DNA of 63,463 bases, the filler included, from an uncultured virus (IMG/VR IMGVR_UViG_2049941000_000142) (lineage: Duplodnaviria; Heunggongvirae; Uroviricota; Caudoviricetes). It is 13 parts of one record of this genome, joined end to end, with 100 filler letters (N's around TTAATTAATTAA, not from the genome) between each part and the next. Parts side by side here need not be neighbours in the genome. Positions count along the whole stretch, not along the records: positions 11,811 to 32,125 come from IMGVR_UViG_2049941000_000142; 12 more parts are not named here. One strand, written 5' to 3'. The notes under the pieces are model-generated. The model was not told the origin of the DNA and searched no databases. It was given only the letters and a program-made list of their open reading frames with translations. Positions within the stretch are counted from its first letter, which is position 1. The number at the start of each line of letters is the position of its first letter. The translations under genes and the position numbers were made by a program. This document shows positions 1-63,463 of the stretch, piece by piece.

Positions 1-1251
1 AATAATGTGAGACACCTGTGATTCCGCTCGTGCCGTTTACATTCATAACGAAGTCATCGCTGTCGAGAGTCTTCCTCGTATGATGGACAAGAAAAATACC
101 GACTTTCTTCTTGGTAACCCACTGCTTCAGAATAGAGAGTTCCTTATAGTCATGCTCATACGCACCCTCATTCCTCTGTGCTGTTCCTCTGATCCGGACA
201 AAGGTATCAACGATAATAAGCCGGATGTCAGGATACGTTTCCACATAGGAATCAAGCTGCTCTGTAAAACCCTGCTGAAGAGTGAGCGCTTCATGCACAT
301 GATAGAAGTTCGAAAGATCTCCCCGGTCTTTAATGATCGGCCCCATACGATCCTTTAAGTTGGCGTCAATATCTTCAAGCGAGATATAAAGGACACCATT
401 CTTATTTGTTGGCAGATTCAGAAACTTAGTTCCGGTTGCCACAGAGATAGCGAGATCAAGAACAAAGAAACTTTTGCCGTACTTCGGAGGGGAGTACAAC
501 ACCCCAAGACCTACCGGAAGAATACCCGGAATAATAAATTCCAGAGGGGCAATGTGTCTAGCCATTAATTCATCTCCGTTTTCTAACCATACTTTCTTTT
601 TATTACCAGCACCGAGATCCTTGAAGTCCATCTTCGCATCTCTTGAAGCGAAGGGGATAGGATCGCCAGCCGGATATCTGAGAACGGAATGGATGGTATT
701 CCGCAGTTCAAACTCAGGGAGTGGCGGAACGCAGTAGCGATCATTGAATAGTCTGCCAACATTATACAGGGCATCCTCATCAAAGCCAAACCACTCTCGC
801 TGCTTTGCAAGATAATTGAATAAGGACTTATTCCGTCCGCCCTCTTCAATAGCATAGAGTTCTCCGTCAGTATAAGTTCCGGATACGAGTTTCCCTCTCG
901 GCTCTTCCGGCTCTACGTTATTAAGATCTACACCCTCAAGAAGAACATCCGGATCTATCACATCTCCGGCTATGTTCCANNNNNNNNNNACTCCGCTCCT
1001 GTGCATATGGACGGCCAGAACATCAGACGCTCCGGCTGATCTGTGGTGTCGTCTACTGTGTTCGAACCAACCCACGGAATAACTATATTCACAAGTGCTT
1101 TGTACTCTTCAGCACTTACCGGACGAGACAAGGGGAACAGCCACCGGAGACGGAGCTGCTCGTCTGTACTTGTGTGTGTAGTGTGGATGAACACAGCATT
1201 GTCATACAGGCAGGAGTAATTATCGATGTCCTCTGCTGTTGCTTCGTCATC
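1..1251 (-). CDS. Phage primase-helicase (primase-like N-terminus plus RecA/AAA_25-type helicase); truncated at window start and by gaps
   Basis: Manual - strand translation of 1-979 is open: Walker A YSPPKYGKS, VLYISLED, Walker B LIIVDTF, IFLVHHTRK. Segment 990-1251 has HTTHTS..RLRWLFPLSRPV..D.TTDQPERLMFWPS, typical of phage primase N-termini. Confidence 0.8.
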
Positions 1252-1351
1252 NNNNNNNNNNNNNNNNNNNNNNNNNNNNNNNNNNNNNNNNNNNNTTAAT
1301 TAATTAANNNNNNNNNNNNNNNNNNNNNNNNNNNNNNNNNNNNNNNNNNNN

Positions 1352-2139
1352 CCGTATCCGGCTGAAGCCGGATGGCAGAGCAGCATCTGAATCTCTCCGT
1401 TGTTCCACCGATCAATATCATTCGGCCCCTTAAGAAGAACAGCGTCTTTGAATCTGTCACGTATCCTGTCGAGGTCATGCTTATAACAATAGAACACAAG
1501 GACAGGCTGTCCGTTCGATGTATCAACGATGTCCTCAAGAGCATCAAGCTTCCGGTCATGCAGATGAAACACGCCGTCCTTGTCATCGTACACCGATCCG
1601 TTCGCCATCTGCAACAGCTTACCGGACAGCACAGCTGCCGTATCAGCTACAATGGCTGACTGCATATCGCCGATAGCTACTACCGAGTTCTGAAAAATGG
1701 GAAGCACTTTCTCTTTCTTGAATTCCTCGTACACCTCTCGCTCGTCCTCGGACATATAGACAGTTACCTTATTNNNNNNNNNNNNNNNNNNNNNNNNNNN
1801 NNNNNNNNNNNNNNNNNNNNNNNNNNNNNNNNNNNNNNNNNNNNNNNNNNNNNNNNTCAAACGGCCACTTTCCATTGAGATACTCGACAAGCCATTGCGT
1901 ATTCTCTCTGTTGATAACATAGATGTCAGCATCATTCTCCAACGCTGCTTTCCTCTGCTTCAGGTTGCCAAGTACTTTGGATATCCGTAAATCTTTTAAG
2001 TGATCCCACTTGGCGGCTTCCCTCGACCAGGTGTCTTCAGCAACACGCTTCGGAGCGATCACCAGAACTTTGTCAATAAAGAAGTCATGAAGTAATTCCT
2101 TCGCAACTGTCAGTGCAGTAACTGTCTTGCCGAGACCCA
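1352..2139 (-). CDS. SNF2-family phage helicase (fragments)
   Basis: GLGKTVTAL, KVLVIAPKRVAEDTW, IYVINRENTQWL, KLLQMANGSVY, MLLCHPASAG motifs. Confidence 0.85.
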
Positions 2140-2375
2140 NNNNNNNNNNCACGCTCTTCCCATATAGGATGCTCACACTTCTGTAAAGCATCGCATTGTC
2201 TTCCAAGACATCCGCGCCTTTTAAGCTGTGCCGGAGTAAGCGAAAGATGACTTCATCGAGGAAATGCACAATGGTNNNNNNNNNNNNNNNNNNNNNNNNN
2301 NNNNNNNNNNNNNNNNNNNTTAATTAATTAANNNNNNNNNNNNNNNNNNNNNNNNNNNNNNNNNNNNNNNNNNNN

Positions 2376-3280
2376 CCGCGGACAAGCTTGTAGCCTTTCC
2401 ATTTCTTTCCCTGCATCGCCTGGTTATAGCAATACTCACGAACATTCTTTATCCACTTCTCTGCGGTATCGAGGAAGGGAAGTAGTTCTGCAACTTTCGC
2501 ATCGGATAAGATGTCCGGACTATCGAACATATTGCCAATAACATTTAATGAGGTAAGAACATTCTCCCTGCAAATAGCTTTCACATTACAGAACTTGCAA
2601 TGCTCACCAGCTTTAAACTCACCCTCACCACGCCACGCCTTTTGTGCGGCGGGTTTGATAACTTCATCTGCCCAGCAAAGCAGATCGTTCACGTACATTA
2701 TGTCTTCCGAAACAGAGTCGAGTCTCGGCTGACAGATAATCATCTTTACCTGTTGAAAACTGTACAGACTATGGAACGCATCATACGCTCCGAGTGCATA
2801 GAGACGAAGCTGATAGTTATCTTCGGCGGATACAGGTACGCCTTTGCCAAACTTCATATCGACAACGATCAGTCCGGCATCTGACACAATCACAGCGTCG
2901 CTTGTGCCGAAACACTCTGGCACCCACTCTGACAGATCGAGTTGCTGTTCTATAAATAATTGTGTGGCCGGATCTACCCGACGCATCGAGTAGTACTCAG
3001 TAAGAACACAATCCACATAATCATCTGTAAAGCGATCAATCTCAGGAGTAATGCCGTCAATCGCTGCAACCTGGACTTTGAAGTTGAATTCATTTATCTC
3101 ACCCAATTCTTTCCGGAGTTTCAATTCGGCAAGGCTGTGAGCTCGTGTTCCTTCTTCAGCATACACGCTTGATTTGTCGCCAAACATATCACGATACTTC
3201 TGACACAGCCTGCCGGACGGCGGACACATAACCCACCTGCGCGCGGCAGAGGGGGATAAAGTCGCATGGATGCTAGGCAT
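2376..3280 (-). CDS. DUF2800 PD-(D/E)XK (Cas4-like) nuclease, 3' end in gap
   Basis: HATLSPSAARRW..CPPS, AEEGTRAH, FGTSD..VVDMKFGKG, QLRLYALG, GEHCKFCNVKAIC. Confidence 0.88.
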
Positions 3281-3744
3281 TTAAATAACCTCTCCTAAAC
3301 TATTGACATAGGCATAGGCTCTTCCGTTAAGTACATTACCAATAGCGCCTTTAACAACGCCATACATCTTNNNNNNNNNNCGCTTCAGAGTAAGACTCCT
3401 CTGTCTCCGGCTCTTCAGGAGTATCTGGTTCTGCTTCCGATTCTTTAGGAGTATCCGGTTCTGCTTCCGGTTCTTCCGGCTCTACCTTCTTGAACTTCGG
3501 ACGGATAATCCCCGGCTCTTCTCCGGCATCCGCTGTTGGGGGATCGTCAAACGTGATGCCTTTCGCCGTATAGTACTTCGCAAACAGATTCCAAATATCA
3601 GGGAACTGTGTTGCTGCACAGGAGAATCTTTCTATGTTCTCAAGAAGCTGTGCATAGGCTCTACTTCTGGGGTCTGTCTGATTGATCGTCGCAACCAAAC
3701 GAACGAATTCCAGGGCGATAAAATCTTCACACGACATTGGCACG

Positions 3745-5160
3745 TTAATTGTCTCTGCCATAACTGTAGTTACCTCTCCTTATAAATGTTTCAAAATCTC
3801 CCTCGACACCGAGGTCTTCATCACCGAAGTGCTTACGTGTTACAGCCATTGGGAACTCCTCAATCTCCGACTCCCACCGACAGGCATCCGCTCCGTTGTG
3901 CATTGCCCAACAGTATTCGAACCCACCTATGCCGGAGAACAGAGACCCCAATGTGTACGTTGGCTGCACTCCCATCCACTCATCAGTTTCGTGCAACTCC
4001 TGTGTAATGTTTCCAAGGAGTTTAAACCAAAAAGGAATTGCGATACTGTTACCGAGCGACTTNNNNNNNNNNATAGCCATCACCCTTGTGGCTTGGTCTG
4101 TAGCCGTTACCCTCGATTGCCACCGTCAAGGGCGGCTTGTCGCAAAAGGGCAGCCTTCAGAATCTCCGGAAGTTCCTTGCCCCGTCTCTCCGCTCTGTTC
4201 AGAATCCCCTGGCAGGCTTTCGGACTCAAGGCATACTTGCTCAGATCCGCATCCGGCTGGAGTATAGCAGAGAGACAGCACCTTATAGGCTGCCATGCCC
4301 CCATAGTCGCAGACCAGAGAGACTCTCTTTCTTCTTTGTGGAACGCCGTGGAACTGGGCATCATGTACCGTCCATGCAANNNNNNNNNNTGAGAGTCAGA
4401 CAGTACAGTAGGGGAGACATCCTCTGTAAATACGGCATTCCCTTTACCGCCTTGCTGATCTATCCCATAGCACACAACCTGATTGCTGTTTGCATTCCAT
4501 CCACCGGATGATTTAGCCTGAAGTGTTCCGTTGATCTCCTCGTCAAGCTCTCCGTTTCGGATGTCTGCTCCGTAACACACGGACATCTGATTGTCTCCGG
4601 CTTTCGCTCTGAGCGATCCGCTTATGTTATCGCCATAGATATGACCGCCTACCCTGGATGCCGCCCCCGGCTCAAGAGCGAGGACATAGGACTCGCCCCC
4701 ACCATACCGACACTCGCCGGAGTAAAGGGTCTCGGCTATTCCGTTCTCCGGCTGAATGTGTTTGCTCTGTACATCCCACGGATTGTAGCACACACCATGC
4801 TGTTCAACATGATTCAATGTATAGGATACATCTGATACGGAATAGCNNNNNNNNNNGCCAAGGAGTTTAAACCAAAAAGGAATTGCGATACTGTTACCGA
4901 GCGACTTATATTTTGCGGACGAGGAATCCTTATGAACCTTACCCTTGCTGTCCGTCCACTCACCGATGTCTACCCAGCTTACAATCTTTCCATCGACTTC
5001 CTTTTCCGGAAACCCCTGCAGACGATTGCACTCCAACGGCGTGAGTCTTCGTACTATATATTCTTTATCTTCCATTCCATTACTCTCTCTATAGCAGGAT
5101 ATAAACCGCTTATCACATCCTGATGGGTTAGCTTCTCCGGATATCCTCTCGCACATAATG
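3745..5160 (-). CDS. DNA (cytosine-5) methyltransferase, shuffled fragments
   Basis: VRRLTPLECNRLQGFP (motif IX), KSLGNSIA (motif X), TLGSLFSGIGGF and WESEIEEF (motifs I/II), LSKYALSPKACQGILNRA, plus TL/SL-type target-recognition repeats. Confidence 0.8.
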
Positions 5161-5171
5161 TACCGACAACA

Positions 5172-7462
5172 TCATTCATGGTACTTCAAAAGGAACTCCG
5201 GATCGACAGCTTTGAAGCTGTGCTTACCATCGAGACTCCGGCAGACAAGTCCTTCACGGATAGTGTTGCCTATCTGAGAGGGGCCGTGTGCGATCTCAAG
5301 CATCTTCTCCATAGTTCTAGGTATGCTTCCGAGTCCGACTATCGGCACCCACTTCAGACCTGCTTCTCCGGCTATTCGCTTTCCGTCTCCGCTCGGCCAC
5401 CGNNNNNNNNNNGTCCTCTTCATCAGCTTCTTCAGCCTTACTCTCCTGCTCTTTAGTCTGTCCGGCAAGGGCGGCAAGGGTCTCCTCGTCATCGAGTTCG
5501 ATCTCTTTCCTCTCGACAACAGCTTTGACAAAACGGAGAGAAGCACGACGAGTTCCATAGAGTTCGCAGAGTTTGTCAACAGCTTCTTCTGGGGCAACGA
5601 AACTCGGAGTAACAGTAATGCCCTCGACATCGCCGTATCTGGTATCGCACTTCACCTCGATGAACGGAGACATAATGATGTTCTCCGGCAGACGGAACAG
5701 ATAAAGCTGACTGCATTTAGGATGTTTAACAACGACGAAATTCATAATCATTTCTCCTTAATTAATTTTTTATAATCATCACAAGCGGTACATTGTTTCC
5801 GCCTGTGCCACAACGGGAAGTTAGGGATTGGACTATACCATCCTCTCTGATTGTTATCCGGCTATCATTGGGATGGTTGTCAAGACAGACCGGATCGTAC
5901 TGATGCGCAATCTCAATCAGGCATTTAGGAGTTTCANNNNNNNNNNGAAGTTGAACACATACAGATCCGGCTCTGTCAGTTTATACTTGTTGCCCTGAAT
6001 ACCAGGACCGACACACTCGCCCTGGATAGCTACCCATTCAAGATTGTAAGTCCTTGCTATCTTCAGCAACGCATCCTCGATATTATATCTGTCGGATACT
6101 TTCCAATAGCTTGACTCATCCTTGTTGAACAGACGGACATTCCTTGAGCAGACGATGTACTCATACCTCTTGCCGAACAGCCGGTGTGTTTTCTTCACGG
6201 CAAATGTTCCGCTCTGTCCGTCAAGCTTCTCCGTCAACAGCCAAGGTATATCCATATCAAGATAGAACGGAGCATTCTGAATCCTCGTCTCGTCTGTCTT
6301 CGAAATGAAATCCGGAAANNNNNNNNNNNNNNNNNNNNNNNNNNNNNNNNNNNNNNNNNNNNNNNNNNNNNNNNNNNNNNNNNNNNNNNNNNNNNNNNNN
6401 NNNNNNNNNNNNNNNNNNNNNNNNNNNNNNNNNNNNNNNNNNNNNNNNNNNNNNNNNNNNNNNNNNNNNNNNNNNNNNNNNNNNNNNNNNNNNNNNNNNN
6501 NNNNNNNNNNNNNNNNNNNNNNNNNNNNNNNNNNNNNNNNNNNNNNNNNNNNNNNNNNNNNNNNNNNNNNNNNNNNNNNNNNNNNNNNNNNNNNNNNNNN
6601 NNNNNNNNNNNNNNNNNNNNNNNNNNNNNNNNNNNNNNNNNNNNNNNNNNNNNNNNNNNNNNNNNNNNNNNNNNNNNNNNNNNNNNNNNNNNNNNNNNNN
6701 NNNNNNNNNNNNNNNNNNNNNNNNNNNNNNNNNNNNNNNNNNNNNNNNNNNNNNNNNNNNNNNNNNNNNNNNNNNNNNNNNNNNNNNNNNNNNNNNNNNN
6801 NNNNNNNNNNNNNNNNNNNNNNNNNNNNNNNNNNNNNNNNNNNNNNNNNNNNNNNNNNNNNNNNNNNNNNNNNNNNNNNNNNNNNNNNNNNNNNNNNNNN
6901 NNNNNNNNNNNNNNNNNNNNNNNNNNNNNNNNNNNNNNNNNNNNNNNNNNNNNNNNNNNNNNNNNNNNNNNNNNNNNNNNNNNNNNNNNNNNNNNNNNNN
7001 NNNNNNNNNNNNNNNNNNNNNNNNNNNNNNNNNNNNNNNNNNNNNNNNNNNNNNNNNNNNNNNNNNNNNNNNNNNNNNNNNNNNNNNNNNNNNNNNNNNN
7101 NNNNNNNNNNNNNNNNNNNNNNNNNNNNNNNNNNNNNNNNNNNNNNNNNNNNNNNNNNNNNNNNNNNNNNNNNNNNNNNNNNATACCTGCCCGGCAGGTA
7201 GAATGCTGAGAGGGAAGCAGATGCCCTGGGATATACAGCCAGCCATTTTCATTGTCCGGATGTGGCGATCCTTAAGAAAGGAACACCACTCCGCATCCGG
7301 CAGAAGCGAGTCGATCTCGCAGAACACACACAGATCGCCCGGTTTGAACTCGGACTTCTGTACGATGACAGTCCATCCGTCAATCGTGGCAAGACCTATG
7401 CGGTCTTTGTTAGGTATATCCGAGACAGTAGCAATGCGTTTGATCGTCGCAAGCTGTCTCAT
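5172..7462 (-). CDS. ATP-dependent RNA ligase, DRB0094-like, in three pieces (7184-7462, 5947-6317, 5172-5402) with unrelated contigs interleaved
   Basis: N-terminus MRQLATIKRI..CVFCEIDSLLP, KTDETRIQN, motif I TEKLDGQS, IQGECVGPGIQGN, YVFN, REGLVCRS, SFKAV. Confidence 0.85.
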
Positions 7463-7610
7463 TTTTTCTCCTCTTTATCTCCGAATACATGAACAAGCAT
7501 ATGACCAAGGNNNNNNNNNNNNNNNNNNNNNNNNNNNNNNNNNNNNNNNNNNNNTTAATTAATTAANNNNNNNNNNNNNNNNNNNNNNNNNNNNNNNNNN
7601 NNNNNNNNNN

Positions 7611-7805
7611 GGTTATGATATCCTTAAACGGATGTCGGCTGCCTACGATGTGGACTATGATGTTCTGTTAAAGCAGACAGGGGATTGGATCGACGAGGAA
7701 ACCATGCTTGATAAGCCGAGGAGAGTTCTGCTTCAGACTATCTCTGATGCTTCCGAAGAAGAAGTAAACCGGATCATCAGAGTGATAGAAGCAATGCGGA
7801 GTTAA
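7611..7805 (+). CDS. Probable C-terminal part of an XRE-family repressor
   Basis: GYDILKRMSAAYDVDYDVLL matches the last HTH_3 helices and plausibly continues the fragment at 8891-8998. Confidence 0.5.
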   Translation, partial: GYDILKRMSAAYDVDYDVLLKQTGDWIDEETMLDKPRRVLLQTISDASEEEVNRIIRVIEAMRS

Positions 7806-7963
7806 ACGATATCTGCGCCTTTGAACCATGAGGTGAACAGTTCGCCCGGAGAGTATATGCTTTACAATCTGATGGAAGAATTCGGAGATATTGATTCTAA
7901 CGACAAAGCTATGGTTTCTCTCCCTGTCTGCTGTTAAACATTATATCAGTTCATCAGAAGAAA

Positions 7964-8290
7964 TCAAGTGCAAGATTCTGCACACCCAGTCTCCTCTCTG
8001 ATGCGTTCCACAAGGGCATCAACATCTCTTCTGTTCCAGATCACTTCGACATTCTGACCATCATCACGCAGTTCTTTATGCCGGAGTTTCTGCACCATGC
8101 TCAGATGCCCGCTGTCTGTCTTCAGTTCTATCCATAATACCCTGCCGTCCGGAAGAGTGAGCAGCCTGTCCGGCATACCTATCCGGTTGTCCGGAATAAA
8201 CTTATAGGTATGAAGTCCTATGTCAGCCATCCGCTTCACAAGATAGGACTCAACTTCTTTCTCTCTGTTAAGCTTCCGGTATGTCATCAA
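7964..8290 (-). CDS. VRR-NUC domain nuclease
   Basis: EKEVESYL..GMPDRL..WIELKT..LSMVQ. Confidence 0.88.
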   Translation of the reverse strand: MMTYRKLNREKEVESYLVKRMADIGLHTYKFIPDNRIGMPDRLLTLPDGRVLWIELKTDSGHLSMVQKLRHKELRDDGQNVEVIWNRRDVDALVERIREETGCAESCT

Positions 8291-8890
8291 CCAGCCACCC
8301 TTCTCTCTTCAGCATCAGCAAGATCGTGCCGTCCNNNNNNNNNNNNNNNNNNNNNNNNNNNNNNNNNNNNNNNNNNNNTTAATTAATTAANNNNNNNNNN
8401 NNNNNNNNNNNNNNNNNNNNNNNNNNNNNNNNNNGGCACTCTTCCGCATCTCACGTACCCTGTTCTTCGGGAGATAGTCACGGCGGACTACCCTTGGACT
8501 ACTCTTCATCGAACCAGTCCCTCCCAAACAGTTCACGCTCCGGAAAATCTTTTCCGGTCTGCTCCCATAGCATCGCTTCAAGAAGCTTGTTCCAAAGCAG
8601 TACCATAAGATAAACGAACACACAGATGACCGCCAGGATTGAATAGATGTCTGCTCTCATTGTCATAACTCCTTTCATTAATGTTACATAATTGATCGTG
8701 CAGACTGTTGCAAAACAGGACATTGCGTAGGGGAATGATGCGCGAAAGTACTGTTCAGATCATAAGTTGTGCCGATGCTTTAAACCGCAACACTAATGAG
8801 GTATTAAAACGTGACACTAATTTGTAATCTGATGCTTTACTTTTGTAGCGTTTTGTGTTATTCTTTTTGTTACAAAAGGGGATGATAGCT

Positions 8891-8998
8891 GTGCAAAAAA
8901 AGTTCCAGGATATAATAAGGGATATCCGGAAAGCCAATCGCATGAGCCAGGAAGAAGCTGCGAAGCGGATGAAGATCGCACGAAGCACTCTCGCTTCC
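8891..8998 (+). CDS. XRE/Cro-CI HTH repressor, N-terminal fragment
   Basis: RBS AAAGGGGA, then GTG-QKKFQDIIRDIRKANRMSQEEAAKRMKIARSTLAS; runs into a gap. Confidence 0.7.
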
Positions 8999-9008
8999 NN
9001 NNNNNNNN

Positions 9009-9461
9009 ATCAAAATCCAAAATGGGTTATGTGAAAATGCCTGCAGCTTTGCACCCTGTGGGTAAAGTACGACATCATTTTTCAAAATGGGTTATGTGAA
9101 AATTCCTGCAGCTTTGCACCCTGGGTTGACATCAGACATCAAAATCCAAAATGGGTTATACATATCACCCTGCAGCTTGACACCCTAATCATGACATCAG
9201 ACATCAAAATCCAAAATGCGATATACATATCACCCTGCAGCTTGACACCCTGGCAACAGCACAAGGTATAGTATATAAAAACAACCAACCACTATATATT
9301 GGTATATATATGCTTTAAAACCCTATCTAGTACTATTTATAGTAGTGATGTCATTTTCTATAGGTATAGGGTGCAAGTATACATATTATACCTGTTTTGG
9401 ATTTTGATGTCTGATGTCATGCAACTGTACACACTATACCCATTTTGGATTTTGATGTCTG
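9009..9461. repeat. Four ~65-bp direct repeats, an AT-rich spacer, then two inverted copies (origin/operator-like)
   Basis: Core GACATCAAAATCCAAAATG..CCTGCAGCTT..CACCCT, with CAAAATG at 9018, 9083, 9147 and 9212. Reverse complement TTTTGGATTTTGATGTCTG at ~9395 and ~9443. Confidence 0.9.
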
Positions 9462-9471
9462 NNNNNNNNNN

Positions 9472-9688
9472 CTATATCAGAATAGGATTCAAATCGTGGT
9501 GGCGGAAAGAATGTACGCTGTCTGTTAACAAGGCTGTCATGGTCGGTAAGATCAGCAAGGGCAAGATCTCTCAGATAGATGTTCAGGTTCTTCTGTCCGG
9601 ACACACTCTTCAGCCTGTCAAGAACAAGCGGATGATAGGAATGAAACCGCAGACAGAATCGTTTGCTCGTTTTATTTTTTGATGTCAT
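9472..9688 (-). CDS. Small putative ribbon-helix-helix DNA-binding protein (partial)
   Basis: KRFCLRF..VLDRLKSV..NLNIYLRDLALADL pattern; RBS GGAG upstream. Confidence 0.4.
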
Positions 9689-10383
9689 GGTTAGTTCTCC
9701 TAAACTGCAACTAGTGATTTAACGCATTTCGAAAAATGATGTCACGTTTATCTTACTACGAATTGTCCGAAAACGCAACAGAAAATTTCAGATCATGACA
9801 NNNNNNNNNNAAGGCTTCCGGTCTTTCCGGTAATGAACTGTATCAGATCAGCGTCGGTCTCCGTATTCAGCCGGAAAGAAACTCNNNNNNNNNNATGTAT
9901 GCCCCTGTGGTAGGAATGTCGTACTCAAGTCGGACCGTGCATCCGCTCTTTCTTCTGTAATAACTGTAAGGCACCGGCGGTACTCTCCGCAACGGCATAC
10001 CCAGCAGAACATCTCTGCTGTCAGCGTACTGCCGGATCAGTTGCTGCACATAAGCCGGATCGAAGCCATTGAGTTCAAGCTGCGAGACAACAAGCGGATG
10101 CTCCGGAGGTATCCGTACATCGAAATGAACAACACGGATGCCCTTTTCCTTTTTACTCTTCCGCTTCTTTACTTTCGGCGGTCTGATTCTGTCCGGACAA
10201 TAGACAGCATCGGCAAGTTCATGCTCACCAAGATCATGGTAGACAAGGGAGCAGAAGTAGGAACTCAGACTCCCGGTCTTTCCGGTAAGGAACTGTATCA
10301 GATCAGCGTCGGTCTCCGTATTCAGCCGGAAAGAAACTCNNNNNNNNNNCTGATGTCATGCAACTCTCTGGGAAGATGCCTAG

Positions 10384-10707
10384 TCAGGATTCCTGGTCTT
10401 CAGCTAGGCTTTCCTCTGGGTAAATACCTAGGCTATTGTCCGTTACTGTCCGGATGAAATGCCTTGCTGCCATGTCTGAACGGATAAGGGATTTGATATA
10501 GCCTTGCTTGTTAGGGATGGTGGTGAGGAAGTCAAGTATATCCTGATCGGTGGTGTTGTTCAGCTTCACGTTCAACCTGGTTGTGTTCTCCTTGTCATAG
10601 ACAGCGTTGTATTTCTGGTGCTGTCTCTTCTTCTGTTCTTCTGTCTTGGTCTTCGGTCTGCTCATGCGGTAAGTAGTCCTTCCTATTCTCATAGTGATGC
10701 TCTCCAT
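10384..10707 (-). CDS. Arc/RHH-like DNA-binding protein
   Basis: KYNAVYDKENTTRLNVKLNNTTDQDILDFL..NKQGYIKSLIRSDM. Confidence 0.65.
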   Translation of the reverse strand: MESITMRIGRTTYRMSRPKTKTEEQKKRQHQKYNAVYDKENTTRLNVKLNNTTDQDILDFLTTIPNKQGYIKSLIRSDMAARHFIRTVTDNSLGIYPEESLAEDQES

Positions 10708-11429
10708 TCTATCACAAAATATTTTTTAGATCAATGCCGGGATGCCTGTGCCGAAATAGATTTCTCTACCTCGGCAAAGGAATCGGCAGCTTTCTCATTC
10801 AGCAGACGATCAGATGGTGACTGACTGATACGTGCTGATTCTTCTGCATGGACTTTAGCCATTGCAAGGGCATACCGGATAAGCAGTATGTCTTTCTGTG
10901 TGAGATCAACTGTCATGGCTGGTTCTCCTTTCTCTTACGATCGAGTTCAACTCTTTGCTGTTTGTTCCGGAGTTGTTCGACGATGCAGATGGCATAGTTG
11001 ATGGTGTCTCTTTCTTTCCGGAAAGAGGATGGTATATCCCACAGGATGTACTCAAGAGCAGAGACAACAAGCTGATAGGAGTCCGCCGGAATCTCTTTCA
11101 GTCCGTCTTCACGGTCGAGTCCTTTGGTGAAGAGTTCAGAAAAGNNNNNNNNNNNNNNNNNNNNNNNNNNNNNNNNNNNNNNNNNNNNTTAATTAATTAA
11201 NNNNNNNNNNNNNNNNNNNNNNNNNNNNNNNNNNNNNNNNNNNNTGGCGGATTGTTTGCCTACATTATTATACGCACCGCAAAAATTCGCTTTCATTGCC
11301 TAGGCAAAAACCAGGAAGTCATCACCGGACAGCAGAAAATAGCGAAAGAAAAACGAGAGGAAATCGGAAGCTGAAAACAATAACCTATAAACCTACCTAG
11401 TTGGTAGGTTAATGACTCGCAGCGTGACG

Positions 11430-11650
11430 GTCTGCTGACCGGACGATCTGCTGACCGGATGACCGGATGATCTGCTGACGATCCGCTGATGATCTGCTGA
11501 TGATCTGATGTTGCACAGATGTTGCACAAGCCGATGATCTGCTTTCGGTTTTCCTCTGTGATTCCGGCATAAGCTGACCACATAGGGCGTCGGTCTATCT
11601 GTCCGTCCGCCGATGCTCTGCTGACCGGAAGCTGTGCTGATCTGACCGCC
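11430..11650. repeat. Low-complexity GATCTGCTGA / CTGACCGGA short-repeat tract upstream of the terminase
   Basis: Many imperfect TCTGCTGA, TGACCGGA and TGATCTG units; GATGTTGCACA twice in tandem. Confidence 0.7.
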
Positions 11651-11810
11651 TGTGCTACCACCATAAACAGCAGACCGCAGAATTTTGATAGGTATTGCGG
11701 AGACCAGGATNNNNNNNNNNNNNNNNNNNNNNNNNNNNNNNNNNNNNNNNNNNNTTAATTAATTAANNNNNNNNNNNNNNNNNNNNNNNNNNNNNNNNNN
11801 NNNNNNNNNN

Positions 11811-12937
11811 TTGATGAATTATTTGCCGAACTTGCCCAGCGTGAGTTAGCTAAACGATCCTTTGCGGAGTATCTGGTTTTGTCTCAAGGCAAGACTTGGA
11901 AGCGTACACGGATGTCTGACTTCCTTGCGAATAGAGTGCAGGAGTTTGTGGAGACGAAAACGGAGAACGCTTACGACATCCTGGTCATAGAGTGTCCTCC
12001 GCAGCATGGGAAATCGACTACGATAACGGAGTCGTTCCCGGCATGGTACATGGGAAAGAACCCAACGGCGAATGTGATCATTGCCTGTTACTCCAAGGAC
12101 TTCAGCGAGAGGTTCACACGAAGGAACAAGGAGAAGATCAGAGCGCTTGGTACTGAGCTCTTCGGATCGAGCATCGGTGCGATAGACAGGGCGGACGAGT
12201 TTGAGCTCGACAACGCAAAAGGAAGACTGATCAGCCGTGGCATTATGTCCGGCATCACAGGTAACCCGGCGAATCTGATCATAATGGATGAGCCTATCAA
12301 GAACCAGCAGGAAGCAGATAGTCCTACTTATAGAAATAATCTNNNNNNNNNNGAGAGCGGTAACCTTGTACGGAGAGACTGGTGGAGGTTTTACGATCCG
12401 GACGATCAAACCTTATTATTTGGGTCTGAACTGATATCCGTTGACGCCGCATTCAAGAGTGCGGACTCAAACGACTTTGTTGCGATTCAGGTATGGGGTA
12501 AGAGACGGAACGATTACTATCTTCGTGCATCATTCAATAAGCATCTGGACTTTCCGGGTACTGTGGCGATGATCAGAAATGTAAAGGTTATGTTCCCGAA
12601 TGTAAAGGCTGTGCTGATAGAGGACAAGGCGAACGGCCCGGCTATTGTGCAGACTCTGCAGCGTGATCCTGATATGTTTGTATTAGCAATCAATCCGCAG
12701 GGCGGCAAAGTGGCGAGGGTGAATGCCGTATCCGCAGCCATTGAGTCCGGTCATGTGTTTCTTCCTCAGCCGGATAAAGCTGTGTGGGTGAATGAGTTCA
12801 TCGATCAGTTCACGGCGTTTCCCAATGCCGCTCATGACGATATGGTTGACGCCGCTTCACAGGCATTGCACCGGATGATCTACTTCTCCGGTGACTTTGA
12901 GGTGTACGTTCCTACAGAGACAGAGATAGCAGTTAAG
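11811..12937 (+). CDS. terL: Terminase large subunit (both ends in gaps)
   Basis: Walker A CPPQHGKS, ITGNPANLIIMDEPIKN, nuclease motifs SVDAAFK, LIEDKANG and FPNAAHDDMVDA. Confidence 0.93.
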
Positions 12938-14056
12938 NNNNNNNNNNNNNNNNNNNNNNNNNNNNNNNNNNNNNNNNNNNNNNNNNNNNNNNNNNNNNNN
13001 NNNNNNNNNNNNNNNNNNNNNNNNNNNNNNNNNNNNNNNNNNNNNNNNNNNNNNNNNNNNNNNNNNNNNNNNNNNNNNNNNNNNNNNNNNNNNNNNNNNN
13101 NNNNNNNNNNNNNNNNNNNNNNNNNNNNNNNNNNNNNNNNNNNNNNNNNNNNNNNNNNNNNNNNNNNNNNNNNNNNNNNNNNNNNNNNNNNNNNNNNNNN
13201 NNNNNNNNNNNNNNNNNNNNNNNNNNNNNNNNNNNNNNNNNNNNNNNNNNNNNNNNNNNNNNNNNNNNNNNNNNNNNNNNNNNNNNCAGAAAGCCACGCA
13301 CTCTACTGTTACGCATGGTACGAAACCGCGGTTTAATCCGGAGAAGAATCCTTCCGGCGGTACCGGTATCAATACGAAATTTGATGACTACGCACCGAGA
13401 GGGTACTATCCGCCAAAGAAAGGCGAGACCCGCGTTCTTGAATCAGCGAATGGTCGTATTAATGTGCAGCCGCGTAAGCTGAAAGAGAAAGGATAAGAAA
13501 CTATGGATGAACCTATGAATACCGGATTTCCTATTCCGCCCAGCCGTCCGATGTTTGGCGGCGATGATATAGAAAACACACCGCCTGCTGAGGGCGGTTT
13601 TATTATGTCCTTTGCCAATGAGACCGGCGATAAAGCCGTTGTCCTTACTTCTGTTGAAGTAGCGGACGGCGAGGTTGTCAAACGGCATGACAGAAAAGAA
13701 AATAGCGAAAGANNNNNNNNNNCGGCGGAGAAGACGAGATGGGTCTTCAGATCGGGAGCATTTACGAGGGAGAGAACGCAGAAGAGGATGCCAGCGATGA
13801 AGCGACAAGACTCGACGATATGTTCAATCCGGGTGAAGATGCCGACGATGAGGAACTTGTCTCTGCTGTAGAGGACGCCAGAGCGGATGCCGGTACAGAG
13901 CAGGATCTCGACCTTGGCGGTGAACTGCCCGACGAGGATGTTATGCCCCCTGTTCCGACAGAGGAAGAAGAGGAAGCTGACGAGGAACTCGCCGAGGAAG
14001 AGCCGGAAGATGAAGAGCCTATGCTCGATCAGTTAAAGAAAGCGAAGAAATAAAGT

Positions 14057-14317
14057 ATGGAACTGTTGATGAGTTTGCTCGGCGTACTGCTTGGTGTTGG
14101 TCTTGTTGCTTGCGGTTTCCTTTTAGGTAAACACGTATACGCTCCTAAGTCTCTGCCTGTTCCGGAACTGTCTGAAGAGGAAAAGACAAAGATAAGGGAA
14201 GAGCGTGAGCAGCTTATCGCAGAACAGAAAGCCTTTCGCGCTTTGATGGACTATAACGCTGACATGGCGTATGGCATCAATGACTCCGCTCTTCCAATTC
14301 AAAAGGGGAGTGGGTGA
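14057..14317 (+). CDS. Small membrane-anchored phage protein
   Basis: Hydrophobic N-terminal helix followed by a charged helix; lies between TerL and portal. Confidence 0.55.
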   Translation: MELLMSLLGVLLGVGLVACGFLLGKHVYAPKSLPVPELSEEEKTKIREEREQLIAEQKAFRALMDYNADMAYGINDSALPIQKGSG

Positions 14318-14321
14318 TTGG

Positions 14322-15043
14322 ATGGAGGGTGGCTACTCCGTTTATAAGCACGTATTTCCAAACGGAAAACAATATGTTGGGTACACTTCTAAAGATCCAA
14401 AGGATAGATGGAAGAATGGAAGTGGGTATGGTACTCAGTCCGTATATAGAGCAATTAAGAAATACGGATGGGATAATATTGAGCCTATTGTTATCCGGAG
14501 CGGATTAAGTGAAGAAGACGCTTTAATGTTGGAGAGAAAGCTTATAAAGCATTACGATCTTTGTAATAGAGACAAGGGGTATAATTTCCATCCAGGTGGT
14601 AAGGCATCTCCATCTGCTTGTATGGAAGCTAGAAGAAAGATAAGTGAATGGCGAAAGCAGAATCAGTTTGGGGAAAAGAACCCAATGTTTGGGAAGCACA
14701 TATCTGATGAAAATAAAGCACTTATANNNNNNNNNNGGAAGAAGAGAGACAAAAGATGCGTGATAGGCATTGGGATGTCTCCGGTGTTAATAATCCGCAT
14801 TATGGTGTTCCTTGTTCAGAAGCTACCAAAGAAAAGATTAGAGAGTCGCAGAGGAAAAGGATGCGACCGGTTAATCAGTATACATTGGGTGGAGAATTCA
14901 TCGCCTCCTTCGAAAGTATCCATGAAGCTGTTAGGCGTACTGGCGTATGCAAGTCGGGCATTATGGATTGTTGCAAAAAAGACATTAAATATACGCATGG
15001 CTTTGTGTTTAGGTATGCGGATGAAGAGGGTGGTAGTGGTTGA
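14322..15043 (+). CDS. Free-standing GIY-YIG homing endonuclease with NUMOD-type DNA-binding tail (internal gap)
   Basis: SVYKHVFPNGKQYVGYT..RW..G.GY, ERKLIK..GYN, GEKNPMFGKH, RPVNQYTLGGEFIASFESIHEA. Confidence 0.85.
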
Positions 15044-17142
15044 AACAAGAATACACAAACACCAAGACTGACGTATTTCGCTACTACGAATTAGGTCGGC
15101 AGTATAATAACCAGCTTGTACCGAATCAGTACACTCTGGTTAATACGAACATTGAGTTCTTTGCCGGTAACCAGTGGCTGCATATTACGGAATCCCCGGC
15201 TATGCAGAGACTTGCGAGACCGACATTTAATATTATAAAACGAATTACATCGCTGTTTGTTGCGTCGCTTACATCGAGCAACACAACGATTAACTTTGAG
15301 CCTTTGTCCTATTACGATGGGGATAATATGAAAGATCCTGAGAACAACGCTGCGGTGATCGCAACAGCGGAAGTGCGGAATCTGTTTGAGAAATTCAAAA
15401 TGGAGTACCGCATTCGTGAAGCGTTGTTTGACGGCGCTCAGACCGGAGATTACTGCGCCCATTTCTACTGGAACGCAGACGCTGTTCCGTATGGCGGTGC
15501 ATTCGGCCCCTACAAAGGCGAGATAGAAATGGAACTCGTGGATGGGATCAATGTCATGTTTGGCAATCCGAACACACCGGATGTGGAATCCCAGCCGTAT
15601 ATTCTTCTCCTTGGGAGAGATACAGTAGAGTTCCTGAAAGAAGAAGCGGAGTTATTCGCTAAGTCACGAACAAAACGTGGCGGAACAGCCGAGAATGACA
15701 TTGTTATTGACTCACTGAATGCAGACTCCGAGTGGCAGTGGCAGGCAGGTATCGGCGGAAGAACAGAACTTACTCCGTCTGATGACCGTACAGGGAAAGC
15801 CTTGTACGGCATTTTATATACGAAAGTTACAAAAGAAGAACCTGTGATCAACCCAAAGACCGGACTTCAGGAGCAGACTCCGATGCTGGACGATAAGGGC
15901 GATCCGATTCAGATGACAACTGATGACGGAACTCCGATGGTGGATTCCGACGGCGAACCTGTTTATAAAATGAAGCCAGCGACACGGCTTAGGACATCTG
16001 TCCACGTTACGAAAGCAACGAAGACGATGATCATCTACGAAGATGTGGATACCGGACTGAGCAGATACCCGGTTGCCTGGGGCAACTGGGAGAAGCAGAA
16101 GAATCAGTATCATGGTCGTGCATTGGTTACCGGAATCGTTCCGAACCAGATCTTCATCAACAGTATGATGGCGATGATCTTCCGGCATCTGCAGCTTCAG
16201 AGTTTTCCGAAGACTATCTACAATGCCGATCTGATTGGTCAGTGGAACAACGAGGTAGGTGCAGCTATCGGCGTTCATANNNNNNNNNNTCTGAGAGATG
16301 TGGCTACATCGATTCAGCCTGCGGATATGTCCAACCAGATTGTTATGTGTATTGACCGTGTGATGCAGTACACGAGAGACTGCCTTGGTGCTACGGACGC
16401 ACAGATGGGTAATGTGAGACCGGACAATACTTCCGCTCTGATGGTATTGCAGTCATCCGCTGAAGTTCCTCTTGAGAATACGAGGGCGGGTCTTCACGAA
16501 TGGGTGGAAGACATCGGTGCTATTCTCCTGGATATGATGGGAACGTATTACGGAAAGCGTCCTCTTGTTCGTGAGCGTACATTTGAGGATGTCGCTATGG
16601 GAAAGGGTCAGACTCCTATGATCGATCCGACTACCGGACAGATGATGACTCAGACAGCTACCCATCGTGTGCTTGAGGACTTTGACTTCACACAGCTTAA
16701 GAAACTGTGGTTCAATATCCGTGTTGATGTCGGTGCTACTACTTACTACTCCGAGATCGCTATGGTTCAGACTCTGGACAATCTTCGCCGTGATGGTACG
16801 CTTGAGATCATCGACTACCTTGAGCGTATACCGGACAAGCTGATCCCAAGGAAACAGGATCTGATTGAGGATATTAAGAAGCGTACAGCCGAGGTAGCAC
16901 AGCAGACGGCTGCTATGCAACAGGCTACGCTTGAACAGCAGGGTGGCATGATGCCCGGTCAGCAGGGGCCACAGATATCCAAGAAGCCAAGATCTGATCT
17001 TCAGAATGCCGGATTCCCTAGCATGGGCGGAGATATTTCCGCCGAGAAAGCGATAGGCAATCTGCCTGGGTCAATACAGGCTAAATATAATGATTTGCCT
17101 AGGTCTGCTCAAAAAGCCCTAGTGCAGAAAGGATCTATGTAA
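15040..17142 (+). CDS. Portal protein (P22-like)
   Basis: 700 aa after TerL; NIEFFAGNQW, PTFNIIK, GRALVTGIVPNQIFIN, NTSALMVLQ, Q-rich tail. Confidence 0.85.
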   Translation: MKQEYTNTKTDVFRYYELGRQYNNQLVPNQYTLVNTNIEFFAGNQWLHITESPAMQRLARPTFNIIKRITSLFVASLTSSNTTINFEPLSYYDGDNMKDPENNAAVIATAEVRNLFEKFKMEYRIREALFDGAQTGDYCAHFYWNADAVPYGGAFGPYKGEIEMELVDGINVMFGNPNTPDVESQPYILLLGRDTVEFLKEEAELFAKSRTKRGGTAENDIVIDSLNADSEWQWQAGIGGRTELTPSDDRTGKALYGILYTKVTKEEPVINPKTGLQEQTPMLDDKGDPIQMTTDDGTPMVDSDGEPVYKMKPATRLRTSVHVTKATKTMIIYEDVDTGLSRYPVAWGNWEKQKNQYHGRALVTGIVPNQIFINSMMAMIFRHLQLQSFPKTIYNADLIGQWNNEVGAAIGVHXXXXLRDVATSIQPADMSNQIVMCIDRVMQYTRDCLGATDAQMGNVRPDNTSALMVLQSSAEVPLENTRAGLHEWVEDIGAILLDMMGTYYGKRPLVRERTFEDVAMGKGQTPMIDPTTGQMMTQTATHRVLEDFDFTQLKKLWFNIRVDVGATTYYSEIAMVQTLDNLRRDGTLEIIDYLERIPDKLIPRKQDLIEDIKKRTAEVAQQTAAMQQATLEQQGGMMPGQQGPQISKKPRSDLQNAGFPSMGGDISAEKAIGNLPGSIQAKYNDLPRSAQKALVQKGSM

Positions 17143-17559
17143 TATGACAGAGATTTTAGTTGACAGCGTTGGCCCCGGCGGTCGTGAGATGATTCCCGTT
17201 GAAGTGGAAGAAGAACCGGAAGTAAAAGCCGAANNNNNNNNNNNNNNNNNNNNNNNNNNNNNNNNNNNNNNNNNNNNNNNNNNNNNNNNNNNNNNNNNNN
17301 NNNNNNNNNNNNNNNNNNNNNNNNNNNNNNNNNNNNNNNNNNNNNNNNNNNNNNNNNNNNNNNNNNNNNNNNNNNNNNNNNNNNNNNNNNNNNNNNNNNN
17401 NNNNNNNNNNNNNNNNNNNNNNNNNNNNNNNNNNNNNNNNNNNNNNNNNNNNNNNNNNNNNNNNNNNNNNNNNNNNNNNNNNNNNNNNNNNNNNNNNNNN
17501 NNNNNNNNNNNNNNNNNNNNNNNNNNNNNNNNNNNNNNNNNNNNNNNNNNNNNNNNNNN

Positions 17560-18491
17560 TATCGGCGAGATTGATGGGCTGATTATGCATACGAAGGATG
17601 AGGCTTGGCAGAAGTCCGGCGAGATCATTACGCTCGAGAAGGATGTGGAAGATCTTAAGAAGTACGCAGATATTAAATCTCCAGCGGATCTGAAGGCCAT
17701 TGCTGCAAGCGGAAAGGCCAGAGAGTATTTTGATATCGGAGATATCATTTATATTCCGTGGACAAACTATACACCGAGTACACCGGTTACTTATTACGTT
17801 CCGTTTGCGGTTGTGCATTTTGGCGACGCATATGATGAGGACGGTGTCAAACATGAGAACCCAATCTGGTTAATGTCGGTTTATGCACAGCCGGAGGAGA
17901 TTCCATTTGATGCTGCTGAAGATACTGTAGTTGATCTTACGAGCGAACCGAATGCCCTTGAGGGTTGGTACTACTGGGGTCTTACTGGTGCGTCTTATAC
18001 AGCTTTGAATCTTTCCGCTGGTACTGCAATTCCGGATACTTACGATAGCGTTCATAAGTGCGGAGTGAATAGCCTTGATGTTCTTCGATATGGGTATAAT
18101 CGATGGAAGGTCTCTGCTTATAGGCAGTGGCTTAACTCCGATGCCGCGAAGAATGAGAACTGGTGGGAGAGTCAGCATACAGGGGATATCGCTCCTACGA
18201 CTACGTATACGAATAAACCTGGATGGCTGTATGGCTTTGCTCCAGAGTGGGGAGAAATTTTCCAGAAAGTGAAAGTGGACACCGCGGCGAATACTGTAAC
18301 AGACAGTGGAGTTACGGACACTACTTATGATTATTTCTTCCTGCCGTCCTTGGAGCAGATGTATGGCTCTCCGCAGGCGGCTGGTGTTGAAGGGGATTAC
18401 TGGGAGTACTGGAAAGAAGAGACCGGACTCGATGCTCCGTCTAATGGGTCTGCAAGCGATACGAATGATGCGAGAAAGATTCCTCCGGTAA
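17560..18491 (+). CDS. DGR target protein (DUF6273-like, predicted C-terminal CLec fold); C-terminus/VR lost in gap
   Basis: YFDIGDII, YNRWKVSAYRQWLNS, TYDYFFLPSLEQM, YWEYWK; directly upstream of avd-TR-RT. Confidence 0.75.
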
Positions 18492-18501
18492 NNNNNNNNN
18501 N

Positions 18502-18898
18502 AAAAAGAAGCAAGAACCGTTTGGAAGTCCAAGTAAAGGCGCAGGCGCTTGCTTCCTATACAGTTAAGATTTGTTCAAATAAAAATGTTTTTAAGCCGGA
18601 GTTTGATGATGAACTCGTTCGAAGGATAAAGGCTTGTGCTTATGACATTTGTGTAAAGCTTTGGTCTGCGAATAATATACGGGCGGAAACGAGTCTTGTT
18701 GATCGCCGTATGCGGTACGAATTGCAGGAAGAAGCTATCCTCCTGTGTGATCAGATGCTCGTTTATATCGGTATCGCTAGATCGGTTTTTCATTTGAAGA
18801 GCAAGAGAATGAAGTACTGGACAGAACAGATTTTAGCTGTTAAGGCCCTGGCACAGAAATGGAAAGAATCGGATGTTAGCCGTTATGGGAAGCCGTAG
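18502..18898 (+). CDS. avd: DGR accessory variability determinant (Avd-like four-helix bundle), start in gap
   Basis: Basic ~130 aa helical protein, KRSKNRLEV..SANNI..RYELQEEAI..YW..KWKESD..RY, immediately before the TR. Confidence 0.8.
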
Positions 18899-18930
18899 CG
18901 TTTAGCATAAAAGGGTGTAGGCTATTGATT

Positions 18931-19056
18931 GCCGTGAACTGCCGTTTGCGTTCCGCGAATCGCTCCAACTCGAACAATGTGTGGAATGTCAACAACGCGG
19001 GATATCTCAACAACAACAATGCGAACAACGCGTATAGGGCGCAGCCGGATTGTGTT
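18931..19056 (+). ncRNA. DGR template repeat (TR), approximate bounds
   Basis: Reads AVNCRLRSANRSNSNNVWNVNNAGYLNNNNANNAYRAQPDCV with 14 AAC/AAT codons; lies between avd and RT; followed by hairpin-rich spacer (19078-19180). Confidence 0.9.
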
Positions 19057-19211
19057 ACTTCTGTCTACAGATGGTTCGCACATAGTGTGAATTGTAAGAT
19101 GAATTAAGACACAAGGAGCCGAATCCCTGTCCTTACGGGCGAACAATACGACTTTGATGCGATCAGCTTACGAGCTGGTATCGCTGTAGACAAAGGAGAA
19201 ACATTTACGAT

Positions 19212-20211
19212 ATGGATGATGGGGCTGTCGTAGGGTATGATGCCTTGTGGGATTCGATGATGAAATGCAAGTGCGGTGTTATGTGGAAATGTTCTGTAGC
19301 GAATTTCGTTCTGAATGGCGTGAGAGAAATCGGAAGACTTTCGGACGAGTTGCTTAACGGAGAATATCACGAGAGACCGCATAAGTATTTTACAATAACC
19401 AGTCCAAAGAAGAGAGACATTATGAGCATCTCTTTTCGTGATAGAGTTTATCAAAGAAGCTTGAACGATGTTGCGATATACCCAGTTATGATTCGGTCTT
19501 TCATCCATGACAACGGTGCGTGTCAGAAAGGGAAAGGAACTGATTTTGCTAGGGATAGGTTTAAATGCCACCTGCAGAGGTTCTATCGAAAACACGGCAG
19601 AAATGGGTATGTTCTTAAGCTGGATATCCGTGGATATTATCCGAATATGCGGCATGACGCGGTTAAGGATAAGTTTCGCAGATANNNNNNNNNNGGGTGA
19701 CGTTGGTTTTAATCCGGGCAGTCAGATTATTCAGATAGCTGGTATCTCACTTCTTGATGACCTTGATCATTACGTTAAGGAGCGGTTAAGGGTGAAGTAC
19801 TATGTTCGCTACATGGATGACATTCTGATTATAGGAGAATCGAAAGAGGAGCTTCTTAAGATTAAGGAAGTGATTCGTAAAGAACTTTTTAAAATCGGAT
19901 TTGAACTTCATGAAGAGAAGAGCAAAGTAATATCGCTCTTAAAGGAAGTACTGTTCCTAGGTTTTAAGTATAGGATTACGGAGACCGGGAGAGTTCTTAT
20001 GATAGTCGATCCCGCCCGCGTAAGAGCCGAACGGAAGAAGTTATTTAGGCTGGTAGGTTTGGCGAAACAAGGAAAAATATCGAAAGAGAAAGTAGACCAG
20101 TGCTACCAGAGTTGGCGCAGTCATGCGCTGAAAGGAAATTCGTGGAAGCTTATTCAAAGGATGGATAGGTATTATCGCAATTTATGGAGGAAAGATACCA
20201 ATGGGTTTTGA
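19212..20211 (+). CDS. DGR reverse transcriptase (internal gap)
   Basis: PKKRDI..FRDRVYQ, ACQKGKGT, YVLKLDIRGYY, GFNPGSQIIQ, YVRYMDD, FLGFKY. Confidence 0.93.
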
Positions 20212-20392
20212 AATTTTAAGAGGCCCTCTCGCAAAGCTGTTCCGGGAAAACAACAGACTTGCATTGGGGCTCGCGGAAGAGCAACAGCAAAGAAGCGATT
20301 TGGAAGACGCCGTTGTGGAACTCGGCGAATTGTTTGCCGAGCAGGATGACGCCATCGTAGAACTCGCTGAAATAATTTCTGAAGGAGAATAA
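20201..20392 (+). CDS. Small acidic coiled-coil phage protein
   Basis: DLEDAVVELGEL..QDDAIVELAEII; RBS GGAGG upstream. Confidence 0.55.
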   Translation: MGFEILRGPLAKLFRENNRLALGLAEEQQQRSDLEDAVVELGELFAEQDDAIVELAEIISEGE

Positions 20393-21058
20393 AGTATGTG
20401 TATTGACCGTGTGATGCANNNNNNNNNNNNNNNNNNNNNNNNNNNNNNNNNNNNNNNNNNNNNNNNNNNNNNNNNNNNNNNNNNNNNNNNNNNNNNNNNN
20501 NNNNNNNNNNNNNNNNNNNNNNNNNNNNNNNNNNNNNNNNNNNNNNNNNNNNNNNNNNNNNNNNNNNNNNNNNNNNNNNNNNNNNNNNNNNNNNNNNNNN
20601 NNNNNNNNNNNNNNNNNNNNNNNNNNNNNNNNNNNNNNNNNNNNNNNNNNNNNNNNNNNNNNNNNNNNNNNNNNNNNNNNNNNNNNNNNNNNNNNNNNNN
20701 NNNNNNNNNNNNNNNNNNNNNNNNNNNNNNNNNNNNNNNNNNNNNNNNNNNNNNNNNNNNNNNNNNNNNNNNNNNNNNNNNNNNNNNNNNNNNNNNNNNN
20801 NNNNNNNNNNNNNNNNNNNNNNNNNNNNNNNNNNNNNNNNNNNNNNNNNNNNNNNNNNNNNNNNNNNNNNNNNNTTTTGCGGGATTGGTAGCAATTCTGC
20901 CAATGGCTTTTTATGCTCTCCACGCCTATCTGAAGAAGCGGACCACGGAGAGATCCTTATGGCAATAGGCGAAAGTCTATTGCCCAAATTTGGTATAACC
21001 CGCCATCCATAGCGGTTTATATAAATATATCTTTCTCGCCATGAAAGGAAATTAATTT

Positions 21059-22147
21059 ATGGAAAATACAAACGAAAAGGCTCAGGCCATTACCAACGAA
21101 GACGATGCCATTCTGCCGGACGGCTGGACAGGAGACGGAGACTTCTTTGAATGGGCGGCTGGTGGACAGACTGANNNNNNNNNNNNNNNNNNNNNNNNNN
21201 NNNNNNNNNNNNNNNNNNNNNNNNNNNNNNNNNNNNNNNNNNNNNNNNNNNNNNNNNNNNNNNNNNNNNNNNNNNNNNNNNNNNNNNNNNNNNNNNNNNN
21301 NNNNNNNNNNNNNNNNNNNNNNNNNNNNNNNNNNNNNNNNNNNNNNNNNNNNNNNNNNNNNNNNNNNNNTGTAAGTGAAAAGGTTCACCCTGACATTGCG
21401 AAGGACACCGTGTCACGTAAGGTCAGAGAGATCGAGGATAAGGCTATTAAGAACAGGAAATCCTCTTCCGCAGAGGAAAAGGAAGAAACATCAGAAGACA
21501 CCACGACGAAGTCCGGAACCAGAGATTTCAAACCGGAAGTCGCAGAACTTCTTAAGGATTTTCCTGAACTCCATGGAAAGACTCTTCCAAAGGAAGTTGT
21601 CGATGACGCTCTTTCCGGGAAACCGCTGACTATTGCCTACAGACAGTATATCCAGAAGCAGTTGAAAGCCGAAAACGCCAAACTCCAAAAAGAAAATGAA
21701 ACATTAAAACAGAATGCGGTGTATCCTCCGGTTCNNNNNNNNNNCTCAGACTGACGAGGGTGACCAGCCCGCCACGCCGGAAGAACCTAAAGAGCAGTCT
21801 ACAACAATAAGATTTGATGCGAACATCAACCATCGTAAGAAGAGTGTTNNNNNNNNNNCTGCCGGAGATATACGAAAAGGCTTATGCCGCTGATAAGTTC
21901 AGAAAGAAGCTTAGCGATAAGACGGCTGAACTTGAGGAAGCGGAAGTAGTAAGTCAGCTTCTTGGCTATTCAAGCGTTAAAGAGATGCTCGCCGCAGCGA
22001 AGAAGAGCTATGAGGATTCTGAAGTTGAACGCCNNNNNNNNNNCGGCTAAACGCGCACCTGTCAGGGGTGTCACGAGGGGCAGCGCAACACAGGAAGGAC
22101 CGGAAGATCCGTTTCTTCGTGGTTTTAATGCGACAGGCTTATACTGA
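21059..22147 (+). CDS. Probable capsid scaffolding protein (shuffled fragments)
   Basis: Acidic/coiled-coil, ends PEDPFLRGF; immediately precedes the capsid start. Confidence 0.6.
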
Positions 22148-22212
22148 TCTTTATTTCCTGACAGCCGCGTGACTGTCATCCGCATGGCCATATAGAAAGG
22201 AATGATTAAATT

Positions 22213-22270
22213 ATGGCAGGCGGAATTAATCTCGCTACTAAATATTCTCCCGTCGTAGACGAGAGATGGT
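22213..22270 (+). CDS. Major capsid protein exon 1
   Basis: RBS GAAAGGA; MAGGINLATKYSPVVDERW, then an in-frame TGA spanning the predicted splice site. Confidence 0.8.
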
Positions 22271-22333
22271 GACAGAGTTGCCCACTACGGCAGTAATGTC
22301 GTAGATGAATCGACCAAAATCGGTGAAAGCTAA
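22271..22333 (+). ncRNA. Group I intron, 5' part (P1, P2, P3, P4)
   Basis: P1 GGT|GAC-AGA-GTTGCC with U.G at the splice site; P2 CTACGGCA-GTAA-TGTCGTAG; P3 ATCGACCA; then AAAATCGGTGAAAGCTAA. Confidence 0.82.
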
Positions 22334-23085
22334 ATGAGTGAAGAATATTTAATCTATAAGCATACCTCACCAAGTAATAAAGTTTACATCGGAATAACAA
22401 GCCAAACACCGGAGAAGCGGTGGCATGGCGGAGCGAACTATAGCGGTCAGCCTTATTTCTATAACGCTATTCGTAANNNNNNNNNNNNNNNNNNNNNNNN
22501 NNNNNNNNNNNNNNNNNNNNNNNNNNNNNNNNNNNNNNNNNNNNNNNNNNNNNNNNNNNNNNNNNNNNNNNNNNNNNNNNNNNNNNNNNNNNNNNNNNNN
22601 NNNNNNNNNNNNNNNNNNNNNNNNNNNNNNNNNNNNNNNNNNNNNNNNNNNNNNNNNNNNNNNNNNNNNNNNNNNNNNNNNNNNNNNNNNNNNNNNNNNN
22701 NNNNNNNNNNNNNNNNNNNNNNNNNNNNNNNNNNNNNNNNNNNNNNNNNNNNNNNNNNNNNNNNNNNNNNNNNNNNNNTAATTTTAAGCACGATATTATC
22801 CGATCCGGTCTAACGGAAGAGGAAGCTAAAATAGCGGAGAGAAAATTAATTAAGAGGTATGACAGTCGTAATAGGGAATTCGGTTATAATGCCACATCTG
22901 GTGGGGATATAAGTCCTATGAAGAGTATGCAAGCGAGAGCGAAAAGCTCGGCTTCTCATAAGGGGAAAGCGATGCTTCCTCAGACGAGGGCAGCTCTTCT
23001 TAATAGTAGGCTTGGTATTTCTCTTTCCGAGGATCATAAGTCTAAAATATCATCTTCCATTTCAGAACTTTGGAAAGACCCTGAG
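22334..23085 (+). CDS. Intron-encoded GIY-YIG homing endonuclease (gapped)
   Basis: LIYKHTSPSNKVYIGIT..RW, ERKLIKRY..GYNATSGG, LSEDHKSKIS. Confidence 0.85.
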
Positions 23086-23593
23086 NNNNNNNNNNNNNNN
23101 NNNNNNNNNNNNNNNNNNNNNNNNNNNNNNNNNNNNNNNNNNNNNNNNNNNNNNNNNNNNNNNNNNNNNNNNNNNNNNNNNNNNNNNNNNNNNNNNNNNN
23201 NNNNNNNNNNNNNNNNNNNNNNNNNNNNNNNNNNNNNNNNNNNNNNNNNNNNNNNNNNNNNNNNNNNNNNNNNNNNNNNNNNNNNNNNNNNNNNNNNNNN
23301 NNNNNNNNNNNNNNNNNNNNNNNNNNNNNNNNNNNNNNNNNNNNNNNNNNNNNNNNNNNNNNNNNNNNNNNNNNNNNNNNNNNNNNNNNNNNNNNNNNNN
23401 NNNNNNNNNNNNNNNNNNNNNNNNNNNNNNNNNNNNNNNNNNNNNNNNNNNNNNNNNNNNNNNNNNNNNNNNNNNNNNNNNNNNNNNNNNNNNNNNNNNN
23501 NNNNNNNNNNNNNNNNNNNNNNNNNNNNNNNNNNNNNNNNNNNNNNNNNNNNNNNNNNNNNNNNNNNNNNNNNNNNNNNNNNNNNNNNNNNNN

Positions 23594-23956
23594 ACGATCT
23601 ACGACTGTTTCGTTCTCAACGAGAAGCGTTATGCTCTCTACTACCACGGCGGACAGACCGTGTTCAAGGTGCTTGATGCTATGAGTGCTGCAACCGACAC
23701 TGGCAAGACTACTCTTATTATCAATGCGCAGCTTGATGCTCCCACCAATAAGTGGTACTACATGACCGCAACTTCCGCTGCAGGTCTGACGGCTATCACT
23801 TATGGTACTGCGATCACTACCGGAAACTGGACTCAGCTTACGGCTAATGCCACTGAGATCACTCCGACCGCGAACCATGTTATCGCTCGTATCGTAGAGG
23901 TCGATAGCGCCAATAAGCCGATCGCATTTGCGGATGTTCCGCTGAATATCGGCTGA
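23594..23956 (+). CDS. Major capsid protein C-terminal fragment with beta-rich extension (misordered contig)
   Basis: TIYDCFVLNEKRYALYYH is a typical capsid C-terminus; followed by a hairpin. Confidence 0.7.
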   Translation, partial: TIYDCFVLNEKRYALYYHGGQTVFKVLDAMSAATDTGKTTLIINAQLDAPTNKWYYMTATSAAGLTAITYGTAITTGNWTQLTANATEITPTANHVIARIVEVDSANKPIAFADVPLNIG

Positions 23957-23971
23957 TAGTTTTTAACTTTA

Positions 23972-24012
23972 TAGAGGGATTACTGNNNNNNNNNNAATGG
24001 TAATCCCTCTAA
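23972..24012 (+). terminator. Probable hairpin terminator after the capsid gene (loop in gap)
   Basis: AGAGGGATTAC ... GTAATCCCTCT inverted repeat. Confidence 0.55.
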
Positions 24013-24040
24013 TTTCTTATGTTAAGGAGAAGAGAGATAA

Positions 24041-24614
24041 ATGACATACGGCGAATTAAAGAACAGAGTACTCCAGTATATCTTCTCCTATTCCATAGCT
24101 GGAGACGAAATTCAATTGTCTTATAACAATCAGGAAGACTATGTGAAACAGATCCCGGGTCTTTTGAACTCTGCTCAAACTTACATTTATCAGGTGAAGC
24201 ATTTTGAAGCAGCTGTTAAATTAAGCGATCTGGCGAGGGAAGACTTCGGAGACAGCGATATGTACATTCTTCCGGATGATTGCCTTAAGATGAAACCCGG
24301 TTTGATTCTCCCACAGGGCGGTGGATTCAGACCACAGTTTGTACGTTTTAACAACTATAAACTCTTTGGGGGAAATAAGCTTCTTGTTCCGAAAGGAATG
24401 GGCGATAAGCTTCTTATGGAATATTGGAAGCGCAGTGTTCCTCTTCCGGAGAATATTCCGGACAGTTATGTTTTGAAAAATACGGACGAGGTGAATGAAC
24501 TTCTTCCGTTCTATATTGCAGCATTCGTTGTGATGTATGACGATGCTTTCCGATACTCCGCACTATATAATGAATTTGAAACCAGACTTCAGAGACTCGC
24601 TCCGAATCCCTTGC
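24041..24614 (+). CDS. Putative head-tail adaptor
   Basis: MTYGELKNRVL..YILPDDCLK..LLPFYIAA; first gene after the capsid. Confidence 0.55.
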
Positions 24615-24625
24615 NNNNNNNNNNT

Positions 24626-25242
24626 GGCTCTGGGTAATAAATATGATTTCACCGGAGAAAAGACCGTAAAAGTTTATAGTATCCCCATCAGCGTGATGAA
24701 GGACTACTCCCGCACCGGCATTGCTCGTTATGGTTCTCCGGACGATCTCACTCGTAATGTCCAGACCCTGACGATCACTAAGGACAGGGCATTTAATTTC
24801 ATAATTGACAAGGGAGACAAACTCCAGTCTGAGATGGTCTCCGATGCAGGTCAGGCTCTTGCCCGCCAGCTTCGTGAAGTTGTTGTTCCGGAATTTGACA
24901 GCTACTGCTTCGCCAAGTTCGCACAGGCCGCGAAAGACGCAGGTGGTTATGCAACTACGGCTGTGACCGCTTCCAACGCTTATGCCTGCTTCCTTGCCGC
25001 TATGGAATATCTGGGTGACCACAATGTTCCTGAAGCCGGTCGTGTAGCTTTCTGCACTTATAAGTTTGCCAACTTTATGATGCAGGACCCGGCCTTTATG
25101 AAGTACAGCGATAAGTCCCAGGAGATGGTTGTCAAGGGTATCCTTGGCGAAGTCGATGGGTGCAAGATCGTTAAAGTTCCTTCTAGCCGTCTCCCTGCCG
25201 GAGCAGCGTTTATTCTCGCTCATGCAGAAGCCGCTGTCGGCC
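24626..25242 (+). CDS. Major capsid protein central fragment
   Basis: LALGNKYDFTGEKTVKVYSIP..DY.R..RYG..QTLTITKDRAFNFIIDKGD..VVVPEFDSY..GEVDGCKIVKVPS. Confidence 0.88.
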
Positions 25243-25252
25243 NNNNNNNNNN

Positions 25253-25379
25253 AATAAAATATCCCCAAGAGTGGTCGATATCCGTTACAATTCCTTTCTT
25301 GTATCGGATAAAAATGTACTCTGAACTTATGGGAAACCATAAGAGCTATCGGATAAAGAGCCGATAGGCTAACAAATTG
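25253..25379 (+). ncRNA. Group I intron, 3' part (P3', P8, P7', P9, terminal G); exon 2 starts at 25380
   Basis: TGGTCGAT complements the 5' P3 strand; P8 ATCCG..CGGAT; S-like AAAATGTACTCTGAACT; CTTATGG-GAAA-CCATAAG; CTATCGG..CCGATAG; ends TAACAAATTG. Confidence 0.82.
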
Positions 25380-25801
25380 ATCTCGAATCCCAGGCAGTTN
25401 NNNNNNNNNNNNNNNNNNNNNNNNNNNNNNNNNNNNNNNNNNNNNNNNNNNNNNNNNNNNNNNNNNNNNNNNNNNNNNNNNNNNNNNNNNNNNNNNNNNN
25501 NNNNNNNNNNNNNNNNNNNNNNNNNNNNNNNNNNNNNNNNNNNNNNNNNNNNNNNNNNNNNNNNNNNNNNNNNNNNNNNNNNNNNNNNNNNNNNNNNNNN
25601 NNNNNNNNNNNNNNNNNNNNNNNNNNNNNNNNNNNNNNNNNNNNNNNNNNNNNNNNNNNNNNNNNNNNNNNNNNNNNNNNNNNNNNNNNNNNNNNNNNNN
25701 NNNNNNNNNNNNNNNNNNNNNNNNNNNNNNNNNNNNNNNNNNNNNNNNNNNNNNNNNNNNNNNNNNNNNNNNNNNNNNNNNNNNNNNNNNNNNNNNNNNN
25801 N

Positions 25802-27937
25802 TTGGCGAGAGGGCGTTCTTAGCTGCCGTGATGGTCAGGTATGGGTAAACGGCACTGACGGCGGAACATTCTATACTGCTTACGAGCGGCTGTGGAATGG
25901 CTGTATGTTTGCCCATTCCGGTGACAGTATCTATGCCGTTGATACAGACGGCACGAGGACTCTTCTGTACACCGCCTCCGATACGATGGATGTCCGCGGA
26001 AAATTCTTTCCGTATAATGAGAAGCTGTATTATAAGACAGAAGGGCATTACGTTTGTATTGAGTATAACAATGGTGCTTTCTCTGCCAGTGATGTAGAGG
26101 GATATGTTCCGGTAACTTACATTAACTGTTCTCCGCTTAACGGCTCAGGTACTATCTACCAGCCTGAGAACAGAATAAGTTCGAAGAAGACTCTCTGGTA
26201 CAATGCTTCGTATGTATTAACTCCGTCAGTATCCGGAGACTTCAGCGTGTCTGTTGAGGAGACATACTTCCGGATCATGTGCAATAATGTTCCAGGTACG
26301 TATGTATTTACCTATACAACGGAGTGGAAGCTGAACGGAAATGCGGTAGATCCTCTCGCCTATGGAATAGCGATTGGCGGAACTCCGGTAAACGGAGATA
26401 CGATTACCATCTATTATGCGTTTTTGAACAGATACTATCTTCCTTTGGCCGGTCTTAATATAGACAACATTACGGTTGACGGTGTTACGAAAGTACAGGA
26501 GAGCCTAGAGTATGAGGTAAGCACTCTGGGTGTTACCGCAACGCTAGATAAAGAAACGTGGAGAAGTTACGTAACAGTTTCCGGCACATATGCTTTTGTT
26601 TATGACTATGATAATGATGTCTGGACTCTTAATGGCTCTTCCGTTTCGCTTGCCACATATGGTATCGCGGTTGTCGGTAGTCCGGTTGATCAGACAACGA
26701 TTACTGTGGAATATGTGCGAGGGGATTACTATTTAGATAATGACGGCGCTTCTGTTATCTTTTATGATGCGCCCCCTGTTACCTATCNNNNNNNNNNAAT
26801 AATACTGTTCATGTTACATATTCTGCGGATAATGACACAGCGTATGAAAACATTATGGATTGCCGATATGCTGCTGTCTATGGCGGAACCGGGGCGTTGT
26901 GTATCGTAATGGCCGGGAGCAAGACCCAGCCTAATGCCTACTTCTGGAATGGTCAGACGAGTATCGCTATGGACGCTTCGTACTTTCCAATGACACAGTA
27001 TCAGCTCGCCGGTGACTCGGTTGATCCTATTACCGGATTCGGTAAGCAGCAAGGGTATCTTATTATTTTTAAAAAAGGATCTGTCGGCAGAACGACACTC
27101 GGTACAGAAACTGTTGATGAAAGAATGACGATTGATCTTCCGTATGTCGGCATTAACTCCAAGATCGGCTGTGATCTTCCGCATACTATACAGCTTGTGG
27201 AGAATAACCTGGTATGGTGCAACACAGTAAGAGGAGTTCATTTCCTGGCGAACACATCCGCTGCATACGAAAACAATGTTGTCTGTCTTTCCGATAAGGT
27301 TAATGACTCCGGAAACTCGTGGAATCCCGGATTGCTCTATGATGTTCGTAATGTGGATGCCGAAGTGGTTGTATCTCACGATGATNNNNNNNNNNTGGCG
27401 AATGGTCATGCGTGGTTGTGGGATTACTTCGTAAGTCGGTATACGGATCCGTCATGGTTTTATTTTGACAATATAAATGGAAGAGCCTTTATCCAGGAGC
27501 ATGATGATGTGTGGCACTTCGATTCCAGAAGCAGACTCACGCACATGGAGCGGTGCTATTATGACTACGATCCGATAGGAAGTTCCGGTGCTATAGATAA
27601 GGTGTTCCGTTTTGCTACGCAGTTCTTCGGAACGTATGACAATCTTAAGACGGTAAACTCCGTGATTATAAATACAAGGTCTGATACGAACTCTATTATT
27701 AGTCTTCGGTATCTGACAGACTACGAAACAAGGGATGACCTGACTCCGCTTGAAGCTGTGTCATGGAGACTTGTTCCGAGGAATTTAACATATCGTAATT
27801 TGACCGGCTCCGGTTTTGCTCATGTGTTCAGGAGAAAACCGCACTGCCGTAGAATAAAATTCTTTACTATGCGGCTTGAGAATAACAGTCCGTCTATGGA
27901 TATGTCTATTGTCTCAGCACAGATTTATTATACATGA
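25802..27937 (+). CDS. Tail tubular/nozzle (stabilisation) protein, gapped
   Basis: Beta-rich; YFPMTQY..ITGFGKQQGYLIIFK..INSKIGCD..IQLVENNLVW; podovirus gene order. Confidence 0.65.
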
Positions 27938-28900
27938 TAAAAATNNNNNNNNNNNNNNNNNNNNNNNNNNNNNNNNNNNNNNNNNNNNNNNNNNNNNNNN
28001 NNNNNNNNNNNNNNNNNNNNNNNNNNNNNNNNNNNNNNNNNNNNNNNNNNNNNNNNNNNNNNNNNNNNNNNNNNNNNNNNNNNNNNNNNNNNNNNNNNNN
28101 NNNNNNNNNNNNNNNNNNNNNNNNNNNNNNNNNNNNNNNNNNNNNNNNNNNNNNNNNNNNNNNNNNNNNNNNNNNNNNNNNNNNNNNNNNNNNNNNNNNN
28201 NNNNNNNNNNNNNNNNNNNNNNNNNNNNNNNNNNNNNNNNNNNNNNNNNNNNNNNNNNNNNNNNNNNNNNNNNNNNNNNNNNNNNNNNNNNNNNNNNNNN
28301 NNNNNNNNNNNNNNNNNNNNNNNNNNNNNNNNNNNNNNNNNNNNNNNNNNNNNNNNNNNNNNNNNNNNNNNNNNNNNNNNNNNNNNNNNNNNNNNNNNNN
28401 NNNNNNNNNNNNNNNNNNNNNNNNNNNNNNNNNNNNNNNNNNNNNNNNNNNNNNNNNNNNNNNNNNNNNNNNNNNNNNNNNNNNNNNNNNNNNNNNNNNN
28501 NNNNNNNNNNNNNNNNNNNNNNNNNNNNNNNNNNNNNNNNNNNNNNNNNNNNNNNNNNNNNNNNNNNNNNNNNNNNNNNNNNNNNNNNNNNNNNNNNNNN
28601 NNNNNNNNNNNNNNNNNNNNNNNNNNNNNNNNNNNNNNNNNNNNNNNNNNNNNNNNNNNNNNNNNNNNNNNNNNNNNNNNNNNNNNNNNNNNNNNNNNNN
28701 NNNNNNNNNNNNNNNNNNNNNNNNNNNNNNNNNNNNNNNNNNNNNNNNNNNNNNGTGATAGCGATGAAACAAAACCGACGAGTGGTATAGCGGACGGTTC
28801 TATATTTACGGAGAGCGATACCGGGGATGTTTATCTTTTTAATGAAGCTAGCGGGGATTGGGTTAAGCAATTTTCGCTTCAGACTTAAGGGAGTTAGAGC

Positions 28901-29096
28901 ATGAGTATTAATCGAGATTTCGTGTCTGGCTACGGAGCAGGCAAAGCTTCAAAAACAAGTCAGGATATTATCAATGAAGTCGACGATTGGCTTGAAGATA
29001 ATATCGCACAGGAAACAGGGTACGTTCTTGACCGCACCCTTTCAATGGAAAATGCAGCTGCCCCTGCCGACATGGTTGGTGATTTAAAGTCTGCTT
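28901..29096 (+). CDS. N-terminus of a tail-fibre-like protein, cut by a gap after GDLKSA
   Basis: EVDDWL..VLDRTLSMENAAAPADMVGDLKSA is a common fibre N-terminal linker; RBS upstream. Confidence 0.55.
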
Positions 29097-29434
29097 NNNN
29101 NNNNNNATTCTTCAGAGTGGGATGAAGCGGGAAAAACTGTATATTTCAAAAACTATGATACTGAGGAAGAACTGTCTTTTGTTTTGATAAACGATGGTAT
29201 CACTACTGACAGAGGGCTGGATTTTGCTCCCGGTGTTTGGAGTGTGTATCTTGTTGGGGAGATACGAGAGGGTGAAGAAGTTTTGAATCGGTTTACTACT
29301 GAAAGCGTTACTTTTAAAGTAGTTGCCCCAGATTAAAGAGAATAGGAGAGATATGTTATGAGAACTCTTATGAGTAGGTTGCTCGCCGTTGAAAGCAGTG
29401 GGCAGGTATGCTATGTGGAATTAANNNNNNNNNN

Positions 29435-30271
29435 CGTTACATCCGGTAAGCTTGCAAATAAGGCGGTAATTACTGCCAGACTTGACGACCTTGCTGTTAC
29501 TACGGATAAGCTTGGGGATGGGAGTGTAGCTGAAGGGAAACTAGCTACCGCTCTTGCTACTAAGATAAATGGTAAGCAGCCACAGCATACGGAAGTTACT
29601 ATAACTTTGTCAGCGAATGCTTCTTCGTGGAGCGATGTTGCTGCTACAGGAGTTACGGCTACGAATCTCGTGTTTGCTAGTCCGAACGAAGAGAGTGATG
29701 ACTACTTCGTTCAATGGACGAACCATGGAGTGCGGATGTATTCACAGGGTGCTGGCAAAGTCTCATTTAAGGCGAACTCCAATATAACCGCTGCAATCAA
29801 AGTTAATCTTGCAATATTCGATTAAGAGGTGTCAGCCATGGTTAATCTTGCGTTCGCCATCCTTGGACAGAAGTTGACTCTTCTTACTCCGACTAGATTC
29901 GTGTCCGGTACTTTGAATGCAACTACTGCCCGGTTTGNNNNNNNNNNTCAAATGAATTCGTAGCGGCTAATATGTCATTTGCTCCTACCCCAGACAATAT
30001 CGAGCAAACCAACGTACAGGATGCTATTGAATATGTGTTTTCTCAGATACAGGAAGCCTATTCCGGATCTATACCGGATGGCGCTGTAACGGAGTCAAAG
30101 ATTCATACCGGGGCGGTATCTACAAGTAAACTCGCTGATGGTGCTGTTACAGAAGATAAGATAGCAGATGGGGCGGTAACTGGAGATAAGATAGCTGCGA
30201 ATGCTATATCCGGCGAGAGTTTTGCTCCGAATTCTATTCCGGCCGGTAAACTTGGATCGCAGGCGGTCGGT
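29435..30271 (+). CDS. Tail fibre protein fragments with DGAVTxxK(I/L) decapeptide repeats (29948-30271 and 29435-29825)
   Basis: NVQDAIE, DGAVTESKI, DGAVTEDKI, DGAVTGDKI, AVTTDKL. Confidence 0.65.
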
Positions 30272-30426
30272 ANNNNNNNNNNCCTGATGAAGTAGAACAG
30301 GGATATTATTGGGTAGATGGGTGGCACTCAAGCGGTTCTTATGTTAATACTGGATTTATCGAACTTGAAGCAAATAAAACATATACAATGCAGTACGGTG
30401 CTTCTACGGTTTCAGCNNNNNNNNNN

Positions 30427-30740
30427 TGGATGTCGTATAAGCGAAGTGTGTGCACTCAACCGGGATGATGTCGATTTATCGAACATGGAGTGTGTTGTTC
30501 TTGGCAAGGGTAATAAAGAGAGAACTGTTTATTTATCGGAAATATGTGTGATGCATTTAAAGTATTATCTGCGATTAAGGAAAGATGATAGTAAGGCTTT
30601 GTTTATTGGGAAGGGAACGGAGAGACTGCATCCCGGTGGTGTTAGGAAACGGCTTAACGAAATAGCTGAAGCTGCCGGGGTTGAGAATGTTCATCCGCAT
30701 CGTTTCCGGAGAACTCTAGCTACAAATCTTATTAATCACG
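30427..30740 (+). CDS. Tyrosine recombinase (XerD-like) catalytic fragment
   Basis: GCRISE, VLGKGNKERTVY, HPHRFRRTLAT. Confidence 0.9.
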
Positions 30741-30750
30741 NNNNNNNNNN

Positions 30751-31270
30751 TATATAAAAATAACATCGACAAAAATTCAAATATATTCTAATGAAACATT
30801 TATAGAAGAATTTGAACATGGTTTAACTCTATCAGATTTTATTAACGTAATTATTTACACAAAGAATAATTCAGATTGCAGGTCATCAATTACCATCATG
30901 ACAGCAGGTGGCGATTATACAGCAGAAACAACACGGTATTATGGCATTAGGGGTGCTGTTCTGTGCAATGCAAATTTCGCAATGACAAACGTAAAGATTA
31001 AATATACCGTAAACGATGCAAAAGAAGATGTTTGGGTATTTGGTGATTCGTATATTTCTCTTGGTGATCCTAACAGATGGGCAACGCAATTGGTTTCATC
31101 GGGTCATAAGAAACTACTGTTGGATGGATGGGGTGGCGCAATGTCAGAAAATGTGTACCCTGTTGTAGAATATTTTGGCAATATTACAAAACCTAAATAC
31201 ATTGTATGGTGTTTGGGAATAATGATGGCGATAATAATGCTATAAATTCTGCATGGAAATCGTGCGTTGA
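30751..31270 (+). CDS. SGNH/GDSL hydrolase-like tail module, AT-rich, apparent frameshift near 31218
   Basis: VWVFGDSY, DGWGGA, PKYIVWCLG then ND in a shifted frame. Confidence 0.6.
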
Positions 31271-31910
31271 NNNNNNNNNNNNNNNNNNNNNNNNNNNNNN
31301 NNNNNNNNNNNNNNNNNNNNNNNNNNNNNNNNNNNNNNNNNNNNNNNNNNNNNNNNNNNNNNNNNNNNNNNNNNNNNNNNNNNNNNNNNNNNNNNNNNNN
31401 NNNNNNNNNNNNNNNNNNNNNNNNNNNNNNNNNNNNNNNNNNNNNNNNNNNNNNNNNNNNNNNNNNNNNNNNNNNNNNNNNNNNNNNNNNNNNNNNNNNN
31501 NNNNNNNNNNNNNNNNNNNNNNNNNNNNNNNNNNNNNNNNNNNNNNNNNNNNNNNNNNNNNNNNNNNNNNNNNNNNNNNNNNNNNNNNNNNNNNNNNNNN
31601 NNNNNNNNNNNNNNNNNNNNNNNNNNNNNNNNNNNNNNNNNNNNNNNNNNNNNNNNNNNNNNNNNNNNNNNNNNNNNNNNNNNNNNNNNNNNNNNNNNNN
31701 NNNNNNNNNNNNNNNNNNNNNNNNNNNNNNNNNNNNNNNNNNNNNNNNNNNNNNNNNNNNNNNNNNNNNNNNNNNNNNNNNNNNNNNNNNNNNNNNNNNN
31801 NNNNNNNNNNNNNNNNNNNNNNNNNNNNNNNNNNNNNNNNNNNNNNNNNNNNNNNNNNNNNNNNNNNNNNNNNNNNNNNNNNNNNNNAAAGCATAATAAA
31901 ATCAGGAGGA

Positions 31911-32125
31911 TTATTCCTCCTGATTATTCGGAATCCAAGATAAGAGATCCCCTGGTTGGCATTGGCATAGTTCACATATTTTATCGATTGTATCTGTCGT
32001 GATTGGGTCTCCGTGACGGAGCCGATCTATTGTGCTGCTTGCAATTATTTTTTCTTTTGTGAGTCGATAGGCAGACCATCCGCAATCAGATAACTTACCG
32101 AGGATGTTATTAAAAGCAATCAGTA
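31911..32125 (-). CDS. Small Cro/C1-type HTH protein (start in gap)
   Basis: Manual translation: GWSAYRLTKEKIIASSTIDRLRHGDPITTDTIDKICELCQCQPGDLLSW. Confidence 0.75.
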
Positions 32126-32695
32126 NNNNNNNNNNNNNNNNNNNNNNNNNNNNNNNNNNNNNNNNNNNNTTAATTAATTAANNNNNNNNNNNNNNNNNNN
32201 NNNNNNNNNNNNNNNNNNNNNNNNNTTATAAATCTATGCCAGGGCGGAGAGTCTACGATTACAGTTTATGGCCCTGGTACTTCAAGTATCTCGGTAACCG
32301 GTGGTGGTGAAACTGTAACAGGGACTATTGCATCCGGTTCGACTAGTGTTTCATTAAAAGTTCATACGATATCCACTTATACGGTAACTTGTACTTATAG
32401 CAATTCCACAAAATCGGGTACTGTTTCTATAACCACTTTCGGAGAATCAAAATCGATTTCCTTCTCTTACNNNNNNNNNNNNNNNNNNNNNNNNNNNNNN
32501 NNNNNNNNNNNNNNNNNNNNNNNNNNNNNNNNNNNNNNNNNNNNNNNNNNNNNNNNNNNNNNNNNNNNNNNNNNNNNNNNNNNNNNNNNNNNNNNNNNNN
32601 NNNNNNNNNNNNNNNNNNNNNNNNNNNNNNNNNNNNNNNNNNNNNNNNNNNNNNNNNNNNNNNNNNNNNNNNNNNNNNNNNNNNNNNNNNNNNNN

Positions 32696-33516
32696 TTCCT
32701 GCCGGGTCTTTGAACTCCACAGCTTGGACTGTTAGAGCTACGGATGCTAATAGCACAGGCGTGTACGAGGATAAGACTGCTACAACGAACTCCCTTACAG
32801 CCGACCCGACTGTTTATCCGCTATATCGCATACCGATCATCAAAGTATCTTGGTCAGGCGGTTCTGCTACTTCTTACGGTAACGGAATGGATAATGGATA
32901 TGCGAAGATCTCCGGTACGAACTCATGGAAGATGTGGGTCAAAGCATCCTGTACGGTTACATTCCTTTGGATAAAGACCAAGGTTCACTTCTGGGGAATC
33001 GGCAAAGGCGGCGACGGAAGCGCCGCTTTCTATGATACAGATTCCGCAAGCCCGTATGGCGGCGGCTCCGGCGGTGGCGGTGGTCAGGTAAAGACCGGGT
33101 CTAATGTCACCGTTAGTGTTAATTCCGGATATACTGTAACGATTGGGTCTGCTACTTCTTTTGGCAGCATAATGTCTTGCAACGCCGGTGGGAACGGCGG
33201 TCGGATGTCAGGTGGTTCATCCGGTGGCAATTCCGGAAACGGAAGTTCCGGTGAATGGGTTAACGACCACAGCTATCCTCCATCAAGCGGTGGCGGCGGG
33301 TCTGGCGGAGAAGGAGTCTATGCCTTTGGCGATTCTTCCTTTGATGGCGTTCGATATGGTCACGGTGGTGGTGGTGGCGCACATTCATCGTCAACTCCGG
33401 GGTATCATTCTACCACAGCCGGGTCCGGTGGTGGGGGCGCAGGTCATAGCGGCAATGCCGGCCGCACGAATGGTAATAATGGTATCTTCTGTCTGAAACC
33501 CGGTGACAATATATAA
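32696..33516 (+). CDS. Glycine-rich tail-associated protein (C-terminal part)
   Basis: GKGGDG, GGGSGGGGGQV, YGHGGGGG, GNNGI. Confidence 0.65.
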
Positions 33517-33679
33517 TGGAAATTTCTTCTATGATGATCATGGCCGGTATAGCTTTACATATAGTAGAGCTTGCCGGTCTGATAACTTTATACATTATGA
33601 TGGTATGCAAAGATGAGTGAACGAGAAGAACTTGAGATGTTCATCAACGATCTGTTGGATGGACAGAAAGGGGAAGACG

Positions 33680-34531
33680 ATGAGTGAGTCTTCTATCTGG
33701 AAAAAGCTGAGAGCAAAAGGCTTTTCCGAAACAGCGACGGCAGCGATCATGGGCAATATGCAGGGTGAGAGCGGTCTGATCCCTTATAGGATTCAGGGTG
33801 ATTTCAGTTCTGACTATGCCAGATCGAAAGAGTACACCAGGCAGGTAGACAATGGTCAGCTTAGTAAGAATGACTTTCTGTACTACGGACCGGGTGGTGG
33901 CGGATATGGACTTTGCCAGTGGACATTCTGGTCGAGGAAAGCCGGATTGTATGATCTTGCCAAATCGTATGGCTTGTCTGTTGGTGATGAGCAGGTGCAG
34001 GTAGACTGGCTTTATCAGGAGATTCAGAAACCGGAGTACGTTTATCAGAAGAACGATTTTGAAAAGTACACCGTGTTTGATTTTCTCCACAGGGATGAGT
34101 CGCTTCTTGAAATGACCAAGGCTGTTATGCGCGGTTACGAGAAGCCGTGGGATCAGTCAGATATTGTGGCATTGCAGAGGGCATCCTGGGGAAAGAACAT
34201 CCTCGACAGAAACACAGGGAGTTCACCGGATGCAGATCCGACTCCTACTCCAGAGCCAACTCCAAAACCGAAACCGATTTCTTCCTGTGCTATCACAGTA
34301 CCGGAATTGAAGTACGGAGATAAGGACTGGTACAAGGGCGGAGACAAAGGCGTGGCTGTTGCTATGCTCCAGATGGGTCTCAAGAAAAATGATATTGGGA
34401 TAGGCATCTGGGGATGTGACGGACATTTTGGCAAAGATACCGAGAAAGCCGTTAAGGAATTTCAGAGGAACAGCAATCTTCCTGCTGACGGCATTGTCGG
34501 TCAGGATACCTGGCAGGTATTGTTTCAGTAG
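33680..34531 (+). CDS. Endolysin: phage tail lysozyme-like domain plus C-terminal peptidoglycan-binding domain
   Basis: AAIMGNMQGESG, GYGLCQWT, YEKP, PT linker, DGHFGKDTEKAVKEFQ..DGIVGQDTW. Confidence 0.88.
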   Translation: MSESSIWKKLRAKGFSETATAAIMGNMQGESGLIPYRIQGDFSSDYARSKEYTRQVDNGQLSKNDFLYYGPGGGGYGLCQWTFWSRKAGLYDLAKSYGLSVGDEQVQVDWLYQEIQKPEYVYQKNDFEKYTVFDFLHRDESLLEMTKAVMRGYEKPWDQSDIVALQRASWGKNILDRNTGSSPDADPTPTPEPTPKPKPISSCAITVPELKYGDKDWYKGGDKGVAVAMLQMGLKKNDIGIGIWGCDGHFGKDTEKAVKEFQRNSNLPADGIVGQDTWQVLFQ

Positions 34532-34722
34532 GTGATGCTGTATGAGTGCAGCGGATAACGATTTACCGAGGTGTAAGAAATGCGGTAGTACCGTACCAAA
34601 TGGGAAAGAACTCTGCTGGTGTTGCGAACATGAACCGAAACTCCATAAGGATTCGGATAAATGCAAGGACAGCTGCGAGATAGCTTTCGATAAGAGGAAG
34701 TGAGACTGTTGGNNNNNNNNNN

Positions 34723-34815
34723 TCTATCCTCGGTCATGATAGGATCGATACTACAATGACTTATGTTTACATAGATAAAATAAATGTGAAAAACTCATAT
34801 AGGAAATATGTATAG
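34723..34815 (+). CDS. Tyrosine recombinase C-terminus (probably continues 30427-30740)
   Basis: SILGHDRIDTTMTYVY, with catalytic H and Y. Confidence 0.8.
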   Translation, partial: SILGHDRIDTTMTYVYIDKINVKNSYRKYV

Positions 34816-35310
34816 TTTTAATAAGATTCCTAATTAAAGTGCGACAAATTGCCGCACTTTTCTATTTACTCCATAGNNNNNNNNNNNNNNNNNNNNNNNN
34901 NNNNNNNNNNNNNNNNNNNNTTAATTAATTAANNNNNNNNNNNNNNNNNNNNNNNNNNNNNNNNNNNNNNNNNNNNGAAGCGGAGTTTTAACTACGATTA
35001 TTAATCGCATCTTTTCTATTGTTGATAAGAGGAAAGAAAAAGACAACACAACCGTGACCGGCCTCCGGACATTATTGATGNNNNNNNNNNTAAGTAAAGA
35101 CGATCTGGAAGATATTATAAATCTGTGGCGTGTGTACCACGATAAGATGGGCGGTAACGGCTATCTTGACAACATAATGGGCAGAGTAAAGCTTCTGCCG
35201 ATAAAGGCATGATGGAGACAATACTAGTAGCGATTCTGCTGATACTTTGCTTCTCACTCATGAATAACAATAAACCTAAATATCCATAAACTGTTTGGAG
35301 GATAAAGCTT

Positions 35311-35465
35311 ATGTATAAGATTACTTGGGATGACATTGTAAGAAAACTCACTTCCAGAAAGTTCTGGCTGGCTATTGCTTCCTTTGTAACCAATCTTATG
35401 GTGTTTAATGGAGCAACCGGAGAAACTGTAGAGAAAGTCACGGCTCTGATTCTAGCCGGTGCTAC
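35311..35465 (+). CDS. Holin (partial)
   Basis: WDDIVRKLTSRKFWLAIASFV; RBS GGAGG; near the lysin. Confidence 0.75.
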
Positions 35466-35932
35466 NNNNNNNNNNGGCAACTAGACTAGCCGGGGTCAAT
35501 ACGGCCTCTCAGGCTGTGCCTACTATAAGCATTCAATCACCGGTTAAGATTACGAATCCGACGGCTGCTCAGGCGGTAAGTGATCCTGCCATTAACAAGA
35601 TAGATTCTGTAGCAACGCCGTCGAATGGTGCNNNNNNNNNNNNNNNNNNNNNNNNNNNNNNNNNNNNNNNNNNNNNNNNNNNNNNNNNNNNNNNNNNNNN
35701 NNNNNNNNNNNNNNNNNNNNNNNNNNNNNNNNNNNNNNNNNNNNNNNNNNNNNNNNNNNNNNNNNNNNNNNNNNNNNNNNNNNNNNNNNNNNNNNNNNNN
35801 NNNNNNNNNNNNNNNNNNNNNNNNNNNNNNNNNNNNNNNNNNNNNNNNNNNNNNNNNNNNNNNNNNNNNNNNNNNNNNNNNNNNNNNNNNNNNNNNNNNN
35901 NNNNNNNNNNNNNNNNNNNNNNNNNNNNNNNN

Positions 35933-36822
35933 CGTCTGAAGCTGAACCACAGAAGAAAGACTGGAGCGGATCGATAGGGTCTGATCCGGATGCGATCAAT
36001 AGGCTTCTTAATACGGATCAGTGGGCGCAGAATAACAAGGATCTTATGGCTGGTGCCGGTATTGACGGCGATGTGAATATCGGAAGAATCAACCACATCG
36101 ATACTGTCCAGGAAGAAGCTATGCTGAAGCAGATAACGGATGCTCAGAAAGAGCAGGCTGAGTTGAATGCGCAGCATACTGTAGAGACCGGAGTTAAAGA
36201 TCTTCAGCGTAACATGGAAGATATGCAGCCGGAGTTCCAGACAATGCGTGATCAGGTCGATACTGATGAGCAGAGAGCGCTTGACAATCAGGTTCTCTAC
36301 TCGGAAGCAAGAGGTGATCGTGGCGGTATCGGTGCGGCGCAGTACGGAGCCATACAGAATAACGCCGCTACTAACCGACTTACTGTGCAGAAACAGCAGA
36401 ATAAGTTAGCGAGTGATACCGCAAGACAGATAGCTGATTTACGTTCTCAGGGTGATTTTGAGAAAGCCAATCAGCTTTTAAGCATTACACAGAATTATTT
36501 AAGCCAGTTGATGGATCTGTTTACCTGGGCGAAGGAGACGAACCTTGGTATTGATGAGTTCAACTCTCAGATCGATCAGTGGGAAGAGAACTATAAGTTA
36601 AGTCTGCTTGGTGCAGAGATTGATGTGGCGAATGCTACAGGAGCGTTCAGCAACGGAACTCCGACATACGCTGCGTGGATGAAAGCGAGAGACGATCTGG
36701 CGGCATCCGGTCAGGCATTATTGCAGTCCGGTGTAGCACCCACGGCTGAACAGCTTGAAGCGATGGGTTGGACGAAAGACCAGGCTATAGCGTATCTCAG
36801 CAGGTATTTCCCCTATGTTTAA
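35933..36822 (+). CDS. Putative internal virion (ejection) protein, start in gap
   Basis: Q/A-rich helical protein with ARGDRGGIG, just upstream of the giant gene. Confidence 0.5.
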
Positions 36823-36845
36823 TTCTCTTTGAGGAGATGTAAAGA

Positions 36846-39800
36846 ATGGCGAAATTGTTCGATATTAACAGTATAAGGCAGAATATTTCCGGCAGCACAC
36901 CGGAACCGGCAAGTGTACCGACCCCTGCCCCAGCACCGCCGAAGTTAACTATTCCGAAGAATACACAGGAGCAGCCCCCTGCTCCTACCACACCCTCTGC
37001 TCCAAAGTTTACTATTCCTAAAAATAATGGAATGTCGGTTGACAGATCGAGGGTAAGTATTACTCCGGAAGAACTTACCTCTCGGTTAAAAGGCGCGAAT
37101 ATCCAGACTCCGTTCAAGTCTCCGGAGCAGAAAGCAGAATCTGCAAAGCCGGTTAATCCGTTCAGGCCATATGTGAATCCGGATACCAAGGCTTCTATGA
37201 GAGAGATCCCTGCGTTTCAGAGGAACACAGCAAGCTGGCTGAATATTGAGGGAACTACCGGAACATCACGTAATCGTCCTAATGGGAAGATGTACGACTG
37301 GATTGACTATACCGATGAGAATGGTAACCAGGTTTCCGGTATGTGGAGTTGGTGGGATGACAACGGCAAGAGATTCAATGCCGTATCTTCCTTTGCCCAG
37401 GATGGTCAGTGGCATGACAGATCTTCCATGCGTGGTTATATGCAGGAAGCCGCAAACCTCTACTATGACTATGACGAGATGGCTGACTACATGACCGGAA
37501 TTATCCGTGACATGGAGAACACTATCAAGACAACGAAGTATGAGACAGAAGCTGCGAAGAAAGCTGACGAAGCTTACCTTGCTTCCATGCGGACTAACCT
37601 TGATGGTGCAAAGGCTCTGCGTGATTCTTCCAGAAAACTCTATGACTATATGTCCACGCAGAACGAATACATGGATGCCTACGATGACTACCATGTGAAA
37701 GACGCTTCTGACTCAAAGAACTATTCTGAGACATATACCTCCGCTGAGTATGGAGAAATCCCCGGCGGTCGTACACCGGAAGATTGGGATATCGTTATTG
37801 AGTCACTGAACGATGAACTCGACAGAATGCCGGAAGACAGTCCGAATGGCGTTTTAACACGCGCTCGTGAGGAGAAGAAGAGACAGCTTGTAATAGCTGA
37901 GTATGCAAGGGGCAAGGCAGCCGAAGAGAAGGAACAGATAGAGAAAGACAACCTCGGTCTGATGCTTGGTCGTGAGTACTATAATGTGAGTGACGCTAAA
38001 GGCTGGCGTAACATCGAGACAGATTTGCAGACACAGCTTGACGCTATTCCNNNNNNNNNNNNNNNNNNNNNNNNNNNNNNNNNNNNNNNNNNNNNNNNNN
38101 NNNNNNNNNNNNNNNNNNNNNNNNNNNNNNNNNNNNNNNNTGTTCAGGATCGCCTTGACTATGTGCATGACTTCGTTAAAGCCGGTGAGTACAAGGACTT
38201 CTATGATAAATGGAAAGATGTTTCAGACGATGAACTCATCCGCCGTATCATGGAGCTTGGGGCAGATCCGGAAAAAACCGAAGCAGATATTAAGCCTGTT
38301 GAGACAAACTCCGGGTCAGTTGATGCTCAGATCGAGGAACTTCAGAGCAAGCTTGAAAGACTTGACAGCACTTCACAGGAGTATCTTGATACAGCGAAAC
38401 AGCTTAAGGAACTTCGCGCTACAAGTGAAGCGGATAAAGCGAAAGCTGAAGAAGAGAAAGCAAAGGCGGAAACTCCGGCAGAGAAGACTCCGGCTGAACT
38501 TCGTGCGGAGAAAGAGGAAGCAGAGCGTAAACAGCTTGAACTCGACGCCATCTCCTACATCCGTGACATCCGTCTGATGACCGGATCGTCTAAAGCATTT
38601 GAGGATTATAAGAAAGCTAACCCCGGTGCTACAGCAGCTGATTGGGTTGAGAGCGTAAAGGCAAATGCCGACGAGAAAGAAGCCTTGCTGGTTAAAGCGG
38701 AAGATGCCGCAGCGGATGCCGAAGAGGATATGCACAAGCTTCGCTCCCGTCTTGACGANNNNNNNNNNAAGCCTGGGCGGATGCCTATTCCGAGTTCGAT
38801 ATGACACAGCAGCCTGACTATAAGGATAAGGTTAAGGAAGGCTGGAAGATAATGGGGTCTGCGGAAGATCTTAAGAATCTTCTTCAGGATGTACGTGATC
38901 TGGTTACTTCAATTGGTACTGATACCTATGAAGAAGTAGAACTTACTCCGGAGCAGGAAGAGAGAGCGAGAGAACTTATTCTGTCGATCAATCCGAATGT
39001 GACAGAGAAACAGATGGGGCCGCTCATTGCCGACTATGCGAAGAAGACATATGGTCGTGTTACTAATGATGTAAGGGCGATGAGGCTTCTTACGGACTAT
39101 GGGTTTAGCGAGGAAGACGCCCAGTCGATGATTGATAAGCTGAAGGTCGGTGGCAATGACGAGAAGATTCTCGATGCTCTGACGCCGTTTGTCGTTGACG
39201 ATGGTAAGATGTCTTTCTCTGAAATGATGGACTCTGTCTGGAAACCAATAGCCGCTACCGGAATTGAGAAAGGCGAGTTCTCTCCCGAACAGCTTAGTAA
39301 CTACTATTATATATTAGCGACAGAGGGTTTGTCTGCTGCAACAGACTACGCTCTTAAAGTAAATAACCAGCTTACTTCTGGCTATCGTGATGAGATGCGG
39401 AAGAAGATGGCGCTTCTTAATGACTACCGGGCAGATCATTCTACCGGATTTGAAAAGGGTCTTCAGTACGTAGCTACTCCTTGGGTAACAGGACTGATGA
39501 ATCTTACCGGAATAGCTGATACGTTTAAGTACATGGGTCAGGTCGGTCATCTTGGAAATACCATACTGTCCGAAGCACCTTCTTTGTCAGAAGCCGCCGA
39601 TTGGATTACACAGGATGTTAACCGCCAGCTTGTAAGAGACGGAGCATCCCAGTTTGTTTTGCTTATTAATAACGCTTACGGAAGTGCCGTACAGAGCTAT
39701 GAAGCTATGACGGCTGGCGGGTATCTCGCAAAGTTCCTTGGCATTAACGAAAGTGTCGTTCTGAACCTCGGTGGTAAATACGGAAAGAGCGCTCACGAAC

Positions 39801-42800
39801 TTATAACCACCGCTTTTACTGATGCGGCATTCTTTGGTTCTGCCGCTGCAAGCCGATACAGAGAACTCACAGATCGTGGAGTTGCTCCGGAAAAGGCAAT
39901 GAATTCTGCTATATCGGCCGGCCTGTGCGAAGCTATTTTCGAACATCTGTCCATTGAGACCTTGTACCACGCTAAAGATGTTGCGGACTTTACCGGAATA
40001 GGTGATGTTGTTCTGTCAACGATTATCGGCTCAGGCATTGAGGGTTCTGAAGAAGTATGTACAGAACTGGCTAACTTCATCTGCGACAAGATTATACTTG
40101 GCATAGAGGGCGATTTCTTCCAGTCTATCGAAGCCTATAAAGATATGGGTATGTCCGAGGACGAAGCGTGGGGGAAAGCAGTTAAAGACTTTGCCAGCCA
40201 AGTCGGTGAAGCCGGTCTTTCCGGTTTCATATCCGGCGGTATGTCCATTAGTCTGCGTACTACCGGTGCATACGCACGGGAGATGTTGAGCGTAAAGGAC
40301 TACAATAGGGCGCGTGGTGACACGTATCTGAAGCATCAGTATGCCGATGGTAAGAACGGCGGACAGGCTCTTGGCGAGTTTCTTTCCTCTTATAAGTTCT
40401 TTGATGAAATAGACAGCGGGAACTATACCGAGACACAGCACGAGGTATTCGACACAATTAAGAATCTCGCTGATAAAGCTTCAAGAGGAATCGCTTCTGC
40501 TGAAGAGGTTGGCCGTCTAGTTTCCCTCGCAGACAGTATTGATCAGAAGATCATAGATGACTTTATCCAGGCTAACAAAGACTACGCTTGGCAGACAGAT
40601 CCGGTTAGAGCATCTCGGGTTGCAAAGAATGATCTGGACGCTTTGCTTGGTGTGGATAAGGCTAACGCTTATCTCCAGGCTGTCGGTAATAATCCGGACG
40701 CATTCGTTGTAGATGATTTCTACAAAGGAATGATCGACGCCGGAACTACCATGACTAAGGATGGCATTAATACTACTGAATCGTTCTTACAGCAGGTGCT
40801 TACCGGAAACGGACAGTTAAGTGCGGAAGCTATTGCAGATGAAGTAAAGAACCTTACAGATCCGAAAGCACAGCTTTACATCCTTGAGTTCTTAAGAAGT
40901 CATCAGCAACAGGGCGCTGCTCAGGCAGCTGCACAGGCAGAGGATGTCAATCAGCCGTTTGACTTCGTTATAGATGAGAGTCTTACCCAAGAGGATATTC
41001 AGTCAAAAGAAGGATCGGAAAACCTCGCAGAGGTTCTTACCAGAACCCTGACAGCTACATGGGATCGTGCGGTAAAAGCCGCTTCGGATTTCATGGTAAT
41101 GAATCAGTCCTTTGCCAAACTGCAGGAGATGGCTCAGGAGACTTTGAAGCAGGATGCGAGGACGGAAGGGACAGCAGCTTTTGCGGAGTCAGAATCAGAT
41201 GAGACCACACCTGCGTTGTCAGATTTTAGGGATGACGGAGACAGCGTAACATTCCGTGGTAAGAAGTTTAATCGTAAAGAGTATGTGGCTTCTGTTATGG
41301 AAGGTAAAGATCCGTTCTCCGGTGAGACGGTAGAAAATACTACTGAGGAGTGGGCTAACAAATCCTTCGATGCTCTGCTTGAGAGGGCATCTGACGAGAG
41401 TTTCGGCAAGAGCGATGAGATGTCTGCCGAGATGGTAAACTTCGATCTGGCAAAGCATACGCCCAAGGAAAANNNNNNNNNNNNNNNNNNNNNNNNNNNN
41501 NNNNNNNNNNNNNNNNTTAATTAATTAANNNNNNNNNNNNNNNNNNNNNNNNNNNNNNNNNNNNNNNNNNNNTCGAAGATACCGATGCAGCAGAACATTC
41601 TGCACGAGTATGTTCACCATATGCTGGGCAAACTCGCTCCTCAGAACAGAGCGTCATTCCTTCGCAACGCTATGAACGTGCTGTTCCGCGGTCGGCAGGA
41701 TCTGTTTGAAGCGGTATATAATACCTACCTTGACGATTATGTAAAAGCCTATAACCTGACGCTTGATGCTGACGGCAAACTCTCTCCGGAGCAGGCTCTT
41801 GATATCTACGAAGAAATCGTTGCGGATATGCATGGCATGATCCCAAGGTTTACTGCCGCCCAGGATGAGAAGCTTAATGNNNNNNNNNNCTGGTTGATAT
41901 GCGTGGCAGACTTCTTCGCTACATGGAACTCTCCGGTCTTGAGGATTACTCAAGAGAGAAATGGATAGGCGAGGATCATCAGGGATTGACTCACTATGAT
42001 GTCGAGGACTTTGTCGGAACACGTTCTGCTATGGGCGGAGTTGTAGAGGGTAAAGCTGTTTCGCCGCAGGTAGCTACAGAAACCGGAATGCTGGTGGATG
42101 CGATTGAAGTGCCGAATGGCGATACCGGAACACCTGAAATCATGAACGTGTCCGGTGATAGGAATTTGAGCGGTAAGGCATCAATCGCGCCGGAGTATGA
42201 AGCCACTCCGAAGCAGAGCATTAAGGTCAACAACAGTTCTGTAACGAAGAAGACTCTTACGGATAAGAAAGGTAATCTTGTTAATCGGACTGTCCGTGAA
42301 GTACGTGATGAAGCTTTCCATAAGAACAGAGAGTTTATGGCGGAGCAGGGAGAAGCCGGAATAAGGAAGTTCAATTCCTTCCTTGATAAGGTAGCTGACT
42401 GGCTTACCAATACGGCNNNNNNNNNNNNNNNNNNNNNNNNNNNNNNNNNNNNNNNNNNNNNNNNNNNNNNNNNNNNNNNNNNNNNNNNNNNNNNNNNNNN
42501 NNNNNNNNNNNNNNNNNNNNNNNNNNNNNNNNNNNNNNNNNNNNNNNNNNNNNNNNNNNNNNNNNNNNNNNNNNNNNNNNNNNNNNNNNNNNNNNNNNNN
42601 NNNNNNNNNNNNNNNNNNNNNNNNNNNNNNNNNNNNNNNNNNNNNNNNNNNNNNNNNNNNNNNNNNNNNNNNNNNNNNNNNNNNNNNNNNNNNNNNNNNN
42701 NNNNNNNNNNNNNNNNNNNNNNNNNNNNNNNNNNNNNNNNNNNNNNNNNNNNNNNNNNNNNNNNNNNNNNNNNNNNNNNNNNNNNNNNNNNNNNNNNNNN

Positions 42801-45800
42801 NNNNNNNNNNNNNNNNNNNNNNNNNNNNNNNNNNNNNNNNNNNNNNNNNNNNNNNNNNNNNNNNNNNNNNNNNNNNNNNNNNNNNNNNNNNNNNNNNNNN
42901 NNNNNNNNNNNNNNNNNNNNNNNNNNNNNNNNNNNNNNNNNNNNNNNNNNNNNNNNNNNNNNNNNNNNNNNNNNNNNNNNNNNNNNNNNNNNNNNNNNNN
43001 NNNNNNNNNNNNNNNNNNNNNNNNNNNNNNNNNNNNNNNNNNNNNNNNNNNNNNNNNNNNNNNNNNNNNNNNNNNNNNNNNNNNNNNNNNNNNNNNNNNN
43101 NNNNNNNNNNCTGGCGTAACAGAATGTACGCTACTGACTATTACACAATTCTCGGAGGGTTAACGTATGACGGGAGATCGAGTACAGATAGAAACACCGA
43201 GCGGACAGGTGATGTGGGTGACGCCGGAAGCAGCAGAACGGATGTCAACACTTCCGCCGACAGAACAGGCACAACTGAGGGAGCAGGCGTCAAAACGGAA
43301 AGACGCACTGCTAGAAGCGTTGAACAAGTACTATCCGAAGCAGGATTAAAGCTTAAAGGTACTGTTGCCCTCGACACCGCAACGGTTACAGCGAGGGATA
43401 TATACAATGACAAGTCGCTTCCAAGAAGTGTAAAGACCGCAATACTCCATGCTTTGCGTAACGGCGTAAGCCGGGTGCTTATTACAGACGGAACACTTCA
43501 GAACGAGTCCGGTCAGAACATCGGTGGTTATACACACGCTACAAAAGAGAACGGCATTGACCGTTCTATTTTTATANNNNNNNNNNTTCTTCCGGCTCTA
43601 CCTTCTTGAACTTCGGACGAATGATCTCCGGCTCTTCTCCGGCATCCGCTGTTGGGGGGTCATCAAACGTGATGCCTTTCGCCGTATAGTACTTCGCAAA
43701 CAGATTCCAAATNNNNNNNNNNCTAAGAAGAACACTCCTAAAGGCAGGAACAAAGCGGAGTTGAAAGCGGATAAGGCTGCTGGTGGAGAGTCGAAGAAGA
43801 CTACTCCAAAGAAGACAGAGCCGAAGAATATTCCGGCTAAGAAGAACCTTCCTAAAGGAAAGAACAAGGCGGAAGAAAAAGCTGATACCGCCGCCGGAAG
43901 TACGGAAGAGACTACAACTCCGGTAGAAACCGCACCGAAGACTGACGAAGCTACAGAACTCACCGGAGAGGAACTCGCCCTTGCACAGAAAGAAGATCTG
44001 GACCGTATTGAGCGTGAGTTCAGAGACGAGATGGGCGAGACTTCTGAAGAAGTTCCTACCGTTGAAGAACTCAGAGATCAGGAGATCGAGTCGGAAACAG
44101 ACGAGGGGGAAACCTCTTTCGGAACTACAGAGGGAAGCACGACCAGGACATGGGATGATACATTCCAGCTTGACGGCGAGAGTATTACGAGAGCGGAGTT
44201 TGTTCAGTCATATATGTCCGGTACAGATCCTCTTACCGGAGAAGACACATATCCCCTGACTCAGGCACAGGCGAATGCGGCATTCGACAGAACCTATGCC
44301 TATGCTATGCAGCAGGGCGGATCTATCGATGGTGACGGAAGTTACTCCACAGACGCAAATGTTAAGACGGGTGTTGTATCTGATGTCCGTCAGCTTGCTC
44401 TTGAGAACGAACTCAATGCTCTGGAATCCATTCTTAAGAATAAGAAAGAAGCCGGAGACACTATCGGAAGAGGTCTGCTTCAGAAGATTGACTATGCCAG
44501 AAAGAGAATTCAGGACGCACTTGGCAGACAGATCACGAGACTTGGCTCTGATGTAGAGTCCAGGCGGAAAGAACTTAATGACCAGCTTAAGGCTATCGAC
44601 AGCCGTATGAACCAGATCCGACAGTACATTAAGAACAAAGCTGTTGGGTCTCTTATTTTCAATAAGGAACTCGACGGTCTCAAAGCCAAGAGACGGGATG
44701 TTAAGGCAAAGCTGACCAGCCTGAATAACGCTGTAGCNNNNNNNNNNNNNNNNNNNNNNNNNNNNNNNNNNNNNNNNNNNNTTAATTAATTAANNNNNNN
44801 NNNNNNNNNNNNNNNNNNNNNNNNNNNNNNNNNNNNNAAACGGAATGGGTGCAGTCCTTCCCCTATAAAGACGCTGTCAGAATTCAGAACACTCCTGTAT
44901 ACAGCAAGAACACCGGAACGATTGGCGTAAGCCATTCCTACTGGCATACGATGTGGATGCTGGCTGACCCGGAGATTCGTCAGGTGATTGGCTACCACTC
45001 CTCAAGTTACCCAGGAGAGATCAAGAATCTTACGCATCTTAATCTGTCTGCTGACTATACCGATGTGCAGAACAATGTGAAGATAGTTGGTATAGCAAGA
45101 CCTAATTACGAGATTCCGGATGGAACTCCGAGCTATGCTACAGAACCGGGCAACGCCAAGAAGCTGTCCGGAGATGCCAAGAGGATTGCTCTTGCAGAGG
45201 ATGAAGTACGGAAGATCTTCGGTGAATATGCGAATGGTGCTACGGTTGATATCAGCAAAATGCTGAAGAATGCTGTGGCTGATAAGAATAACAGAGGTAA
45301 GAGCAAAGGACAGATTGCTTCTGAAGTAATGCAGAACTTCCTCAATACTCTTAATGACAACGGCTTAACCCTGATCACTACAAAAGCCGAAGCCGGCCAC
45401 GGCTCCTTTAAACTCTATGATGATGTAGAGCAGACGCAGAATCCTTATGAGACTATGGACAACTATATTGCCTATAATCTCACAAAAGGCAATCTCCCTG
45501 CGTTCTACGAGTTCTCTACCGATCCTAACTACTACAAGCTGATCTTTGACTTCAATATGTTCGACCGTCTGTCCTACAATCCGGAAACAGGACTCTATGA
45601 AACCTACGCTCCACAGGAGGCTGTTAAGGTTCTGGACGAGAATGGTGAACTGTTGTTCCCCAATAAGGGCGATATCATTGATATGCTTGACCACTATGCC
45701 ACACAGTACGATATCGAGCAACATAAGGTGTACGATTTCATTAATGCGGAAAGCACAATGGACTACGTAAGACAGGTTACCGGAGTAAAGGCGAGTGTTG

Positions 45801-48800
45801 ACTCTGATGGAATCGAGTTGTCTAGACAGCAACAGAACTACTTCGCAGACTCTAAGGTAAGAGACTCTCACGGAAGGCTTATTCCTATGTATCATGGCGG
45901 ATCGACTCTCGGCTATACAGTAATAGACTTCTCTAAAACAGACGATGGCATATCCTACTTCATGACCGATAGTCCTTATGTAGCTGCGTCCTATAGCGGG
46001 TCTGACGAAGTTCGTTCTCTGATGAGGGATAAAGAGGAGAATAGCCAGTCTGTCTATGATGGATACGAACTCCTTCAAAAGCATCCGATCAGTATGACAG
46101 ACGAGGAACTTGCCAGGGGTTACGAACTAGCATCTAAAGTGCTGGATGGGAAAGATATTACCGGAGAAGTTTCGGTAGTGCCGTTTGAGAAAGCACTGAA
46201 TGATATTGACACGGATTTACGTAAACGCTTTAAGGCCGCTACCGATTATTACAACGACGATATAGACCATGAGCAACTTAAAAACGCAATCTACGCTGGT
46301 TATTATGAAGAAATAGAGAAGAATCTTGCCGACATTGGCGACATNNNNNNNNNNTTCACTCACTCTACAGCGAACAAGCGGCTTGGCAAGAACTTAGCCG
46401 AGAAAAAACTCAGATCTGCTACCAACCTTGCAGAACTGGTCGCTATAGCACAGAACGCCACAACAGAATCTACACGGCACACAGACAATAAGGACGCTGT
46501 CAGTACGGTACGCTACACATCTACCTTTGCTTTCCCTGTGTGGAATCCGGGCAGAACAAAGCTGGAGAACGTAAGGGCGTATGACTGCGAACTCATTATG
46601 AACCTCGGTTCAGACGGCAAGTACTATCTGTATGATGTTCCGGTAATAAAAGAAAACACCGCATCAGCGATTGCTATTCTTAACGAAAAGCAAGGGGCTG
46701 CGACGAACGCAGCAGGCCAATACGGTGTTTCTGCGGATAGTATAGCAAACACCGAGCAGAAAGTCAATACGCAAAATTCTGCACAGGGCAGAGCGAGTGT
46801 CGAGACAGCAGCGGCTGGCGGCTTCTCTGCATGGGTAAATAGTCTGAAGACAACTCCAACCGCAGAAGATTTCAGAAGCTACTTTGAATCTCATNNNNNN
46901 NNNNGGAATTAATACCCAGTGTCTGATCTGCTTCGTGGAGACAAAACGCTACAATCAGACAAAGCAGTTTGCGGAATTCACAGAACTGTGGAACAACGAA
47001 GTAAAGAAGTACACTGACGGCTGGCGGGGATCTCGCNNNNNNNNNNAATTCCGTTATCTGAACTTCGAAGACATTAACAATGCCACTCTTAAAGTTGATC
47101 CGGTAAGCAACCAGTTAATCCTTACTTCTATGGTTAAGAATGGTGACTATGCCGTCAACATAGACTTCGGTACTATATGCGAACGCAGACAGGCGCTCCA
47201 GACAATCATGAACGAATTGCTTGAGGGTGCAAGTTATGACGAGAACGGTATTAAAACCGTTCAGCTTAATGCGAAGTCCATCCACAAAATCAANNNNNNN
47301 NNNNNNNNNNNNNNNNNNNNNNNNNNNNNNNNNNNNNNNNNNNNNNNNNNNNNNNNNNNNNNNNNNNNNNNNNNNNNNNNNNNNNNNNNNNNNNNNNNNN
47401 NNNNNNGTGCCGCTCCGAAGCCGGTATATGGATACATTCCGTATAACGGCGAGATCGAGGGTATGTACAAGCAGACGAGGAAAGACGAAAAAGAAGAACA
47501 GGCCCATCAGAGACTTAGAGATTACATGAAGTCTATCGCCGGAGTTCGTTCGCAGTCCTTCTCCGACTTCATTATTACCCATGTGTTCGACCATCTCCAG
47601 AAGACCGGCGGTATGGCGGCTATGGGTTTTCCGGGGCATACCTACACCAAGGTTCTTGCACGAGCAGAACTGTTTGGGTTAACAGGCGAGAAGATCAATA
47701 TGTCCTTACTGTTTGATATCGATCCGAACGTGAACTCCTGGTATGCAGGACTCAGCGAGGAGACACAGGATATCGACTTTAGCGAGGGCAGCGGAAGACT
47801 TGGTGTAGAGAACGCAAGGAATCGTCCGTACAACTTCTCCGACTATCAGGCAAGGATGGAAGAGANNNNNNNNNNNNNNNNNNNNNNNNNNNNNNNNNNN
47901 NNNNNNNNNTTAATTAATTAANNNNNNNNNNNNNNNNNNNNNNNNNNNNNNNNNNNNNNNNNNNNTAGCTTTGGTGTATGGAAGAATTACGTTGAGGGCT
48001 CTGCTGTTAATCTTCCGTGGTATATTTCAGACCACAATGACACATGGTACAAGAGTTGTGCAAGGGAATTTAACGATATCCTGGATGAAGCTATTAAGTC
48101 CTACCTTAATAAAGACTCCGCAACAGAGGACACGGCTCTTACGGATCAGGAGATCGAGAAGCTGAGACCAGATCTTGTTAATGCCATCAGTGCTATTCAG
48201 GACAGAGACAGCAATGGGAAGCTTCTTGATGAGAAGCTGTTCGATAAGACTCTTGAGTCTCTTCAGTGGCTTTNNNNNNNNNNCTCAGAAGAAAACAATA
48301 CGTACAGAACTTGAAAAGATGCTGTCCGGTATTGATGACAGGCAGGCTCTGCGGTATATGAGTGCGTACAGTAAGTATGCTACTCCGGCTTTTGTCGGGA
48401 GAGACTATAAGCAAATCCAGAAAGAGAAGTCTGCACAGAGACTGTTCGCCAATACGATTGAAGCCAGACGGGATGCTATAAACAAAGAGGCCGGTCTGAG
48501 TACAAATGTAGGTCTTGAAGTGCGCGAGTACAGCATCAATGAAATGAGAGATCTGTTTGATCAGCTTAACACAGAGCCGGATCTTACCGCTCTCGCAGAT
48601 AAAGTATTCCCAGTTGTCGAGAAACTCGGTCTTACTATCCGTGGCGCACAGGCGAAAAATTTCGGTTCCGGTGCGATTGGTCAGGCTTATGGATCAGTTG
48701 TAGAATACAACACCGCTAAGTTTAACGGCCTTGGGGATACAGATCAGTATAAGGCAACCGCCATTCTGCATGAACTTATTCATGGCGCTACATCCTACGC

Positions 48801-51800
48801 TCTGTATGCGGATGAATATCCGGGATGGGGTATTAAGCTTTCTCAAAATATGAGAGACGCAATCAGAGAAATCCGCGCTGTACATAGAGAAGTGAGATAC
48901 GATGAGAAGCTTTCCAATATGTATGGTGCTACGGATGAGCATGAGATGCTGGCAGAACTTTCCAATCCTAAGTNNNNNNNNNNATCTCTGTGGGATAAGA
49001 TCGTTGATGCTTTCAAGAAATTCTTCGGCATTGAAACGAAGAACGCTCTTGATGCGGCTTCAGCCGGACTCGACTATCTCCTTGACAACTTTGACTACGA
49101 TGCCTACTTGAGATATGCTGATGTCCAGAACACCGCACACGGCGAGTCCTATCGTCTGACGGACAGAGCGAGAGACGCTGTCCATGAAGCGCGTTATCCC
49201 AATATGGTAAAACTGTGGGATGGCTCGTGGATTGACAGAGACTACGCTACCTGGAATGAAGAAGACCAGATATGGGAAGAGAAAGAACAGAAGACGGTTA
49301 TCTCCGATACTCCGATTGAAGTTGATGGTCTTGAGATTTATCCGGTAAACAACGGCGTTACAGAAACAATCGAGACCGACAGCGGACCGGTAATCACTGG
49401 TCGGTTCAGTGCTGATCCGAACGGCATTACTACAGTAACGTACTTTGCCGGCGCGGGTACACTCGACTACGCTATTAAAGACCGCATCTTCAACCTGTAC
49501 GCCGTTGAATGGGATCCGATGATCCGTGATACCTTTATTAAGAACAACGGCAACTCGGTTATGATAACAGACTCCGATGTGAATGCGGTAGAACCTGGTA
49601 CAGTACTTGCGGGTCATGTTGATTACTTCCACGCATCCCCTGTGTGCAAGAACTTCTCAAGGGCAAACAACAAAGCCGGAGAGCAGGAGATCGACAGAGA
49701 CTTTGCGAGATCTATCGTAAAAGCTTTGAAAGCATGGAAGCCGAAAGTGTTCACGCTTGAGAACGTAAGAGGATACATCGGATCTGACTCTCTCAAGATG
49801 GTGACTGATGCTCTTACCGAAGCCGGATACAAATTCGATTACGATGTTTACAGAGCGTCTGACTATGGCGCTTCTACCATCCGAGATCGCCTGTTTGTAC
49901 GTGCGGTTCTTGAAGGAGAACTTCCGGCTAAACCGGAGAAGACAGGCAGCAGAACGTGGTGGGAAGCAGTTGAGGATCTTATTCCGGAACTCGATGAAGG
50001 AACGATAACCGATGCAAGAAGACAGCGGTTAGAAGATATGGGCATCGACATCGAGAATCTCGATCAGCCGTTGCTTATCCTTAGCGGTACGAAGGGCAGA
50101 GAGATCCAGGTAGCATATGCCGATCAGCCGTCTCCGACTCTGATGACAAATGGCGATGAAGCCAGAATCATTCTGACGGACGGAACGATTAAGAAAGTTT
50201 CACCGGATGTGTTCGCAAGGATACAGGGCATAGGAGATGACTGGATTCATCCGAAGCAGATAAGAGATCCGAACAAAGTACATCAGACGAATGCGTTTAA
50301 GGTACTCGGCAATGGCGTTCCTGTAGAACTGTCCAGAGCGGTTATCAATCCGCTGCTCGATACGATTGATAAGAACAAGGGCAAAGCTAGTATCGAATAT
50401 TCAGATATCGACTATGCAAACACCACGAATGAAATCGGTCTAGACGAAGTCTTAAAGCATTCTTTTGAATCGGAAGATCATNNNNNNNNNNCTAGAAGCG
50501 TTGAACAAGGCTGCTGAACTTGCGAAAGCTCGTGGATTAGAAAATAGTTTCGGAATCCCAGAAGAGCGAAATAATGGTGCGTTCTGTGTATGGAATCCTA
50601 AGACCGATAGAACAACAACAGTTTTGGGTAAGCCTGTTAGAGTAGAGCCAAAAGTAAAGCGGAAGCCTGTAGTAGTTGAAGAAACAGAGACATATACTCC
50701 GGAGAGCAACATAGAACATAAGCAGGCTCAGTTCGATATCATTCAGAAAACGAATCCTGCAACTGACGATATCCATACTTGGATACGCTCTGTGGATGAT
50801 ATAAAGTCCTATGAGGAAGCACTCGCAGATGATGGTCTGTTGCTCGGTAAAGGCCAAGTGAAGCGTCTGACAGCGGTAACTCCGGACTATAAAACAAGCC
50901 AGATCGAAAGAGCTCTATGGGATGGTCGGATAACAGTCTACAGTAAACAGCCGATAGAAAACGGCGTATGGGTGTCTCCGTCTAAAATGGAAGCAAAGGC
51001 TTATGCTGGTGACGGCGAAACCTATTGGAAGAAAGTACCAATAGATTCTGTTGCCTGGGTTGATAGCGTTCAAGGTATGTACGCAGATACGATTGATAAG
51101 AACGAGGGCAGAGCGAGTATCGATGACACCTATGATAAGTATCAGAGCATTGCTCTTATTAAACCAGAGACGATGGATAACTGGTTGTCATCTGATGGGT
51201 TCGCTGCATCTAATCCGGACTATGCACAGGCATACATCGGATGGATTGGCCCAAGACAATTCCTTAGACTGACTACTCGCAATACAGAACAGCAGATAAG
51301 GGATGAAGGATGGTACGGAAATGTAGACGAAATGTCTAGAGTCGCACAGCGTGTTCCTATTCAGCTTATCATAGATTCCGAAACAGGCGAAGTAACAGGG
51401 CATGAGGGTCGGCACAGAATGGCAAAGCTTGAGAGCATGGATGTTGATCTTGTTCCGGTTCTGTTCTTTGACTATAACAATAAGTATAGTAAAGTTCCAA
51501 TCGATAGTATAACTCTCACCGGACAGTTTGATCCGAAGCGTGTAGTNNNNNNNNNNNNNNNNNNNNNNNNNNNNNNNNNNNNNNNNNNNNNNNNNNNNNN
51601 NNNNNNNNNNNNNNNNNNNNNNNNNNNNNNNNNNNNNNNNNNNNNNNNNNNNNNNNNNNNNNNNNNNNNNNNNNNNNNNNNNNNNNNNNNNNNNNNNNNN
51701 NNNNNNNNNNNNNNNNNNNNNNNNNNNNNNNNNNNNNNNNNNNNNNNNNNNNNNNNNNNNNNNNNNNNNNNNNNNNNNNNNNNNNNNNNNNNNNNNNNNN

Positions 51801-54800
51801 NNNNNNNNNNNNNNNNNNNNNNNNNNNNNNNNNNNNNNNNNNNNNNNNNNNNNNNNNNNNNNNNNNNNNNNNNNNNNNNNNNNNNNNNNNNNNNNNNNNN
51901 NNNNNNNNNNNNNNNNNNNTGACGAACGCAACGCCGTCCGTACTGTCCGATCATGTGTTCTACGCCGATGGCAATGCCTACGTTCAGACCGATGACGGAC
52001 AGACCGTAGTAATTAATAATGTAACCGGAGACTCACCGGAAGCCAAATACATTAATACACTGGAGACGATTAACAATGCTGACAGAACCGCAACGAAACC
52101 TTATACAATACCTGCTTCAACTCGGAATGCAGATGATGGATATAATCTCCGTGAACAGAATGCTGGCTTACGACGAGGATCGGAAGAAGTTTCTGAGGAA
52201 TATCAAGAAGAATCATCTGGACGCACAGGAAGCATTTCAGAACGCAATGAACAGGGTGAACCGCAGGGTACGGAGCAGGAAAGTGTAAAAGCTTCCCTCG
52301 ACTTCAGCAAGATCCCGAACATTCAGTTCTTTAACGAGGACGGCGAAGTAGTTACCTCATCCAACCTGTATCCGATTGGTTCATTCCAGAGAGAGGTACT
52401 CCTCGACATCGCATCCAATAACCTCGCCGGACTTGAGAGAACGATCAACGCTCTGTGGGGCAAGAACAATCCGCCGAGTGAAGAGGTAGTTAGTTCTCTC
52501 CGTAGTCAGATTCAGATCAACAATAAGCTGACTGATACAGAAAAGCGGAATCTGCAAAACAAACTCAACGAACTGATTCCGGAATACGGAGTACATCCGT
52601 TCGCTCATAAAGATCCTAAACGTGCTGATAAGCGCGAAGATGTGCATCTGCCGTTGCAGATCAACGATGATACGAAGACACGGAAGTTTGTTCAGACCGC
52701 AGCGCGTAATGCGGACCGTACAGAATTCTCTGATCAGGCTCTGCTTGCTGCTCTGCGTGAGGACATCAGTTCCTACGAACCGATCTCCGATGCAAAGGCA
52801 AGGAACTATGCGGAGACTATGCTCAACAACCCAGGGATACAACAGATGTATGTCNNNNNNNNNNNNNNNNNNNNNNNNNNNNNNNNNNNNNNNNNNNNNN
52901 NNNNNNNNNNNNNNNNNNNNNNNNNNNNNNNNNNNNNNNNNNNNNNNNNNNNNNNNNNNNNNNNNNNNNNNNNNNNNNNNNNNNNNNNNNNNNNNNNNNN
53001 NNNNNNNNNNNNNNNNNNNNNNNNNNNNNNNNNNNNNNNAAGTGGAATGCATGGCGTTATCTGGCAATGCTCGGTAACCCAAGGACTCATGTACGTAACC
53101 TCTTCGGTAACGGAATGTTTGCTCCGGCGGTGTTCGTTAAGGATCTGATCGCAAGGGAACTTGAGTCTCATACGAATCTGGTCGATCCGGAGAAACGCTC
53201 ACGGCTCGCAGGCGCGACTTTCGATAAGAACTCTGCCTACATGAGGTTTGCGGAAGAGAACTTCAAAGTAATGAAGGACATCCTCTCCGGTGAAGCTACG
53301 GACAACAAGTACACCAACCTCAACGAGATCATGAAGCTTCGTAAGATCTGGAGTGACGGACCGATAGGGCAGTTCATCAAAGGCGCTTCCGATCTGAACA
53401 GCAAAGGACTTGAAGCAGAAGACCTTATCTTCCTTAAACTGTACTACAAGAGAGCGTTCGCAGAGTTCCTGCAGGCGAGGGGTGTAAAGGAAGAAGACCT
53501 TAACTCTACCTGGGGTACTACCAAGGAAACCAAGAAAGTTATGTACGAAGCACAGGCATGGGCGTTGAGGGAAGCACAGCGGAATACGTACCGNNNNNNN
53601 NNNNNNNNNNNNNNNNNNNNNNNNGATAAGGAACGTGAGTTCGATACACTGCAGGGGCATCAGAACTGGTCAATCGAAATCGGCGATGTAAGCTACACGA
53701 TTGACTGGATGGCACCGGCTGCTCTGCCGCTGTTCGTTGGATGCTCTATCCACGATATGCTTCAGGGAGACTTCAACGCATTCACAGTATGGGATATCGG
53801 TACGGCATTGTCACGGATCGCTGAACCGCTTACCGCTCTGTCTATGCTCGATGGTCTCAACTCCACGCTGTCCTCTATCGCATCCGCACAGGAGAACTCC
53901 TCGCTGTCAACACTCGCCGGATCTATGCTGATGAGTTATGTCANNNNNNNNNNNNNNNNNNNTCCGGCCGCATTGCAGAAGTTCATTCAGAAATCCATTC
54001 AGGCTAAAGTGCCGGGATGGGAGAACCAGAAGATGGCTTATGTGGATGAGTGGGGAAGAACAGACAGTTCTGATACAGTAGGCGAGATTGTATGGAAGAT
54101 CGTTGAGAACTTCCTCTCTCCGGGTTACGGAAACAAGATCGTCTCTACTTCTGTTGATGACGAGCTCAAAAGACTTTACGAAACTACAAAGGACAACTCG
54201 GTACTTCCGAACAAGGGTGCTAAGTACCTGACCAACGAGGGCGAGANNNNNNNNNNACTACGCTGAACCAGTTGAAGCACAAGAACGCCGCATCTTACGT
54301 ACTGCTTGAGGGTCTTGTTCCGTTTACCAAGACTCCGCTTAATATCCTTAACAGAGGTATTGAGTACTCGCCGATCGGTCTTATCCAGAGTATCGTTACG
54401 CTGACAAGAGATTTGAGAAGCGGACAGTTTACCACAAGTGAAGCAATCGACAGACTCGCTGCCGGATATGCTGAGATCGGAAGAGCGTCGTNNNNNNNNN
54501 NNNNNNNNNNNNNNNNNNNNNNNNNNNNNNNNNNNNNNNNNNNNNNNNNNNNNNNNNNNNNNNNNNNNNNNNNNNNNNNNNNNNNNNNNNNNNNNNNNNN
54601 NNNNNNNNNNNAAAGACTTCACCGCCAAGGAATACGAAGAGTTCTCCAAGGTACGAGGCGCAACTGCTTTTGATCTGCTTACCGAGATCTTCGCCACGAG
54701 CGAATACCAGGCTCTTGACGATGACAACAAGAAGAAGATCATCGAGAGTGTCTACTCTTACGCAGACAGTATCGCAAAGCAGGAGATCGTACCTGACATG

Positions 54801-56402
54801 GCTCTGAGGTCAAAGTGGATGGATACAGCAAAGGCTATCGGACCGGCTGATTATATCCTTATCAAGAGCGACATCGATGACAGCAAGACAAACGAAAAGC
54901 TGTTCGCCTATCTCGCATCCAACCCACGGCTGAATGAATCCCAGATCGCAACCATCATAGCACAGAAGTACGATGCCCCGGATGAAGTGAAGAGCGTATC
55001 GAGCAACGGATACATTTACTCCCTTACTGAAGAAGATGAAGAAGCCATGAGCAACATCTTTGCTGAGGTAGTGAATGAACGCCTTGCAGAACTGCGGAGA
55101 GATCCGGCATACCTCAACGCTGATTCCAAAGAGCAGGGAAGACTGATCAACGATCTGTACGCCCAGGCGAAGGAAGATACCAAGACGCTTTATGGCTCTA
55201 TGCTTGATGGAAGCGGAAGAGCGATGGAACTTGGAAAGGCAAGTTCTGTCGGCAGGGAAGCATTCCAGATTGTACTCGATGTTGACGGCGGTACATCAGA
55301 GCAGGCGGGATGGCTATCCGATATGTACTCCGCTGATAAATCGATTAAAAACCCACTGCACTCCGGTTTTAATCTGAGCCTTGACAACGCACAGCGCAGA
55401 GAACTGAAACAGGAATTCGCCAACGCATGGAACACGGCATACAAAGACCTTGTTAATTCGGCAGAGTTCAAGTCCGCTCCGAGCAGAGCGTACAAGAACA
55501 ACATGATCGCTGACAGATACAATGCCGTAGCACAGCAGGTAGAAGAAGCATACGCTGCCAGCGTGTATCGGAGCGGAAAGTACACGGAGACATTCGGTAC
55601 TCCGAGCGGATATACGTGGGGTGAAGCGTACTCCATCGCAAAGACAAACCTTAAGACTCCTGCGGAACAGGCAGAGTGGCTGGCACAGAAGTACAGCACC
55701 GGATCGAAGATCAATAACCCCGACCGGAGTGCGTTCGTGATCTCGCTCACAGGCGCACAGCAGGCGGAGATTAAAGAAGACTTCGTGAAAGAGTTCGTAC
55801 CGAGATACACCACGCTCGTGTCCTCAAGCGGATGGAGCAGTTTGTCAGAGGAACAGAGACAGGCTCGTATCAATGACCTGCAGAAGAAAGTAACATCTGT
55901 TGTCGAGGATGCCTACGCAAGGAAGATTGTCGACAGAGGTTACTACTCCGAGGAACTCAGTACTGACTCAAGCTATGAAAAGTACTACACCATGCTTTCC
56001 ACCGAGAAGCTTACCGATACACAGAGGAAGCAGCTTCTTAAAGACAAGTATGTGGGCGGAACGATCTCCAATCCCGAAGCGAAAGAGTACCGCATCCAGG
56101 TGTACCGGAAATTCATAGATGACAACTACGGAAAGTACGTGAAGAACGGAACTGCCGCAGAGTTTGAGAAGCTTCATACAGAAGCATCCAATGCTTCCGG
56201 CGATGCTGTTAAGAAGAAATATGGTATCAAGAAGCTTGCCGATGTGCCGGACATTGAATACCCATCGTCCGGTGCAGTAAGTCTTACGACCGGCTACACT
56301 CCTACGAAACCTATTATTCCGATAGCAAGCACCAAGCCGAAAACAACTACAACTCAACAGAGCGGACTCGCTTCCAAGTACGGAGTGATCCCTCGTAAAT
56401 AA
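36846..56402 (+). CDS. Giant polyvalent virion protein, probably one ORF of >5,500 aa broken by gaps
   Basis: One RBS/start at 36846 and one stop plus terminator at 56402. Intervening contigs have an open + frame, except the stray 43586-43712 piece. HExxH, ART-like, C5-MTase, ParB-like and LPD38-like segments. Confidence 0.72.
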
Positions 56403-56405
56403 GAA

Positions 56406-56446
56406 CAGCCCCTTACTACATTAGTAGTAAGGGGTTTCTTTTTTTA
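56406..56446. terminator. Intrinsic terminator between convergent arms
   Basis: CCCCTTACTAC-ATTA-GTAGTAAGGGG followed by a T-run. Confidence 0.85.
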
Positions 56447-56709
56447 TTCTATAAAACGATATTCGCGCCTTTTAACCAAAAGCTTTCCGGGCATCTTCCT
56501 CATTATCGAAGAATCGACACGCCCACCAGGTGTTATTATTAATGGAGTAGTACTTAAAGAAGTCGTAGAGGTTTCCATGTGCTAAATCCATCGCGGCTAT
56601 ACGGCAGGCATTGGCAAAGTTCTCGGCTTTATACGTTCCGATGAACTGCGCTGTGTTCGCCTGTCCGGTTGCCGAATAACCCTCGATCCACACATCGAAC
56701 ATAATTAGA

Positions 56710-57316
56710 TCATCCATTGTCTATACCCATCAGTTCTTTGGCATAGGGGAGACCCTTAATCCAGTCGCAGAAGGTATGCCACTCATCAAGCTTGTGATCT
56801 TTCCTCGCATGGTAGATTCGCTTCAATACCTGGTAGTTCGCCATCCATGTCCGCTTCTGGTTATAGGAAGAGGGGAGAAGCTGGATAAGCTGCCACCAGT
56901 AAGTCTTGTCCTTTGTTTCCAGATACTTATCCCTATAAGCGTTGAGAAGACCGACTGTGTCATACAAATGATCTGTAGCGCAANNNNNNNNNNATCGTAC
57001 TGCAGCTGTCGGCTACAGTACCGATCTTGTAAGTATCCATTTCCTTCCACCAGTAAAGTGGCGCGGTTATGTCGCAGGATACTGTGATCATACGCAGGAA
57101 CTTCCCATGATCATCTCCGGCATTTGCCAAAGTTTTTGCGAGATTCAGATCTCTGGGGCCGAGGACAAACGCCGGGAGAGTAAGCACACCGGGCGCATCA
57201 TTCGGCGGAAGTAGGGCATAATAGCTGTCTATTTTATCCCATGAGTTTTTCGGATTCCGCATACCGCGTATAGCTACTTCGAACCCATGCACATCTGTGC
57301 CTTCTATTTTAATCAT
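56710..57316 (-). CDS. Conserved phage protein, possibly ThyX-like (internal gap)
   Basis: RGMRNP.NSW, HGKFLRMI, APLYWWKEMDTYK, LLPSSYNQKRT, RKDHKLDEW. Confidence 0.55.
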
Positions 57317-58079
57317 AATATATTTCTCCCATTTAACGTAGATGTATAAATAGTTGAAGGGTCAATCTTTCCGGTTGCGACACCCCGAAATACCGAAGAG
57401 CAGGCATTGTGTCTTAAAGAATTAAGGCACTCGTCAACCTTCTTCTGCTCGTTAACGATCTCGGCTTCTCCTTCCTCTTTTTTCTTCTGCTGATACTCCT
57501 CTATGTCTTTCAGCCACGCCTTCTGAAGTTCGCTTACTTCTTTTGGCTTAATAACCGGAAGCAGAAGATAGCCGAATATAGTATTAGGATAAACATAATA
57601 AGCCGTAAATGAAGTGCTTGGATTTCTATAAGACATACAGTGCAAGGTAGGACTGTAACCCCACTTCTCCGGAGCAATCTTTGAAAGGGTAAGCAGATCT
57701 TTTAAGGGCAGATGAGGGCTGTCACCTACCTCTATCGACCGATACATCCCCTGTGCAACAACAGCAGCAATAGCCAATATAGTCCCAAGTGCGCAAAGTG
57801 CAGTCAGCATTCTTCATCCTCATCTTTCTGTACCATAAAATCATCAAGAGGGTCTAGCGGTGTTTCGTCATTCACAATAGGACACCAATCCGGTCTGCGC
57901 TGATACCGCTGTAGAACTACCTCTCTTACAAACTGTCCGTGATACCGGCAATAGTATTCCGGATTCGGCCATTGATGGTAATAATACCAGCATTGCCTGC
58001 AGTTAACCTTTCCGTGTTTCTTCTTTTCTTTTACAGGTTTCTTCCACTCTTCTTCCTGCGGTTCTTCCNNNNNNNNNNC

Positions 58080-59255
58080 TTGTGTAGCTGAAGCCGAATA
58101 TGCCGAAGTGGTCTCTCGCCTGACTTATCGAATACTCATCCGAACCTTTGGCATAGGTACGATAGTTGTTTATAATATATGGAAGAAGATCATACCGCAG
58201 TTCATGAGTAAGCTGATTCCCATCGAGTTCCATAACCGGATGCCCCTCNNNNNNNNNNNNNNNNNNNNNNNNNNNNNNNNNNNNNNNNNNNNNNNNNNNN
58301 NNNNNNNNNNNNNNNNNNNNNNNNNNNTTGATCCGTAATAGGGGAGCGTGACAACGATTGACGGCTGCATTCGTCCGATGTCGATCATATTGTCCAGAAC
58401 ATTCTTAAACTGTACGCTGTACAATTCCGCAGAATAGCGATGCGCTCTGCTCAGATAGCAGGAGTAGGGCATATCCATTCCGGGCAGAAGGACAACTACG
58501 TTATAGTCCTGGAGCGGATCATAGCCATACGGAAGATAAATACAGATTGGTTTCTTGAAAGCAGTGGGACTATTCCCACTGTACCAATGCGTGTGGTANN
58601 NNNNNNNNTTCTCACGGAAGTACTGAAGATCACACTCGTATGTTGCCCAGCCTAGGTCACCGCTAAGATATAGATCTGCCCCGTGCAGTAGGCACATAAC
58701 ATCGTATACCAGTTCCGAGATCTCTTTATCGCACATGACATCACTCTCGGTAACTTTTTCAACAGCATTATCATACCATTCGCCGGAGTCAAGACCCCAC
58801 CTTATCGGCACACCCGGAAACAACTCGGCTGCGAGAGCATCGTCTTTATAATCGAATCTGCCACCGATCATATACTTACTTCTTTCCTGTCATGATCGTC
58901 CGGCAAATCAAAAGTATCACTAAAGAAATTACATAAGCAGTTCACGATGGCTGTATCGTAGGTTCGCGCATCGTGTCCGGTATTAGGGAGAATAACGAAG
59001 TCGCTCTTATCCGCAAGACCATGAACCCTGCCACAGAAAGTCCTGTACATTTCAATAGTCTGCTCTCTGGCATCATCCCTGTCTCCGCACCCTACATATA
59101 GATAATGTATAGGATACTTCTCCTGATCTTCATTAACGACTTTGATAGCGTCGGACAGAGGGGAGTGGAATATGGAAGACGCGCCGAACCAGGAGAACAG
59201 ATCCAGGCACTCAGGCATAATGTACTTAAGGATCATCGTGCTTGTGTAGCTGAAG
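58080..59255 (-). CDS. Alpha/beta-hydrolase esterase (Fes/CE1-like) in three shuffled fragments
   Basis: IYLPYGYDP..YNVVVLLPG, ELRYDLLPYI..Y, RDHFGIFGFSY, LYVGCGDRD, TGHD. Confidence 0.7.
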
Positions 59256-59536
59256 CAGGAGAACTCCTCGCTGTCANNNNNNNNNNNNNNNNNNNNNNNN
59301 NNNNNNNNNNNNNNNNNNNNTTAATTAATTAANNNNNNNNNNNNNNNNNNNNNNNNNNNNNNNNNNNNNNNNNNNNACATTCCCCACCATTACGCCATTT
59401 CCACTCCCCATGCCTGACTTCCGCAACATCTGCGGATGGGATATTCTTGATTGCCCTAACAGGAACAGCTTCTTCTTTCAACCCTTGCGAGTAGTAATCT
59501 CTTGACAGAACAAACAAATCATTACGCTTGATGTAG

Positions 59537-59902
59537 TCAGCCATCTGTCTCTCCCTTTGGCGGCTCTGGCAGGGGCATCCATGCTTTAACTCTGCCTTTA
59601 TAATAACTCCAATACGGTATGTCAGTTGTATTGCTTATAACCATTCGGTCAATTTTAACCTCATCACCGTGAATTGCAGAGTGCATATATACCGCTACCA
59701 TTTCCCCAAGTTTAGGCAACCGCTCCGTCACGGAAATCCACTTCATCGGCTTTTGCAGTTCCTCTATAGCATCTGCTGCATCACCGACTATCTTTGTCAT
59801 GCACTTCACAGGATTATTTCGGTCTTCGTGGTATGGGCAATGCTCCTCGCATATACAATCATTGCATTCTCGCAAGATTTTAAGAAGTTCATCGTACTTC
59901 AT
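59537..59902 (-). CDS. DUF551-family protein
   Basis: WISVTERLP ... AWMPLPEPP. Confidence 0.8.
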   Translation of the reverse strand: MKYDELLKILRECNDCICEEHCPYHEDRNNPVKCMTKIVGDAADAIEELQKPMKWISVTERLPKLGEMVAVYMHSAIHGDEVKIDRMVISNTTDIPYWSYYKGRVKAWMPLPEPPKGETDG

Positions 59903-60434
59903 ACCATCACCTCTACTTCTTTCTCTTTTTAATTGGCCTGTTTTCTATTATGCTAACAATAATAATACATAAAAGAATTAGAATCCCANNNNNNNNNNCG
60001 TTTATATTCCATCATTCACCATCCATTCAATTATAGGGGCATTTGTCAGTCCACAGATATTCGCAATCAGACTGAAACCCATCCATAGGGCAGGGCGTAT
60101 TCGGCGGACAGGACTTTTCTCCCGTCTTGGTAGTGACACTAATGTCCTTAGCAGATGTACCGCTGAGAATGGTATCTCTGACAGTAGTCAGTAGGTTAAT
60201 CTCCGCATTCACGTTTACCCACTCGCCGTTGTCCGTGTACCAGAGAATATCTCCGGATTTATACGAGACAGAGGAAGGCGGTTCAAACGAGATCAGAGTA
60301 TAGAGCCGATCAAATAACTTCTCAGCTTTTTTCGAATCTCTTATATAGACATAGATAGCATCGTACTCGATATCTTCCAGCGTGTAACGTGTAATGAAGT
60401 TATCATCAAAGAACTGTACNNNNNNNNNNAATCC

Positions 60435-60824
60435 TCATAGCTTCTCCTCTTCCGAATGTAATTGCCCAGGAAGTTTTGGCAAGGGCATCCAATGAGTTAC
60501 AAATTTATATTTCTCATATTCCTCAACCGGGTCGTACCAGTTGGGAGTATCTTTATACATATAAAAGACCGCTTCATGAACTTCAGGCTCTCCCCAGTCC
60601 AGAACCACCAGATAGTTTCCATTCTCTTCCGGTAGTCTCCGGTCTACCGGAATCCATTCGGCTTCGATCTTTCCTTTGTACTCACGATCCCACCATGAGC
60701 AGGTTTTATCCGTCTGAAGATCGCAGTAGATATCGCAGTACAGACAGGGGCCAAACTGAAGCCGTGTCTTTCTTCCCTCGCATCCGAAGCCAAAGACCTC
60801 TTTAAACTTTTCTTCGTTAGTCAT
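60435..60824 (-). CDS. DUF551-family protein
   Basis: WIPVDRRLP ... VTHWMPLP. Confidence 0.8.
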   Translation of the reverse strand: MTNEEKFKEVFGFGCEGRKTRLQFGPCLYCDIYCDLQTDKTCSWWDREYKGKIEAEWIPVDRRLPEENGNYLVVLDWGEPEVHEAVFYMYKDTPNWYDPVEEYEKYKFVTHWMPLPKLPGQLHSEEEKL

Positions 60825-62406
60825 ACAGACCCTTCTCCTTTATTTAACAGGAGCAACCCAGCCGTACAGAATCATCCATGTCCAGAACTTTCTCTCTTCT
60901 TCTGTTTTAATGTTTACAGTAAAAGTCTCAGGCATATGGGTGTCATCGAGCGACCTGGATATTTCCGCTATCTTATCTGCCAGATTCATATCTACCCCCA
61001 CGGATCTACATATCCGTTTTCCTTAATCCATTCTTTCTGCCGACGATCCTGCTCATCCCAATAGGCTTTCGTTAATCGATTACGATATCCAGTAACGAGC
61101 TCCAGATCCCCGGTCAGTTCCTGGATTTTGTTTGCCATCTCGATCGCTATCGACCAAAGGGATTCAGTCTTCTTTTCGTTAGTCACGTTGCTGATCACCT
61201 TTCTTACAGAACTTCTTTTTCAGCTTATCTGCCCCATCTATGATACAGGCAACACCATAAAGAAGCAGAACAATTAGAAAGAAAGCAATTGCTATCAACT
61301 CTTTAATCGAAACAACTATCTCCATTATCGCACCATAAATCTTTCAAATGATCATAAGCGTAATCCGCCTTAATAGCTTCCTCATCAATCTCCTGCCGAT
61401 CAGACCAGTCATAAGCATCCTCTGAATCTATACAGCAGTCGCAGCCAAGGACATCTCCGGTTTTCTTATCGGTATAAATAGTTTCGCATTCCTCACCGCA
61501 GATAGGACAGGCAGGAACTTCACTCATCGTCCGGCTCCTTCGGCGGATGATTGTTCCGCCACCACCCTACGCTGGTCTCTCCGGTAACAGAGTTCGTCCA
61601 CACCTGAACAGTACAGTCCGTGAAGATCTCTTCCTGGTCATACAGATTTGTCTCAACCTTCTGGATCTTTGGCCGCGGTTTCATAAACAAGATTACCAGG
61701 TTGATAGTAAACAGAACAATCGCTAGTACCTCTAAGATATGCACCCTCTATTCTCTCCTTTGCACAGTCATCACACCTGCTCTCGTACTCATCACGATCC
61801 ATGAACACAACTTTGTTGCGATCCGAGTTGTGGGCATATACATAATTTATAATCCACAGATCTTCCTCTCGGCTCAGCATCACACAGTACTCGTTCTTCC
61901 CATTCAGAAGAACATCAAGAATATGATAAGCATCCGCAGCAGTTCTAACGGATATCTCACCAACAGACTCACCCAGCATTTGGCTTTCTCCTTGCCGTCT
62001 TCCTCGTTTCCGTTTTCGGTACTTCCGGACTCTCCGGCTCTTTCTTCTTTCCGGTCAGCTTGCCTATGGACTCAAGAAGCGCCGAGATAGAAGCAGAGGA
62101 CAACTCGCCATCATGGTCATCAAGCCTGGAGTCCAGAAGAAACACCCCGGTTAAAGATGAGGTATTACCACCGAGAGTCTTCTCGATATTAACTCTCGCA
62201 ACCACAGGATCTACACCGATGATGGCGTTGTCCAGTTCAATCGTGTACTTAATTTTCNNNNNNNNNNAAATCAATCCCCCAAAAAAGTAATAGCTAAGTC
62301 TGTTCACGCTACAAAACAGACCTAGCTAACTACAATTTGTAGTGAATCAGCGTTGCAAAAGTGTTGCAATCGCAGATTTTCGGCATTGGTTTTTTGCTGT
62401 AACCAC

Positions 62407-62479
62407 AGGGGAAAACAGGCAATTTGGATCGTCCGGTCTCCAAAACCGTAGGCCGAGGGTTCGAAGCCTTCTTCCCCTG
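62407..62479 (+). tRNA. Degenerate tRNA-Trp(CCA)-like sequence, probable attP core
   Basis: Acceptor AGGGGAA/TTCCCCT, anticodon arm CGGT-CTCCAAA-ACCG, T arm GAGGG-TTCGAAG-CCTTC; D arm does not pair; adjacent to the integrase 3' end. Confidence 0.75.
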
Positions 62480-62485
62480 CTTCAC

Positions 62486-62534
62486 AAAAGGTTCTTGATT
62501 TTGATCTAAATGGTTGAAATCAAGAACTTTTTTG
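62486..62534. terminator. Hairpin/terminator after the tRNA-like att
   Basis: AAAAGGTTCTTGATTT ... AAATCAAGAACTTTTT. Confidence 0.7.
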
Positions 62535-62672
62535 TTGTTTTAATACCGAAAACAAGAAATCGTGTAGTCTGTTTGTAGCGTTTAAAAGTGCAATTGTAGT
62601 GCCTATTTAGCGTGATTTACGTTGCACAAATGTTGCACTTTTTTCATCCCATTTTATTTCCAGACCGTAGGT

Positions 62673-63463
62673 CTACAAAGAAAGGGATGTATGCCGGATT
62701 TTTTCTGCTGTAGATGCAAGCTGTTGCTCCTCGATATAGTCGGTGTAAACAGCCATCGTAATGTCCGGCGATGCGTGACCCATGAGGTACTGTGCTTCTT
62801 TCGGCTGTACCCCATTTGCGATAAGGCGTGTGCAGTAAGTGTGTCTCAACTGATGCGGATGGACGGAGAAGTCTATCTTCTTCATAGCATCCATCGTGCC
62901 GGGGCCGCCTACTGATCTGTAGGAAACGAGATCCCACATCCGGCGGAAAGAAGCTTCGGAAAGGAAATGCCCATCTCTCATGGAGAACACATACTTCGAA
63001 TTGCTCTTCCTCTTCTCGGCGATCAGAACATCGTACACTTCCTGCGAGAATGGGATCGTCCGTCTTGCAGAGTTCGTCTTCATATCCTTATTGATCTCAC
63101 CCTGGCGATTGTCAAGAGTGTAGACGATACTCCGGTTGACTCTCAGATATCTGTTTTCAAAGTCGATGTCATCCCACATCAGACCGAGTGCTTCGCCTTT
63201 ACGCAAACCGCAGAAGAGAACTACTACGATGAATGGGTACACCCTCGATCCTTTGGTAGCTTCAAGAAGAACTCTGCACTGATCATCTGTCAGGGATTCA
63301 ACCTTATCCGGATCTTTAGCAATCGGTCTCTTCTTGTAGGTAGGTGACTTCGGAATGATGCCGTTCTCGATAGCGAGATCGAAAAGCATTCCGGCATAAG
63401 TCAAAACTTTTTTCTGCGTGGACTTTGACAGATGTCCGAGGTGCTTGAGCATCTTATCAATAT
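62673..63463 (-). CDS. int: Phage integrase (tyrosine recombinase), 5' truncated
   Basis: GLRKGEALGL.WDDID, KT..RRTIP, HQLRHTY, MGH..IT..VY. Confidence 0.95.
   Translation of the reverse strand, partial: IDKMLKHLGHLSKSTQKKVLTYAGMLFDLAIENGIIPKSPTYKKRPIAKDPDKVESLTDDQCRVLLEATKGSRVYPFIVVVLFCGLRKGEALGLMWDDIDFENRYLRVNRSIVYTLDNRQGEINKDMKTNSARRTIPFSQEVYDVLIAEKRKSNSKYVFSMRDGHFLSEASFRRMWDLVSYRSVGGPGTMDAMKKIDFSVHPHQLRHTYCTRLIANGVQPKEAQYLMGHASPDITMAVYTDYIEEQQLASTAEKIRHTSLSL

Follow-up and report, generated by a model that had tools for sequence, protein, structure and literature searches.

Sequence evidence for a GIY-YIG group I intron in the major capsid gene of an uncultured tailed phage

Judged from its sequence, an element inserted between the first and second bases of codon 20 of the major capsid gene of an uncultured virus of the Caudoviricetes is a group I intron, 926 nt long and IA-like, with an open reading frame for a GIY-YIG endonuclease in its L5 loop. 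The best explanation of the locus, and one that we regard as very probable, is that this one intron splits the capsid gene, splices from its message and homes by means of the endonuclease. The stretch of DNA analysed (the window, 63,463 nt with filler) consists of short pieces between N runs; TTAATTAATTAA linkers delimit a scaffold of ~11.8-32.1 kb on which the terminase, portal, capsid, adaptor, and tail genes all lie. Among public runs, bovine gut metagenomes gave the best matches to the window sequence. All the features cited in a preliminary description of this locus are present in the window.

The interrupted capsid gene and the ribozyme parts

The capsid gene is read from four pieces on the + strand. 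The last base of exon 1 (22213..22270, 19 codons and 1 nt) is the U that forms the U.G pair at the 5' splice site, and this exon matches codons 1-19 of an intronless capsid homolog of 376 aa (L001) at 95%. The start of exon 2 (25380..25399), which holds the P10 partner, is supported by joints in runs X1, X6, and X20 and by loci L042, L068, and L071, and continues after 1 nt at 24625. Codons 27-233 (24625..25242), the middle of the protein, are 90% identical to L001, and 24627-25241 was identified as the major head protein (phrog_422, E=3.9e-43; L001 itself, E=4e-59). After a 71-nt gap, sized from the X1 contig, the C-terminal 120 codons and the stop follow (23594..23956). This last piece also gave a weak SbsC-like domain match. 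The joined gene of 58+1073 nt encodes 376 codons plus stop, the same as L001, which in turn matches the solved capsid PDB 8e16 (E=5e-8). The family is homologous to annotated Bacillus phage capsids (~43% identity), and the capsids of the nearest named phages, from Streptococcus, Bacillus, and Geobacillus, are 43-49% identical. Within the window, neither a second capsid gene copy nor a variable repeat matching a DGR-like template was found.

Four of the 20 runs (X1, X5, X6, and X20) were mapped on 22044-25399, the small-share runs X7-X19 being left out. In X1, a single 38,285-nt contig of even depth holds every piece, arranged as synteny had predicted (22044-22476, 12 nt, 22779-23085, 274 nt, 25253-25399, 1 nt, 24625-25242, 71 nt, 23594-24609), which places them on the same molecule and, through the gap sizes, gives the intron length of 926 nt. 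X1 may be the source of the window, and hence is not independent of it. No useful overlaps were present between contig ends within the window. The 71-nt gap plus one base equals exactly the 24 missing codons; a second intron inside it was thereby ruled out, and this allele therefore holds one intron. The spliced N-terminus had been expected to run into LALGNKYDFTG; the join is real, but the single base between the pieces makes codon 27 Met (ATG) rather than Leu. Run X6, from another study, also contains the intron, with the 5' border on one contig, the 3' border on a second contig, and no differences over 22175-22476.

The 5' ribozyme part (22271..22333, + strand) was assigned by homology with L071 and the family, by pairing, and by a fold test. 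L071 is a metagenome locus with a complete intron of 924 nt at the same capsid site, within 2 nt of the length of the window intron. P1 (22268-22282) pairs 22268-22273 with 22277-22282 at 6/6 positions and places U22270.G22280 at the 5' splice site, a U.G pair also present in L071. It is followed by P2 (22285-22304), which pairs 8/8 below a GUAA loop, by the P3 5' strand (22309-22316), J3/4, the P4 5' strand (22320-22325), J4/5, and the P5 5' strand (22328-22330). The IGS/P10 strand lies at 22275-22279, and P10 pairs 4/5; both P1 and P10 are retained in the window and L071, though the 5' part matches at just 45/73 positions. The 3' part (25253..25379, + strand) comprises the P7.1 3' strand, the P3 3' strand (25272-25279), P8 (25280-25309), J8/7, the P7 3' strand (25317-25322), P9 with its GAAA loop (25326-25343), P9.1 (25346-25367), and the terminal G25379, with the joint ending GA..TG; P8, P9, and P9.1 pair in full. 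P3 itself pairs 8/8, and of the two exact partners for its 5' strand on the window + strand, the copy at 25272-25279 occupies the family position of P3'. The splice sites, the U.G pair and the P3 pairing proposed in the preliminary description are thus upheld.

The 3' piece folds better than all of its shuffles (z=-3.6, 0/200), and the fold of the 5' piece is less clear (z=-2.1, 5/200). Of the P3-P7-P8 core with its bulged G-binding site, P3, P8, and the P7 3' strand are all in the window, and the P7 5' strand comes from L071 and from a 30-nt loose end of the second X6 contig, which shows the strand predicted from the window P7 3' strand. The 5' strands of P4 and P5 are likewise visible, with their 3' strands in the 274-nt gap; this gap spans the end of the ORF, P5'/P4'/P6, and most of P7 5', where an intact core and ORF end are assumed from L071, in which P4-P5-P6 is complete.

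Intron family and endonuclease frame

A check against group I models, suggested earlier, gave a divided result. The Rfam group I model (RF00028) had no match in the window at gathering and E-value thresholds, but our family model R1, built without the window, matched 25235-25380 at 80.9 bits as its sole match in the window; full relatives score 139-157 bits, with rough E-values. Scanning seven relative loci with Rfam gave good matches for introns of other cores only, this family yielding one match of 20.5 bits. The limits of RF00028 have been described (PMC6125680 and, in its available part, PMC11878797, which also notes that existing models miss phage introns).

The core pattern recurs in at least 118 stretches of viral contigs. 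For covariation analysis, 21 of the 29 ORF-less copies among the matches listed were used, near-duplicates and two with doubtful ends being excluded. Across these relatives, 97.5% of 983 cells in the named structure are paired, compared with 31-42% in slid controls, a figure biased in favour of the structure because it was read off one of the 21 sequences. Two-sided changes occur at 29/47 pairs, and P3 (7/7 pairs), P7.1, P8, P9, and P9.1 all covary, as does one of the six pairs of P7. An extra helix between P7 and P3 is the mark of subgroup IA. The IA-like assignment follows from such a helix in this family, P7.1, which is 99% paired with covariation at 4/5 pairs (the P7.1/P7.2 helices are named in PMC3984707, as far as its available text goes). 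In all 59 parsed copies (48 and 11, the 11 mostly kin), one P7 pair covaries with a purine of L9.1. Read by the GNRA-receptor rule, this pattern fits a tertiary contact. L5 ranges from 10 to ~1050 nt in the family. Of 41 downstream exons scanned, 29 have PHROG matches, mainly terminase, tape measure, and nrdD, with single cases of polymerase, ATPase, and another capsid. A widespread phage intron family of capsid, terminase, tape measure, nrdD, and polymerase genes is thus missed by the Rfam model, and such capsid genes are therefore annotated as fragments.

The ATG of the GIY-YIG frame (22334) comes after the 5' strands of P4 and P5, which agrees with the insertion in the P5 region proposed earlier and with L071, in which a 222-aa GIY-YIG ORF sits in L5 with its stop codon in the P5 3' strand. 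The N-terminal piece in the window (22334..22476, +) matches Pfam PF01541 (E=0.0016, under the cut-off) and phrog_314 and is 71% identical to the L071 ORF; the second piece (22779..23085, +; phrog_314, E=3.6e-13; 61% identity) continues across the 12-nt gap, which preserves the frame. The product is predicted at ~221 aa, with its last ~67 codons in the 274-nt gap. The Tyr, Gly, Arg, Glu, and Asn motif residues of the domain, whose roles we take to be those in I-TevI, are present across both pieces. The L071 ORF clears the PF01541 cut-off (28.9 vs 22.6) and has NUMOD-like matches, slightly below cut-off, that would represent a C-terminal DNA-binding module, which the window pieces do not show; a PDB search with the nuclease gave no match. 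A possible Shine-Dalgarno of 5 nt lies within the P4 5' strand, 7 nt ahead of the ATG. The same match stands 17 nt from the ATG in L071, so the spacing is not conserved. Speculatively, this site could render translation of the nuclease and folding of the core mutually exclusive.

It is unlikely, given these features, that a real intron has in this copy lost its mobility or its efficiency of splicing, either through a break in the ORF or core or because the prophage is defective. Such damage could sit in the 274-nt middle, outside the visible pieces; decayed ORFs do occur in relatives (a remnant in L046, a stop in L051), and the RNA run mapped, X20, does not cover the intron. However, every visible helix pairs, the 154 visible or bridged codons are open with the catalytic motifs kept, the length agrees with L071 to within 2 nt, and a near-identical copy recurs in a second study. 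The capsid intron of this phage is probably mobile.

Alleles with and without the intron and dependence of the capsid on splicing

The search for intronless capsid alleles, proposed in the preliminary description, succeeded. Locus L042 has no intron at this site and encodes the residues that splicing would yield, and the exact joint 22270>25380 occurs on a single contig from DNA run X5 and on another from RNA run X20. Both contigs have 20 letters on the short side, below our 31-letter bar for bridging; the evidence from X5 is its joining contig, and missing intron cover in X5 or X20 by itself proves nothing. A same-site pattern gave 23 matches in metagenome contigs, two of them real (L071 and L068) and the others by chance, and one chance match in viral contigs, in an unrelated gene. 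L068 carries the 3' end at the same site and, at codon 93, another intron that lacks an ORF. At codon 20, no intron was present in any of 52 viral capsid loci, three of which do not include this part of the gene. Intron-plus and intron-minus alleles occur among close strains.

The spliced junction had been singled out for a check in RNA. It was found in X20, in a contig of depth 2.1 with 8 differences over 192 nt of exon 2, but this was rejected as proof of splicing: the run is without intron cover, and DNA run X5 contains this joint as well, so that the contig is ambiguous and may come from an intronless strain. We infer splicing of the capsid intron, with folding, two transesterifications, and frame restoration, from known group I chemistry. 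Unspliced RNA meets TGA at codon 20, as had been claimed; the triplet spans the 5' splice site, and ribosomes would stop there. Read-through of this TGA was considered and dismissed, TAA following eight codons on. An in-frame stop at the intron start is a common feature (PMC3984707, PMC2504315, in the parts available). The ribozyme would fold, an outside guanosine would cut after U22270, P10 would align exon 2, and ligation at G25379 would restore the 376-codon frame. There are strong grounds to infer that capsid production needs splicing, because of the TGA at codon 20, the single capsid gene in the window, and the conserved N-terminus. The GIY-YIG protein would cut intronless capsid alleles near codon 20 in co-infection, and the intron would thereby spread by homing, as a selfish element that the phage may tolerate because splicing repairs the message.

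Splicing would be optional if translation of the capsid began within exon 2, at codon 27, where the bridging base creates an in-frame ATG. We consider this very unlikely: the Shine-Dalgarno match upstream of that codon is at most 3 nt, vs 5 nt for the true start codon, every intronless relative that we examined retains the first 26 residues, and the alignment of this N-terminal stretch with the solved capsid 8e16 begins at residue 11. Least credible is that assembly had fused an intronless capsid gene with an intron of different origin. In its favour, the window is a scaffold with many gaps and a scrambled order of pieces, and the sample contains several related introns whose near-identical 3' ends appear as loose ends; it is nevertheless already contradicted by the even single contig of X1, by both intron-exon borders on contigs of the independent run X6, and by the same-site introns of L071 and L068.

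The capsid gene as an intron target and comparison with known systems

The 52 viral capsid loci, which include several near-duplicates, comprise 37 uninterrupted genes, 12 with introns, and three cut by contig ends. Counting all loci, introns occupy 11 sites, after codons 19 (+1 nt), 92 (+2), 97 (+2), 115, 162, 238, 240 (+2), 250, 251 (+1), 252 (+2), and 255. Splice sites were called automatically, with 3/23 set by eye (L071, the second L132 intron, and L130); because the script demanded a terminal G and favoured U, these letters provide no independent test. The introns at codons 115 and 162 have a different core and are detected by Rfam, and the nucleases of related capsid introns differ (GIY-YIG, HNH, and others). 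L003 has two introns flanking a 44-nt exon. L006, L045, and L051 share no intron site despite 92-96% identity across 204 nt of exon. Greater conservation of intron sites than of the rest of the capsid was not significant (p=0.12, six clusters). The capsid family has been invaded by introns many times, and the window intron is a well-supported new example of a known phenomenon.

A rough tree built from 65 3' cores places the L071 intron, at codon 20, among codon-93 introns (94/77, below the strong mark), and the L071 nuclease is closest to those of codon-93 introns (36-39% identity). The grouping and the nearest nucleases suggest a possible move of the intron within the capsid gene. These two observations, together with the three close strains that share no site, could be joined in a wider and still doubtful reading, in which the capsid gene would be an arena: ribozyme and GIY-YIG frame would have moved together from codon 93 and acquired a new guide, strains would hold differing sets of at least 11 sites, the nucleases would cut the capsid genes of rivals, and the ribosome site in the P4 strand would let each transcript yield either nuclease or spliced capsid message. 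A nuclease that cuts rivals in co-infection is described for PhiPA3 gp210 (PMC11620839, available part).

The supposition that a capsid gene is an unusual intron host does not hold, since capsid introns are published for LittleE, Tuc2009, and crAss-like phages. Already in print are capsid introns, cases of several in a single capsid gene, and related introns that occupy different positions of the same gene; new here is an exactly mapped capsid intron with alleles with and without it in close strains, a pair on which homing into a late structural gene could readily be tested. We found no paper on this capsid family in the open literature searched, and a search for rumen, phage, group I intron, and capsid returned one unrelated paper. 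Introns of this family may already be listed in the 2025 group I intron database cited in the available part of PMC12880540, which also reports a mean of 18.5 introns in Jug phages, with RNA support for 37/76.

In phage T4, the td intron, also of group I, encodes a GIY-YIG homing endonuclease, I-TevI, in L6. The window intron has its ORF in L5, and the td host gene serves DNA metabolism. Among the closest published systems is mycobacteriophage LittleE, where RT-PCR and protein sequencing demonstrated splicing of the capsid intron (Pope et al. 2013, PMC3706429; this and the following papers are cited for their available parts). Both have an endonuclease-ORF intron in the major capsid gene, a U before it and a terminal G, and an intronless relative; the LittleE capsid depends on splicing, as the window capsid probably does. 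In LittleE, however, the ORF lies on the other strand and is of a type different from GIY-YIG, and the host is actinobacterial. Tuc2009, a lactococcal phage of low-GC Gram-positive bacteria, is likewise reported to have a group I intron in its major head gene (PMC3706429, PMC2504315). In crAss-like phages of the Delta and Zeta groups, also from the gut, MCP genes are split by group I introns, one into five fragments (Yutin et al. 2021, PMC7886860); that capsid family is unrelated and its introns were called from protein domains, whereas RNA structure and exact sites are available here. TMP-IVS1/IVS2 of Bacillus cereus group prophages are related introns inserted at different positions of a single late gene, to which they are adapted by means of P1, and an in-frame stop codon lies where the intron begins (Tourasse and Kolsto 2008, PMC2504315), but their host gene is the tape measure gene, they are classified there as IA1/IA2, and most are described without an endonuclease. 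The terL intron of Streptococcus thermophilus phage P4761 (KY705258) and its relatives matches our family model over its full length (73 bits) with near-identical P9/P9.1; it differs in its P4/P7 core sequence and its terminase host gene, in a record that carries no intron annotation.

Linkers and genome surroundings

The sequence TTAATTAATTAA was found flanked by N runs at 12 places in the window, such as 11755-11766 and 32170-32181. These copies are artificial contig linkers, and the window therefore joins several scaffolds. In the related loci L006 and L051, a tRNA cluster lies upstream of the capsid region and matches to the 6A and abiF RNA motifs lie downstream of it (the places given for both observations are 2260-2855 and 6783-7213).

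Both sides of the portal gene

Directly upstream of the portal gene, a second GIY-YIG ORF, which also carries NUMOD3, was identified at window 14322-15071. No intron core was found around this ORF, and the matching place beside the portal gene of the related locus L002 does not contain it. The ORF looks like a free-standing homing endonuclease.

The portal and scaffold genes flank a DGR-like cassette (window 17561-20211), which comprises a DUF6273 protein, an Avd-like ORF, an AAC-rich template-like stretch (near 18900-19140) and pieces of an RT-like ORF. The Avd and RT labels were assigned by eye, and Pfam returned no match for the Avd-like and RT-like pieces tested. A search within the window found no variable repeat for the template-like stretch.

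The capsid gene and its intron family

Codons 238-255 of the capsid family hold six intron sites. Micro-exons of 44 nt (L003:5628-5671) and 36 nt (L006:5504-5539) are each flanked by two introns in two related loci. The capsid C-terminal extension of around 100 residues (window 23594-23956) shows a weak match to an SbsC-like domain and is less conserved than the capsid core. In the L006 capsid intron (4642-5503), the GIY-YIG ORF is located 3' of the P7 5' strand, in the P7.1 region and not in L5.

Further family members were observed at loose contig ends of the public sequencing run X1, which may be the source of the window, one of them followed by capsid codons near 241 from another phage. 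Unannotated family introns are also present in the deposited genomes of S. thermophilus phage P4761 (L195, KY705258.1, 982-1271) and PQ006093.1 (L196, 3000-3228), and part of their sequence is common to 105 phage records. Across the family alignment (A1), the second-position pair of P7 and a purine in L9.1 (window 25320 and 25358) covary in 59/59 parsed copies, among them the distant S. thermophilus phage intron.
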